DNA of 64,000 nt. It comes from Octopus vulgaris. Taxonomy: Eukaryota. The first letter of the stretch is position 1; each line of letters begins with the position of its first letter. Shown piece after piece: positions 1 to 64,000 of this stretch. The notes beneath the pieces were generated by a model. The model did not search any database. It saw only the letters and a program-made list of their open reading frames with translations, and was not told the origin of the DNA. A program made the translations under genes and the position numbers. The stretch covers positions 26,164,001-26,228,000 of the forward strand of contig OX597822.1 in NCBI GenBank assembly GCA_951406725.2, given 5' to 3'.

Positions 1-147
1 ATTTTTTTTAAATCATTCAAAAAGAAACATAAGTATATTTGGAAGGCCCAGTAAAAGTGGCACTAATAATACTTGAACGCCTTGTTAATTCTTGACGACA
101 ATTTTAGTGCGGCTGAAGACAATCCTTTTACATCTTCTTAGTTCAGT

Positions 148-672
148 ATGATTGAAGAAGATAGCTTTACCGAAAAGAACGATTCCATCATAGATGATGC
201 AATCTTCGAAGACGATGGTGAAATCATCGAAAATAAAGATATTAAAGAAGAAAGTCTCACCGATCTCCTAGATGATATAAGAAAAGTTCAAGAAAATTTG
301 CCCGAAACGTTGACATCTGTTCAACAAACCTCCGAAATTGAAAAACCGGAGCCGAAGAAATTCGATAAGCGGAAAAGTTGTCGGCGGTTGTCTAAAGTAC
401 ACAAGAATCCCTATATTCTGAAAACCGCTAAAAGTAGCACCGCAGATGAAAACCCTATTATGGAGGAATTGATCGATGATATAATTTTCGATTTCTGCGA
501 CTGGGTTGAAGAAACGGTATCAGCTTTGGAAGAACATGAACGGAAATATATTATGACAACGCTGACTAGCTTTTTTGAACTGAAAGCCATACTAAGTACA
601 GAACCAGAAAAATGTCAGCAGGCAAAATTTCGATGCCAAGTTCGTGCATTAATGAGATTGAAACGTTTTTGA
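148..672 (+). CDS. Candidate coding exon/ORF, 174 aa; acidic N-terminus, basic middle, helical-looking C-terminus; function unknown
   Basis: 525-bp open frame in non-repetitive sequence. Preceded by a pyrimidine tract and AG (cttcttag at 141, ttcag at 146), so it could be a terminal exon. No recognisable domain. Confidence 0.45.
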   Translation: MIEEDSFTEKNDSIIDDAIFEDDGEIIENKDIKEESLTDLLDDIRKVQENLPETLTSVQQTSEIEKPEPKKFDKRKSCRRLSKVHKNPYILKTAKSSTADENPIMEELIDDIIFDFCDWVEETVSALEEHERKYIMTTLTSFFELKAILSTEPEKCQQAKFRCQVRALMRLKRF

Positions 673-859
673 AGTATTTTTCTTCAAACTCGGAGTTTAC
701 TGTGCGTCAAGGTTACAAAAAATGTCTAATACAGTATATAATATATATTTATATACAGTAAAGAATGTAAACAACATAGCTTTGCTTCTTATTTTGCCTG
801 ATTTATGAAGAGTGGATTGGATAATTTTATTTATTTATTTATTAGTTCTACCGTTATCT

Positions 860-1030
860 TTTTTATTTTTTACTTGCTTCAGTCATTGGACTGCGGCCGC
901 GTTGAAGTGTGTGATCGAACAAATTGACCTAATACTTAGTTTTTTTTCTTTTTTTTTTTAAGTCTGTTTCTTATCCTCTCGATCTCTTTAGCTGAACTGC
1001 TAGATTACGCAGGCGTGATGAAACCATTGT
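860..1030 (-). mobile_element. SINE family A, 3' fragment
   Basis: ttttacttgcttcagtcattggactgcggcc matches the reverse complement of the family A tail seen at 5790-5835. Confidence 0.7.
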
Positions 1031-1031
1031 G

Positions 1032-1466
1032 GGATCTTTTCGGTTTGAACGGCAGTTTTTTCTAGCGGTATCATATGAAATTGTCACCCATAATTATGAC
1101 CCTAGTATCGATCTATCGCATTTCAATCTGTTTTAGGGTTAGGGTTAGTTTGGGTTAGGGGTAGGGGTGGGGGAAGGGTATCTTTTTTTCTTCACAAATG
1201 TAAATCAACCCAATCTGTTTCTTAGACGAGGGACATATTCATACAGCACAGAATATTTTTTACCTCAATAGACGTCATTGATTGGTTGAAATTACAGAAA
1301 TTGAAGAAAAAACAACAACAAATATCTTACAAACTATAGAATTTTCTCAATAAAGCCAAGAGAAAAAGATGTTTTATAAACACATTCTACCAGTATACGA
1401 GGTTTAAAAGTGTTTTAGTTACGTGGAAATTATTTTTAAAAACTGCCGTTCAAACCGAAAAGATCC
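1032..1466. mobile_element. MITE copy 1, GGATC-terminal family (Merlin-like), with internal TTAGGG repeats
   Basis: 30-bp TIR GGATCTTTTCGGTTTGAACGGCAGTTTTTT / AAAAAACTGCCGTTCAAACCGAAAAGATCC; internal ttagggttagggttag. No TSD visible on this copy. Confidence 0.85.
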
Positions 1467-2019
1467 TAATTATTTGTTGATTTTTATTTCCGTATTTCCA
1501 ACTTTATCATCAAAAGTAAAGGGGATTTACACATTTATTTTACTATATTTTTTAGCATGTCTCCTCAAAAATCATTTTAAAAATATATTTATGTTTCTGA
1601 GCTCGACATCTGGGCGTAATTTGTAAAAAAAAAAAAAAATGGAGGTGACAGAAATGCCGAAAATTGACGTATAAGCTCGTCTGTGGCTGTTTTTCAAATT
1701 ATATGTTTTGGATGAGTTTACTCGTCGCTCTCTGAAAAAGACAAATTGAGTGAAGACGAGTTAACCGTGTCTGCTGGGTAATGGGTTAAACAGTTGAGCG
1801 CTAAATCAACCAGAACCCTCATGTCATTTGTAGAGTACGTAACCCAGCTCTCGCCAAGCAAATCAAGGACAAAGCGTCAACAAGATTCAGCAGTCTCGCA
1901 TCTTGAAGATAGCTAATGGTCGAGCAATCACAGTTAAGTCGATCCCTATGTCTTAGTGTCTCTACAAGTGAGGGTTTAATAATTTATGTATGTAGTCACG
2001 TTCAGTCTTCCCTTAAATA

Positions 2020-3284
2020 TCAGGTCATCCCATAAGTTCTGTCCGAACTTAGAATAAAGAAAGCAAGTGACCAAATGTTATATTTAATTGAAATCTTCAA
2101 TGTACTTTCCCTGATTATCTATGACTTCCTTCCATCTATTTACAAGCTTTTTAATCCCATAATTGGTTTCAAAGCGAAGAAGTCTGAAATGTCAGTTTCG
2201 ACCTCCTCCTGGCTTGCGAAAGTTGTGTCCCCCAAATGATTCTGTAAACTACGGAACACATGGTAGTCTGAAGGAGCAAGGTCGGGAGAATAAGGTGGAT
2301 GAGGAATTTTTTCCCAATCAAACTCTTCGATCTTCTGTGATGTGATCTTTGCAGTGTGAGATCGCGCATTGTCCTGATGAAACATCAGTCCTTTTCGATT
2401 CAATAAAACGGATCTTTTTATTTTCAAAGCTTGGCTCAAACGCTCTAATTGTTGATAGTAGACCTGAGCATTGGTTCTTGCATTAGGTGGTAACAATTCA
2501 AAGTGAATTACTCCTTTGCAATCCCACCAGATAGTGAGAAGAACCTTATTCCCATGAAGTTTCCTTCTCGGTTGTGGTTGAGCTTTTTTCCTTTTACCAA
2601 GCCACTGTTTACAACGTTTAACATTTCGATAGAAGATCTATTTTTCGTCGCCAATCACAAGTCTATCCAAAAAGGGTGAAATGAGTTCGCGAGGATGGAG
2701 AGAAGAGCAGATGTCAACTCGAGATTTGCGGTTGCTTTCGGACAATTCATGAGGCACCCATTTTCCATGTTTAGGAACCTTTCCAAGTTGTTGAAGATGA
2801 CGATGAACAGTTGTATGGTTTGAACTAAGCTTTATTGCCAATTCTTCAACTGATAATGCAGGATTTTCTTCAAGTAATGCCTCAAGGAGCTTATCATCAA
2901 ACTCATCTGGACGTCATGTTCGATCTTCATCTTCAAGGCTGAAATCTCCTCTTCTGAATTTTACAAACCATCTTCTGCAAGTTCTTTCATCCAAGCATTC
3001 TTTCCCATAAACTGAGTGTATGTTTCGAGTCGTTTCGGCTGTAGAGTTTCCTTTTTTGTTCTCATAAAGCATTATGTGCTTCAAATGCTCTTTGGATACT
3101 TCCATGTTAGAAAGGGTTTTAATCAAAGACATTTTAATTCTATTATTCTGTAAAATAATATCTAATTAAATGTACACAAATGCATAAAAATAATTTTTAA
3201 TTCCATTAGACATTCTAAAATAATGTTAAATTTCATTCAATTTTTAAAATGGTAAAATTGGACGGAACTTATGGGATGACCTGA
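2020..3284 (-). mobile_element. Full-length mariner element (1265 bp) with TA TSD
   Basis: TIRs TCAGGTCATCCCATAAGTTC(T/C)GTCC at both ends, TA at 2018-2019 and 3285-3286, transposase remnants inside. Confidence 0.95.
2084..3105 (-). pseudogene. Mariner (DD34D) transposase pseudogene
   Basis: ORF pieces 2914-3132, 2638-2841 and 2140-2496 carry the HTH, WVPHEL, GDEK, HQDNA and HPPYSPDLAPSDY motifs; broken by stops and frameshifts. Confidence 0.95.
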
Positions 3285-3399
3285 TATATCTAATGTTAAA
3301 TGTTCGCGAGTTTTTCTTCTGTTTGTAATATATGCAGTCAGTCTAATCTCATGCTATGATCAATAATACAACAATTACACCAACCAGACAATATCAACC

Positions 3400-4320
3400 C
3401 AATTGGTTTTTGAAGTTCTCAACTTCACCTCGAAATATTAATGAATTATTTTGAAGAATCAAATGCAAAATCTCTGAGCCACTCAAAGTGGTTTCCAAAA
3501 TCCATTAATCAAAATTTCTGTGGAAAATCTTCTAGGATTGCAACGAATCCCCTTGCCTGTGCTAATTCTGAAGCACTCCAATCGTCTGGATTTTCTAATA
3601 ATGTTGAAAATAGCTCAGGAAACTCAGTAATTTTGTAGGACAAAATGGATACTTATCGAGATGAATAATTCTGAAGTGTCTTGGGTAACTTTGGAAATCG
3701 AATTCCAACGACTTCATCCATTAGGGCTATTCCAGCCGTCGACTTTGAGAAAAAAGTTGAAATTCCTTTTAAACTTTCGAAGAAAATTCGACATTCACAA
3801 TACTTGAAGCCGATAGAGAGAGTACCAAATTAAGTGAATTTGCGTAACAATATACAAATATGACGGTCGCGCCAAAAATCCCCTTTAATATTGCTTGCAC
3901 CCCGTTATACTGTGCAGCTGTCACGCTCGCTCCATCATAAGTTAGTGTGATGGATTTTTGGCCACAGTTGAATTTATCTGCAAATTTTCGAAGTTTTATA
4001 TGCGACGCCACTTTTCTATCTTTACTGACATGGACATATATAGAAAAAAAAATTTCCGAGGCTTTTTCTTCTCATCAACAAATCACAAAACGCGTAACAG
4101 TTGAGATTTTCTTCGAAGATCCGTAGTTTCATCGAACACAACAGCAACAAATGTTTCTTTTTACGATCATTATCTTAATTTCGCCTCCACTTGTAGCAGC
4201 TATACAGTTAAATGACCTCGTTTTAATTATCACTTGAAAGTTCAGAAAATATGTAGTTAGCATTTTTGTTCTTGAAATTTAAATGCAATCTTAAACAATC
4301 ATTACATACCGCAACTGTTT
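3400..4320 (-). pseudogene. Degenerate hAT-superfamily transposase remnant
   Basis: Minus-strand motifs FVAVVFDETTD (about 4120-4155), YDGAS...YNGVQA...YCYANSLNLVL (degenerate CxxH region) and SRWNS (about 3700-3713). Confidence 0.8.
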
Positions 4321-4328
4321 CACATATA

Positions 4329-5225
4329 TGTGGTCTGACCAATAAGTATCTGGACTGCTGCCATAGTAACGAAGCTAAAGCATGCAGACTGAAGCTACTT
4401 GGTACAGATTGACCTTAAAATCTGTCGTGCAGGCACACTAAGTTTTATCGTTCTAGCTCACTTCCACTATTTACAGCAGTGTTTAGAAGAAAAGGGTGTA
4501 GCGTGTGATCGTCGCATTGACCATGACACAAAAAGTTGAGCTGAGAATTTGCATTAAATTTTGCCAAAAGCTTGGCGATACCTGCTCAGCGGCCTGCGCA
4601 AAGTTTTTTTAAAGTTTTCATCGCTCTCGATACAATCAAAGAGATTTTGTGCGACTGAAACCCGAGTGTCTTTTTGGTCTGTCGAAAGAAGTTTTGGCAC
4701 AAGCTTGGCAGACACGCGTCTCACACCCAAATCTTCAGTGATAATGGACTGAACTGAACCGTAATTAATCTGCACACCCTCTGATAACTCACGGATGGTG
4801 ATTCGACGATTTCTACTCCCAGCTGCACGTCCATCTGCGATGTTTTTCTCGGTTCTGCTGGTTGCGGGTCTCACAGAACGTTCGTCAATATCGACATTTT
4901 TTCGGACATCTTCGAAACGTCTGAACCACTGGTACACTTGTGAACGGCTCATACACTCCTCTCCATACACTTTCTGAAACTTTGTGTAGGCCTCTGAGCA
5001 GGTATCGCCATGACGGCTTTCTTTGTCATGGTAAATGCGACGATCACACGCTACACACCTTCCTTCAAAGCATTGCCGTAAATAACGAAAGTGAGCTAGA
5101 ACGTTAAAACTTAGTGTGCATGCACAGTTGCGTTCAATGTCAATCTATGCCATGCAGCTTCATCCTACGTGCTTTAGCTTCGTTATACTATGGTTACAGT
5201 CCGGATACTTATTGATCAGAACACG
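4329..5225. mobile_element. Mariner-derived non-autonomous element built from two inverted 5' ends, retaining only the HTH coding region
   Basis: TIR tgtggtctgaccaataagtatctggactg / cagtccggatacttattgatcagaacacg; arms of roughly 250 bp are inverted copies; ORF 4554-4970(-) is a mariner N-terminal DNA-binding domain ending VSAKLVPKLL. Confidence 0.85.
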
Positions 5226-5412
5226 AGGCTCCGGCAGAGGGTGGTGGTGATCCCTGCAGTACTCTTTCGCCACTTTCTCTCACTCTATCTTCTGTTGGCC
5301 TGCTCGTTTAGCCAGCAGGGTGGCGTCATTTGAAGGCTAAAACAATGCGAATCGCATTGTGACCAGCGATGTGTAGCAACAGCTGATAGCCAGGTCGGTC
5401 GCAGTGATCATG
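5226..5412 (+). mobile_element. SINE family C fragment (5'-truncated)
   Basis: gaggctccggcagagggtggtggtgatccctgcagtactctttcgccac is shared with the family C middle region. Confidence 0.65.
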
Positions 5413-5434
5413 ATGATATATATATATATACATA

Positions 5435-5840
5435 GGCGCAGGAGTGGCTGTGTGGTAAGTAGCTTGCTAACCAACCATATGGTTCCGGGTTCAGTCCCAC
5501 TGCGTGACATCTTGGGCAAGTGTCTTCTGCTATAGCCCCGGGCCGACCAATGCCTTGTGAGTGGATTTGGTAGACGGAAACTGAAAGAAGCCTGTCGTAT
5601 ATATGTATATATATATGTATGTGTATGTGTTTGTGTGTCTGTGTTTGTTCCCCTAGCATTGCTTGACAACCGATGCTGGTGTGTTTACGTCCCTGTCACT
5701 TAGCGGTCCGACAAAAAGAGACCGATAGAATAAGTACTGGGCTTACAAAAAGAATAAGTCCCGGGGTCGAGTTGCTCGACTAAAGGCGGTGCTCCAGCAT
5801 GGCCGCAGTCAAATGACTGAAACAAGTAAAAGAGTAAAGA
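5435..5840 (+). mobile_element. SINE family A, full length (tRNA-like head, CORE-like segment, internal TA/TG microsatellite, LINE-derived tail)
   Basis: A-box-like TGGCTGTGTGG, B-box-like GGTTCAGTCCC, then cttgggcaagtgtctt; tail gctccagcatggccgcagtcaaatgactgaaac; near-identical copies at 31528-31977 and 38981-39410. Confidence 0.9.
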
Positions 5841-6344
5841 GAGATATATATATTGTCGAACCCTCATACGTCGTCTAACGACAGGAGAGTCCATTATATA
5901 TATGTATAATGGACTGAGGCAGGGAAGCATTAGTCAAAAGTTGAGTACTAGAGCCCCTTTCTGCATTAACCTTCTCTCTGGCTCATATCATAACGTCTGA
6001 CAAATCTCTGCGCGGTGAGAAAACACTTTTTTATTTCACAGCATTATCAAACGTGCAGCGTTGTTGGTCTGAAACGATGCAGGATACTTATTCACTATAA
6101 GTTGAGTCGTATAATGTCATATCAATTATTATGGATTCTTTGTCAGTGTCGTCGAGAAGTATTCATTAATTAGCTGAACCACTGTATTTTCATCCTAGGG
6201 CAATCACAAGCTTTTAAAGTTATTAGGCTGGAACTTATTCCAGTTTCTGCGACATATACCAGACCGAGCAAATGGTACTTCCTCCGAGGCAGGACGCTAA
6301 TCGCTTAGAAGATTAACTCCACAGCTGTTTTCTAAATCTTTTTC

Positions 6345-7105
6345 AGTTGAGTGGAGGAGTGGAGCAACGTAAAATGGAGTGTCTCACTCAAGAACACAAC
6401 CAGCCGCTCGATCTGGGAATCGGAACAACGACCCTAAGACCGTGAGTCGAAAGGGATCTTTTCACTTTGACCGGCAGATTTTTAAAATAATTTCTTTGTA
6501 ACTAAACACTTTTAAACTTCGTATACTGGTAGAATGTGTCACATAAAACATCTTTTTCTCTTGGCGTTCTTGAGATCAACACTAGGGTCATAATTATGGG
6601 TGGACACTAAATGAGGAAACGGTTTTGTTATCCAGCTCTGTTTACGAATTTATGGCCCCAAAATGTTTATATTTGCATCTTATTTAAATTTCTGAAGAAA
6701 AAAGATACCCTTCCCCCACCCCTAACCCTAACCCTAACCCCACATATATAAAAAAATAAAAAAATTATTACGGAAAGTGACGATCTTCTTCTTCAAATGT
6801 AAACAAATACACGTACCGCCGGAAGTTGCTCTTGAACTTGTTGCAAACAACAGCAGTAACTCTATTCACCTCAATAGACGTCATTGATTGGTTGAAATTG
6901 CCGAAATACAAGAAATTAAACAAGAAATAGCTTACAAACTACATAATTTTCTCAAGAACGCCAAGAGAAAAAGATGTTTTATGTGACACATTCTACCAGT
7001 AACAAGTTTAAAAGTGTTTAGTTACAAAGAAAATATTTTTAAAATCTGCCGGTCAAAGTGAAAAGATCTGTCGAAAGCCTTAACTACTACACCACGCACC
7101 TTCTA
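6345..7105 (-). mobile_element. Old tRNA-head SINE (family C-type) interrupted by MITE copy 2
   Basis: ggagcaacgtaaaatggagtgtctcactcaagaacacaac...ctgggaatcg...gtcgaaag continues after the MITE as ccttaactactacaccacgcacc. Confidence 0.7.
6454..7069. mobile_element. MITE copy 2, GGATC-terminal family, about 120-bp TIRs, 8-bp TSD
   Basis: TSD GTCGAAAG at 6446-6453 and 7070-7077; long inverted arms; internal (CCCTAA)3. Confidence 0.9.
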
Positions 7106-7370
7106 CACTCAGCGTAATGCGGTAGTCACTCCCCAGGCGCTAGACAGCAGCAACCAACGAACAAGTGGAACATATACATTGGAGTATGAGCGGTCGATAA
7201 CATTTACAACACTAGCAGTGCTTTTAATTCGTTGTTGAATTTAACCGTGGCATACCAGCAAATCATTTTAACACTGGTTATATAAAATTTATAGACTGGC
7301 GATTCGATTCAACCCGATTTGTCCCCCAGGCGCTATACCACAGCGAACCAGCGAACCAGCAAAACACCCA

Positions 7371-7424
<54 letters not shown>

Positions 7425-8009
7425 TGTTATGAGGGATTCTCCGTCAGTGTCGTCGAGAAGTATTCAGTTGTTTAATTAACTCAATTACTTATTCATCAAT
7501 TTATAGAGCTAGTCGCTAAGTATTCTTTACACACTTAAACCCGTAACGTAATCCTCGGCTAGGATTAGCGTAATGCGATGCATGACAAATTGGTTGCTTT
7601 TTGAAGTATAGGTATAATCCGTGAGACAGGCTTCCTCACAGTTTCCGTTTACACATATGTTGATTTCTCTGTCCAAAAGCGAATTTATACATGTCCGTTT
7701 ATACACGTGAGTAAAGTATGAGAGAGGCACTCATAGCTCCAACCAATAATATTCAAGCATATACATTTGCATGTGTGTGCGCGCGAACACAAGTTTGGAC
7801 GTTATTTAACGCTGCAAGTGGAATGGCTGCCTTTATTTCATGTATGGAAATATACACACAAATTTTGACAATGTCTTTTAAACCATACACTAGCATATTG
7901 TTCATAATTTACACGCATAGGTCGTATATATTCAGTATTGTTTTTATAGTATTTATTCACATTTTGAAATCTGTCATCGTTGATGTTGCAATTCTTATTG
8001 TCGCCGTTG

Positions 8010-8520
8010 TTAAGTTAAGTTAGTTAAGTTAATTTTTTGGCTCAAAAGGCAAAAAGCAAGGCCATGTAGGGGGACATGGAGTTATGTACAGGGTGGTGTT
8101 CATGCAAAGAGTTCAGGCCATTTCTGGTCAAGAGAGACTTTGAACCGAGCGGTCGTCGGCATCTTCACCATCTCGTCCGGCAGCTTATACTATGGATCCG
8201 CAACCCGGACGGAGAAAGCCCCTCTCCTTCGATTGAGATGAAATCGTCGCAGATAGAGCTTTTCGGAGTGACCCCGCAGCCGACGCTCTGGAGCAGGAGT
8301 GAAGAACAGCTCTTTCGAGAGGTTATACTTTCCGCTTATGATGTTATGAGCAAGAATGAGTTCACCACGGCGTCGTCGTTTTTCTAGAGAATAAAGATCG
8401 AGCGTCTTCAGCCTTTCTTCATAAGACAAATGCTTGAGACCAAGCTTCTGGACTCTTTCGAGATGATGTATGTCTTTGAGGAGATAAGGAGAAGAGGCTT
8501 GAATCCCGTACTCCAATATG
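8010..8520 (-). mobile_element. CR1/L2-group LINE 3' fragment
   Basis: LEYG...LERVQK...LSYEERLKTLDLYSLEKRRRRGELI...LRGHSEKL...FSVRV is the RT-thumb/C-terminal region; (CTTAA)n-type tail at about 8010-8032. Confidence 0.9.
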
Positions 8521-9127
8521 TTGTCGTTGTGGTTGTTGTTGTGACATGTGGTTTACAAGCCGTTCGTCATATTACATTTAAACTCTTTTACCTTAATATT
8601 TAAAACAGGAGGCAAGGACTTAAAAATTGTACAAATAGTGTCTATCGCTCCCTATCATCATCTTTGTCCCCAAGAAAATATAATCAAATTTTTCCACCGC
8701 TCCCAAGAGGCGGTACCATCAATTATTACGTAACTTTAGGCAACTATGTTTTATTGCACTGGTTACAAATTGAGTGTGCACGCACATGCGCACAGGTGAG
8801 TGGGAACAGAGAGTGTAACCTGGGAAAGTGTTGGGGGTGCTAAGCAGCGACAGCAACAATAACAACATGAGGCTCGGAGGTAGCAAAGACGCTATCCGGT
8901 CTTCCGCCTCGCCAAAAATAGCAGCCGAATTTTTCTTAAATTATGATATACCTTACCGTCGTGAAAAGTTGGGAAAGGTGGTGTGGGGCACAATGGACAT
9001 TATAGTTGTAGATATACAATGTCTGATAGATGGTCATAGCTGAAATGCCTTTGTTCATAGGTCTACACGAAAAATAGTGTCGACAGGAAGTCTATATAAA
9101 TGCACACCACTATACCATCAACTAATG

Positions 9128-9188
<61 letters not shown>

Positions 9189-9360
9189 AATACAAAAAAG
9201 GGGGCAACAAAAACATCCAGACACTTAGAGGATACAAAAAGGGACAAGAAAAAACAAGGACGGGTCATTCGGAGTTTTCGTTCGTCAGTCGAGTTCCAGA
9301 TTGGATCTGCAATTTCGGCCGGTTATGCTCAAGACTGCTCCAATCTGGCTGCTGCCGCAT

Positions 9361-9402
<42 letters not shown>

Positions 9403-9763
9403 TCACCTCTCTTTTTAAATTTCCTCGTCATCATTGTCGTCATCATTTCTACTCCAAGAGGGAGGCTCTATAAGTGGTCAATCACCCTGCAAGAAATAAA
9501 AACTAAATATTCGTCAAACCTAACCCTAGCGTTTTCAATAAAAATAACTATTGGGACAAAAGAGAGTTTGAGTTAGAGTAAGACGCGATGGTCACGGCTG
9601 AAATACTTTTGATCATACTCGACCAGGGATTGTGTAGAGCTAAATAATAACAACAACAACATCAACCATCAGTATCACACTACCACCACCTCCTACACAC
9701 CACGAAATAACGAACATACTATAACTTAAACCATTACACCACACCCACCATCAGCACCATGAG

Positions 9764-9976
9764 CCGTCCAAGAATTTGGACCTGGAGATCTCCATTTCCA
9801 GCGACTTCGAAGGCCACCTCCCAGTGGTGTCGGGCGTCAACAAAGATCCCTCGACTACAAGAAGACGACCAAAGTTTTGTTTTTCCAAGGTCTGGGGTCT
9901 CCAGCCCCTAAGCCCTAGACCATCACCTAATCACCCTTACCCGTCTTGTTGCTTAACAACAACAACAACAACAACA
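9764..9976 (+). mobile_element. 5'-truncated retroposon of unknown family with (AAC)n tail
   Basis: GC-richer insert ending in (AAC)n; flanked by atcagcaccatgag (9750-9763) and atcagcaccatcag (9977-9990). Confidence 0.65.
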
Positions 9977-10052
9977 ATCAGCACCATCAGATCGACGTCG
10001 TCATTTACAACAACAGTTGTAGCAGTTGTACTGGTGGTGATAGTGGTGGCGG

Positions 10053-10080
10053 TAGTAGTAGTAGTAGTAGCAGCAGCAGC

Positions 10081-10170
<90 letters not shown>
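10053..10170. repeat. (AGT)n/(AGC)n microsatellite
   Basis: Directly visible. Confidence 0.95.
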
Positions 10171-10517
10171 TATGTCATTTCTATACTCTGCAGAAATCCT
10201 CCTTTATATCTCTAAATTAGATTTATATCTGCTGCGAGCTAAAAATAAAGGACTGATCCAAGTGCACAGGTTTTTATGTTTCTATATTTGAAAATACTCT
10301 GGCTTAGCAAAATACTAAGACAAACTCTTTGCGTTCTGAGGTTAACTGGGGTCAACTGAAGTCAGCTGAGATCAATTTTACTTTCTGCCCTCTCGTGGTC
10401 AATAAATTAAACTTGGGTTCATGTACTTGACAATCCCCTCCCCATGTAACCGACTTAACCCCTTCCCCGACATTGTCGGCCATGTGCCAAAATTTGAAGC
10501 TATTACTGAGAATAGTG

Positions 10518-10934
10518 AAGGCAGCGATCTGGCAGAATCGTTAGCACGCCGGGCAAAATGCTTAGCGGTATTTCGTCTGCCACTACGTTCTGAGTTCAAA
10601 TTCCGCCGAGGTCGACTTTGCCTTTCATCCTTTCAGGGTCGATTAAATAAGTACCAGTTACACACTGGGGTCGATATAGTCGACTTAATCCGTTTGTCTG
10701 TCCTTGTTTGTCCCTTCTGTGTTTAGCCCCTTGTGGGTAATAAAGAAATTGGTATTTCGTCTGCCGCTACGTTCTGAGTTCAAATTCCGTCGAGGTCGAC
10801 TTTGCCTTTCATCCTTTCGGGGTCGATAAATTAAGTACCAGTTATGCACTGGGGTCAATGTAATCGACTTAATCCCTTTGTGTGTCCTTGTTTGTCCCCT
10901 CCATGTTTAGCCCCTTGTGGGCAATGAAGAAATA
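10518..10934 (+). mobile_element. SINE family B tandem (head-body-tail1-body-tail1)
   Basis: Head aaggcagcgatctggcagaatcg, B box GAGTTCAAATTCC, tail1 ...tgtttagccccttgtgggtaataaagaaat; second unit restarts at ggtatttcgtctg (10751). Confidence 0.9.
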
Positions 10935-10950
10935 AGAATCGTTAGCACGC

Positions 10951-12086
10951 TTCCTGTGTTATTCAAGGCTACGTGGGTCATCTTTGATGGTATTTTCAGT
11001 GTTAACATCGTTCATTTTGTTTCAGTGCTTTAAACACTTCGATTAATTGTTTTTGTGCTGCTTTGCAGCAATTTGTTTGTACTTCCTCTCCTCACAGAGG
11101 AGGGTCGCATTACTGAAAAAAATGTCTGGAAAAGACTTCAGCTTTTCAGATATGCCGTCTTCAGAGGAAAAGGGTCAAGAGAATGGACAAAAAATTAAAT
11201 GAAGAAAAGAGAAGCCTTGCGGACGTAACAAAGTGCCAGGAAATTTATATTGATATTGAAATTTGAAAATTACAAAAATGTATTAAGTCGGGATGGATTT
11301 GATGTTAAATTGTCCTCCACCCCGCAAGAGATGCTTAATAATATTAAAGAAAGAACAATTTTGTACAAAACGTTTTCAATAGTTAAAGGGAAAACTGACG
11401 TCATGACCATGGGTCAAATAGATAAGGCGTTAAGACCAGAATGGCATGAAATTGTGCACCTTGCGAGAGGCACTAAGTTCGGAGTAGTGGAAGTGATATT
11501 CAAGGACGCAGCAACAGCAAAAAAGCACACAGCGACTACCAAACCTGCCCATCCCCCTCTGACACAGAAAAATGTACAAACAGACAAAAACTCCCAAACT
11601 CCTCCTCCCAGACAAAAAAGAAGTTTTAAAATGCTACGCAGTAATGTATGATGACTCAAATGAAAAACTGTGTAAAGAAGTGTTATCTTGGAAAGACTTT
11701 AAAACAGTTGGAACAACGAGTTTTGACAACATAATGAGATGGCACTGTTGCGCGTTGTGCTCGGATGAACAGAAAGCAAAAATAACAAGATTTAAAAGCG
11801 GATATTGGCGTTGGGAGGTGAAATTGGATTGGGACGTATTACCACAGTATACGTCATATGAGGAAGTGGTGGAAGAATTTGGAATCGATATTCTAGCGGG
11901 AAAGAAGTTTAAAAGGTATAAATGAAACTGCGATGAAGTGGGGCCGAGTGGCTTCATTCCATTTTTCATTTCACTTTTCATATCATTTTTTCATACGTTG
12001 GTTCTAATTTTTTTCTCTGTTTGTATGTCCCACATGTTGTGTAGCGTCCCCTCTATGTTCGCCCCGTAGTGGGTAATAAAAGGATT
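10951..12086 (+). mobile_element. ORF1-only (HAL1-like) non-autonomous retroelement of L1/Tx1 type, 16-bp TSD
   Basis: TSD AGAATCGTT(A/G)GCACGC at 10935-10950 and 12087-12102. Frameshifted ORF from ATG 11122 to 11925 with an RRM-like segment (IVHLARGTKFGVVEVIFKDAATA). No RT. 3' tail matches the Tx1-like LINE at 55097. Confidence 0.7.
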
Positions 12087-12670
12087 AGAATCGTTGGCAC
12101 GCCGGGCAAAGAACTTCGAGGCATTTCTTCTAGTTTTACGTGCTGAGTTCAAATTACGCCTAGGTCGACTTTGCCTTTCATCCTTTCAGGGTCAATGAAA
12201 ATATGTACAAGTCGAATATTGCGATCGAGGAAAAAAAATTAACTCCTCCACTCAAGATTTCAGACTTTGTGCTTATAGCTGGAAGAATTACTGAGCGGTA
12301 TTCTTTCTGACGCTTTCATTCTGAGTTCAAAAGCCGCTGAGGGCAACTTTGCCATTTATCCTTTTGGAATCGATGAAATAAAGGACCAGTGAAGTACTGG
12401 GGTCACTGAAGTCGACTAGTCCTTTCCCTCAAAATAGCTAGCCTTGTGCCTAAATCAGACGCCGAAGATGGAAAACTGGTAAAATGGTTTGAGCATCGGA
12501 GAAATGTTTTAATGTTTGTTTCGATTCTTTACGTTCTGCGTTCAAATCCTGCAAAGATCATCTTTGCATACCGTCTTTTCGGGTTCGATAAAGTCAAGTA
12601 CCAATTAAATGCTGGGATCGTTAGAACTGAATTACCCTTCCCTTCAAAATTACTGACCTGCTTAAATAGA
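12087..12670 (+). mobile_element. Cluster of three degenerate SINE family B copies
   Basis: Repeated ctgagttcaaa...actttgcctttcatcctttc motifs at about 12140, 12320 and 12535. Confidence 0.75.
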
Positions 12671-12859
12671 AAAACAAAACAAAGAACATTATTATCCTGC
12701 TATTACGCTGTTGATATAATCAGTGTAATATATAATGAAATTATTGTATACAGTGCTCAGGTGCACCACAACTTGTCAGAAAGTGCATATAAAGTACATG
12801 CAGCAGTGTAGAAATGTCTGGAAAGTGAACATGCTTGTGTGTGTATGGAGGGGAGAAAA

Positions 12860-15727
12860 TCAAGTGTAGTGCTGGCGAATCTCAGGAAACATGGAAGTTT
12901 TGAAGGATGCAGTGCTCCGACAACTAACAACCGATGCCGGCAGTTTGTTCCACGTTTCAGCAACTCTCAGCGTGAAAAAATGTTTCCTGAAGTCATGGGA
13001 GCTGTGCTGTTTTCTTACTTTGTAAATATGTCCACGGGTGTTAGATGGGTGGATTTTGAAGAGGTGCTCAGAGTTATTGTTTGTGCGATGGTTGATAATT
13101 TTATGGGTGTCTGCCAAGTCAGCTGCCAGACGTCGGAGTTTCAATGTGTCCATGCCCAGGGAAGTAAGGCGTTCAGGATATGGCAAATGCCTGATGGAGG
13201 GTATTCTTTTGGTTGCACGTCGCTGAACAGCTTCCAGACGATTGATGTCCTGGGCAAGATAGGGGTTCCAGACCGGTGATGCAAATTCCAGGTGAGGTAT
13301 TACCATAGCTATATAAAGCCGCAGATAGATAGCCGGAGAGCGGCTCACAAAGGATTTGGTGAGTGATGCCAAGACACCCTCAGCCTTCTTGACAATTTTA
13401 GCGATGTGTTTTGTCCAACGCAAATCACTGTCGACAATAACACCCAGGTCACGTTCACTTGAAGACTTTTTGAGACTAGTGTTGTGGAGGGAGTAGGTGG
13501 ACGCTGAATTTCTCCTCCCAAAATGCATGGTGGTACATTTGTCCACAGCCAGCTTGAGTTGCCAGTCCATGATCCACTGCTGCATTGTGTCCAGGTCTGC
13601 TTGCAATAGAGATCCATAGTGTACAGGATTTAACCTCTTTATTTCGAGGTACAGCTTGATGTCATCTGCATATTTCAGCACTGTGGCATTCTTTAAGTTG
13701 GCATCTATGTCATTAACATATGCAACAAATAAAAGGGGGCCAAGAACAGATCCCTGCGGCACACCAGATGTCATCTCATAGGGCGAAGAGTGCTGTCCTA
13801 GAACTGTGACAACCTCTTTTCGGCCGAAAATAAAGGACTTTAACCAGTTATAGAGTTCGTCTCTTACACCCAACGCAGAAAGCTTCACCATAAGTCTTTT
13901 GTGTGGCACAGAGTTAAAAGCCTTAGCAAAGTCCAGGTAAACAACATCCACCCAGGATCCGCGATCAGTGATTTGGGTAACGTCCTCAAGAAACTCGATG
14001 AGTTGATTACAGCAGCTGGAGTTAGGAATAAATCCGAATTGTGACGGCTGGATGAGGCTGTGAGACTTCCAGAAGTTCCAGAGGGTTTCTCTGATACAGG
14101 ATTCCATCAGTTTGGCGATGCAGCTAGTAAGACTGACGGGGCGATAGTTGGCAGGCGATGTGCGGTCGCCTTTTTTGAACAGAGGGATGACACTGGCAGT
14201 TTTCCACTGTTCTGGAGTAACACCATTGTCAAGACAGAATTGGAAGAATAGAGAAAGTTGGCTTAGAAGAAAGTACCCACTGCGTTTGAGAAGTAGGTAT
14301 GTAACACCATCGAGACCAGGAGAGGCATAATTGCGTTTATTCTTTAGGTGGCGTTGCAGCATTGCTGGTGTAAATTGCATAGAAGATATAGAGTCCGATG
14401 TCAGTGGTGATGATGATGGAACATTTTGGTCTTCGACAGTAAAGATGCCGGTATAGCATCCAGCAATGATTTCTGCACATTCTTCGGGATTGCCAGTAAT
14501 CTGTCCTGTGTGGGGATTGCGAAGGGGACCAACAGGAGAGTGGGGTCTCTGCTTTGAGTGCACATACTTCCAGAACCCTTTGCTGTCAGGGTTAGCTGCA
14601 ATGCGTTGTTCAAATTCAAGCACTGCCTTTTTTGTCACCTGCTTGAGGTGGTTTGCTGACCTATTGCGCTTTTTCCTGTTGCTCTCTGATTTGTGCAATT
14701 TGTATTTCCGTTCAGCATTACGGCGTTCTTTCCTGGCAAGTCGGACTGCTGCAGTCTCCCAAATTGCACTATTGGGTGGTTTTTTGTGCTTGCGTGGTAC
14801 TGATGCTGCACATGCTGCCCATATTGAATTCAGAATGTTCTGGAGTATAGTGTCCACATCTCCAGAGGCATAAAATTCGCGCCAGTTTGGGCGTTGCAGC
14901 TCAGTACAATAAGAGCTCCAGTTTGCTTTATTCCAGTCAAAGCGGGCAATCTGGAGATGGTTGTGTTTTTTGTTACAACCAATCAGAGACAAGTCGGCCA
15001 TGATCATGGAATGATCAGAGTCACCCAAAGGTTCTTCGGTAGCGACACTAATGATTGTTTCAGGAGAAGCGGTAAGTAGCAGATCCAAAGTGTTGTCACC
15101 CCTTGTGGGGGAGGTAACAACTTGGGACCAATTCGAATTCAGCACCAGTTCAAGGAAGTCGTCTGCACTTTGCGGCCAACGGAAGGCCTCCCAGTCAATC
15201 TCAGGGAAATTGAAGTCCCCCGCAAGATACACATATGTGGCTGTTTTCATGGCAGCCGCCCTGAGGATATCAAAAAGCTGTGCGTCTTGGCGATAATTTG
15301 GAGGACGGTAAACGACTCCGAGCAGAAGTGTTGACATGGTCATGTGTACATTGCAGAAAAATACCTCCTGCTGAGATTGGTTCAAATCATCACAGGGGAT
15401 TGCCGATAGACTTGATCGAACATAAATCATCACACCCCCTCCACGGCGATTAATGCGGTTTTTGCGGAACAGGTTGTAGCCGGCTATGCTGAAAACTCCA
15501 TCACAGAGTGCAGAGTGTGCCCACGTTTCCGTGACTGTGATGAAATCTGGGTTGATACTTTTAACGTAGGAGGCAAAAAGATGCACCTTGTTGCATAAAC
15601 TACTGGCATTCAAGGACAGCAGTTTATATCTGGATTTCAGATGATGATATACAGGGGATGGCTGATTGTTCTTGGTTAGTTTCCCAAGATTTTTGCATTG
15701 CCAGTTGTCGTTGTGGGTGTAGTCTGC
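12860..15727 (-). CDS. LINE ORF2: apurinic-like endonuclease plus reverse transcriptase; uninterrupted, no AUG before the endonuclease
   Basis: Endonuclease motifs LNASSL, VTETW, RGGGV, GVVYRPP, GDFN, LDLLL, SDH. RT motifs NYRPVSL, QFGF, LDFAKAFNSV, GVPQGSVLGP, YADD, DLGV. The frame stays open upstream of the TTG at 15613 to a stop at 15728-15730. Confidence 0.95.
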   Translation of the reverse strand, partial: ADYTHNDNWQCKNLGKLTKNNQPSPVYHHLKSRYKLLSLNASSLCNKVHLFASYVKSINPDFITVTETWAHSALCDGVFSIAGYNLFRKNRINRRGGGVMIYVRSSLSAIPCDDLNQSQQEVFFCNVHMTMSTLLLGVVYRPPNYRQDAQLFDILRAAAMKTATYVYLAGDFNFPEIDWEAFRWPQSADDFLELVLNSNWSQVVTSPTRGDNTLDLLLTASPETIISVATEEPLGDSDHSMIMADLSLIGCNKKHNHLQIARFDWNKANWSSYCTELQRPNWREFYASGDVDTILQNILNSIWAACAASVPRKHKKPPNSAIWETAAVRLARKERRNAERKYKLHKSESNRKKRNRSANHLKQVTKKAVLEFEQRIAANPDSKGFWKYVHSKQRPHSPVGPLRNPHTGQITGNPEECAEIIAGCYTGIFTVEDQNVPSSSPLTSDSISSMQFTPAMLQRHLKNKRNYASPGLDGVTYLLLKRSGYFLLSQLSLFFQFCLDNGVTPEQWKTASVIPLFKKGDRTSPANYRPVSLTSCIAKLMESCIRETLWNFWKSHSLIQPSQFGFIPNSSCCNQLIEFLEDVTQITDRGSWVDVVYLDFAKAFNSVPHKRLMVKLSALGVRDELYNWLKSFIFGRKEVVTVLGQHSSPYEMTSGVPQGSVLGPLLFVAYVNDIDANLKNATVLKYADDIKLYLEIKRLNPVHYGSLLQADLDTMQQWIMDWQLKLAVDKCTTMHFGRRNSASTYSLHNTSLKKSSSERDLGVIVDSDLRWTKHIAKIVKKAEGVLASLTKSFVSRSPAIYLRLYIAMVIPHLEFASPVWNPYLAQDINRLEAVQRRATKRIPSIRHLPYPERLTSLGMDTLKLRRLAADLADTHKIINHRTNNNSEHLFKIHPSNTRGHIYKVRKQHSSHDFRKHFFTLRVAETWNKLPASVVSCRSTASFKTSMFPEIRQHYT

Positions 15728-15840
15728 TCAGTCCAACTGGCATCCCTTATCCACGACTCACCAGACTTGACGAATTTCCAGATCTGCCCATCATCGCGGA
15801 GGCTAAAACTCTTATGCATCCTATCGGACAACATCCCGTG
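15676..15840 (-). CDS. C-terminal remnant of LINE ORF1 (...HGMLSDRMHKSFSLRDDGQIWKFVKSGESWIRDASWTEQTTPTTTTGNAKILGN*)
   Basis: Open frame directly upstream of and overlapping ORF2, ending TTG GGA AAC TAA; the ORF1 assignment is positional. Confidence 0.65.
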   Translation of the reverse strand, partial: HGMLSDRMHKSFSLRDDGQIWKFVKSGESWIRDASWTEQTTPTTTTGNAKILGN

Positions 15841-16134
15841 ATCTAGGATGAAAAGTATTCTTGCTTTCTCTTATAAAACCTTTCCTTGCTGTTAATAACT
15901 GTCCTTACTTTGTATCAAACACTTTCTGGATATTTCTTACTAATCCACATAAATAGCTTTTCCGCATTGTATTCACTCTCAACTTAAGATCTAGCTTTCG
16001 AAGACTTACTCTCAATTTCTTCGTAGCAGTCGCCAAGTCACAGAACGATAACTGGAAGGATCATGGCTTTGTTAATTTTATTCCAGTATTTCAGAGTTTC
16101 ATACTTCATATTGGCGTAATGCACTACCTTTTCT

Positions 16135-16935
16135 GGATCTTTTCATTTTGAACGGCAGATGTCAACACAATTTCTAGTTAACTAAACACTTTTAAACTTC
16201 GTATACTGGTAGAATGTGTTTATAAAACATCGTTTTTTCTTGGCTTTATTGAGGAAATTCTGTAGCTTGTAAGATATTTCGTCAGAAAATCCGAGCATTT
16301 CGGCAATTTTAACCAATCGATTACCTCCATTCAACTAAAATCATTTGCTGCGTCTAAAACTGAGATAACATCCTGTAACTAACCCTAAACCTCCCCCTAA
16401 CCCTAATTTTTTTTTCTTAATTGTTAAATTAATTTAATTGTTACGCGTGTAAAAAAACCCGAAAGCAATGGAAAATGATTTAAACAATTAACAAACAAAA
16501 TAATTCTATAATTTTATACACACGCTTTCCGTACGTATACGGAAAGCGTGTGTTACGGAAAGCGTGTGTATAAAATTATAGAATTATTTTGTTTGTTAAT
16601 TGTTTAAATCATTTTCCATTGCTTTCGGGCTTTTTTACACGCGTAACAATTAAATTAATTTAACAATTAAGAAAAAAAATTAGGGTTAGGGTTAGGTTGA
16701 GGGGTAGTGACAGGATGTTGTCTCAGTTTTAGACGCAGCAAATGATTTTAGCTCAATTAGAGACAATTGATTGGTTAAAATTCGAAAAATTAAACTACGT
16801 TAAACAAGCAAATTACAATTTTCTCAAGAAAGTCAAAAGAAAAAAATGTTTTATTTTGACACATTCTACCAGTATACGAAGTTTTAAAGTGTTTAATTAA
16901 CTAGATATTGTCTGCCGTTCAAGAGGAAAAGATCC
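16135..16935. mobile_element. MITE copy 3, GGATC-terminal family, complete 800-bp palindrome (foldback), 8-bp TSD
   Basis: TSD CCTTTTCT at 16127-16134 and 16936-16943; arms are inverted along the whole length; CCCTAA/TTAGGG repeats in both arms. Confidence 0.92.
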
Positions 16936-17065
16936 CCTTTTCTTTATCTTGAATCCGTCAATTATGAGACACATTATTCTTACCCACGGTCACAGTATCC
17001 AGCTTAATGCACTTTTGAGTTTGTATGTTTGCTTGCTTGCTTCATGTTCTTGCTTGATAGGGCTG

Positions 17066-18145
17066 GGGTCATCACAGGTTAGTAATCCCAGATGCGTCAT
17101 CGTGCATAGAGGCGACCAGCTCCACCAGTGCTCCCCATCGCTGGCGGTTCCGTGCCAACTCCTCTGCATCATCTAAGATGAGGTTGAATCTCTGGAGATC
17201 TTTCTTAATCACGTCCAACCACCTCGTGCGGGGCTTACCACGAGACCTCTTCTGACCCACAGCTGCTGCGTCGAACGTGAGTAAGGCCCTGGTAGGTTTA
17301 TTTGGCCGGAGGCAGAGGACATGTCCGTACCAGCATATGCGGCGAATAGCAGTGAGATAGGAGGCTGCAGGTGTTGGTGGCACCCAGGTAGATGAAGGAA
17401 CTGACGAGCTCTACGATGTTGGGACCAAAATGGAGAGGAGGCCTGAACCATCGCCGAAATGTATCGGCTTGGTCTTCACCCAACTCATTTGAAGCCCAAG
17501 TTTTGCTGATTCCTCTCGGCATATGGTCAGTGCATCCCTTAGCTGGTCGATCAAGTTGCTGAATAGGGTGGTACCGTTTGCACACGCCAGATTGGTAAGG
17601 TGGTAGTCCCCGAAGGTAACGCCAGACACTCGATCACAGACCTTGGTCATTAGATAATCGATGACACAGTTGACGAAGTCGGGGCGGTCACGCAACCCTG
17701 TCTGACTCCGCTGATGATGAGGAACCAACTGGAGTCCTTTTCCTTCACCCGCACGCAGCTCTCGGCACTCCTATAGGGCTGTTGGAACAGGGCGGTGATC
17801 GTGGGAGGCGTACCGACGAGCTTGAGAGTTTTTCAGAAGGATGCATGGTCGATCATGTCGAATGCTGCATTGAGGTCGACGAAGGTGATATAGAGTTCTG
17901 TGCGGAACTCCTGAGATCTTTCAATAATGAGATGAAGGGCAAAATTTGGTCATCGGTAGATCGATTTGGCATGAGCCCGGCTTGTTGTGGGTGGCGTCTG
18001 CTTCTAATGGCAGGAAGAGCGCGGCTGAGGAGAATCCTAATGAGGAGCTTACCCGAGATGAAGAAGAGAGTAATTAATGCCCTTGTAGTTGCTGCAGACA
18101 AGTTTGTCGCCTTTCCGTTTCAAGGAGGGGAAAAGGATGGATAGG
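17066..18145 (-). mobile_element. Degenerate RTE-clade LINE, 3' part
   Basis: QQAGLMPNRSTDDQI, FVDLNAAFD, WYGHVL...RSRGKPRTRWLDVIKKDL...ARNRQRW motifs spread across several frames. Confidence 0.88.
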
Positions 18146-18662
18146 AAAGTCTAATAACAACCACATTTAATAATTTTGGAAAAGTTTCATAGCAACGCCA
18201 CTTAGTTATTTTGAAGGACTTTCATTTCTGTTTCCACAAAATAGCCATAGTCTGTTCAAATATATCTAAACCTTTCCGGGCAGTTTCCTTTAAATTACTG
18301 CTGCGATTTTATCAAGATTTTTTAAAACTCATTTTGAACGAGCTGCGAACATTCTGATAAGATATGAGCTCCTCCTCCTTCTCCTCCATTTTCTACTACT
18401 ACTACTACTACTACTCTTTTCTTCTGCTTCTTATTTTCCTCCTCCTCTTTCTTCTCTTCTACTTCCTTTTTCTCTCCTCCTTCGAGCAGTCACAATCGAG
18501 ATGCATTCTACTGTATGAGCAATAGACTCATCTGTCTTGATGCATTAACATTTCGGTGAACGGTCTTGCTTATCTCTCGTTCTCTTGATCCAGTTTATTT
18601 TTAGAATCTGTCCTTACGCTATTAGAATTATACCTTTGGTCTCTTTCTTTCACCAAAGTCAG

Positions 18663-19168
18663 TTCTTCTTCTTCTTCTCCTTCTTCCAATCAGGACTCAC
18701 GCCATTAGCCACAAAGAATAATCTCTAATTCGAGCCTACTCTAAGCTACTAAGAATGCGTGCGGCAACTTGAAGATCCACCCACCACACGCGATAGACAG
18801 GCGGTTGCACAGGTGCGAAAGCTACGTTGTTATCCTCATTCCGTAAGCGGTGGCTTTTAACGGGTGGAGAGCTGAACAATCCTGGGGTACAATGGATTCA
18901 CAATCTAGACTAGGGTCTGAAAGTTTTACCACACCATAGTGTGGTTACACCATGGTTCCTCTGCTTTGTGGCAGAAGTAGGAAGAAAGAGTGAGAGAAAG
19001 TTGTGGCGAAAGAGTACAGCGGGGTTCACCACCCCTCCTCGCCGGAACCTCGAAGAACTTAGGTGTTTTTTGCTCAATAAACACTCACAATGCCCGGTCT
19101 GGGAATCGAAACCGCGCTCTTACGGTCGCGAGTCCACTGCCCTAACCACTGGGCCATTGCGCCTCCAC
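18663..19168 (-). mobile_element. SINE family C with (AAG)n tail
   Basis: Head GTGGAGGCGCAATGGCCCAGTGGTTAGGGCAG with B box GGTTTCGATTCCC; second copy at 57857-58334. Confidence 0.88.
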
Positions 19169-19434
19169 CTCAGTTGTCCTTGTCGTCTGTTGTCTCTTTT
19201 GAAAAACACTGAAAGGAACTCCTTTCTTTCTTTCATTCAAAATTTGACTTTAGGTTCTTTTTATTTATTTATTTTTTTCAGCTTTTTTTCCTTTTATTTG
19301 TGTGTGAAGTTACCTCGTTTCAACTCTGCCAACTCTCAGTAAATAAGCCTTTTCTTGTTGCCTCTTTAAACAAACCTTCTTTCTTTACCAGATAGAATAC
19401 CAGGCTTGTTATCTTTAATTCCATAACCGAAGAC

Positions 19435-20010
<576 letters not shown>

Positions 20011-20677
20011 AGGGGAAACTGAAAGAGGCACACAGAGAGAAAAGTGAGAAAATTGACAGATATGAAGGGGATAATTACATAAACGAAAAAAAAAAAACAG
20101 GAGAAAAAACACATAAAAAGAGGCAAAGTGTAATACGAAACAAAACAGAATTAAGAGAACTAATTTTCAGTGAGAAAGAAAAGATGGGAGTAGTGAGGTA
20201 AAGTGAGTTGATGAGGCAGAGTCGTGATGGCGATGACGGCGGTGATGGTATGTAATGGTGGTGGTGGTGGTGGTGGTGGTGGTGGTTGGTAGTGTTGTCT
20301 GAGGTGGCTGTGAGCGAAAGGGAGAGAGAGAGTGAGTGAGAAAGAAAAAGAGAGAGAGAGAGAGAGAGAGAGTGAGCTGTTGTTGTTGTTGTTGGTGTTG
20401 GTGGTGATGGTGTTCTGATGCTTGCCAAACTAGATGGCAACTGAAGACAGAAGGGGGATCACAAGAAGGAAAAAAGCGAAAAGTTTACACTCGAACTAAA
20501 AGGTAAACCATACTGCTTGGGACAATAAAGAAACAAACACGCAAAAAAAAAACCCACCAAAAACCCCCACCAAAAAAAAAAACGCGTGTTATAAATAATA
20601 TAAATACACACACGCACACATACATATATACAGACATTCATAAATATATACACACAGATATATATTAATATATATAT

Positions 20678-20710
<33 letters not shown>

Positions 20711-20901
20711 AATATATATATTCGTTTATATATTTCTAAACACGCATATTTACATATTTATATATGTATATATACACATAATATAAAATACACACTCCTT
20801 TAGGATATCTACCTGCCTCTAATCATATATTTTAAAGGATGGCACCTACAGCAACAATTGAAACGGTTACCATAGTGCGACCATTAAAGGTTAGTAAACT
20901 A

Positions 20902-20907
20902 TCATTA

Positions 20908-20972
<65 letters not shown>

Positions 20973-21000
20973 GTTATTTATTATTATTATTATTATTATA

Positions 21001-21034
<34 letters not shown>
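20902..21034. repeat. (ATT)n microsatellite
   Basis: Directly visible. Confidence 0.95.
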
Positions 21035-21036
<2 letters not shown>

Positions 21037-21258
21037 GGTGGTGAGCTGCCAGAATCGTTGGCACGCTGGACGAAATGCTTAGCAGTATTTCGCCCATCGT
21101 CACGTTCTGAGTTCAAATTCCGCCGAGGTCGACTTTGCCTTTCATCCTTTCGGGGGTTGATAAAATAAGTACCAGCGAAACACTGGGGTCGATGTAATCG
21201 ACTTATTCCTCCCCCCCCCCAGCAAATTTCAGGCCTTGTACCTATAGTAGAAAGGATT
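21035..21258 (+). mobile_element. SINE family B monomer with tail2
   Basis: Head, B box, tail2 cccccagcaaatttcaggccttgtacctatagtagaaaggatt. Confidence 0.88.
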
Positions 21259-21762
21259 GCTATTAGTAATAATGATAATAATAATAATTAATTAATTAAT
21301 TAATATTATTATTATTATAATTATTATAATTATTATTATTATTATTATTAATTATAATTTTAGACTACATGCTGACGTATTATTGCCATCGTTGTAATTA
21401 TTGATCTCGTTGTTGTTGTTGTGTTGTTTGGGCCCCAGGTGCACATAAGACCCGGGTTTGTGGTACCGAGGAAGGGAGCCCGCGTTCGCTACCCACCTCG
21501 ACCTGTGACGAAATTATATCACTGATGTATCCACGAGGCTCCAACAAGCTGATGCCCGCCCCATCCCCGAACCACACTTGTCTCGAACTGCATTGACAGC
21601 CATACCACATGCATTGGGATGAAACTGGATCCGGATTCTCAGGAAGGCCACGGCTGAACAGAATCGTGAAAGAAAAAAAAACCCGCCGGGATTATTCCAT
21701 CTTTATTTCAGGCCATTCCGGGCAGTATCTTCCTAACAATTTGTCCCATCGGTATATTTAGA

Positions 21763-23080
<1,318 letters not shown>

Positions 23081-23464
23081 GAACAATTTATAATACTTCG
23101 TGCACGTTTCAAGCCTTGTTAAAGAATGAAGAAGGTAGATGGGTAAAATCTGAATTTGTAAGCTGATGATTTGGGTTGCTTCTCCGAACAACGTGTCGAG
23201 TGACGGTGTTGCAAAGATGGTTCCCTTCTTCTACTCCCAAGATTTGTTTTCGTAGTAGATTTTGATGTAAGTGGTGAAGGTGGTAGAGGTGGTGCTGGTG
23301 GTGCTGGTGGTGGTAGTAGGGGTGGTGGTTATAGCGGTGCACTTTTTCGGGGACCATAATGTTTGTACATTTCTGAAACCTCTCTCTCTCTCTGCATATA
23401 TATATATATATATATATATAAGCATATATATATATAGATATATATATATATATATATATATATA

Positions 23465-23500
<36 letters not shown>

Positions 23501-23554
23501 CATATATATATATATACATACATACACACAAATACACACACATATATTTATTCT

Positions 23555-23716
23555 TTTCTTTTAATTCTTTTATTTGTTTCAGTCAGTTGACTGCGTCCAT
23601 GCTGGAGCACCGCCTTTAGTCGAAAAAATCAACCCCACGACTTATTCTTTGTAAACCTAGTACGTATTCTATCGGTCTCTTTGCGAACCGCTAGGTTACG
23701 GGACGTAAACACACCA

Positions 23717-23720
<4 letters not shown>
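23555..23720 (-). mobile_element. SINE family A, 3' half
   Basis: ttgtttcagtcagttgactgcgtccatgctggagcaccgcc tail. Confidence 0.85.
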
Positions 23721-23749
<29 letters not shown>

Positions 23750-24489
23750 GAGAGAGAGATTTAATGATATGTACAGAATTTTTATAGATAAATATAAATT
23801 TATGTTGTTTTTTTTTTCTTTATTACCATTTCTATGACGACCCACATATCTTTGTTATGAATATAGTGACTTGTACTGTTGAATTTAGTCACATGATCAG
23901 CGAAAGACGTTCGTGAAACTCCGAATAGTAACAGGCAGTAACCTCAGACATACAATAAATGCTTATACGCGACTTCTATACAGGTAGAAGGTTACCACCA
24001 AACTGACATAAACCGTAAAAAGTAGGATCCAAGTCAAACAAATTCTAGATGATGATACGACAGATGACATCATCAGCAAATGAAACTAATGTTGATAGCA
24101 ATGAAATAGCGTTTAACGAAACAATGGCGAACGAGGGAGTTTCTCATTAAGTGATATAGGGCTATGAAGTATGGGTGTTTTATAATGGTAGTGTTGCACA
24201 AAGCTTTGTTTCACAATGCCATGTGACCCAGTCCCTGGTCATGTGAAGAGGATTATTTAACATGGTTGCTTACCTAGTAAAGGCAATTTTGCCTTCTCTC
24301 ATTGATGACACATCGAGGTGCATGAGACTTATGCTTCTTAAAAATACTGCGTTGGAGAAAAAGAAACAGGACATTTATGGCTGGGACGACTTTGGGATCA
24401 GAACTGGGCAGCAGCTCGACAGCAACAACTAGATTAATATAATAAGGTTTTCTTACATAGACACAAGGCCAGAGTTTTGAGAAGACGGA

Positions 24490-24732
24490 GCTGCCAAAAG
24501 CCTAGCCAGGCTCATGGGCCCGGTTTCCGGTTTCAATGGCGTATGTGTTCCCCAGCCGGACGGGACGCCAGTCCATCGCAGCGTTACTCATTTTTGCCAG
24601 CTGAGTGGACTGGGGCAATGTGAAATGAAGTGTTTTGCTCAAAAGCACAACGCGTCGCCCGGTCCAGGAATCGAAACCACAATCTTATGATCATGGTGCT
24701 GACACCCTAACCACTAAGCCTCGCGCCTCCAC
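24490..24732 (-). mobile_element. tRNA-head SINE (family C variant)
   Basis: Head gtggaggcgcgaggcttagtggttaggg, B box ggtttcgattcc, middle gcgatggactggcgtcccgtcc, tail gaaaccggaaaccgggcccatgagcc. Confidence 0.85.
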
Positions 24733-25377
24733 AATTATCAGTACTTTACTTTATTCTATTGATCAGCGGGAAAGTAAAAGGCAACATCGACCTCGGCTAG
24801 ATTTAAACTCAGAACGTTAGGAGTCATCATTAAATGCTTCTTGGCATTTTGTCCAATAATCTAACGATTCTGGCTGTATGGTTAAAAACTTAGCTTAGGT
24901 TCGAGTTCGTTCCCGCTGGGAGTACCTTGGGCAAATGTCTTCTACCATAGCTTAGGAGTCTACGAAAACTTGATGAATGGAAATTGGTAGAAGAAGACTT
25001 CATAGAGCCCACCAAGAGAACCATTCTTAATTTGGGGATTATAGACCTACACTTGACCTCGTTTAAGAATACCACATGATCCTTGTGTGGTTTTAGGGAC
25101 AATATTTATCGAAAAAACATTTGGGAAAACTCTATAAATCTCTATAAATCGTGGTTTCTTCCTACTAATCCAGCCAGGTCTTGGAGACCCTGTAAACAAT
25201 CAATATTGGGCATAAGATAATTTGCTATCGAGCATTCGTGTGTGCAAACTATATCAATAGCAAAAATTAGTTGTAGTTGTTGCTTGTGGTGGATGGCGGT
25301 GGTGGCTGCGGTGGTGGTATTGGTTGTGGCTTTGAGGTTGTTGGAGAGCGGCTTTGTCTTTCTGGCCATTGATAAAA

Positions 25378-25453
<76 letters not shown>

Positions 25454-25471
25454 GCACATACACATACATAC

Positions 25472-25511
<40 letters not shown>

Positions 25512-26065
25512 GAGAGAGAGAGATAAGCATGCATATGTATATATACATATAAATGTATGCATGTATATATGTGTGTGCGTGTGTGCATGTGTGTGTGTGT
25601 GTGTGTGTGAACATTCCATGCTACCATGTAATTATTATTTAGGAAGTCTGCACATAAATCCAGCATAGCTTTAAGCCGGGTTAAATACAGACGTGGATCT
25701 GAAAGAAACCACTTAGAAATTAATCCAGGATAATAGATATTTAACAATTACGGTACTTGGGATGTCTCACATTTTGCACGTAAACACATACATACATACC
25801 CAGAAGAAAACAGAAAGATAAAAAGAGAGAGGGGGGAAGGAGAGAGCGGGGAAGGAGAGAGCGGGAGAAACAAAAACGAAGACAAAGAAAGGGAAGGGGG
25901 AGATAGAGTGAGAGCATCGGATAGATTGCCTTGCCTCTTTTCTCTGCGCACCGAGTTCAAATCAGGCCGGGGTCAACTTTGCCCTTCGTCCTTTCGAGTT
26001 ACAGTATTATTGAATTAAGTTACACAGAACTATGTAACATCCTTTCAAGGCCGTTATATAATACT

Positions 26066-26296
26066 TACTTCTTTATTACCCACAAGGGGCTAAACATAGA
26101 GGGGACAATCAAGGACAGGCATAGGTATTAAGTCGATTACATCGACCCCAGTGCAAACTGGTACTTAATTTATCGACCCCGAAAGGATGAAAGGCAAAGT
26201 CGACCTCGGCGGAATTTGAACTCAGAACGTAGCAGCAGACGAATACGGCTCCGCATTTCGCCCGGCGCGCTAACCTTTCTGCCAGCTCGCCGCCTT
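26066..26296 (-). mobile_element. SINE family B monomer with tail1 and TSD
   Basis: TSD TTATATAATACT at 26054-26065 and 26295-26306. Confidence 0.92.
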
Positions 26297-26771
26297 ATAT
26301 AATACTGTGTAACTTCATCTTTTTCCTAGGGTAGCAAATGTTATTTTATATTTGCTTACCCCAAGAAAGTATGAAAAATGGCTATTTCCTTCAAACTTTG
26401 CTTTTGTTACATATAATCTTCCACGACTCCTGTTCACAAAAAGTCACAAAAGCAAAGTTTGAAGGGTATAGTTACTCACTAACACTTACTGACCAGAAAC
26501 AAATAAATAAGTAAAATTTGTTACACAGTGTAATAAACCAATCCAGCACTGAGACTGATACTCGCTGTTTTGTTTCTGTCTGTCTGAGACCTGAGGAGGG
26601 ATAGACTCTTCAAAGGTCTAAAGATGTTCAAGCCATGTCGCTTGTGACGACGGCACCGCTGCACCTCAATCGGGGTAACCGTGAAAAAAATTCGTCCTTT
26701 AATTGGAGTAGTTTCCAAAAGATTTCGAACGTTGATTCTTCATACTCTGCTTTAGATTTACTGCTGTAAAA

Positions 26772-27188
26772 TTATTTCTTTACTACCCACAAGGGGCTAA
26801 ACACAGAGAGGACAAACAATGACAGACAAACGGATTATGTCGATTACATCGACCCCAGTACGTAACTGGTACTTAATTTATCGACCCGAAAGGATGAAAG
26901 ACAAAGTCGACCTCGGCAGAATTTGAACTCAGAATGTACCGGCTGACGAAATACCTATTTCTTTATTACCCACAAGGGGTTAAACATAGAGGGGACAAAC
27001 AAGGACAGACATAGGTATTAAGTCGATTACATCGACCCCAGTGCGTAACTGGTACTTAATTTATCGACCCCGAAAGGATGAAAGGCAAAGTCGACCTCGG
27101 CGGAATTTGAACTTACAACGTTGCACCAGACGAAATACCGCTAAGCATTTCGCCCGGCGTGCTAACGTTTCTGCCAGCTCGCCGCCTT
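26772..27188 (-). mobile_element. SINE family B dimer (tail1, tail1) within one TSD pair
   Basis: TACTGCTGTAAAA on both sides (26759-26771 and 27190-27202); internal junction tail1|ggtatttcgtc. Confidence 0.92.
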
Positions 27189-28099
27189 GTACTGCTGTAA
27201 AATGGCGCAGATATGAAAAGTTATATAAATATATTAAGTATATGATTTAAGTTATACACACACATGCATGTGCTCGCGCGCGCGCGTGTGTGTGTGTGTG
27301 TGTGTTGATCTCAATGCGATTTGAAATCATAAAGTAAAGAACCTGGAAGAAATGCTGCGAAACATTTTGTCCGGCTCTCTAACGATTCAAACAGTTTGTC
27401 TTTGCAGAACATTGTAATAATTCTTTCCAATTTTGGTAGAAGGGTAGCAATTTTGAGGGAAGGGGTAACTCGATTACATCAACTGGAACTTATTTTATCG
27501 ACTCCCAAAGGATAAAAGGCAAAGTCAACACGCTAGAATTTGAATTCAGAAATTAAAAAGAAAGCCAAAGGAAATACTGGTAAGCATGTTATCTGACGCT
27601 CGACACCTTTTAGAATCTACCAGCTCACCACCTTTCAAAGGATTACAATAATCCTTTCTGCTAAAAGCTAGTCGATTACATCGACCCCTTTGCGCAACAG
27701 TACATATTTTAATCAATTCCGGACTCAGAATACGAAGACAGACGAAATGCCGCAAAGAATTTTATCGGGTGTGCTAACGATTCTGCCAGCCTTTCAGAAC
27801 ATTATAATAGTAAGAAATAAGTGACATTAAAAGAACTAATAATCTAAAAATATTTGTATTTCCTCTGGTTTGTCTCTCATTCCACAGCAATAGTCAAAAC
27901 ACCAGTGCATATGTTGGCTCCCTTTTTGTGTTTTACAGAAACTCACAGCTGTGTTCTTCCTGTACGTACACGAGTATTTCTTGATCATGTAATTGTTTTT
28001 GGCATTTTTCATTGCTACGCTGCAGAGTCAGTAACACGTGAAACAGATGCGAAAGCATGTTTGAACTTCGTCTACATGTAGCTTTGTATATATTTATGT

Positions 28100-28157
<58 letters not shown>

Positions 28158-28250
28158 AGGGATTGAGAGAGAAAGAGAGAGAGAGGATATGGAATGTTCA
28201 GAATTATGTAGTCATACTATAAATATGTATCTATACATCAATCGCTCTTG

Positions 28251-28348
<98 letters not shown>

Positions 28349-28796
28349 CACACACGTTTTTTTTGGGGCGGTAGAATTGTACATAGATAAAGGTATGAAT
28401 AATTCTTATTAATTTTGGGACAAAGCCAAAAATTTTGAGGGTGAGAGGACAATCCGATTACAGTGATCCCTGAGCTAAAATGGCACTTAATTTATCGACC
28501 CCGAAAGTGGGATTAAAGGCAAAGCCGACCTCTGTGACATTTGAGCTTAGAACGTAAAGCAGGAAGTAATACTGCTTGGCATTTTGTCCGATGTAATAGC
28601 GATCCTTCCAGCTCGATGCCTTAGATAAAGCTATAAATAATAACATGTGGAATATTGGGAGGCCTTCGATATTTTACATCCATGGGTTTTTATTATCTCA
28701 AAATTCTATGGGCTGTGATTTATAGCTTTATCTACATCGAGTTCCACCGTTAAGAAAAAAACAAACGATTTCATATCTAAGTTTCTAAATTCTCAT

Positions 28797-28797
<1 letters not shown>

Positions 28798-28886
<89 letters not shown>
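28798..28886. repeat. (AGAT)n microsatellite
   Basis: Directly visible. Confidence 0.95.
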
Positions 28887-30388
28887 TTATATACATGTGC
28901 TATGTATGTATAGAAATACATACATACATACTCTCTCTCACTCCCTCGTTCCCTTTCTTCCTTATCGACCGTGTTGTCATTGATTTTTGAGGAAACCTAT
29001 ACTCAGTGTTCCAATTGCGACCATTCCTTGTTTTTCGTTGTATCAAGGAAAATGTTCTAGTGGGATTTGAAGGAAGGTGCGTAGCCTTAGGGTTACAACT
29101 CACGGTTCATAACCACAAAATTGTGGGTTCAACCCTAACCCTAACCCGGACCGGGTGGCACAATATGTCCTTAAGCAAGGTATGTCATTTCATGTTGCTC
29201 CAGTCTACTCGTCAGTGACTTAGTGGTTCGGCAAAAGAGAACGGTAGAATAAGTACCTGACTTTTAAAAAATGAGGTCCTGGGAGTGACTCATTCGTCCA
29301 AAAAATTCTCCAAGATAGTGCTCCAGCATGGCCGCAGTCTAATGACAAAAGATATAAACGTTTCAGATGATGTAGATTACGATTTTGTCGAAATTTGATG
29401 TAAAAAATTTGAGAGTGGGGTTGGATAATTCAAACACCTCGACTTTGTTTCCTCATATGTTTTGATGAGATATATGAATTATACACCTAACACATTTTTT
29501 TTTATATTTTTGCATCTGAGTTGTATTGAGAACTTTATCTTTTAATTTTAACTTGTTTCAGTCGTTTGACTGTGGCCATGCTGGGGCACCGCTTTGAATA
29601 GTTTTTAGTCGAACAAATCGACCTCAGGACTTACTTTTAAAGCCTGACATTTATTCAACAGGCCATCTCTTTTGCCGAACCGCTTAGTTACGGGGACGTA
29701 ATACACCAACACTGGTTGTCAAGCGGTGGTGGGGGACCGCTGGCATTCTAACAGTGAACACTGTTCTTCTAGCGCTCTTAGAATATTTCCTCGTGTAGGC
29801 CAGCATTAAGGCCCTCATTGTCTGTTTTTTGGTTTGTTTTATTTCTTGTACTGTATTTTTCGTACTTGTAATTTTATTCTGTATTTTTACTTTTTGTATT
29901 TTTATTTTGTATTTATTTTGTAATTTTATTTGTATCGTTTTTACGTCCTGGTTTTGTCACATGTTTAACTTTCCTTGTTTTTACCCCTCTGCGAAGTAAT
30001 TTTATTTAATTCCTTCGCAGGAAGGACTAGTTCCACGAGTCGTGTTCTGTCCTCACCTTCGAAACACGCTGGAGTTGAACTAGGGACAGCTGATGATAGG
30101 GGATTTTTCCTTGTGTAGTTTATCTTGTACTCTGTTTTTTTCGTTTAGGTCCGTTTCCACGTTTGTTTTTACGTTTTCGTTTCTCGTTGAGTTCTACGTC
30201 TATTTGTGGTGTCCTGTACTCACGTATATATATTCATATATGCATGTATATATACATGTAGATGTAGGTACGTACATATATGTATGTATGTATGCATATA
30301 TTTTATTTCTTACACTATTGTATGACTGAGCGCCCTCGCGTCGATTCGATTCGTTTCGTTTCGTTTCATCTCCTCCAAGTAAGTTTTG

Positions 30389-30431
<43 letters not shown>

Positions 30432-30434
<3 letters not shown>

Positions 30435-30592
30435 CGAGCTTCTTTCAGTTTCCGTCCACTAAATCCACTCACAAGGCTTTGGTCGACCCAAGGCTATAGT
30501 AGAAGACACGTGCCCAAGGTGCCACGCAGGGGGACTGAACCCTGAACCATATGGTTGGGAAGCAAGCTTCTTATCACACAACCACGCCAGCC
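30432..30592 (-). mobile_element. SINE family A, 5' half
   Basis: aaatccactcacaaggctttggtcgacc...ggggactgaacc. Confidence 0.85.
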
Positions 30593-31135
30593 TTTTTTGA
30601 AAATTGTATTTTAAAATATTCATTTTCCAGATACCAACCGATTCTCGCTTGCGAGTGACGGGTGGGTATACTTATAGCACTTGGAGGAGATTTGGCTAAG
30701 AGACATGCCGAGTAGTTCGTCACCACTGTCATTACTTCTGTTGCGGTTTTTGTTCTTCCTTCTAAAAATACAGTCTTCTTTCCAGAAACACTCTTCTACC
30801 ATATTATGTCATACTTGTATTCATTTGAATGACATTCAAAAGTCGAACATCTCCATTACTAAAGAAACAGGAAAAAAATTGTATAAGACATGACAGCAAG
30901 AGATTAGGTTTAACAAAAAGTGTGTGTATAATGAGATTGCATAAATCGTTCGCTACTTACCGCTTCAATCTATTTCTTTTTTTTTTTTGCCATTTATTTA
31001 TTTATTTATCTATTTATTTTCTAGGCAATTAAACTTTGTCGCATTCATTTAGTTCCAAAATCGGTTTTCATTCACCAAAACAGTTAGCTGCTGGATTGTA
31101 TTAACAAAAAAGGAGAAGGGTGGATTATAAACAGT

Positions 31136-31203
<68 letters not shown>

Positions 31204-31207
<4 letters not shown>

Positions 31208-31464
31208 TTTATTTAAAGCAGCAGAAAATTCAACAAAACCTGTTACTCTGAGTTTCCCGTCGCCGTTCATCGGACAGTTTTTGCTACTTACCGCTTCAAT
31301 CTATGTCTCTTTTATTTTTTGCCATTTATTTATGAACGGCAACGGGAAACTCAAAGTAACAGGTTTTGTTGAATTTTCTGCTGCTTTAAATAAAGCATAT
31401 CACTCTAGCACTGGTATTTGAGTACTCTTTTTTCCACCTTGTTTCACATTTATGTGTTTACACC

Positions 31465-31465
<1 letters not shown>
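31204..31465. mobile_element. Penelope-like terminal-repeat remnant in inverted arrangement
   Basis: Inverted arms 31204-31270 and 31332-31398, hammerhead-like core, embedded between (TA)n tracts; family assignment is inferred. Confidence 0.55.
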
Positions 31466-31527
<62 letters not shown>

Positions 31528-31531
<4 letters not shown>

Positions 31532-31734
31532 TTTTATTCTTTTACTTGTTTCAGTCATTTGACTGTGGCCATGCTGGAGCACCGCCTTTAGCCGAGCAAA
31601 TCGATCCCAGGACTTATTCTTTGTAAGCCTAGTACTTATTCTATCGGTCTCTTTTGCCGAACCGCTAAGTTACGGGGACGTAAACACACCAGCATCGGTT
31701 GTCAAGTGATGCTGGGGGGACAAACACAGACACA

Positions 31735-31813
<79 letters not shown>

Positions 31814-31977
31814 GACGGGTTTCTTTCAGTTTCCGTCTACCAAATCCACTCCCAAGGGTTTGGTCGGCTCGAGGCTATAGTAGAAGACACTTGCCCAAGG
31901 TGCTACGCAGTGGGACTGAACCCAGAACCATGTGGTTGGTAAGTAAGCTACTTACCACACAGCCACTCCTACGCCTA
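31528..31977 (-). mobile_element. SINE family A, full length
   Basis: Reverse-complement match to 5435-5840 with an expanded internal (TA)n(TG)n tract. Confidence 0.92.
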
Positions 31978-31993
31978 TGTCATGGAGAAAATA

Positions 31994-32333
31994 GTTGGGA
32001 CCTCCTTCGGTCACGACACTGACCATGGGATTGCACCTAGAAAATTACCCTCCTAGTCACAAGTCTGGGCAAGGTGGTTTATGGAAGGCCAGCAGTCGCC
32101 CATGCATACCGGCCTCCCCTCTCCACGCCACCAGTGTTATCCAAGGGAAAGGCAACAGCCGATACAGCTAGGCACCTGTGACGTCGTAACTCATTTCTAC
32201 AGCTGAGTGAACTGGAGCAACGTGAAATAAAGTGTCTTGCTCAAGAACACAACACACAGCCCGGACCAGGATTCGAGCTCACAACCTCACGATCGTAAGC
32301 TCGATGCTCTAACCACTGAGCCATGTGCCTTCA
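31994..32333 (-). mobile_element. tRNA-head SINE (family C-type head, distinct tail) with 13-bp TSD
   Basis: TSD CATGGAGAAAATA at 31981-31993 and 32334-32346; A box TGGCTCAGTGG, B box GCTCGAATCC. Confidence 0.92.
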
Positions 32334-33228
32334 CATGGAGAAAATATCTCAGTGAAAATTGAGTGAACTGGTAACAAGTTTGTATTTTCTATTCACGTCA
32401 CTGTTTAGCGCTGTGAACCCGTAGAATATGTATTATATGCGCGTGTACACACACACACACACTAGCGTAGATGATGCATTCTTGTGGATTTATAAAATGG
32501 CCTATACTATTTCATAACGAATTCTAACATAGGCACAAGACCACTCTTAATTTTTTTTCTTTTATTGAAGTATGATGTGAGTACAGTCGATCTAAATGCC
32601 TAACGTGTATGTACGTTATCAACTCCGGAAGTACCATTTGCGTACTGGAGTCGATCTACTTGACTGGCCCCTCCCCCAAAATTTCGGTCCTTGTGCCTAG
32701 AGTAGAAAAGAATTTGGAATCTTAACCGAGCCACGAACTCGTATTGAGAGAAATTGATTGGCACAGCGTTCGCCAGGATGCTGGTGCATATTCACTATGT
32801 AGATGATATTGTTTAATATCTCAAAACAACTGAGATCGAACAGAGATGATCTAGAAGTAAATCTATAAATTACATTCCAAATGTATCGCTGGCAGAATCG
32901 TTAGCACGCCTGCAAAATGCTCAGCGGCATTCCGTCCGTCGATATGTTCTGAGTTCAAATTCCACCGTGGTCAACTTTGCCTTTCATCCTTTCGGGGTCG
33001 ATAAAATTAAGTACCGGGGTCGATGTAATCGACTTACTCCTGCCCCAAATTTGCTGGCCATGCGCCAAAATTTGAAACCAGAACCATATAGTTGGGAAAC
33101 AAGCTTCTTACCACGCAGCTATGCCTGAACTTTTTAACAAAAGTTGTGAATTTACATTGCAAGTTAATGATTTCCTTGTGATTGATCAGATCTCTTATTT
33201 TAATAACCATTATTAGTTTTATCATGTA

Positions 33229-33623
33229 CTAGCAGTATCGCCCGGCGTTGCTCGGGTTTGTAAGGGAAATAATTATACAGCATTTTTAGAGAGTTATAGC
33301 AAAAAAATAGCAAAAAAATGCATTAAAAATAGAAAAAATATGATGGTAAATTTTTTTTTAAATCGTTGACTCATCGTAGACATTTTTAGAGAGTTACTTC
33401 CCTTTAAAAAAATATGCATGAAAATGGAAAAAAAATGATGGTAAATTATTTTTTAAATCGTAGACTCATCGTAGACGCGCGCTAATACCCAGAAGGGCTC
33501 GATATGAATCACGACTATAAGATACCCGGTTTTGGTTAAACTGCACCGCAAAATGTGGGAGTAGTTAGGAATCTAAATCGAAGGGGACAGACACTCACAC
33601 AACTACAGTTTTATATATAAAGA
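33229..33623 (-). mobile_element. Non-autonomous Helitron
   Basis: Minus strand begins TC (A|TCTTTATATATAAAA) and ends with hairpin CCCGAGCAACGCCGGG followed by CTAG|T; inserted in an AT dinucleotide with no TSD; internal duplications. Confidence 0.85.
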
Positions 33624-33946
33624 TAATTAGTACTTTATGCTACAACACTGCTCCCCTCCTCACCTCCTAAAGCCTAATGCCCTCTTCGACATGCCCAGCG
33701 CCCCTTTGTGGGAGGTAACGCCCACATTGAGAACCTCTGATGTTGAGGCATCTCGCGTAGAGTATTCATCAATACTGTGTTTGTTATGTAATAAAAGTCA
33801 AAAAATATTTCCAAACCTAAAACAGAATAACTCTTGTCAATATACTCTCCTGTAGACAGTAACAAGAATATCAAAGTTGCAAATTGCCAGAAAACCTACT
33901 TTCCTCTTCTAAAACCAAACTGGTCGACGTGCGCTAACACACACAC

Positions 33947-33993
<47 letters not shown>

Positions 33994-34005
33994 TGTTATA
34001 TACAC

Positions 34006-34118
<113 letters not shown>

Positions 34119-34129
34119 TATATATATAC

Positions 34130-34170
<41 letters not shown>

Positions 34171-34807
34171 AAGAAATAACATTTTGTTATTTAGGTATGA
34201 AAGTGTTTCACAAATCGAGTGGAAAAGACACAATGCGATGCCAACAGCAACGGAATTCAATCAGAACATCGGGGAAAAAAATCCTTTTCTGAGTTTGTTT
34301 TGGCTCTATAAGTTCTGGTTTCAAATCCCGCTGAGGCAAACTTTACCTTTAATTCTTTCCTGGTCGATTGATTAGCGTCCGTCAGGGGCTGAGATCTATT
34401 TAATTGACTAACTCGTTACCTGAAGTATCCTGGCCTTGCGCTGAAATTATTATGAAACTGTTATTATGAAGGGCGGGATCTTGTAGAAACATTAGCACGA
34501 CGGGGAAAATGCTTATCGGCAATTCTTCCGGCTTTTTACATTCCGAGTTCAAATTCCGTCAAAGTCAGGTTTGCCTTTCGTCTTTTCCGGGTCGATAAAA
34601 TAAATATCAATTGAGCATTGTGGTCGACATAATAGATTCCCCGCTGCCCTCAAAAATTTTCTGGTCTCGTGTCAAAATTAGAAAAAACTATTAGTACGGT
34701 GCTGAGTTGGCAAAATCGTTACAGCTTCGGGAAAATTCTCTTGTAGTACTCGTTCCGACTCTTCACATTCTGAATTCAAACCCCGCCGGTGTTAACTTTG
34801 CCATATA

Positions 34808-35118
34808 TGTTGTTGTTTGTTCCTTCTCGAGCCACGCCTGGCTCATTAGGGGCGGTTACCCGGTTTCCTTGGCGTATAGGTTCCCCACCTGGACGGAACG
34901 CCGGTCCATCGCAGGTGAGCTGCAAAATGCAGGAGGAAAGAGTGAGAAAAAGTTGTGGCGAAAGAGTCAGCAGAAGTTCGCCATTACCTTCTGCCGGAGC
35001 CACGTAGAGCTTAGGTGTTTCGCTCATAAATACACACACATCGCCCGGTCCGAGATTAGAACCCGCGATCCTTCGACCGCGAGTTCACTGTTCTAACCAC
35101 TAGGCCATGTACCTCCAC
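34808..35118 (-). mobile_element. SINE family C with (AAC)n tail, nested in an old SINE B
   Basis: Matches 41925-42166 and 45594-45898. Confidence 0.88.
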
Positions 35119-35809
35119 ACTGAGGTTTATGGAACCGACTAATGACTCGTCCCCTTGAAATTGCTAAGCTTGTCGCTAAATTAAAAAAACAATAGGCCGC
35201 AGAGCCGGCACAATGGTTTGAGCGTTTGAAAAATGCCTTGTGACATTTGTTCCGGCTCTTTACGTTTTGAGTTCAAATCGCACAGGGGTTAAGTTTGCCT
35301 TGCAGTAGCAGTCAAGTCCAGGAGTCAGTGATATAAACTAACCAACCCGCCTCAAATTGCTGGCTTTGTACCGAAATCAGAAACCTATATTAATTATCAT
35401 ATTCTTCTGTGTCTCCTCCACAATCACCTCCATCCGTTCCTGGCGTTATTTGGACTCAGAATGTTCATAATCAAGAGAATAACGCAAAATGTTTTTTTTT
35501 TCCAATACTGGCAGTTTTGTCCGGTCTCTGAATTAGGCATTAGACCAGCAATTTTGGGGAGGATTTGACGAGTGCATCAACCCTAATACCATAACTAATA
35601 GTCTTTTCTATTGTAGGCACAGGGCCTCAGATTTTGTGGGAGGGGAGCTAGTGGATTATATTGACTTCAGTGCTCAACTGGTACTTACTTCATAGACCCT
35701 GAGAGGATGAAAGTCAAAGTCAACCTCAGCGGAATTTGAACTTAGAGCGTAAAGCCGGACGGAATATCGCTCAGAATTCACAGGCTATAGACTGCGTGCT
35801 AACGATTCT

Positions 35810-36050
35810 TATTTCTTATTTCTTTATTGCCCACAAGGGGCTAGGCACAGAGAGAACAAACAAGGACGGACAAACGGAATGAGTCGATTACATCGACCCC
35901 AGTGCGTAATTGGTTCTTAATTTATCGACTCCGAAAGGATGAAAGGCAAAGTCGACCTCGGCGGAATTTGAACTCAGAACGTAGCGGCAGACGAAATACT
36001 GCTAAGCATTATCGCCCGGTGTGCAAACGGTTATGCCAGCTTGCCGCATT
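35810..36050 (-). mobile_element. SINE family B with tail1, joined to AGAATCGTTAGCACGC and an older SINE B body
   Basis: Tail (aagaaat)n is directly followed on the minus strand by the 16-mer at 35794-35809. Confidence 0.88.
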
Positions 36051-36769
36051 CGTATCACCACTCATAATAACAGTCTTTAATTTTCTTGTTTTTTTTGTTT
36101 TGTTTTTTTTACTAATAGAAATAGTGGATTTTACTGACAAAGCTGCGAAAAACAAAGTCAGAAGGAAGTGAATTATTATAAAGAAAATTAGGAAAAAATG
36201 GGGATTAACACAGATCTATACATCAGGGAATAAATAATGAAATATATTTTGTCGTAATAATGATAGAAGGTGCCTTTGATCTTAGTCCTAAACCGGTTTC
36301 TAACGATAATAAAATAGCTATTTTAAACCATTCTCAATTACAAATAATGTTACTATGGTGATAAGAAAATATAATTGAAAAAAAAAATTAAGGAAAAAAA
36401 CGTAAGTGTACACAAAACGTTACAAAACAACTGGATTTAACTCTTCTATTGAGAGTAATGAAAGAAAGAAAAGGATAGGAAAATGAACATTAACTCGGTT
36501 TTGCGCAGTTGTGTGTGTGTGTGCGCGCGCGCAATTATTCCATCTTGGATTCTGTTTATAACGTGTATAAATTAACTTAATGCTTGTATTAGTAAGTCTT
36601 CGCCGTTTTACTTTATCATAGGCAAATAGCATTATTACGGTGTTGATCTTTTTTCTAAATCATAGCAATATTGTGAACTTCAAACGTGGAAGCTTAGTTA
36701 AATAATGAATACGTATATATTCTTTTATGTATGTATGTACACATATATGTGTGTATATACATATACATA

Positions 36770-36975
36770 TATAGTTAATCCAAACATGAAAACACAACAA
36801 CATGAGGACGTAGAACACGTATAGTATTATTGGACGCTCAGGAAAGGAAAGAAAGAAGGAGGATTTAACGTTTCGAGCGGAGCTCTTTGTCAGAAACATA
36901 GAAAAAGGAAAGGTCCGAAGAAGGGAAGACTGAGAAAGAAAATCGCCAACGATACACACGCGGTCACATATTGAA
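36770..36975 (-). mobile_element. Penelope-like terminal-repeat remnant; sister copies at 41690-41870(+) and 49660-49800(+)
   Basis: Shared tctatgtttctgac(g/a)aagag...gctcgaaac(g/a)ttaaa...ttcctgagcgtccaataa sequence, each next to (TA)n. Confidence 0.6.
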
Positions 36976-37577
36976 TATATTATATATATATATATATGAG
37001 GGAGAAATTGATAGGTGGAAAGATTGGTTGAAAGATAGGTAGATTGACAGAAAATCGATGCATGAGCATCAAAAATACATCCACATTAATCAAGAGCTCA
37101 ATTTGTAACACATCATTTAACTCCGATATATTATTACAATGCAGTAAATATGAATAAAACCAAGTTGCATATATACACAGGATTGATTTAACGTGAAATT
37201 TTAGAGCAACATTAAAAATATAAAGCAGAAAAGCAGATTTCACATAGAGGCCATTTGTGCTCAACAGTTGTTTCGTTAGCAATAAACATCATTAATTCCA
37301 TGATTCCGTAATACTCCCGATTAGTTAATAATTCCACAACACTCGCAATGATTTTGGTAAACATTGCTTTAAAATCAATTTACTGTGATTTAATTAATCA
37401 CATATCATAATTACATATTTTTGAAACTACGTTTATGAAATTATGTTTATTGCTAACGAAACAGCTGTTCAGCACAATGTTCAGCACGATTAAATTGAAA
37501 TTTACGCTTCTGAGTTTTGTTTATGTGTGTGTGTTTGTGTGTGTGTGTATGTATGGATAGATAGATATAGATCTATA

Positions 37578-37643
<66 letters not shown>

Positions 37644-38029
37644 ATTGGCACCAGTTGGGTACTAGGGTCAATGTAATCGCCTAGAACCCTCCCCAAAATT
37701 TCAGGCCTTGAGCCTACAATAGAATTAAGCAATTAACCAATTTACTAATAGACTGCATAGTTAATCTTTCAACTATTCAATCAGCTGGTTTGTCTGAATT
37801 CTTTAGTCATTATTCGCAACCTCATTCATAACGTACTCTGATTATTCTACATTTGATCTTGCTATTTCCAAGCTTCTGTTAGAATATTTCTCCGTTTTAG
37901 GGAGGTGGGACGTGTGTGTGTTAATGAGTGCGTGAGTGTGAGTGTTTGGTTGTGTGTGAGAGACGAATATGTAGTGGTTTTAGCTCGTTATAAATATACA
38001 TACATAGATAAATTTATACACATATATAT

Positions 38030-38082
<53 letters not shown>

Positions 38083-38100
38083 TATACATACATACATACA

Positions 38101-38154
<54 letters not shown>

Positions 38155-38980
38155 TCATTGGTGAGTGTATGTGTGTGCATGTATATATATACACTTCTGT
38201 GTGCGCGCGTTTGTGTGTATGAGCGTGTCTGTGTCCGTGTATGCGTAATCTCGTTCGTAAGAACAAAGCTTACCTGTTCAGAATAAAGTATCCACTTCTT
38301 CATGAAGTAGAGCCTTTTATATATCATATTTGCTGCATAAGAGGCACTCACTCATATTTTACAAGTACAGTTTGTGGAGAAAACCAACAAATTTACTACG
38401 TTTTATCATATACTTATTGAAAGATATTTTAAAGTGGTTTCATAGGGGAAAATATCTGACTGTGCTTATAAATACAATACTGGAAGAAATTATGAAATCA
38501 TAAATTTATCATAAATCTGCTACGTTGTACGAGTACCATATTTAAGCTTTATCCTTTTTCAAATCAACAGTGTAGTTGTTTATATTTTAGTCTAGGAATT
38601 TGCAAAACAGAATATAAAACTCGTATTTTTCGCTGCAACATTTTGTGTGACTGCGATCGGCAGTCAAGGTTGCTCGCTACTGCTATGGTTTTGTTGTCAT
38701 CCACTTATTCAAAATAAGTGATAAGCGGACGAAAATTTAACATGCTTTTAATTTTTCTTGCAGAATTTTCATCTAGATAATTTTTCAAATGCTTCTTAAA
38801 GGGAACACAGTCATTAAAATAATACATGATGCATGTCAGATGTGGGTTATATATGCTGGCAAAGGTGGAATAATTAGATGATGTGACCTCTTCACATAAC
38901 CAACGGCGTGCCATAAGCAATTTGTGTTGACAGACTGTGATACTTTGGCATGTTTTCAATACCTTATTCCTAGTAATATA

Positions 38981-39140
38981 GGCGCAGGAGTGGCTGTGTG
39001 GTAGGTAGCTTGCTTACCAACCAACTGGTTCCGGGTTCAGTCCCACTGTGTGACATATTGGGCAAGTGTCTTCTACTATAGCCTAGGGGTGACCAAAGCC
39101 TTGTGAGTGGATTTGGCAGACGGAAACTAGAATCCCGTCG

Positions 39141-39206
<66 letters not shown>

Positions 39207-39410
39207 TGTGTGTCTGTTTCACCCCCAGCATCTCTTGACAACCGACGCTGGTGTGTTTACGTCCCCGTAACTTAGCGGTTCGACAAAAGATACCGATAGA
39301 ATAAGTACTAGGCTTACAAATAATCAGCTCTGGGGTCGATTTGCTCGACTATAAAGGCGATGCTCCAGCATGGCCGCAGTAAAAAAAAGACAAGTAAAAG
39401 CGTAAAGAGT
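38981..39410 (+). mobile_element. SINE family A, full length
   Basis: Match to 5435-5840. Confidence 0.92.
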
Positions 39411-39427
39411 AACACTTAGCCTACAGT

Positions 39428-39740
39428 GGGGAGGCACGTGGCTAAGTGATTCGGGGTATTCGGTTCACGATCATGAGTTCGATTCCCAGCGCTACATTGT
39501 GTCCTTGAACAAGACACTTTATTTCACGTTGCACAAGTTCTTTCAGCTGGCAAAAATGAGTTGTACTTGTAATTCAAAATGTCGCATTCTGTGTCACGCT
39601 GAATCTCCCTGAGAACTATGTTAAAGGCGAGTTTGTGGAGTGCTCAGCTACTTGCACGTTAGTTTCACCAGTAGTTTGTTCCGTTGATCTGATGGACTGG
39701 AATCTTTGTCGTCGTAACCACGTAACTGATGGAATGCCAA
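39428..39740 (+). mobile_element. Old tRNA-head SINE (C-type head, different body)
   Basis: gaggcacgtggctaagtg...gagttcgattccc...caagacactttatttcacgttg. Confidence 0.75.
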
Positions 39741-39889
39741 TGCCAGAACCAGCCAGCCGACAACATTTATTAGAGTAGTGCAAATTTTTGATACATTTAA
39801 AAATAAAAAAAAAGAGCGCCCTATACACCGGAAAATACAGAACCATATTTGCGACAAGTTTCCAGTTAAAAATCGGTTCTATAGATTTA

Positions 39890-40220
39890 CTATAGAATTA
39901 TAGTTAATCTATAATTCTACAGTGAATTATAATTCACTATAATCATAATTATAATTATAGTGAATTATACTATATTATAGTAAAATATAGTATAATTCAT
40001 ACTATATTATGAATTATACTATAGCATAATTCATAATATATTATAGTATAAATATACTGTAGTATATTTATATTATAAGTACATTATATAGTATATAGTA
40101 TATATAATATACTATATAATTATAGTAAATTATACTATAATAATATACTACAAGTATATTATTATAGTAATATACTTATAGTATGTTATATATACTATAA
40201 GTATATATAATATACTTATA
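39890..40220. repeat. AT-rich low-complexity tract (tatagt/actata-type units)
   Basis: Directly visible. Confidence 0.8.
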
Positions 40221-40266
40221 AGGGAAACACAATTAACTTTGTACACTAGTCACCAAATAAGGTATA

Positions 40267-40788
40267 CCGTAAATCCTCGAGTATAGTCCGCCCTTGAGTA
40301 TAATACACAGGGGATTTTTAGGGGGCTGTACCTCTGAAAAACCTAAACCTTGTGTATAATACGAACCTCTTCTCTAACTTGCGTCGTGCGTAATTAAGCC
40401 AGCAGCACCTAGTCGAACAAACACTTCCGCGCATGCGTAATATAATAAAGGTGATGTTCTTAACTGTTATATGGGAATGTAAATATGTTTGCAAATTGTT
40501 TTTGTTACATGTTATTCTGTGTTCTGAATACTTTTATTTTAATAAATGTTGCTTACTGCAAGTAATGGATGATTTTTTTATGACTTCATTGCTTCCAGGC
40601 TTAGCTTAAGGTATTTTCACTCCCGATATCACAAAATGCGTCTGAATAAACACTGCCGGACAGCAAATAGAGACTCGGACGCTGCTTAGAAAATACTTTT
40701 CATTTTTAACCTCGTATATAGTACGCACTAGGGATTTTGACCTTTAAATTTTGGGGAAAAAATGCGGATTATACTCGAGGATTTACGG
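40267..40788. mobile_element. pogo/Tc1-mariner-superfamily MITE
   Basis: TIR CCGTAAATCCTCGAGTATA(G/A)TCCGC at both ends, TA TSD, subterminal repeats of the gtataatac motif. Confidence 0.9.
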
Positions 40789-41095
40789 TATATGTATTTG
40801 TGTGTGTGTGTGTGTGTATGTAATATATGTGTGTCTATGTGTGTGCATAATAAATAACATATGTCTGAGTGTTCTTTTTTTGTGGGTGAGTATGTGTGTG
40901 TGTGTAATATACGTGTGTGCATGTGTGTGTGTAATATATAACATACATGCGAGAGTGTCTGTGTGTGCGAGTGCGCGCACATATCTAATAGTGTTACAGA
41001 TATTACTTGTATGTTAAATAAACATGTTTCTAGTTTTGCTGTGAAAACAGAGACCGTGCTTAAATCAGGGTAACCAGCAACCAGGAAAACAAATT

Positions 41096-41144
41096 GTATC
41101 GACTAGTTTAGTTTCCGCTTCTGTAAAAGCTTCTTCAGGACTCC
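41096..41144 (-). ncRNA. Candidate type I hammerhead ribozyme
   Basis: GUC-CUGAAGA-A GCUUUU AC AGAAGC G-GAAA-CUA AAC UAG-UC-GAU: intact core, stems II and III pair, GUC triplet; stem I is short. Confidence 0.45.
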
Positions 41145-41865
41145 AGCACTTTTATTTATCTACTGACAGAACGCACCGGACTAGACCCGGTCTAAATTCC
41201 ACAATACAGCAATACAGCTACGCTCATTGATTAACAGGAGCTTCCAACACTGTAATTTTGCGATTAAAATTACAAATTTAATCCATGATCTTTATCTTTT
41301 GTTAATGATAGACCTGTAGTTTAACGGCGTAGCCTATTTTTATATCAAGGCCATATGTTCATTAAACATATGGATAAAAGTATGTTATTCAACGTTATTT
41401 TATGTGAGTGTAGGTCATGAAGCTAAATAGGTAAGTGAACACCGTACATGATTAGCAATTCCTGAGTAGAAAAATTTCGTTATGCTTTCTAGGCAAGATT
41501 CTATTTTTTGTTTCTTCTACTAAGCTTCCAGCTCTTAAGCTGTCGTATATATTCAAACCGATTTACTGGCAAAGAAATTCATGGAAAACATAAACTATTA
41601 GAAGACACCTCTTGAAGACGTCTACTGAGTCTTTTTCTTTCACGTGAGCGTGGAATGCACAACTAATGTGTGTGTGTGTGTGTGTGTGTGTCGTTGGCGA
41701 TTTTCTTTCTCCGTCTTCTCTTCCTTGGGCCTTCCCTTCTTCTATGTTTCTGACGAAGAGTTCTGCTCGAAACATTAAACCCTCCTTCTTTCCTGAGCGT
41801 CCAATAACACTATACTTGTTCCACGTCCTCACGTTGCTGTATTTTTTCTTTGTTCATGTTTGGAT

Positions 41866-41923
<58 letters not shown>

Positions 41924-41924
41924 C

Positions 41925-42166
41925 GGTCGAGGGATCGCAGGTTCGAATTTCGGACCGGGCGATGTGTGTGTTTATGAGTGAAACACTTAAGCTCCACGCG
42001 GCTCCGGCAGAAGGTAATGGTGAACTTCTGCTGACTCTTTCCTCCTGCATCTTGCAGGTCACCCGCGACAGATCGGCGTCCCGTCTAGGTGGAGAACCTA
42101 TACGCCAAGGAAACCGGGAAACCGGCCCTAATGAGCCAGGCGTGGCCCGAGAAGGAACAAACAACA
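41925..42166 (+). mobile_element. SINE family C, 5'-truncated
   Basis: Match to 45594-45898. Confidence 0.85.
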
Positions 42167-42210
<44 letters not shown>

Positions 42211-43160
42211 GCGTTGCCCTAACATGGCTGCAGTCCAGTGATCGAAACAAAGAAAGGTAAACGGTATGTTGGTATGCTCATGTGTGTGTGTATGTGTGTG
42301 TGGACGGATGTATATTTGTATATTCTAAATTCAGCAGAATCTTTAGAAAAGATTACAATCATACCCAGTCTGAACGAACGAAAAACAGATGTTGCTAAAT
42401 ATATTCGATTTTCATCAACAGCTCTTTCTCACTCTCTCGGTCTCTCGCTCTCGAAAAATTTTTTCGCTAATAGTACACTGACTGTCTGAATATCCTGAAG
42501 GAGTTAAGGTACGCGTTAAGTTTTTCGTTTCTTCTAATTGTCCAAATTCATCTATGAATTTTGTTGCAGCTTCTATGACTGCACTAGGCTTTTAACTGTA
42601 CACCGTGTGATGAAATTTCATTTCTACCTTTAAACTTGTAAAACAGTCCTTGTAATTATCAATTATCATAGTGTAGCTTTAGTTCTCTGTGATAAATTTT
42701 GGTCTGCTCACTACGCATCTCCCCAGAAACGCTTACACCATTATTACGTCAAAACTTAAGTAACGCCACATTAAAAACCTATAACGACTAATTAAGCACT
42801 TCTGGCACTTTTCAAAATTTAATGTTTCGTGTGAGTGTTCTAGTTTTCATTTTCATTAAAGAAAGCATTAAAATAGGAACCAAACTTAAAAGTAAGTGCT
42901 ACAGTTGCAATGTGTTAGATAACTTATAAGGAATTGAATAAAACTTTCGGGCGTTGATTCTATATTATTTTCACTTGCTCAACTACATGTGTCTTCGAAC
43001 TGCTTGACCAAATAATTTTATATATGAATTATAACACGCGGTAATGGGTTCAAGACAATTCCCTGATCTACTTCGTTCTTAAATTTTGGCTGTTTTGAAA
43101 GAATAGCGTTTCTTGCAACGATTTGATTTCTCAACCTAAAAATCTCTTGCAACCAGTACC

Positions 43161-43378
43161 TATTTCTTTACTACCCACAAGGGGCTAAACACAGAGAGGA
43201 CAAACGGGTTAAGTCGATAATTCGACCCCAGTGCGTAACTGGTACTTATTTAATCGACCCCTTAAGGATGAAAGGCAAAGTCGACCTCGGTGGAATTTGA
43301 ACTCAGAACGTAACGGCAGACGAAATACCGCTCAGCATTTCGCCCAGCGTGCTACCGATTCTGCCAGCTCGCCGCCTT
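43161..43378 (-). mobile_element. SINE family B monomer with tail1 and 15-bp TSD
   Basis: CTTGCAACCAGTACC at 43146-43160 and 43380-43394. Confidence 0.92.
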
Positions 43379-43722
43379 CCTTGCAACCAGTACCGCGTCA
43401 AGGCTTAGGCATATAAAGCAGTTTCCTGCGGGCCACACGATTTCAGATTTGATCAACGTAAGCTATAGTTTATTGTTTATAAATAAATACTATAAAGCCC
43501 ACTGCATTGACTTGCCCAGGACAGTCAACTACGACGTCCCAGCTTAGAATTATTCTCTTCATTCTCTAGTTTCGCTGAAATAACACAATTTGAGGTATTT
43601 GACTGAGCTGCCGTTTTGTCATCTAGCTGTAATGCGCAACATCTGTGGCTGACAGGTTCTTACCTGGTCGTAAACCCGGATGAACATTATTTAGTAAGTC
43701 TTTATTCTCTATTAATATAATA

Positions 43723-43915
43723 CAGGGTGCGGTAATAAAAAAAAAACACTTCTACATTTTACAGATTTACAAATGTTTCAACGGCAGTGGAAACCTTGAT
43801 AGAAAATGAAAAGAAGAGGAAACATTAGCTGCATCAAGACGCTATTACTACTTCTCTAACTCCACAAGCTAATATGCATTAAAACAAGAGTTCGAGGGTT
43901 TTCTGCCGCACTCTA
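43723..43915. mobile_element. Small degenerate Tc1/mariner-type MITE
   Basis: ta-cagggtgcggtaataaaa versus ttttctgccgcactcta; imperfect TIR. Confidence 0.45.
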
Positions 43916-45593
43916 TTTCTTAGCAAGTCATTAATCTACTGCTTATGTAATTAGTTTTCTCCGATAATTTATTCAGTGACATTTCATATGGAACTGTAAT
44001 TTTTAGCATTATATCTTGATTCTTCGCGTATTGATAGGACCTATTTTGCCCACTTTTAGGAATTTGGGAAGCTCACTACATCCAGAACAGTTCTATAGAC
44101 AAATTTGGTGTTTTTCGAGCCGACCCGTCTTTATATCTTTAGAAGAACACTTGAGAAGCCATCAGAGCATGTTGCCAAGTCCCATATCAAATATTATTTG
44201 GTTTTATAGGATTTAATTTATAGATCCTTATTTCCTTTACAGACTTGTAGAGCTGAAGAGCTATTCTGACTCTTTTATACTCTATTCTATTTTATACTGT
44301 GGCTGTGCGTGTAGCTAGTTGGTTATGCGCGAGAGGCTGCGTATAATTGAGTCAAAAACATCATTCCAGCATTGAATATGATTTTATTTACGCCGCAACA
44401 AATCATACTGAGGTTGGTCACGAATTACAATTTTCATAAAGAGTCAACACGACTGTGAGAAAATATTGCAACATACAGCTGGATATAAAAGCTTAGCACT
44501 GAGGCTGGATTAAACACAGTAATGTACAAATGCAACTCTTCATATCTGCAATCATATAATACATATCAGGGTGAGCATGTTGTCGTTAACAACAACTATG
44601 CAAGCAATGAAGGAATATATATATCGGAGCGAACCACAACTTGGCACACACAGGAACATGGCGAAAGTGAAGACGACATTCCGCCGGACATTTACAACAC
44701 TCTGCAAATTGGCGCTTGACACAGAGGCTATTTATAGGCTTAATACCGAGAACAATCTAGAATGGTCTGGAAAAAAAGAAAGAAACCTATCATGTGAAGA
44801 TTGACCGCTGATTGGCTGATAACTTGGCCTCAAACGTGAACAAGGTTGAGTGATGTCGTGGCTTTAAATCCGTAATATGGCTACTCGGGTTCAAGTTTCA
44901 CTACAATACCATAAAGGCAGCGATGACACTGTTAATTAAACTTCATATATAAAAAGCATCGTTAATCACTGAAATCAAGATTAAAGTTAGGAGTTCATAA
45001 AATACTTAATATGGTGTTAGGTTACAAAGTTTTTCTGTAACCTGTTTTTATATCTACAAAAAAAAAATCCAGAAATATGATAAAGCTTTATTTATCTTTT
45101 TTTTTTTTAGATATTTCTTTTATTATATAACAGTATACAAATATTTTATATAAAATGAGATAATTCTTTCAAATTTTGGCAATAGATCAGTAATTTTACA
45201 TCGAGTCCAGTATTTGCTTGTTACTTATTTTATCGGCCCCGAAAGGATGAAAAGTCAAGATGACCTCGGAGGGATTTGATCTCAGCACGTAAAGAGCCAA
45301 ATTCTGTCAGTTCGCAGCCTTAAGAAAAATGTAATAAATTAATATATTAGATTACAGCAGAGCAGCGAGTTGGCAGAATCGTTAGCACGCATTTCGTCTG
45401 TCTTTATGTTCAGGGTTCAAATTCCACCGAGATTAATTTTGTCTTTTATTCTTTCGGGGTCGATAACAAAAAAAAAATAATCAAGGATTGGAGTTGATGT
45501 ATTCGACTTAACCTATCTCCCGAAATTACTGTTCTTTTGTCAAAACGTGAAACTAGTATATTAGATTGCAGTTGATTTTCTTATATACGGTTT

Positions 45594-45898
45594 GTGGAGG
45601 CACATGGCCTAGTGGTTAGAGCAGCGGACTCGCAGTCGACGGATCGAGTGTTCGAATCTCAGACCGGGTGATATGTGTGTTTATGAGCGAAACACCTAAG
45701 CTCCACGCGGCTCCAACAGAAGGTAATAGCGAACTTCTACTGACTCTTTCGCCACAACTTTCCCTCATTCTTTCTTCCTGCATCTTGCAGCTCACCTGCG
45801 ACGGACAGGCGTCCCGTCCAAGTGGGGAACCTATAATCCAAGGAAACGGGAAACCGGCCCTAATGAGCCAGGCGTGAATCAAGAAGGAACAAACAACA
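45594..45898 (+). mobile_element. SINE family C, full length, 12-bp TSD
   Basis: TATATACGGTTT at 45582-45593 and 45899-45910; A box TGGCCTAGTGG, B box GTTCGAATC. Confidence 0.93.
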
Positions 45899-45938
45899 TA
45901 TATACGGTTTAATAAGGGTTTAAAAATATTTTGAATTT

Positions 45939-46333
45939 AAGGCGGCGAGCTGGCAGAAACGTTAGCACGCCGGGCGAAATGCGTAGCCGTATTTCGTCTG
46001 CCGCTACGTTCTGAGTTCAAATTCCGTCGACTTTGCCTTTGATCCTTTCTGGGTCTATAAAGTAAGTACCAGTTACCCACTGGGGTCGATATAATCGACT
46101 TAATCCTTTTGTCTGTCCTTGTTTGTCCTCTCTGCGTTTAACCCCTTGTGGTTAGTAAAGAAATCGGTATTTCGTCTGTCTTTACGTTCTGAGTTTAAAT
46201 TCCGCCGAAGTCAACATTGCCTTTTATCCTTTCGGTGTCGATACATTAAGTACTAGTTGCGTACTAGGGTCGATCTAATCGACTGGCTCCCTCCCACAAA
46301 ATTTCGGGCGTTGTTCCTAGAGTAGAAAAGAAT
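45939..46333 (+). mobile_element. SINE family B composite (head-body-tail1-body-tail2)
   Basis: Junction aagaaatc|ggtatttcgtctg at about 46166; degenerate TSD atattttg(a/g)a(t/c)t(t/c)aa. Confidence 0.9.
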
Positions 46334-46627
46334 ATATTTTGGACTCAAAATCGAGAGGCATATTTATACACGCTAGCGTATTATACTTGATCTTTTTCAG
46401 TATTCATTTAGGTTCTTTTTCCTTTTTTTCAGTGAGGTGAGGGGCTTTAGTCAGTGAATTTATTCCTTTAATCAATAGCCCTATTTTATAATATACTAAA
46501 TGTTTCTTTGGTAAATATGAAGAAAACTTTTAGTTACAGTTTCCTTCAACTCCTGTTTCCATTGCTGCTCACTTATTTAGGTTGGGGCATTTAATTTTCC
46601 CTTGTTTTTTTTTCAAAGAGACATTCT

Positions 46628-46691
<64 letters not shown>

Positions 46692-47537
46692 CCCTCTCTC
46701 TTCCCCTTCTCTTTCTCGTTCGTTCTATCAATGGCTATTGCCCATTCAATTTTCTATCCGTAATGCATTATAAGTATAGTACAAAACCATTCCAGATACT
46801 TGACCTGTTTATTTTAATCGACCTTTAAGATAATGAGAAGCGAAATAGACCCAGTGAGATTTGAACGAATAACGTAAAGAACCTTAATTAAATATTGCAG
46901 ACATTTTGTCCGCGGCTTAACCGCTTCTGGTAAATCAACCGTTTGAATCTTTTGTTTTCGTCTCATATCACTTATTCTGTCTTTAGAATAAAGATATTTC
47001 TGTGAACTTAGGTATAATTAATGCAAATAACTTGCATTCATTAACACACATTGCACCAGTTTCGTGTCATCGATTTGCATAAGGAGAAGCTTGGGGCAAT
47101 TTAACTTGCAGATCACTTTTTTTCATTGGTTCATAATCAGTCGTATGGAGATCCAGATCCCATACAGCTTGAATGCTTATCTATGAGACGCCGAATTCCA
47201 GGATTCTTTCCTTCCTTCTTCCTTTCTTCCTTTCTTTCGTTCTTTCTTTCTTTCTTTCTTTCTTTTATTTATTTATTTATTTATTCATTTACTCTTTTAC
47301 TCTTCTACTCGTTTCAGCCATGCGGCTGTGGTCATTCTTTTTTCATTCTTTCTTTCTTTCTTTCTTTTGCCTTGTATTGATCATTCTACGATGTTATGCC
47401 CAGGGGAGATTTTGTGTTGCATACGTACTAACTTATGTATGTAGACTCACACATACACACATTCAGAGGCACACATATACATACAAATACATACACACAT
47501 ATGTATATACATATATATGTACGTGTTGAAATATTTA

Positions 47538-47597
<60 letters not shown>

Positions 47598-47598
47598 T

Positions 47599-47683
<85 letters not shown>

Positions 47684-48177
47684 TCTAAGAGAATTACAAG
47701 TTTACGTCATCAGATACATATACATATACACGCCCATGTGCGTGTGAATGTGTGTGTGTGGGGGCGTGTGTGTGCATGTGTCTGTGCATGTATGTATATA
47801 TATATATATATATATATATCAGATGATGTAAAACTCTGACGCTCTCATGGTCATTTTCTGGCTGTAAATCCGTAAAAACATAAACCACGCACTATACATA
47901 GGGCAGTTCAATAGCCAACACTCATACACATCTTGAAGATGGGGCTAAGATAGCTTGGAAATAATAATAAAAATATTTTGACAAATTAAGCTTAAATGTT
48001 GAAGTGAATCTAACGGTTTTTGTGTGTTTCTTAAATGGCTTATAAACACCTTCCACGCTGCAATTGTTTTCGTTCCAGCACACGACCTCAGATCAGGTCA
48101 CTTGCTATGCAAGTAGATCTCCGTAATAATAAAAATGTTTTAGAAAACCTATAGAAACGCACACATACATATATGCA

Positions 48178-48222
<45 letters not shown>

Positions 48223-48239
48223 AACAGACAGACAGACAG

Positions 48240-49250
<1,011 letters not shown>

Positions 49251-49261
49251 GCCGTATATAT

Positions 49262-49332
<71 letters not shown>

Positions 49333-50771
49333 ACCATGCACACGCACACATACAAATTTAATTCGGTTTATGCCCCTTCAGTTTCGTTGGCTACTTACAG
49401 AAACCTAACTCATCGGACACAGTAAACCAAATGGAGAGATGAGCCCGATGAACTGCATCTCTGTAAGAATCCTACGAAACTTGGAGCCGAATCAAACTGT
49501 TTTAAATATTAATATATTTATATATTAAATTAAATTAATATATTAAATTAACTCTTATTAAATATATTGAAAGTCTCTTTCTTTTGTTTGCCCATTCAAC
49601 TGACCATTTCATCATGTTGAACCGTTAATCCCTAAACATTTTTTCTCTCTCCATATTTTTTCCTCCCTCTCAATCCTTTCTGTTGAAGAGCGTAGGCTCG
49701 AAACGTCAGACTTTTCCATTCTTCCTGAGCGTTAAACTAATACACCTGCTTGTTGTTCCTTCACCTGTCTCTGTCATTTGTTTTCTGTAAATATGAACTA
49801 TATATATATATATATATATATATATGTTTTTTGTATTATGATACAGTGGCTCACATGCTCACAAACACATACACACGATATGATATGCATGTAGTTAGTG
49901 CTCACATAAGCAGATGTATAAATAGACAAGTCTTTTAACATGTTTACGACTAGCAAGATATGTCTTTTGAAGTTACAAACTCATGACAAATCCTCGCATT
50001 CATATGATATTTCAAATAAGATACACCTTAAAATTACTGGAATACCTTCATTTTCTACTTTGCTGTCACATGTCCACATTGCCATTTCATGTATTGTCAT
50101 GCGCAAGAGACGCATACCTTTACCATCATGCAACTCTCGGGTGCTTGGTTTTGTTAATGTCAGAATATTAGCTAACAATCTAACGTTATTTTTTCCTTGC
50201 CACATGAGTATCTCTTAGACTGTTGATATTTATTAAATTACGTATATCAAAGTTAACTTAACTACTGCTTTTTCATGGAAAAGGCACCCCTACGTAATTG
50301 ACCTCAAATAAGCTAAAATTTCACGCCGACTCATGTACAATAGTGTTCATTCATTTAGAGACTGTCTCATGGCTAATTCGGTGAAATCAAAGTTTCGCTG
50401 AGAAGGTTTATTAGGGTTATTTTTTTCTTTATTTACCCAGTGATTTAACATGATATATTCATTGAGCAAATGTCGTCATTTTTCCTCGTCACATAAGTGT
50501 TTCTAATTAGAATTTCGATACTCACAATATTAAATATGTTAACAGTAACTGGACTATTGTTTTACATGAAAATGGCGTCTTTAAGCAGTTGATTCTCCTG
50601 TTGCTGAAAACTAAGCCATGACCAGGCATGCATGATTGTGTGTACCCTCTACCTTGTCTGCCTAATCAGTACTTAGCCGTTGTTGGTGTTTCGTTCAACA
50701 TCCTTAAACAAACCTTATTCAGGGACCTTTTGGGCAGGATGGGCTACTCGACCAGAAGAAAATTCTAAATA

Positions 50772-51696
50772 CAGTGATATCTCACTTTACGAGGGCCCGC
50801 TTTGCGAGACCCCGGGTTTACGAGTTTTATTTTTCAAGCACAAGATCCAAATTTTGAACGAAGTGCAAAAGCTTCTATTACCATAACAAATGCTTTTGCG
50901 TGTTATCGAGAAATTTATGGAGAGCTGGAAAAAGCTTCTTCGAAGCAAACAACTCTGGACTTGTTTTTTAAAACGAAATCTACATGTCCGTCTACGAGTG
51001 CTTGTGAATCGGTGACGCGTCTGCAAGTGATGGTGTGTGCACATCTAGTGCGAGTGAAAGTGATTCATAAAACGATAATAATAATAATATTTATTATTAT
51101 AAATGATCTTGACGTTCTTTTTACTTTACCTAAAATATTCTTTACATTCTACTTTTGTTTTATGGCCATTTATTTACGAGTATTAGAAATTTTATAGGTA
51201 AAATATTTTTCTGGGAACGAATTACGATTTATATAACATTGCTACTACGGGAAATTATTGCTCCGTTTTCCGAGTTTTCACTTTAGGCACAAGGCTCAAA
51301 ATTTTGGGGAGGGGCCAGTCGATTAGATCGACGCCAGTACGCAACTTGTACTTAATTTATCGACCCCGAAAGGATGAAAGGCAAAGTTGGCCTCGGTGGA
51401 ATTTGAATTCAGAACGTAAAGACAGACGAAATACCTATTACTTTACTACCCATAAGGGGCTAAACACTGAGGGGACAAACAAGGACAGACAAGCGGATTG
51501 AGTCGATTATATCGACCCCAGTGCGTAACTGGTACTTATTTAATCGACCCCGAAAGGATGAAAGGCAAAGTCGACTTCGGCGGAATTTGAACTCACAACG
51601 TAGCGGCAGACGAAATACCGCTTAGCATTTTACTCGGCGTGCTAACGTTTCTGCCAGCTCACCACCTTAATTAACTCGTATATCGAGGCATTACTG
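50772..51696 (+). mobile_element. Tigger/pogo internal-deletion derivative, interrupted by a SINE B composite
   Basis: TIRs CAGTGATATCTCACTTTACGAG / CAGTAATGCCTCGATATACGAG (reverse complement), TA TSD; encodes the Tigger-type C-terminus QDPNFERS...YREIY...KQTTLDLFF. Confidence 0.82.
51283..51668 (-). mobile_element. SINE family B composite (head-body-tail1-body-tail2)
   Basis: Same architecture and junction as 45939-46333. Confidence 0.9.
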
Positions 51697-51971
51697 TATA
51701 CATATATGTATGTATAAATGTAACTATGTATAAAAGGTACGTAAGCTAGATATACGCGTCTCTGTGTTTCAACATGCGTCTATGAATATAATTATCCTGC
51801 TCAGTGTTCTTGTAAAATGTGCGTAGGTATATCATAAGTCTTTGAAGTGTATCCTGTCTGTCGGTTTTTCTGTTAAACGAACTTAACGCTCCATGATTTA
51901 TTTCCCTCTAATATTGCTTTCTTCTGGTAATTCACTGATATATAACCTGTACAGATGGGCATGATATATAT

Positions 51972-52185
51972 TCTTTTAATCTTTTACTTGTTTCAGTCAT
52001 TAGACGGCAGCCATGATGGGATACCACCTTGAAAAATGTTTAGTCAGATTAATCGACCCCAGTACTGACTTTTTTTAAAAACCTGGTACTTATTTTATCG
52101 CCCTGCTTTGCCGAACCGCTAGAATACGGGGACGAAACACGCCAACACCGGTCGTCAAGCGGTAACGGAAGACAAACACAGACAC
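51972..52185 (-). mobile_element. SINE family A, 3' half (older)
   Basis: ttttacttgtttcagtcattagacggcagccatg tail. Confidence 0.78.
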
Positions 52186-52494
52186 ATTGACACGCACGCA
52201 CACAAATGCTGAAATTTATTAAATTTCTAAACAAATTAGTGTCACCCATTCTCTGCAGATTTGATGTGTACATAAGCAAATTGGCTGCTTGTTTCTCTGG
52301 GAGATTAGTCCAGTGATGAGACACCAATAAAGGTCGAAACTCAATCATCGCTGTTCATCATATTTTTCCGTCGACAGAGAAATAGATACAATTGACATGT
52401 TTGTATGTCAAGTACGTTGATTTACATACGTAATGCTGGTGTTTCCAGCATGAATGTAAGATATGTAATACATGCTTAATATGTGTGTGTGTGT

Positions 52495-52507
<13 letters not shown>

Positions 52508-52530
<23 letters not shown>

Positions 52531-52810
52531 AACAGCCTGGGTTTCAAGAGACCACAGCTTTTTAATATTCTCCCAAAACGTCTGAGGAACTTGCACAAAG
52601 TAGATGTAGGGCTTTTAAATCAAAGCTGGACCTCTTCCTGTCGAGAGTCCCAGATGAGCCTACCTCGCGGTAAGAGGTGCAAATGAGGGTAGCTATATCA
52701 AACTCCATTCTTCATCAAGTACCATATATTAGAGAAGGCTCTTAGTAATAACTGTAGCGCAAAACGGCGGTGCATCAGCATGGCCGCAGCTATGAGCTGA
52801 AACTTAGAAT
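52508..52810 (+). mobile_element. CR1/L2-group LINE 3' end whose tail matches SINE family A
   Basis: NSLGFKRPQLFNILPKRLRNL / FKSKLDLFLSRVPDEP C-terminal ORF2 motif (one frameshift), then ggcggtgcatcagcatggccgcagctatgagctgaaac. Confidence 0.8.
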
Positions 52811-52834
52811 ATATATATATATATATATATATAA

Positions 52835-53368
52835 ATTTATAAATGAGGGTGAAAAATCAGATATTAATTTCCATCAGTTTAACACCAAGTGGCTTAGCAC
52901 ATAAAAAACCAGGGAGACAATACAAATTTATACTTAAATATGAGAGTTAACGCTAAGTGGTTAACTCTAGTGCTAAAAATAGCTCCTTTTTCTTGTATAG
53001 CCACCAAAAGTTGTTTCCAATAAGAAATAACATTACATTCAACGTAAGGAAAGTGAAATACAACGAAAAAATAGATTAACCCCGAACAATTGTTTCATTA
53101 TTAATATAATATGCAATTTTACTCACATGTTTATCTATAAATCATCAGCGGAGGTTTGTCTTCGATACAATTTATTAGACCCTCACGAGCGTCAAATACC
53201 CATGCGGTTTAATCGATGTATTTCACTTTTAATTCGTTGTATTTCCCTTTCCTTACGTTGAATGTAATGTTATTTCTTATTGGAAACAACATTTGGTGGC
53301 TATACCAGAAAAAGGAGCTATTTTTAGCACTAGAGTTAACCACTTAGCGGTAACTCTCTCATATTTAA

Positions 53369-53372
<4 letters not shown>
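52835..53372. mobile_element. Penelope-like remnant with an inverted repeat of about 140 bp, between (TA)n tracts
   Basis: 52930-53067 is inverted at 53233-53372; hammerhead motif in the spacer. Confidence 0.65.
53078..53156 (-). ncRNA. Type I minimal (dimer-type) hammerhead ribozyme
   Basis: AACC(U)CCG-CUGAUGA-[AU-rich stem II]-GAAA-CAAUUG-UU-CGGGGUU: 7-bp stem I with one bulge, intact core, palindromic stem III, GUU triplet. Confidence 0.62.
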
Positions 53373-53427
<55 letters not shown>

Positions 53428-54012
53428 TATATTTACACCCAGGCTTGTATTAGCTGTTGTTCATCTTTATAAGATACACGTGAAAGGAAAAGAAAACGAA
53501 ACGTGTCAGTGTTTATATCGGTATGTATGTACGCGAGTGCGAATATGAGATACCTGTATATGAGATATCCGTGTGTGTATGAAATAACACTCCATGCACA
53601 CACACCACACACACACATGCGCACACACTTGTAGTCAGTGATACGTAAACACATATATATTGAATTACACTCCGCTATTTTGCTGGAGATGTTTGTATTA
53701 GCTCACTTATTTTTCGTTCGTTAACCTTTTTTACAGCTGCCTTAACGAGTTCGCGGCGCGGCGGTGATGGTATTCGGCACTGCTTGCGATGGCGGTGGTG
53801 GTAGTGGTGGTGATGGTGGTGGTGTGTGGAGGCTAATCAGTGGAGGAGCAATGAAATTATCTTCAACAGATAACTGTATTGTTGCTGTCGTCGTTGTGTT
53901 TTTTGGCTTACAATCAACGTGGGTCCTTACTTAGCCAGTATTATTATTAGCCCTTATATTTTTTTTTGCAATTGTATATCGTCTGCAGTCTACCTCACCG
54001 TCACATCTATAT

Positions 54013-54071
<59 letters not shown>

Positions 54072-55096
54072 TATATGTATACATGTATGTACGTATACAT
54101 ATGTATATATGCATATATCTATTATTTATATTATATATATATATGTTTGTCATGTGTGAGAGAGAGAATTAGTGTGCGTGTATGTGTGCATGCGTGCGTG
54201 TGTGCGCGCACGCGTTTGTATGCATATGTGTGTGTGTGCGTGTGTGCACATGTGTATTGTTTTAATCCGACCAGCGACAGATGTGTTGTGTGCTAGACTA
54301 GATATATCCCCCCCCCCCATACACACACATATCAACTGTTTGTTACCCGGTTAGGGTTTTGGCATCGTATCAGCAAATTGTGAAACAAACTTGAGAGAAA
54401 TTATACTAAATATCCAAAAGGTTTCAGGAGCAAACAACAACAAAAACTAACAAGCAAACAAACAATAATACTAGATAATTCATTGTAAGCTACAAGATAG
54501 AAGGAGAAAAGAGTTCAACGCTTCGGAAAAGGATCATGCATCAATAAAGTTCAGAGGAGGAAGTGCTATCCTGTTATGAAAGCTACCGCTCAATGATAAA
54601 ACTATTTTACTTTTAGCTTTCTTGGTTTTATATTTTATAAACAAAATTAATTTACGCTTATAAGTGTATGTACATATCTATCTATCTAGCTAGCTAGCTA
54701 CACGCACACACACACACACATACACACACACACACGCGCACACACACACACACACTTCATATATCTTTTTATGTCCATACGCTTGTATTTAATCCTCTGG
54801 TAGAATAAGCCAAACGCAATGTGAGAGAAACTATACCTTTGGAACTAGTTTATTTAATTAAACTACACATCCCTTCGCTCTACTAGTTTTCATTTACAAA
54901 TTTAAGGTCAACCAGGGCCTTTGAAAAAATAATTTGTCTAGGTTGCTTCGTATTAGTATTGAACTCCATACCTTTTGAATGCAAGGCATACATTTGGCAT
55001 ATAGCGCATCTATTCATAGTCTAGCGTGAAGTGAGAACATGTGCACATAAAAATGCCTTCTGTCATACGATACGTAATCACTACGAGCAATATAGA

Positions 55097-56460
55097 TTTT
55101 TTTATTAGGCCACGCAGGGCCGAACACAGAGGGGACAATACCATGTAGGATTTTTATTTTCAAAACCGATCAATAGGGATCGAAAACCTTTTGGTGTGTG
55201 TACACAAAGAGATAACAAGGTAACGTTTTAACAAGAGAAATTCCCCAAAGGGGGAGAAAATATAACACTGACTAGGGTTATCCGTGGAAAGAAAAACCTA
55301 CGAAAAATAACCACGGTAACCTCGGAAAAATAAACACGAGAACAAAACGCCCTTCCTCTTTTTGTTTTATAGGTTCATGCTCAAAGTGGGTCCATCATTC
55401 ATACATCCCATCTCTGCTACATTCACCCACATTTTATTAAACTTTTAATTAGACAAAACCTCCCTCTCTGCTCTCACCCTCCTTTCCAAGTAATACTTGA
55501 AAAAGTTGATGAGAAGTTGGCCAGAGAGGAAAATATTTGTCTCTAAGCCTTTCAAACTAGCGCACCATACACATTCTTTCGCCATAGCCACCAATACGAT
55601 GAAAACTGCCTTGCCTTCCCGGTTAAAGGAAGGTAGCGGGGCAGTATTTACGATAGACTCGGTTGACCACCGGACTCGTCCTACATGTGACAGCAGCCGT
55701 TCGACACAGGTCTGAAATATTTGGACATTGCACGAGTGCATGCAGAACGGTTTTGTCGTTCTGACCGTATCTCAGGCAGGTGCGTTCGGTGTTTTTTGAA
55801 CCGTGTCTGTAGACCTTATCTCGAACGGGCAACGCTCCCCGATAGCACTGCCGGGCCAGGAATCTCTGGAAACTGTCCATAGATCTTGGCCCAGAAGTGG
55901 TCCTGAAGAGGCGACTCAGATATTCCCTGTCGACGCCCAGAGTTTCCCTAAGATCGTCGTCGTACCTCCCCTCCACTAATTCTCTAAAATCACCTTGATG
56001 GAATGAAATCACACAAGTTTGAATCCGGATGCAGAGCTGCTCGAGAGCATGGTGACACTCGCAGTGCCATTCACACAGCCTCGGTCTCTACTTGATCCAT
56101 GATTGCTGTTCGGTAAATGAGACGAGCTGCGACAAAGCCCGTCTCACAAACGGCGACCGCGCCTGCTCACCGTAGTGAAACGCTAGAGATGTCGCAGTCT
56201 CAGCGCATGCCTGCGTATCATCAACCATGGCATACCCAGTCTGCCATTTAAAGGATGTTGACAGCAGATGGATCGCCTAACCATCGGAACGCTTCCCCTC
56301 CACAAAAAAAAACGGAAGAGTATGCGTTCCAGTTTCGTGATGGTAGGGTCGAGACAAAGCACGACGGTCAAACAGTAGTAGATGACGGATGTGATGTTCG
56401 CATTCGCCACCTCAGCCCGACCTTTTAGAGAAAACTTCCTCTCGGCCCATAGCTGGGTGT
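55097..56460 (-). mobile_element. Degenerate L1/Tx1-clade LINE, 3' part
   Basis: LFRFFLWRG...VRRSICCQHPLNGRLGMPWL, YRGALPVRDK, degenerate CCHC (TCLRYGQNDKTVLHALVQC), 3' UTR ending AATAAAAAAA. Confidence 0.85.
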
Positions 56461-56825
56461 GATATATTCTTATCAGGAAACACGGTTTCGGGTGAATTCA
56501 CATCTGGTGCTGGCTTTTATGCTGCAGTATTAGAGAACGTGGCTTTGTTCCAGAATCACGATGCTTGAACAAATAAAGAACTATGAAAGATAAGACAACA
56601 TCGAATATATTAAGGTGACCTACATATTATTTTTCTCGCGGAATGCACGAGTTATATATACGTACACACATACACAGATGCACACGCGATACACAGATTC
56701 TTGCATACTTTGTCACTTTGTGTTGAACGAAAAGCAAAGTCAGCACCAGCGAAGCTTGGACTTAAAAGTATAAGAAAATATGTAAGAGTGTAACTAAATA
56801 CAGCTCAATATCTGGGGCGGTCTCA

Positions 56826-57205
56826 AGGCGGCAAGCTAGCAGAATCGTTAGCACGCCGGGCAAAGTACTTAGCGGTATTTCGTCTGCCGTTACGTTCTGA
56901 GTTCAAATTCCGCCGACGTCGACTTTGCCTTTCATCCTTTCGGGGGTCGATAAATTAAGTACCAGTTACGCACTGGGGTCGATATAATCGACTTAATCCG
57001 TTTGTCTGTCCTTGTTTGTCCTCTCGTTATGGGTAGGAAAGAAATCGGTATTTCATCCGACTTTACGTTCTGAGTTCAAATTCCAACGGAGTCGACTTTG
57101 CCTTTCATCTTTTCGCGGTCGATACAATAGGTACCACTTGAGTACTGGGATCGATGTAATCGACTTATCCCTGAACTTGCTGGACTTGTATCAAACTTTG
57201 AAACC
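56826..57205 (+). mobile_element. SINE family B composite (head-body-tail1-body-old tail)
   Basis: Junction aagaaatc|ggtatttc at about 57047. Confidence 0.88.
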
Positions 57206-57856
57206 AGTATAAAAGCCAGCCTCAACACTAGTGTTTCTCCGAGTGGATGCCAAGGAACACGAAACGTTTCCTGATAAAATTTCTGGGAGATTGCGAAAGA
57301 AGACGTTTAAAAAAATTCAATAAAAATTTGTTTTGTATGGTTTTTCACCATTTTAGACATTAGTCATTATATGCTTTTTTAATGAATAAGATCTCTCTCT
57401 AAAATGATTTTTTTTTTCTCACTAAATGCCTTATTAAAATTTGGGTGAAAGCCGTAAGCTGACAGAATCATTAAAGCATTGGGAAAACTGCTCATGTTCT
57501 GAATTGGAAGCTATGATCGTGACGACTGGAATATCTCTGACCCCCAGTTAAGGCTTAGTAAAAGTTAAGCAACATCAGCTATAAAACTTAGTTGTCATTA
57601 ACAAAATTTGTGGTTCGCGTCGTTCCATTTCTTGAAGCATGCTAAAGATGTGAACAAGGATGATCGTGCACCTTGACAGCAAGTATGAAGGGGCACAAAA
57701 TTGTCTTTGGTTTATTATCCCTGTTATTAAAGTCCGATGCAGAAAGTGTCTCTACCCTCCCCCACTTGAAACATTGCTGTTATTGAGGTTTCTTTTGACA
57801 CTATTGATGTTATAACGCCGCCGTTGTTGTTGTACTTGCAGCAGCTGCTGCTGTTG

Positions 57857-58334
57857 TCTTCTTCTTCTTCTTCTTCTTCTTCTTCTTCTTCTTCCAATCA
57901 GGACTCACGCCGTTAACCACAAAGAATAATCTCTAATTCGAGCCTACTCTAAGCTACTATGAATGCGTGCGGCAACTTGAAGATCCACCCACCACATGCG
58001 ATCGACTGGCTGTTGCATGGGCGCGAAAGCTACGTTGTTATCCTCATTCCGTAAACGGTGGCTTTTTAACGGGTGGAGAGCTGAACCATCCTGGGGTACA
58101 GAGGATTCGACGAGTGTCTGAAAGTTTACCACACACCATGGTTCCTCTGGAAGAAAGAGTGAGAGAAAGCTGTGGTGAAAGAATACAGCGGGCTTCCCCC
58201 CCACCCCGCTGGAACCTCGTGAAGCTTAGGTGTTTTTGCTCAATAAACACTCACAATGCCCGGTCTGGGAATCGAAACCGCGTTCTTGCGACCGCGAGTC
58301 CGCTGCCCTAACAACTGGGCCATTGCGCCTCCAC
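57857..58334 (-). mobile_element. SINE family C with (AAG)n tail
   Basis: Match to 18663-19168. Confidence 0.88.
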
Positions 58335-58773
58335 TGTTGTTGTTGTTGTTGCTGTTGTTACTATTTACAACCTGGTCAGGCCTGACTGAGCAAAATACTA
58401 TGATCGCAGACACTCGAACCGTGATCCGCTCATTATATATATTTTATGGTTTGATTTTCTTTTCTTTATATTTTTGATATCTCTATGACTACATTGCCCA
58501 ACGTGTCTTCCCCTGGTATTTCGTTGCTACTGTTATATTCTTCTTGTAATTGTTGTCGTAGTGGTCATCGGCATCAGCGATATTGTTGTTGTTTTTGTTG
58601 TTGCTGATTTCGTCAACGTTGTAGGTGTTTATTTATTTATTTTCATCCATCCATTCATAATCACAGTGATAAATGGTTTACCGGATGCAATAAAAAAATG
58701 TGCAGGAAACGGCTACGAAACTAGATACCAACGCCATTACACTCCGTGCCAACAGTCCCTGAATGACATTGTG

Positions 58774-58822
<49 letters not shown>

Positions 58823-59229
58823 ATATGCGTGTGTCTGTATGTGTGCTTGTGTGTATGTGTACACATAAGAGGAAGACTTGATCTATGGCTCACTTTAATA
58901 CTCCAGTACCAGATCCCTTTCCTTGTATGACCTTCGGGGGACTTCCATCTGTTGAAAACATTCAAGTCTCTAAATCTAGAACAACTTCTGCTCTTTCTCA
59001 CACCAATCTCAGAACCCCTAAAAAGGGCTCATAAATTGTGCCATTCTTTGTCTAATGAAGCCATGAAAGTGTGCATGCATTTTACTTGCACCTTTTGGGA
59101 AGATAACTAGATGTTGATTGAGCAGTACTAGATCAGAGATGTTCCAGCCACGATCATTACGTGTTTCTTTTCTTTTTTCTCTTTTTAGACAGTCAATCTA
59201 AGAATGCGTTATCAATCGTCTTATTTGCT

Positions 59230-59441
59230 GGTAAGGACACCGAATTTCGCTGTGCAACCATAATATACAACCAGCTATATAATGGTTGGTGATTGAATCG
59301 TACCTGTTGGGGCTTGAATTGCATCTGTTGGTGCTTGAATTGCACCGCTAACACAGATGAGACACAGTGTTGACCTATCAGCCCTTAATATACTTAACAG
59401 TGTATTATTCTGGTTGCACAACGAAATATGGTGTCCCTACC
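59230..59441. mobile_element. Small MITE with GGTA termini
   Basis: GGTAAGGACACCGAATTTCGCTGTGCAACCA versus TGGTTGCACAACGAAATATGGTGTCCCTACC; internal 21-bp tandem duplication; no TSD seen. Confidence 0.65.
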
Positions 59442-61670
59442 AACAGTTAATATGTACATAGCAGTCGCCAGGAATGTGTTTCATATGTAAAACTGGCACA
59501 TCCAATTATGTTACACCTCTATATTTGCTGGTTACTTAAGCAATGTGTTTGTGGATGATTAATGGGTTGGATATGGTGCTGAGAAAGGAGTAAGAACTTC
59601 TGGAATATGCATATTTACCCATTACCTATTTTGCTATCTTCGATCGCATTGTTTATATAGACGTATTCGCATACGAAACATCGTAACTTCCACTGCTGGC
59701 TCTAGTTTCTATAGAAAATCTGTAGAGATAACTTTAGCAAGTTATCCATTGTATGTTTCCATTTTTTAAGCTTCGTCTCTCTCTTTCTTGTCCAGTCCAT
59801 ATAGTAAAGATTGACGAGGTCGAAGTGTAAATAGTTATTTCTTGACTGCTTCATCGAAGCCGATTGCAAAAGAGAGATGGGAGGAAGTGGTCCAAGCAAT
59901 TGACTGGCATTTTTATTCATCGACTTCAGAGCAATAAAAAGGTGAAGTAGACCCCGGCTGGATTTGAACTCAGGGCACAGGGAGCCGTCGGAATATATAC
60001 TGCAAATAATTCTATGTCGCGCTCTAACAACGCTCAGTTCACCATCTTTTCTGTTTCAGTCGTCAGGGCGTAAATAGGGAGAAATTTGTCTGCTATTTCT
60101 ACCAAATCGAGCGACTACTTAGAGGATCCCTCGTTGGCTCACGATATACCAGTTACGTTAGACCTGTAACTTCGTTACCATCTAGTGAGTTGATTTCTAG
60201 TCAAGCTGTTGTATATAAGTTTATTCTGAAATCATCTACAAACAACAACGCATCAAAACCAAACTTCTCCATTACCTACACCAACAAGGGAGGTTCGACG
60301 TGGTCGCTAGACCTGCTAAAAACAGCAACTAAATTCCTCTCAAGTTTATACTACACGTTATTATCTTAATAAATCAACAACACTGGATATTGTGATTGTA
60401 TTTTCATTTTCTGAAAAATAAGATGAGCTTGTCATGGCTGGAACGGAACAATACCATCATCATTTCCATCTCCTTAGTGTCGTCACCTCTTTTCTTTCTC
60501 TTCTGCCATTTTTTTTTGTTTTATCAACTTGAATCTCGCTTTTGATTTTGCTTTCTAAAATAATGTCCCGGTCTCTTTTTCTACGGGATTCCGCCACGAG
60601 GCTTGTTTTCACAATCATTACCACTTCTCTCAAAATATGACTCATGTAGTGACATCTATTTTTATTTATTTTTTTTACCTTGTGACTGATCTTTCAAGCC
60701 TGACTCTAATTTCCTTTATTTGCATTCTACCCAACTTACGTTTTACACATAAAATACTTTCAAGGTATTCTTTCTTGGAACGAATCCAAACTCTTGTAAT
60801 TTTCTTTGATGGTTCTCCAGTTTTTACAAATATAAGTTAAGGTTAGCAGAGCATTTGAGTTGAATAACTGCCATTTCGTTTCAACAAGAGAATATCCTAT
60901 ATATACTTCGACAAAAAGAAAAAAAATTAGAGAATTTAATTGTGCTGAACACTATCATATAAATGCACTGAAGAAAAGGCAGATTTAAGAACAAAATGGG
61001 ATATATGAAAGAATGATAACCACGCAATGATAAATCTAAAAGCAAAAATGCAAAAGAACGAAAAGCACTAATTTAGTGCAACACACCTTTAGCTTTAAAG
61101 TAACTTCCAACATAAACAGATAATAACTAGTGATAAGCAAAAATAATTTCCCCGTCAATCGGGGGAGATTGAAAGAATAGAACTAGTCATGCGCCAAGGA
61201 ACAAACTAAGTTCATTGCTCTAATGCAGCTGTAACAACACATTGAAATGTTCACGCAATAACAAACGCTTTCCGATGGCATATTACTGGTATATTACAAT
61301 GTGAGGGTGGAGAAGGAAGTGTTACCTTTCGGGCCTTCTCTGAGTATGTACTTGTACATAGAAAAGGACAACTAAGAGAGGACACTAGCCCACGAGTAAC
61401 CCTTGAAGGTCTTCTCTCTTTTGAGGAATTATTCATCGCTTCATTTAAAATACCATCCGAAAATCACGGTATGAACGCTTTTGAATATATTCATTTTATC
61501 TGGGCTGACTAGGGGTTAGAGTATAATGCACCCAACCGTCTAAGGACATGAACCATGCTTTCGTTAATTCTTTCAGGGGACTGCATGATCGCAGACAAAC
61601 GTCGACAAACTCTTGGTCCCTGCACTCTTGATCCGTCGAAACATCCAGGATGCAATAGTTTCAGAGAGAG

Positions 61671-61725
<55 letters not shown>

Positions 61726-62646
61726 TGGTTGTACTAGTAACTGGTTGGTACTAATTTACAACTGAGTTGACTGGAGCAACGTAAAATGGAGAATCTTGCT
61801 CAAGGACAAAATGCGTCATTCTGTCCAGGAAATGAACTTACAACGTTATAAGGAACCGAACTCTTCTAACCATTAGGCCATACATCTTCACAAGTAGGAG
61901 GTAGATAATAATAAACATAAGGAATCGGGACGGCTTCTTGTGGTTACTCTGACTGTCAGAAATAACAGTCAACATCTCTTACATCACACAGTTAACCGTT
62001 TAAAAATATTTGAAGGACACACTGAATAATGTAACCCAACATTTATTATGTATGAGCAAATTATGGGAAAGGTATGGCTGCAGTGTATATGGCCATAAAT
62101 CTCGATCAGAACAGAGTTGGAGCTAGAAAACAACATCTAACAGTGGCTATTGATTTGGGCAGTGGCTATAAAATGCCATCTGAAAATAAAAGGAACGGCA
62201 CACTGGATAATGAAGTCCATGGTACATTATATCTATAATAAAAAACGTAGGAAAAGAAACAAGCGAGATTGTCATAACGGGATCGTCCTCGATTCTTTGA
62301 TTTCTCGGTTAAGGATGAAATGAGATTGAGAGCTAAGTGTGGAAGAAGACGAGGAAGGAAGGAAGGAAGGACTACAAGGAGAATGTGAATGGGGTGGTTG
62401 CGGAGGAAGGAAAAAGGGAAGGCGAACGATGAAGAGGACGAGGAAGGGATGGCGGAGATGAAGAAGAGGCGTATGAAGAAGATGAGGAATGAGGGGAGAT
62501 GGAAGGGTAAATAATGAAGAGGAAGAGGCGGAAAATGGAGGAGAAGGGAAGGGGGAGCGAAAGTTGTGAGGTAAGGAGGATAAACAAGGACATCATTAAG
62601 AAGTAATGCTAATTATAGCGACGAACAGTTGCGAAGTCAATAAAAG

Positions 62647-62888
<242 letters not shown>

Positions 62889-63262
62889 TGTGTGAGTATA
62901 TAAATATATATATTATATATGGACAAGAACATGTGTATATACACCACATATGTATGTATATATATAACCATATACGGGACATACATAGCATCAGTCATCA
63001 TCATATATACCAGATCATCTATAGCATATATATATATATATATATATATTATATAAAACTATATATAAAATTGTGAATATGACTGTATACTACTATGAAC
63101 ATATATGTATAATATCATATGCATGAGTGTATATTCAATCAGAATGAATATTTAACATTCTCTCTCTCATTTTATTTATATTCAATTATATATATATCTA
63201 TCTATAATATATCATTATAAGATTGTAAATAAAACGTGAAAATCAGACAAGGTTGGAACTCT

Positions 63263-63294
<32 letters not shown>

Positions 63295-63314
63295 AGGGGA
63301 AGTGCTTCATTCCG

Positions 63315-63420
63315 TTCGCTATTGGCTAATTTGACATTGCATCGCTAAGAACACTTCCATGTTGTTGACCTAAATATAACTCACCCAGCGCATCTGAGTC
63401 ATAGGTAACTATGGCAACTA
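63315..63420. promoter_or_regulatory. Possible cis-regulatory cluster: CCAAT, AP-1 and RFX X-box motifs
   Basis: ATTGG 63321-63325, TGAGTCA 63395-63401, GTAACTATGGCAAC 63405-63418 in unique sequence; motif match only. Confidence 0.25.
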
Positions 63421-63511
63421 TGGGATGCTAAGAAAACAAGTCTCGTAACCATATTCCAGGATGCGTGAAAACAACGGAGTAGGGGTTGAGCAAAGACGAT
63501 TATTTAGTGAC

Positions 63512-63938
63512 TGTGGTAGTGGTGGTGGCGGGGGGGTTGTGGTGGTGGTGGTGGTGGTGGTGGTGGTGGTGGTGGTGGTGGTGGTGGTGGTGGTGGTTGT
63601 GGTGGTGGATAGTGGTGGTGGTGGTGGTGGTGGTGGTGGTGGTAATGATGATTGGAAGGTGCTGAATATTATATAAGAGTGCGTCGAAAGTATGCTGGCG
63701 AAAATGGGGGCGCAGGTAGAAGTATGAATAAAAGGTGAAAATTTTGGTGGCGGCGGCAGCAGCGGCGACGGTGGTGGTGATAGCGGCGGCGGCGCACATA
63801 CATGCATACATACATACATACAAGCATATATGCATACATGTATACGTACGTATTCATTCATGTATGTATGGATGTACGTACATATATATACATGTACGTA
63901 CATACATGCATATATGCATATATATATATAAATATATA

Positions 63939-63986
<48 letters not shown>

Positions 63987-64000
63987 CACATACACACACA
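63512..64000. repeat. (GGT)n, (GGC)n and (AT/AC)n microsatellites
   Basis: Directly visible. Confidence 0.92.

What the first reader, a model, noticed from the sequence alone, without database searches (positions are those of the whole stretch)
10951..12086. Three-tier retro-parasite system: a Tx1-like LINE, an ORF1-only element and a tRNA SINE share one 3' tail
Seen: three different element types end in the same ~40-nt tail. Tx1/L1-like LINE (55097-55140, minus): GTCCCCTCTGTGTTCGGCCCTGCGTGGCCTAATAAAAAAA. The 1.1-kb element here: GTCCCCTCTATGTTCGCCCCGTAGTGGGTAATAAAAGGAT. SINE B tail1: GTCCCCTCTATGTTTAGCCCCTTGTGGGTAATAAAGAAAT. The 1.1-kb element has a 16-bp TSD, a 5' UTR and a frameshifted ORF1-like reading frame, but no endonuclease or RT. 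Established: SINEs often borrow the 3' end of their partner LINE, and HAL1 elements are ORF1-only L1 derivatives; mammalian L1 recognises poly(A) rather than a specific tail. Inference: a stringent, tail-recognising Tx1-clade RT mobilises both an ORF1-only element and an abundant SINE.
Basis: partly seen in the sequence, partly recalled or inferred. Interest (0 to 1): 0.8.

Follow-up and report, generated by a model that had tools for sequence, protein, structure and literature searches.

The report
Octopus half-LINE shares tail, targets SINE

Summary
The shared tail is real. The element at 10951-12086 has a 16-bp target duplication and belongs to a family of ~1.65-kb ORF1-only elements; this copy has lost ~540 bp. 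The family's ORF (predicted two RRMs plus a CCHC knuckle) is 40-44% identical to ORF1 of intact L1/Tx1-type LINEs here and is under purifying selection. The tail holds a 4-bp stem with compensatory changes.

Two corrections. First, the window LINE is an unlikely partner: 0 of 30 copies sit at the element's site, and other LINEs match the tail better (36-37 versus 30 of 40 bases). One of these sits at the same site. Second, the element is site-specific: 11 of 11 intact 3' ends lie at one base of the SINE head.

ORF1-only relatives form a long-lived radiation with several targets. Two SINE subfamilies favour two different sites, even off target, which suggests priming by read-through RNA; this is not shown. 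ORF1-only LINE derivatives, LINE-SINE tail sharing and transposon-targeting Tx1 are each known; I did not find the combination in print. The scan noted the SINE-targeting family before on other DNA of this genome.

The parts
10518..10750 (+). SINE unit 1: head, body and shared tail (T variant), followed directly by SINE site 2
   Evidence: tRNA origin inferred from A/B-box-like motifs only (Rfam and ARAGORN one search found nothing)
10751..10934 (+). SINE unit 2: headless body with shared tail (C variant), followed directly by SINE site 1
10935..10950 (+). 5' copy of the 16-bp target duplication; SINE head sequence at site 1
10951..11121 (+). 5' UTR of the ORF1-only element; its first ~145 bases are shared at 87-89% with related families that use the same site
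11122..11925 (+). Broken ORF1; ~540 bp (the second predicted RRM and the zinc knuckle) deleted at about 11538-11541
11926..12045 (+). 3' UTR
12046..12086 (+). Shared tail: pyrimidine-rich motif, predicted stem-loop 12061-12074, poly(A)-signal hexamer 12075-12080, no long poly(A) tract
12087..12102 (+). 3' copy of the target duplication
12103..12290 (+). Rest of the target SINE, an older copy with a different tail type (end approximate)
55097..56460 (-). 5'-truncated, broken 3' part of an L1/Tx1-type LINE (end of ORF2, 3' UTR, tail 55097-55137); a different family with a microsatellite-type target (5' end approximate)
26068..26996 (-). Three further SINE copies with the shared tail (tails start at 26106, 26813, 26996)

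Best explanation
The element is a deleted, dead copy of an ORF1-only (half-LINE) family that inserts at one fixed base of a SINE head and is likely copied in trans by the reverse transcriptase of L1/Tx1-type LINEs, which would recognise the hairpin tail shared by LINEs, half-LINEs and one SINE lineage. Steps: (1) Shown: an ORF1-only family, target duplications, a fixed site, a shared tail with a covarying stem, and intact two-ORF relatives in the genome. (2) Inferred: the element's ORF1 protein coats its own RNA and an ORF2 protein of a relative binds the tail. (3) Inferred, and least sure: because the poly(A) signal lies only a few bases before the junction, transcripts end inside the flanking target sequence. 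These extra bases would anneal to the nicked strand of a matching site and prime reverse transcription, so the landing site is inherited with the RNA's 3' end and can switch when a stray copy founds a new lineage.
For: Family and architecture. Fixed site: 11 of 11 intact 3' ends and 11 of 12 near-complete 5' ends among 17 family loci, and 8 of 8 3' ends in sister families (counted by eye). Independent insertions: the host SINEs differ in tail type, and a SINE variant base agrees in both duplicated copies in 12 of 12 readable loci (4 T/T, 8 A/A). Partner at the same site: L135, a broken EN+RT copy whose tail matches 36 of 40 bases. A second LINE and half-LINE share another target (L184, L121). 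Stem: 89% of cells paired and 5 double changes, 1 of 500 shuffles as high, all slid controls lower. Selection: dN/dS 0.12-0.35 between ORF1-only families where estimable. For step 3: targets change at least 22 times among 9 labels on the ORF1 tree (minimum 8). One tail type goes with one target across distant ORF1 branches (L116, L282, L284). SINE C-variant tails make up 92 of the first 100 site-1 junctions and 7 of the first 100 site-2 junctions. Off target, 14 of 30 T-variant copies still begin like site 2 (1 of 30 like site 1) and 13 of 30 C-variant copies like site 1 (3 of 30 like site 2). No clear consensus upstream of the cut. LINEs with 90-98% identical endonuclease domains have different downstream neighbours. 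Annealing to the target is known for SART1 and R1 (PMC7265360, passages).
Against: No experiment or RNA end supports tail recognition or read-through. The direct test for RNA-templated bases in the 3' duplication was inconclusive: positions 2-5 differed in 4 of 26 rows each, 8 against 3 in the predicted direction, and 2 rows looked spurious. Only one autonomous copy at site 1 was found (1 of 4 matches; 1 match). The covariation rests mainly on one of four pairs, in related sequences. SINE junction counts are not independent events, because multi-unit arrays can be flanked by a single duplication (L263, L124). G stood two bases upstream of the cut in 12 of 26 rows, a hint of endonuclease preference. 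The tree is a quick one (SH-aLRT only, midpoint root) and at least two target labels are wrong (L120, L034).
Confidence: 0.55

Rival explanations
1. Same three kinds of element and the same tail recognition, but the landing site is set by the endonuclease alone. Each target has its own LINE family, and each half-LINE or SINE subfamily used the LINE that was active in its time or that prefers its tail variant.
For: This is the standard view for Tx1 (PMC4494074, passages). LINE and half-LINE pairs share targets (L135 with this family; L184 with L121). LINE families with 48-59% identical endonucleases have different targets. Weak G preference upstream of the cut.
Against: Many more half-LINE targets than partner LINE families were found. 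LINEs with 90-98% identical endonuclease domains have different neighbours. Off-target SINE copies show a graded length of match to their own subfamily's site. My LINE sample is small.
Confidence: 0.3
2. One reading: the LINE family at window 55097-56460 mobilises both the ORF1-only element and the SINE.
For: Tail identity of 30-32 of 40 bases and the same stem. One ORF1-less fragment with a half-LINE-type 3' UTR in L023 ends like this LINE family.
Against: 0 of 30 copies lie at the SINE site; about 17 of 30 run into a simple repeat (by eye). Other LINEs match both tails better (35-37 of 40).
Confidence: 0.07
3. The ORF1 protein of each half-LINE family steers the complex to its target, as HeT-A Gag does for telomeres (recalled).
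For: ORF1 is under purifying selection and its C-terminal part differs between families.
Against: The target does not follow the ORF1 tree, and the SINE, which has no ORF1, shows the same site preferences.
Confidence: 0.05
4. The element is a one-off deletion of a LINE, or all copies descend from one SINE-plus-element composite that spread as a unit.
For: The window copy does carry a deletion not seen in the other copies fetched, and SINE arrays can move as units.
Against: The family is multi-copy with the same ORF1-to-tail junction. Host SINEs belong to different subfamilies. A 53-row ORF1 branch has no LINE member.
Confidence: 0.03

Closest known systems
ORF1-present non-autonomous LINEs: HAL1 (L1 clade), HeT-A (Jockey), Ag-Sponge (CR1) (PMC5786205 and PMC5753468, passages; PMC13534243, passages)
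   Same: 5' UTR, ORF1 and 3' end of a LINE without ORF2; ORF1-only lineages can found new ORF1-only families (shown for Drosophila telomeric elements).
   Different: The passage seen lists no Tx1-derived example. Here the copies are site-specific inside other repeats, end in a shared hairpin tail without a long poly(A) tract, and switch targets.
Tx1-Mar LINEs with SINEU in crocodilians; Xenopus Tx1 in Tx1D; Kibi and Koshi (PMC4494074, passages and section 15)
   Same: Tx1-type LINEs that target other transposons or microsatellites, a non-autonomous rider that shares the target, and tandem insertions separated by the duplication.
   Different: SINEU shares no tail with a known LINE and ends in poly(A), and its target is a DNA transposon. 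Here the rider is ORF1-coding, the tail is shared, and the target is a SINE that itself uses the same tail and site.
Stringent LINE-SINE pairs with a 3' stem-loop: eel UnaL2, a monocot L1 lineage, Chlamydomonas L1-1 with SINEX-3 (PMC3747384, passages)
   Same: A shared 3' end with a stem-loop that shows compensatory changes, in an L1-group element.
   Different: Here the tail is shared by many LINE and half-LINE families as well as a SINE, and stringency has not been tested experimentally.
SART1 and R1 priming by RNA-target annealing (PMC7265360, passages)
   Same: Target-like bases at the RNA 3' end improve accurate priming.
   Different: There the site is fixed by the endonuclease; here a heritable, switchable address in enzyme-less elements is proposed.

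Membership tests
ORF1-only non-autonomous LINE (HAL1-like) | Encodes an ORF1 homologous to that of an autonomous LINE | tested here: met
   40-44% identity to ORF1 of intact LINE L129; zf-CCHC in a sister family; predicted tandem RRM fold for that sister protein
ORF1-only non-autonomous LINE (HAL1-like) | No ORF2 between ORF1 and the 3' end | tested here: met
   Family length ~1.62-1.69 kb with the tail ~160 bp after the stop
ORF1-only non-autonomous LINE (HAL1-like) | Multi-copy, independently inserted, with target duplications | tested here: met
ORF1-only non-autonomous LINE (HAL1-like) | ORF1 kept under selection after loss of ORF2 | tested here: met
   dN/dS 0.12-0.35 between families; many pairs saturated and not estimable
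ORF1-only non-autonomous LINE (HAL1-like) | Mobilised in trans by a LINE ORF2 | not testable with these tools
   Inferred from shared tail and shared target
HAL1 proper (mammalian) | Derived from mammalian L1 | tested here: not met
   Nearest ORF1 relatives are octopus LINEs and Octopus bimaculoides proteins; the profile found no L1 ORF1p among PDB sequences
L1 group (L1/Tx1) LINE, for the autonomous relatives | Two ORFs; ORF2 with AP endonuclease, RT and C-terminal zinc-binding domain, closest to L1 ORF2p | tested here: met
   best PDB match human L1 ORF2p, E 3.5e-71
Tx1 clade | RT groups with named Tx1 references in a tree | not tested
   No named Tx1 reference was returned; the label rests on target specificity and ORF1 type
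Tx1 clade | Target preference for repeats or microsatellites | tested here: met
Stringent-type LINE-SINE pair | Shared 3' sequence with a conserved stem-loop | tested here: met
   one pair carries most of the covariation
Stringent-type LINE-SINE pair | The tail is required for retrotransposition | not testable with these tools
   Needs an assay
tRNA-derived SINE | Head homologous to a tRNA with A and B boxes | tested here: inconclusive
   Box-like motifs seen by eye; Rfam and ARAGORN gave no tRNA match

The most novel reading that the evidence does not exclude
Octopus holds a radiation of enzyme-less half-LINEs and SINEs that share one RT-binding hairpin but each carry their own landing address in a few read-through bases at the RNA 3' end. 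Target specificity would then be inherited through RNA and could switch without any change in the endonuclease, making this a naturally reprogrammable site-specific retrotransposon system.
Probability: 0.3. Interest if true: 0.8.

Novelty: new variant of a known kind. Interest (0 to 1): 0.5.

Why it matters
It adds an L1/Tx1-group case of stringent tail sharing and a site-specific ORF1-only lineage, and it may explain much of the SINE-in-SINE nesting in an octopus genome (at least 35,000 exact junctions, not all independent). Intact two-ORF relatives exist, so two open questions become testable: what ORF1-only elements gain from keeping ORF1, and how much of a LINE's target choice comes from the endonuclease versus the RNA's 3' end. 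If the RNA sets the address, it would bear on retrotransposon-based targeted insertion.

Tried and rejected
Pfam on four short ORF fragments gave nothing useful; intact relatives gave only the zinc knuckle. The PDB sequence search with the ORF1 profile hit zinc knuckles, not L1 ORF1p. Rfam and ARAGORN gave no tRNA match for the SINE head. A second pattern for autonomous copies at site 1 found only L135 again. The homolog search with an RT region returned mostly unnamed records and no named Tx1 reference. No RNA holder was listed for a young half-LINE, and contigs laid on it cannot show RNA ends; neither is evidence on expression. The test for RNA-templated bases in off-target duplications was inconclusive; one search read the variant base one place off, and its variant counts are not used. 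The majority tail of family B was garbled by indels and is not used. The careful tree did not finish, and no AU test was run. Relatives of ORF1 outside octopus were not searched by profile. Rejected: a one-off deletion, a hitchhiking composite, and the window LINE as the direct partner.

Full report
What is in the window. The element spans 10951-12086 between 16-bp duplications at 10935-10950 and 12087-12102 (15 of 16 identical). The duplicated bases are SINE head sequence. Upstream lie two SINE units with the shared tail and downstream the rest of an older SINE. The LINE fragment at about 55097-56460 (-) is the broken end of an ORF2 with 3' UTR and tail. The three window tails agree at 29-32 of 40 bases; 2-4 of 5000 random window 40-mers do as well. 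Homologs of the ORF come from Octopus bimaculoides (75% and 55% identity), so the genome is most likely an octopus.

The family. A DNA search gave 54 matches from the 40 of 241 candidates scored. Full copies are 1.62-1.69 kb; the window copy lacks ~540 bp at about 11538-11541. An in-script majority of 16 copies shows one ORF of roughly 490 codons with a CCHC knuckle and no EN or RT. A sister protein 65% identical in the core was modelled (pLDDT 77.8, pTM 0.50), and its best matches are tandem RRM proteins (E 7.8e-5). Pfam finds zf-CCHC. The core is 40-44% identical to ORF1 of an intact two-ORF LINE (L129: ORF1 534, ORF2 1138 residues). That ORF2 has EN, RT and zf-RVT domains and matches human L1 ORF2p best. 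Placement in the Tx1 clade was not tested against named references.

Site specificity. One search examined 37 loci, and the counts here are by eye. Among the 17 loci of the window's family, 11 of 11 intact 3' ends are followed by SINE site 1. Six loci had no intact tail in view. Of 12 near-complete 5' ends, 11 are preceded by the SINE head; the twelfth is nested in another element. Eight sister-family copies also end at site 1 (8 of 8); seven of them keep the first ~145 bases of the 5' UTR behind a SINE head, although their ORFs are only ~67% identical. Host SINEs carry different tail types, and a variant base in the site agrees between the two duplicated copies in 12 of 12 readable loci. The insertions are therefore independent, not one composite.

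Which LINE is the partner. Of 30 loci of the window LINE family, none lies at the SINE site and about 17 run into a simple repeat. A pattern for tail plus site 1 gave 4 matches. One, L135, is a broken EN+RT copy, one is ORF1-only, and two are 3' fragments. A second pattern found only L135. Family-majority tails match the element at 36 of 40 bases (L135), 37 of 40 (a young LINE lineage with intact ORFs, L185) and 30 of 40 (window LINE family); the SINE C variant matches them at 35, 35 and 31. A LINE (L184) and a half-LINE (L121) share another target. So the driver is a clade of LINEs rather than the window LINE, and the site-1 partner rests on one copy.

The tail. In 22 natural tails from LINEs, half-LINEs and SINEs, a 4-bp stem is paired in 89% of cells with 5 double changes; 1 of 500 shuffles reached this and all slid controls were lower. 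RNAalifold predicts nearly the same stem, with 2 of 4 pairs showing double changes. Related sequences can inflate such scores, and one pair carries most of the signal. A poly(A)-signal hexamer follows, and no long poly(A) tract. In the window copy the hexamer ends 6 bases before the junction (by eye), so cleavage 10-30 bases downstream (established knowledge) would fall inside the duplicated target.

A radiation of half-LINEs. Of the 150 ORF1 matches listed I fetched 29 by design. The 16 chosen at 52-66% identity showed no ORF2 behind them; the four chosen at 40-41% were two-ORF LINEs. A quick tree of 75 of 92 ORF1 rows (17 near-duplicates or short rows dropped) has a 53-row branch, SH-aLRT 99, with no row followed by an ORF2. 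Other ORF1-only rows lie outside it, so there may be further origins. Targets include SINE site 1, the head of a second SINE, two sites of what looks like a third repeat, and the 5' ends of other elements. The labels need 22 changes (minimum 8, shuffled mean 44.9); at least two labels are wrong, the root is a midpoint and no AU test was run. dN/dS between families is 0.12-0.35 where estimable and 0.16-0.65 between copies of one family.

The SINE uses the same tail and sites. Exact tail-plus-site-1 junctions number 2,091 and tail-plus-site-2 junctions 32,888, with reversed controls 0. In 20 site-1 loci, full-headed SINEs sit in site 1 (L251) and site 2 (L256) behind a duplication, and L259 is an off-target copy whose duplication begins like site 1. 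Arrays can also be flanked by one duplication, so junction counts overstate events. The C tail variant makes up 92 of the first 100 site-1 junctions and 7 of the first 100 site-2 junctions. Among the first 30 copies selected as off target, 14 T-variant copies begin like site 2 and 13 C-variant copies like site 1, against 1 and 3 for the other site (a few are mutated true sites). In 26 off-target duplications there was no clear upstream consensus apart from G at -2 in 12, and the test for RNA-templated bases was inconclusive.

Mechanism. Shown: the architecture, the shared structured tail, fixed sites, selection on ORF1, and intact relatives. Inferred: tail recognition and copying in trans. Least sure: that read-through bases set the address. 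The rival, one endonuclease per target with subfamilies active at different times, explains most of the same data (0.3).

What is in print. PMC5786205 (passages) lists HeT-A, HAL1 and Ag-Sponge as ORF1-present non-autonomous LINEs. PMC5753468 (passages) defines HAL1. PMC13534243 (passages) shows ORF1-only lineages founding new ones. PMC4494074 (passages and section 15) describes Tx1-Mar and SINEU sharing a transposon target. PMC3747384 (passages) covers stringent tails with stem-loops in plant L1. PMC7265360 (passages) covers RNA-target annealing. PMC4758252 (passages) mentions an octopus CORE SINE. PMC13282606 (first third and a term search) counts 13 active L1-Tx1 families in Octopus vulgaris without mention of ORF1 or targets; I did not read its supplements, and its repeat library may hold these families. 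Bao and Jurka 2010 was not held, and Repbase could not be searched. Eight searches did not turn up this combination. The scan's own notes report the SINE-targeting ORF1-only family on other pieces of this genome; I had reached that reading before looking.

Verdict. It is a new variant of known kinds, interest 0.5.

Noticed in passing
L185-L187 (G000:C22:14223000-14252700); also L196, L201: Young LINE with intact ORF1 and a 1130-residue ORF2 in head-to-tail arrays of ~5.27-kb period, with two ORF1-only elements appended at the end of one array; it resembles telomeric retrotransposon arrays.
   Followed up: partly
L277, L279, L280, L282, L284, L116: ORF1-only families with a distinct tail stem that land just after the A-box-like motif of a second, different SINE; several have long open frames (406-420 codons).
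   Followed up: partly
L047, L048, L050, L140, L151, L153 and L112-L119: Two groups of ORF1-only elements land at two fixed sites that may belong to one further repeat; its likeness to Helentron-type non-autonomous elements is recalled, not tested.
   Followed up: no
L127-L130: Intact or nearly intact LINE family flanked on both sides by a dinucleotide microsatellite, like the Kibi target; its tail stem differs with compensatory changes.
   Followed up: partly
window 12103-12290 and many SINE copies in L205-L244: The same SINE body occurs with at least three other tail types, often ending in trinucleotide repeats, so a second LINE partner is likely; some of these also abut sites 1 or 2 (L206).
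   Followed up: no
L034, about 710-990: About seven tandem 35-bp copies of the element's 5' end, possibly from repeated template jumps.
   Followed up: no
L192:434-1870: A 479-residue open frame upstream of the LINE that looks by eye like the end of a Penelope-type element with a GIY-YIG motif; not searched.
   Followed up: no
proteins P0009-P0078: Many unnamed RT relatives at about 46-55% identity in public assemblies, and one at 66% from Argonauta hians, so the LINE lineage reaches beyond this genus.
   Followed up: no

Follow-up and report, generated by a model that had tools for sequence, protein, structure and literature searches.

A predicted -1 ribosomal frameshift site joining ORF1 and ORF2 in a young CR1-type LINE family and its relatives

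Translation of the second ORF in described elements

Programmed -1 frameshifting at heptamers of the G_GGA_AAC class is exemplified by SRV-1 and PEG10. The same heptamer is named among the most shift-prone on mammalian ribosomes in passages of PMC5009743. For LINEs, passages of PMC3894237 present how the second ORF gets translated as an open question, which has been solved for just a few elements, by reinitiation. The original prediction took reinitiation or translational coupling to be the rule in studied LINEs, and this holds for L1 and SART1 but omits the Dictyostelium elements TRE5-A and TRE3-A, APE-type non-LTR retrotransposons in which, according to a legend in a review, a -1 frameshift is required for ORF2 (PMC5911963); a precedent for a -1 frameshifting LINE has therefore been stated.

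CR1-group elements, described in part of a 2026 survey as the dominant retrotransposons in most vertebrates (PMC13343379), have no report of frameshifting in the literature searched: no word beginning with 'frameshift' or 'overlap' occurs in the consulted passages of PMC4120745, nor was one returned by a term search of that CR1 survey. Should this group make use of -1 frameshifting, its ORF2 protein would be a fusion with ORF1 and annotated ORF2 starts would be wrong, a new reason would be provided for the need for ORF1 in cis, and host factors acting on viral frameshifting could restrict such elements.

The element and its ORF1/ORF2 junction

The window, meaning the whole stretch of 64,000 nucleotides analysed here, carries on its minus strand a young, 5'-truncated CR1-type LINE copy (12730..15812, the 3' limit being approximate and estimated from the sequence). 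We infer the CR1 label from the domain content, the ORF1 types of the relatives and C-terminal motifs that are presumably CR1-like. In Pfam searches ORF2 matched PF03372/PF14529 and PF00078 only, corresponding to an N-terminal APE-type endonuclease (15011..15610, minus strand; PF03372, residues 40-239, E 1.3e-12) and a reverse transcriptase (13484..14173, minus strand; PF00078, residues 519-748, E 4.5e-36), with neither RNase H nor a protease domain detected.

The copy had been thought intact, which was not borne out: it is cut at 15812 and lacks the full 5' UTR and the full ORF1, of which 44 codons remain. Since the promoter and the ORF1 start are missing, the window copy itself would not produce a fusion. 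Its 5' end is placed at about 15812 because family-level sequencing-run depth on the window stops there, the depth at 15820-15860 and 15849-16092, beyond that end, being single-copy. Behind 15807-15812 the family contigs part from the window sequence, and their loose ends extend the ORF1 frame, stop-free over the roughly 10 codons visible. That ORF1 might be an aged and mutated portion of the copy was considered and rejected, as the upstream stops sit in the single-copy flank. When homologues were sought for the 64-aa frame upstream, about 19 residues of which are flank, there was no match, and no target-site duplication was seen around the copy on inspection by eye. The junction is present in about 70 near-identical copies (contig depth 1432 vs a single-copy depth of 20.5 in run X2), with no second copy in the 64-kb window and one distant fragment at 8109-8516. 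Being young and high-copy, the family must have expressed ORF2 recently.

At the junction the minus strand reads ATC TTG GGA AAC TAA, as originally described, with the predicted shift site GGGAAAC (15679..15685) in the phase of ORF1 and the ORF1 stop UAA (15676..15678) immediately 3' of it; these end the ORF1 3' remnant of 44 codons plus stop (15676..15810, minus strand), which is recognised by homology to the ORF1 C-terminus of the closest relative. ORF2 lies in the -1 frame, open from stop to stop over 955 codons (12860..15727, minus strand), so that it reads across the heptamer, overlaps ORF1 by 49 nt and has 939 codons 3' of the predicted shift. Its first AUG (15428..15430, minus strand; residue 100, in GGGVM) falls within the endonuclease, after the NASS motif at residue 40 and after TETW, which also agrees with the original prediction. 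The junction therefore has an X_XXY_YYZ sequence that is in phase with the upstream ORF and from which the -1 frame runs on without a stop, and the 248 nt separating the stop from the first in-frame AUG do not correspond to stop-start coupling of the SART1 type.

Strict in-phase heptamers occur 18 times per 13,539 codons in ORF1 bodies, or at a chance level of about 2% for a 16-codon overlap, which makes the window by itself just suggestive and leaves the relatives to carry the case. That figure, the lack of a stimulator and the post hoc choice of this copy by a reader going through many windows all speak for the heptamer being incidental, either as Gly-Asn coding at the end of ORF1 or as a relic, with ORF2 obtained through an IRES, splicing or help in trans. 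We consider this highly improbable in view of the family being young and high-copy with recent ORF2 expression, and of the clade-wide pattern and the conservation in the closest relative described below.

Variation among the family copies is limited. No substitution reaches 3% of depth within 15672-15686 in four runs, and an in-frame AUG upstream of the endonuclease, a feature named beforehand as counting against frameshifting, is not created by any substitution or indel of at least 3% when those in 15590-15812 are read by hand. Such variants affect only about 20 of the 223 positions of the junction region, so few in a young family that conservation within it says little.

One variant does bear on the mechanism. 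An extra G in the G-run of the heptamer, which places ORF1 and ORF2 in one frame, forms a minority of the family depth in four of eight runs, namely 1,759 of 10,597 (X1), 1,120 of 12,302 (X4) and 721 of 10,527 (X5), each equal to about 20-26 single-copy depths, and 11.9 of 70.4 (X17). This form would be expected if the polymerase added one G (or A/U) within the run, leaving a minority of mRNAs in a single frame. However, transcriptional slippage combined with copying in cis, a preference known from L1 work, predicts the extra base in most genomic copies, and most are without it; the variant is represented by one contig per run and is not listed in runs X6, X2, X12 and X16. A run of three G is also short for polymerase stutter. 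We therefore regard this explanation as quite improbable.

Slip sites in the closest relative and across the clade

The closest relative retrieved (L001) is 58% identical to the window element in the endonuclease, and the two ORF1 C-termini share 21 of 42 residues (pair E 6e-15). The sequence GGGAAACTA, covering the heptamer and stop region, is identical in both, while flanking positions of the window match at 22 of 84. The conservation check proposed for the heptamer thus came out in its favour, at least for this relative: the heptamer is shared letter for letter, a stop (here UAG) occupies the same place, and the endonuclease follows at an equal spacing of 50 nt. An island of nine identical bases with flanks at chance level, in a tail peptide that is otherwise unconserved, is difficult to reconcile with an incidental heptamer. 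The ORF1 of this relative has no Pfam match above the cut-off and only unnamed look-alikes in the Atlas.

More distant relatives were retrieved by endonuclease motifs alone, giving 82 loci, 55 of them with an upstream ORF of at least 200 codons. The endonuclease tree was built of metagenome loci; no relative was found among viral contigs, and two short distant loci from genome contigs were excluded from the tree and from the 71-locus counts. After dereplication at 90%, ORF2 lies in the -1 frame in 43 of 50 loci (binomial p 2e-14, although p-values here overstate certainty because shared phylogeny keeps the relatives from being independent); with clustering at 50% the figure is 11 of 13. A strict X_XXY_YYZ heptamer in the ORF1 phase is found within the overlap in 24 of the 43, whereas the other phases have 3 and 1 (8 of 11 vs 1 and 0 at 50% clustering), which amounts to 27 strict in-phase sites where 2.3 are expected, and the same phase test made without an ORF1 call gives 39 of 71 vs 12 and 11. 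Where loci had frame lesions, ORF1 was wrongly called by the automatic rule, as in the closest relative, which it scored '+1', against the hypothesis; on inspection most of the miscalled loci have in-phase slip sites.

The type of slip site differs by lineage (A_AAA_AAC, G_GAA_AAC, U_UUU_UUA, U_UUA_AAC or G_GGA_AAC), as does the type of ORF1 (PHD, esterase or other, with PHD in 5 and GDSL esterase in 5 of the 16 scanned), and the survey defines five slip-site types, including sites without a folded stimulator. A codon control in 51 loci compared the overlap with the rest of the sequence: Lys-Asn is written as A_AAA_AAC in 18/27 cases within the overlap vs 11/200 elsewhere, Glu-Asn as G_GAA_AAC in 11/19 vs 15/166, Leu-Asn as U_UUA_AAC in 3/6 vs 6/241 and Phe-Leu as U_UUU_UUA in 5/12 vs 13/162. 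For the exact G_GGA_AAC type the same control, which does not include the window or the closest relative, is not significant (1/5 vs 4/125, p 0.18), and the case for this lineage consequently stands on one relative and one distant locus (L035). Like the phase tests, the codon tests cover the retrieved CR1-type relatives only. Together they bear out the expectation that in-phase slippery heptamers would be conserved across related elements, the enrichment in distant relatives being strong, and site and phase appear to be conserved beyond protein constraint, with small numbers for the exact G_GGA_AAC type.

Individual lineages add detail to this picture. A_AAA_AAC is present in 20 of 20 loci retrieved by an ORF1 peptide motif, 19 of which have a -1 frame that is free of stops over the 59-92 codons between the site and the endonuclease but contains, per 100 codons, 2-12 stops upstream. 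G precedes the site in 16 of 16 cases of the G_GAA_AAC lineage, over 7 different codons, and another lineage has at the homologous place the non-canonical G_GGG_GAN with a fixed run of five G, both classes having been defined post hoc with the data already seen. The five-G run is what polymerase slippage could use, but the sites of the relatives obey the X_XXY_YYZ rule of tRNA re-pairing in the ORF1 phase, for which transcriptional slippage has no need.

The absence of a start codon is less uniform, as an AUG precedes the first conserved endonuclease Asn in 22 of 43 relatives and is lacking in 21. In the closest relative it lies two codons before that Asn. Together with in-frame CUG codons between the ORF1 stop and the endonuclease, this might allow a free ORF2 protein to be made by termination-reinitiation, or by AUG-independent initiation at a near-cognate codon such as a CUG at the endonuclease start; for L1 and SART1 reinitiation is well established according to passages of PMC2881922 and PMC3894237, and L1 ORF2 withstands the loss of its AUG according to part of PMC1965478. 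We nevertheless find this route unlikely, because it leaves unexplained the fixed -1 phase, the synonymous choice of slippery codons and the stop-free -1 codons that extend back exactly to A_AAA_AAC. Furthermore, the window element lacks a UAAUG-type overlap, and neither it nor P0001 shares the AUG of the closest relative.

Proposed mechanism and comparison with known systems

Two structures downstream of the window heptamer, a small hairpin and an 11-bp stem (15595..15642, minus strand), had been put forward as possible stimulators, and judging by folding and family variants they are likely not. The folding itself was confirmed, for the stem at 15627-15595 and for the hairpin at 15642-15628, at 51 and 36 nt from the heptamer respectively; the stem as a signal was not, and it was rejected as a stimulator for being no better than shuffled sequences (z -1.09 for the 99-nt region containing it, with 28 of 200 shuffles folding equally well) and because family variants disrupt two of its pairs. 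Another base is present at 15604 in 24,804 of 25,250 of the family depth (X1), and at 15626 a variant accounts for 1,203 of 3,403 (X2) and 40 of 40 (X16). No homologous stem occurs in the closest relative.

The window junction has no stem of at least 5 bp starting 4-14 nt past the heptamer and no pseudoknot (z -0.45), so the window family lacks the stimulatory structure, a stem-loop or pseudoknot, that would be expected some 5-9 nt past the site; an Rfam search of the junction returned only a sub-threshold snoRNA match on the opposite strand. Hairpins are seen past the slip site in the closest relative (z -3.5) and, with z below -2, in 4 of the 12 esterase-type loci. A folded stimulator general to the relatives was not found among 43 sites, a set that left out the damaged loci L046 and L049 (mean z -0.43; 7 below -2 vs 3 and 3 in controls), and the fold obtained by aligning five related hairpins is weak, with 2 of 9 pairs changed on both sides, and probably out of register.

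Given that the closest relative keeps the site and most distant relatives carry an in-phase slippery sequence, ribosomes likely slip back by one base, and we consider it likely that full-length members of the family produce ORF2 as an ORF1-ORF2 fusion by -1 frameshifting at G_GGA_AAC, a reading drawn from sequence comparison. Most ribosomes would terminate at the UAA and release the ORF1 protein, while in a minority tRNA-Gly and tRNA-Asn would re-pair on GGG AAA and translation would go on, with a predicted junction of ILGN-LTK or ILGK-LTK followed by 939 ORF2 residues. The outcome would be a fixed ratio of ORF1 protein to fusion, resembling that of Gag and Gag-Pol. With no structure detected close by, the pause in the window family would most likely be helped by slow termination at the stop next to the heptamer.

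A broader reading, towards which we lean only slightly, is that CR1-type LINEs as a clade have expressed ORF2 by -1 frameshifting since their ancestor; this route would have persisted through wholesale replacement of ORF1 (PHD, esterase, other), the slip site re-evolving at the stop or some 20 or 60 codons before it. If so, an ORF1-ORF2 fusion comparable to Gag-Pol would serve CR1-type LINEs in retrotransposition, with a structure-free stimulator (the adjacent stop, or a fixed GUGGUAGG 12 nt downstream) in some lineages and the non-canonical five-G site in one, and the extra-G sub-family would provide a natural always-fused control.

With regard to known systems, the window element resembles CR1-lineage LINEs of the Jockey superfamily in having two ORFs, the second encoding an APE endonuclease and a reverse transcriptase, as described in passages of PMC4120745; esterase ORF1s, confined to vertebrate subgroups in those passages, are found here among metagenome loci. 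As in L1 and SART1, the LINE RNA is bicistronic and the yield of ORF2 would depend on ORF1 translation, but those elements make a free ORF2 protein from ORFs that are non-overlapping or stop-start-coupled, in the parts of PMC2881922 and PMC3894237 consulted, whereas in the window the ORFs overlap and ORF2 has no AUG at its start. TRE5-A and TRE3-A differ in belonging to an amoeba, in targeting tRNA genes and in having a zinc finger in ORF2, as given in part of PMC5911963. In contrast with retroviral and LTR gag-pro and gag-pol, the window element belongs to the non-LTR, APE-type LINEs, has no pseudoknot or stem 5-9 nt downstream and has no detectable protease in ORF2, so its fusion would probably stay whole. 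Its layout is nevertheless that of gag-pro and gag-pol, in which a structural ORF is followed by an AUG-less enzyme ORF in the -1 frame, with an in-phase X_XXY_YYZ near the stop.

The ORF1–ORF2 junction of the window copy

On the minus strand the LINE copy reads ATC TTG GGA AAC TAA at the end of ORF1, the slippery heptamer GGGAAAC (15685-15679) being directly followed by the ORF1 stop TAA (15678-15676). ORF2 (15727-12860, minus strand) is open for 955 codons in the frame one base back from ORF1, and a Pfam scan of it returned an APE endonuclease (residues 40-239), a reverse transcriptase (residues 519-748) and no other family. Its earliest Met is residue 100, well within the endonuclease. The original prediction is thus borne out as regards the heptamer with its stop, the -1 ORF2 and the lack of an early AUG, but not as regards an intact LINE or a stem acting as the signal. 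The CR1 label is probable, being drawn from domain content, the ORF1 types of relatives and CR1-like C-terminal motifs.

The proposed 11-bp stem begins 51 nt past the heptamer and, with a z of -1.09, does not stand above shuffles; one of its pairs exists only through a difference at 15604 between the window copy and nearly all of the family depth, and a common family variant at 15626 disrupts another. No downstream stimulator was found at this family's junction, and the stimulator is the main gap in the frameshift mechanism.

Copy state and variation within the family

Contigs from eight public sequencing runs were mapped onto the junction region. Between 15300 and about 15810 their depth is some 50-550 times that of single-copy DNA, and past this point it drops to the single-copy level (20.5 at 15820-15860 in run X2; 67.4 at 15849-16092 in run X1). 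From this drop, and from the point behind which family contigs part from the window (15807-15812), it follows that the copy is 5'-truncated at 15812; it retains 44 ORF1 codons and has neither promoter nor ORF1 start. The family is young, as judged from a junction contig with a single differing letter at about 70 times single-copy depth.

Beside the copy, 15813-16134 is single-copy flank, and 11 letters of an X1 flank contig do not fit beside the LINE junction, which may hint at a polymorphic insertion. Further on lies an 800-bp near-palindromic element (16135-16935) flanked by an 8-bp direct repeat, AGAAAAGG, at 16943-16936 and 16134-16127. Its ends exceed single-copy depth over 10,000-fold and short TAACCC-like repeats lie inside; the element is probably a MITE, derived from a DNA transposon and present in very many copies. 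Elsewhere in the window are a decayed fragment of another LINE (17070-17770, minus strand), presumably RTE-like by its motifs, a 3' piece of a distant CR1-like ORF2 (8109-8516) that is 35% identical to the window ORF2, and two overlapping plus-strand open frames of 140 and 120 codons (11229-11925), apparently the pieces of a single disrupted coding sequence.

No substitution at or above 3% was listed at 15672-15686 in four runs, and none of the listed family variants creates an in-frame AUG; both results say little, because only about 20/223 positions vary at that level. A form with one additional G in the run of the heptamer (15683-15685) was present at minority depth in X1, X4 and X5 (about 26, 22 and 20 single-copy depths) and likewise in X17, and was unlisted in X6, X2, X12 and X16, i.e., it occurred in 4/8 runs. 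This form joins ORF1 and ORF2 in frame and encodes the junction of the predicted slip. Each run has a single such contig, which may come from a sub-family, a duplicated segment or recurrent slippage. Transcriptional slippage at the slippery run would fit these copies but not their minority status, and appears very unlikely.

Phase and slippery sites across relatives

Relative loci were selected by endonuclease motifs alone, blind to the junction, and the metagenome contig search with the endonuclease alignment contributed the best 80 of at least 422 confirmed stretches. An upstream ORF of at least 200 codons was present in 55/82 loci, with ORF2 in the -1 frame in 48, +1 in five and in frame in two; the -1 arrangement held in 43/50 after dereplication at 90% and 11/13 at 50%. 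A strict heptamer in ORF1 phase lay inside the overlap in 24/43 loci (other phases 3 and 1), or 8/11 at 50% clustering (1 and 0), and 27 in-phase sites compare with 2.3 expected from ORF1 bodies, an enrichment measured within this LINE group alone and with p-values inflated by relatedness. A test free of ORF1 calls, omitting two genome-contig loci and those with less than 130 nt upstream, gave 39/71 in phase against 12 and 11. Site types track lineages in the endonuclease tree, and the ORF1s include PHD and esterase types. Esterase-type ORF1s were seen in CR1-like environmental metagenome loci (L007, L008, L012, L036, L047, L053 and kin; five Pfam-confirmed).

The closest relative among the matches listed, L001 (58% identity), has an ORF1 C-terminus homologous to that of the window (21/42 identical) that diverges afterwards and terminates CAG GGA AAC TAG. 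In the DNA alignment L001 shares with the window an exact nine-base island, GGGAAACTA, amid diverged flanks (9/35 window positions match before, 13/49 after), at an equal distance from the endonuclease. It also has a hairpin beginning 5 nt past the heptamer (z -3.5), a probable ORF1 frame lesion about 200 nt upstream, and an AUG two codons ahead of the conserved endonuclease Asn, absent from the window and from the comparison sequence P0001. The ORF1 frame change at about 1065-1090 of L001, beside an in-phase A_AAU_UUC, is probably a one-base lesion, though a second shift site is conceivable. Most of the hairpins belong to sites adjoining the stop (L001; 4/12 esterase-type loci); a consensus fold of five such loci is weak. 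Over 43 relative sites, downstream z averages -0.43 and falls below -2 at 7, vs 3 and 3 in controls.

Because some of the sites fall in conserved peptides, codon choice was compared in 51 loci. Slippery coding was favoured in the overlap over elsewhere for Lys-Asn as A_AAA_AAC (18/27 vs 11/200), Glu-Asn as G_GAA_AAC (11/19 vs 15/166), Leu-Asn (3/6 vs 6/241) and Phe-Leu (5/12 vs 13/162), and not significantly for Gly-Asn (1/5 vs 4/125). In loci chosen by an ORF1 peptide motif, which missed four damaged or cut loci of the same ORF1 type (L009, L046, L048, L063), A_AAA_AAC was present in 20/20, two near-identical pairs included, and the -1 frame was stop-free over 59-92 codons up to the endonuclease in 19/20.

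Two further classes were defined after data inspection. At the ORF1 ends of the G_GAA_AAC lineage (L003, L006, L011, L015, L018, L019, L020, L023, L033, L034, L040, L042, L043, L049, L057, L064) a G precedes the site in 16/16, over seven codons, and a fixed GUGGUAGG motif lies 12 nt downstream, invariant at synonymous positions, with Val-Val as GUG GUA in 16/16 (backgrounds 671 and 845 among 3,095 Val codons). This motif may act as a stimulator that is unstructured or bound by protein, or may reflect a constraint of the -1 frame. The other lineage carries G_GGG_GAN at its ORF1 ends, 6-30 nt past the opening of the -1 frame, in 10 non-redundant loci (L002, L004, L013, L014, L022, L025, L026, L028, L059, L074), at the homologous place where G_GGA_AAC stands in L035, a member of that lineage; the non-canonical G_GGG_GAN may be a single-tRNA slip or polymerase stutter site.

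Reinitiation, the textbook route to LINE ORF2, could draw on an upstream AUG of some kind in 22/43 relatives, yet it leaves the -1 phase and the codon choice unexplained and appears unlikely. The observed layout, conservation and codon bias support programmed -1 frameshifting as originally predicted, the likely reading of these sequences: most ribosomes would make abundant ORF1p, and a minority would slip at G_GGA_AAC, producing the ORF1-ORF2 fusion at a low level. What we infer here is that slippage occurs, how often it does, and that a fused protein results.

Comparison with known systems

SRV-1 and PEG10 are examples of -1 frameshifting at G_GGA_AAC, and L1 elements show cis preference. No frameshifting proposal for CR1 was found in the literature searched, which was mostly open-access; earlier CR1 papers from the 1990s may hold one. 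A term search of PMC13343379 for frameshifting gave no hits, and further background comes from PMC3894237, PMC11835228, PMC1965478, PMC4120745 and PMC2881922. PMC5009743 places G_GGA_AAC among the most shift-prone sites and states that LINE ORF2 is thought to use unusual initiation, and PMC4120745 describes esterase ORF1s in vertebrate subgroups only. The present analysis adds slip sites across several ORF1 types and positions, with G_GGA_AAC in a non-esterase lineage. The LINE precedent for -1 frameshifting is a figure legend of PMC5911963, according to which Dictyostelium TRE5-A and TRE3-A need a -1 frameshift.
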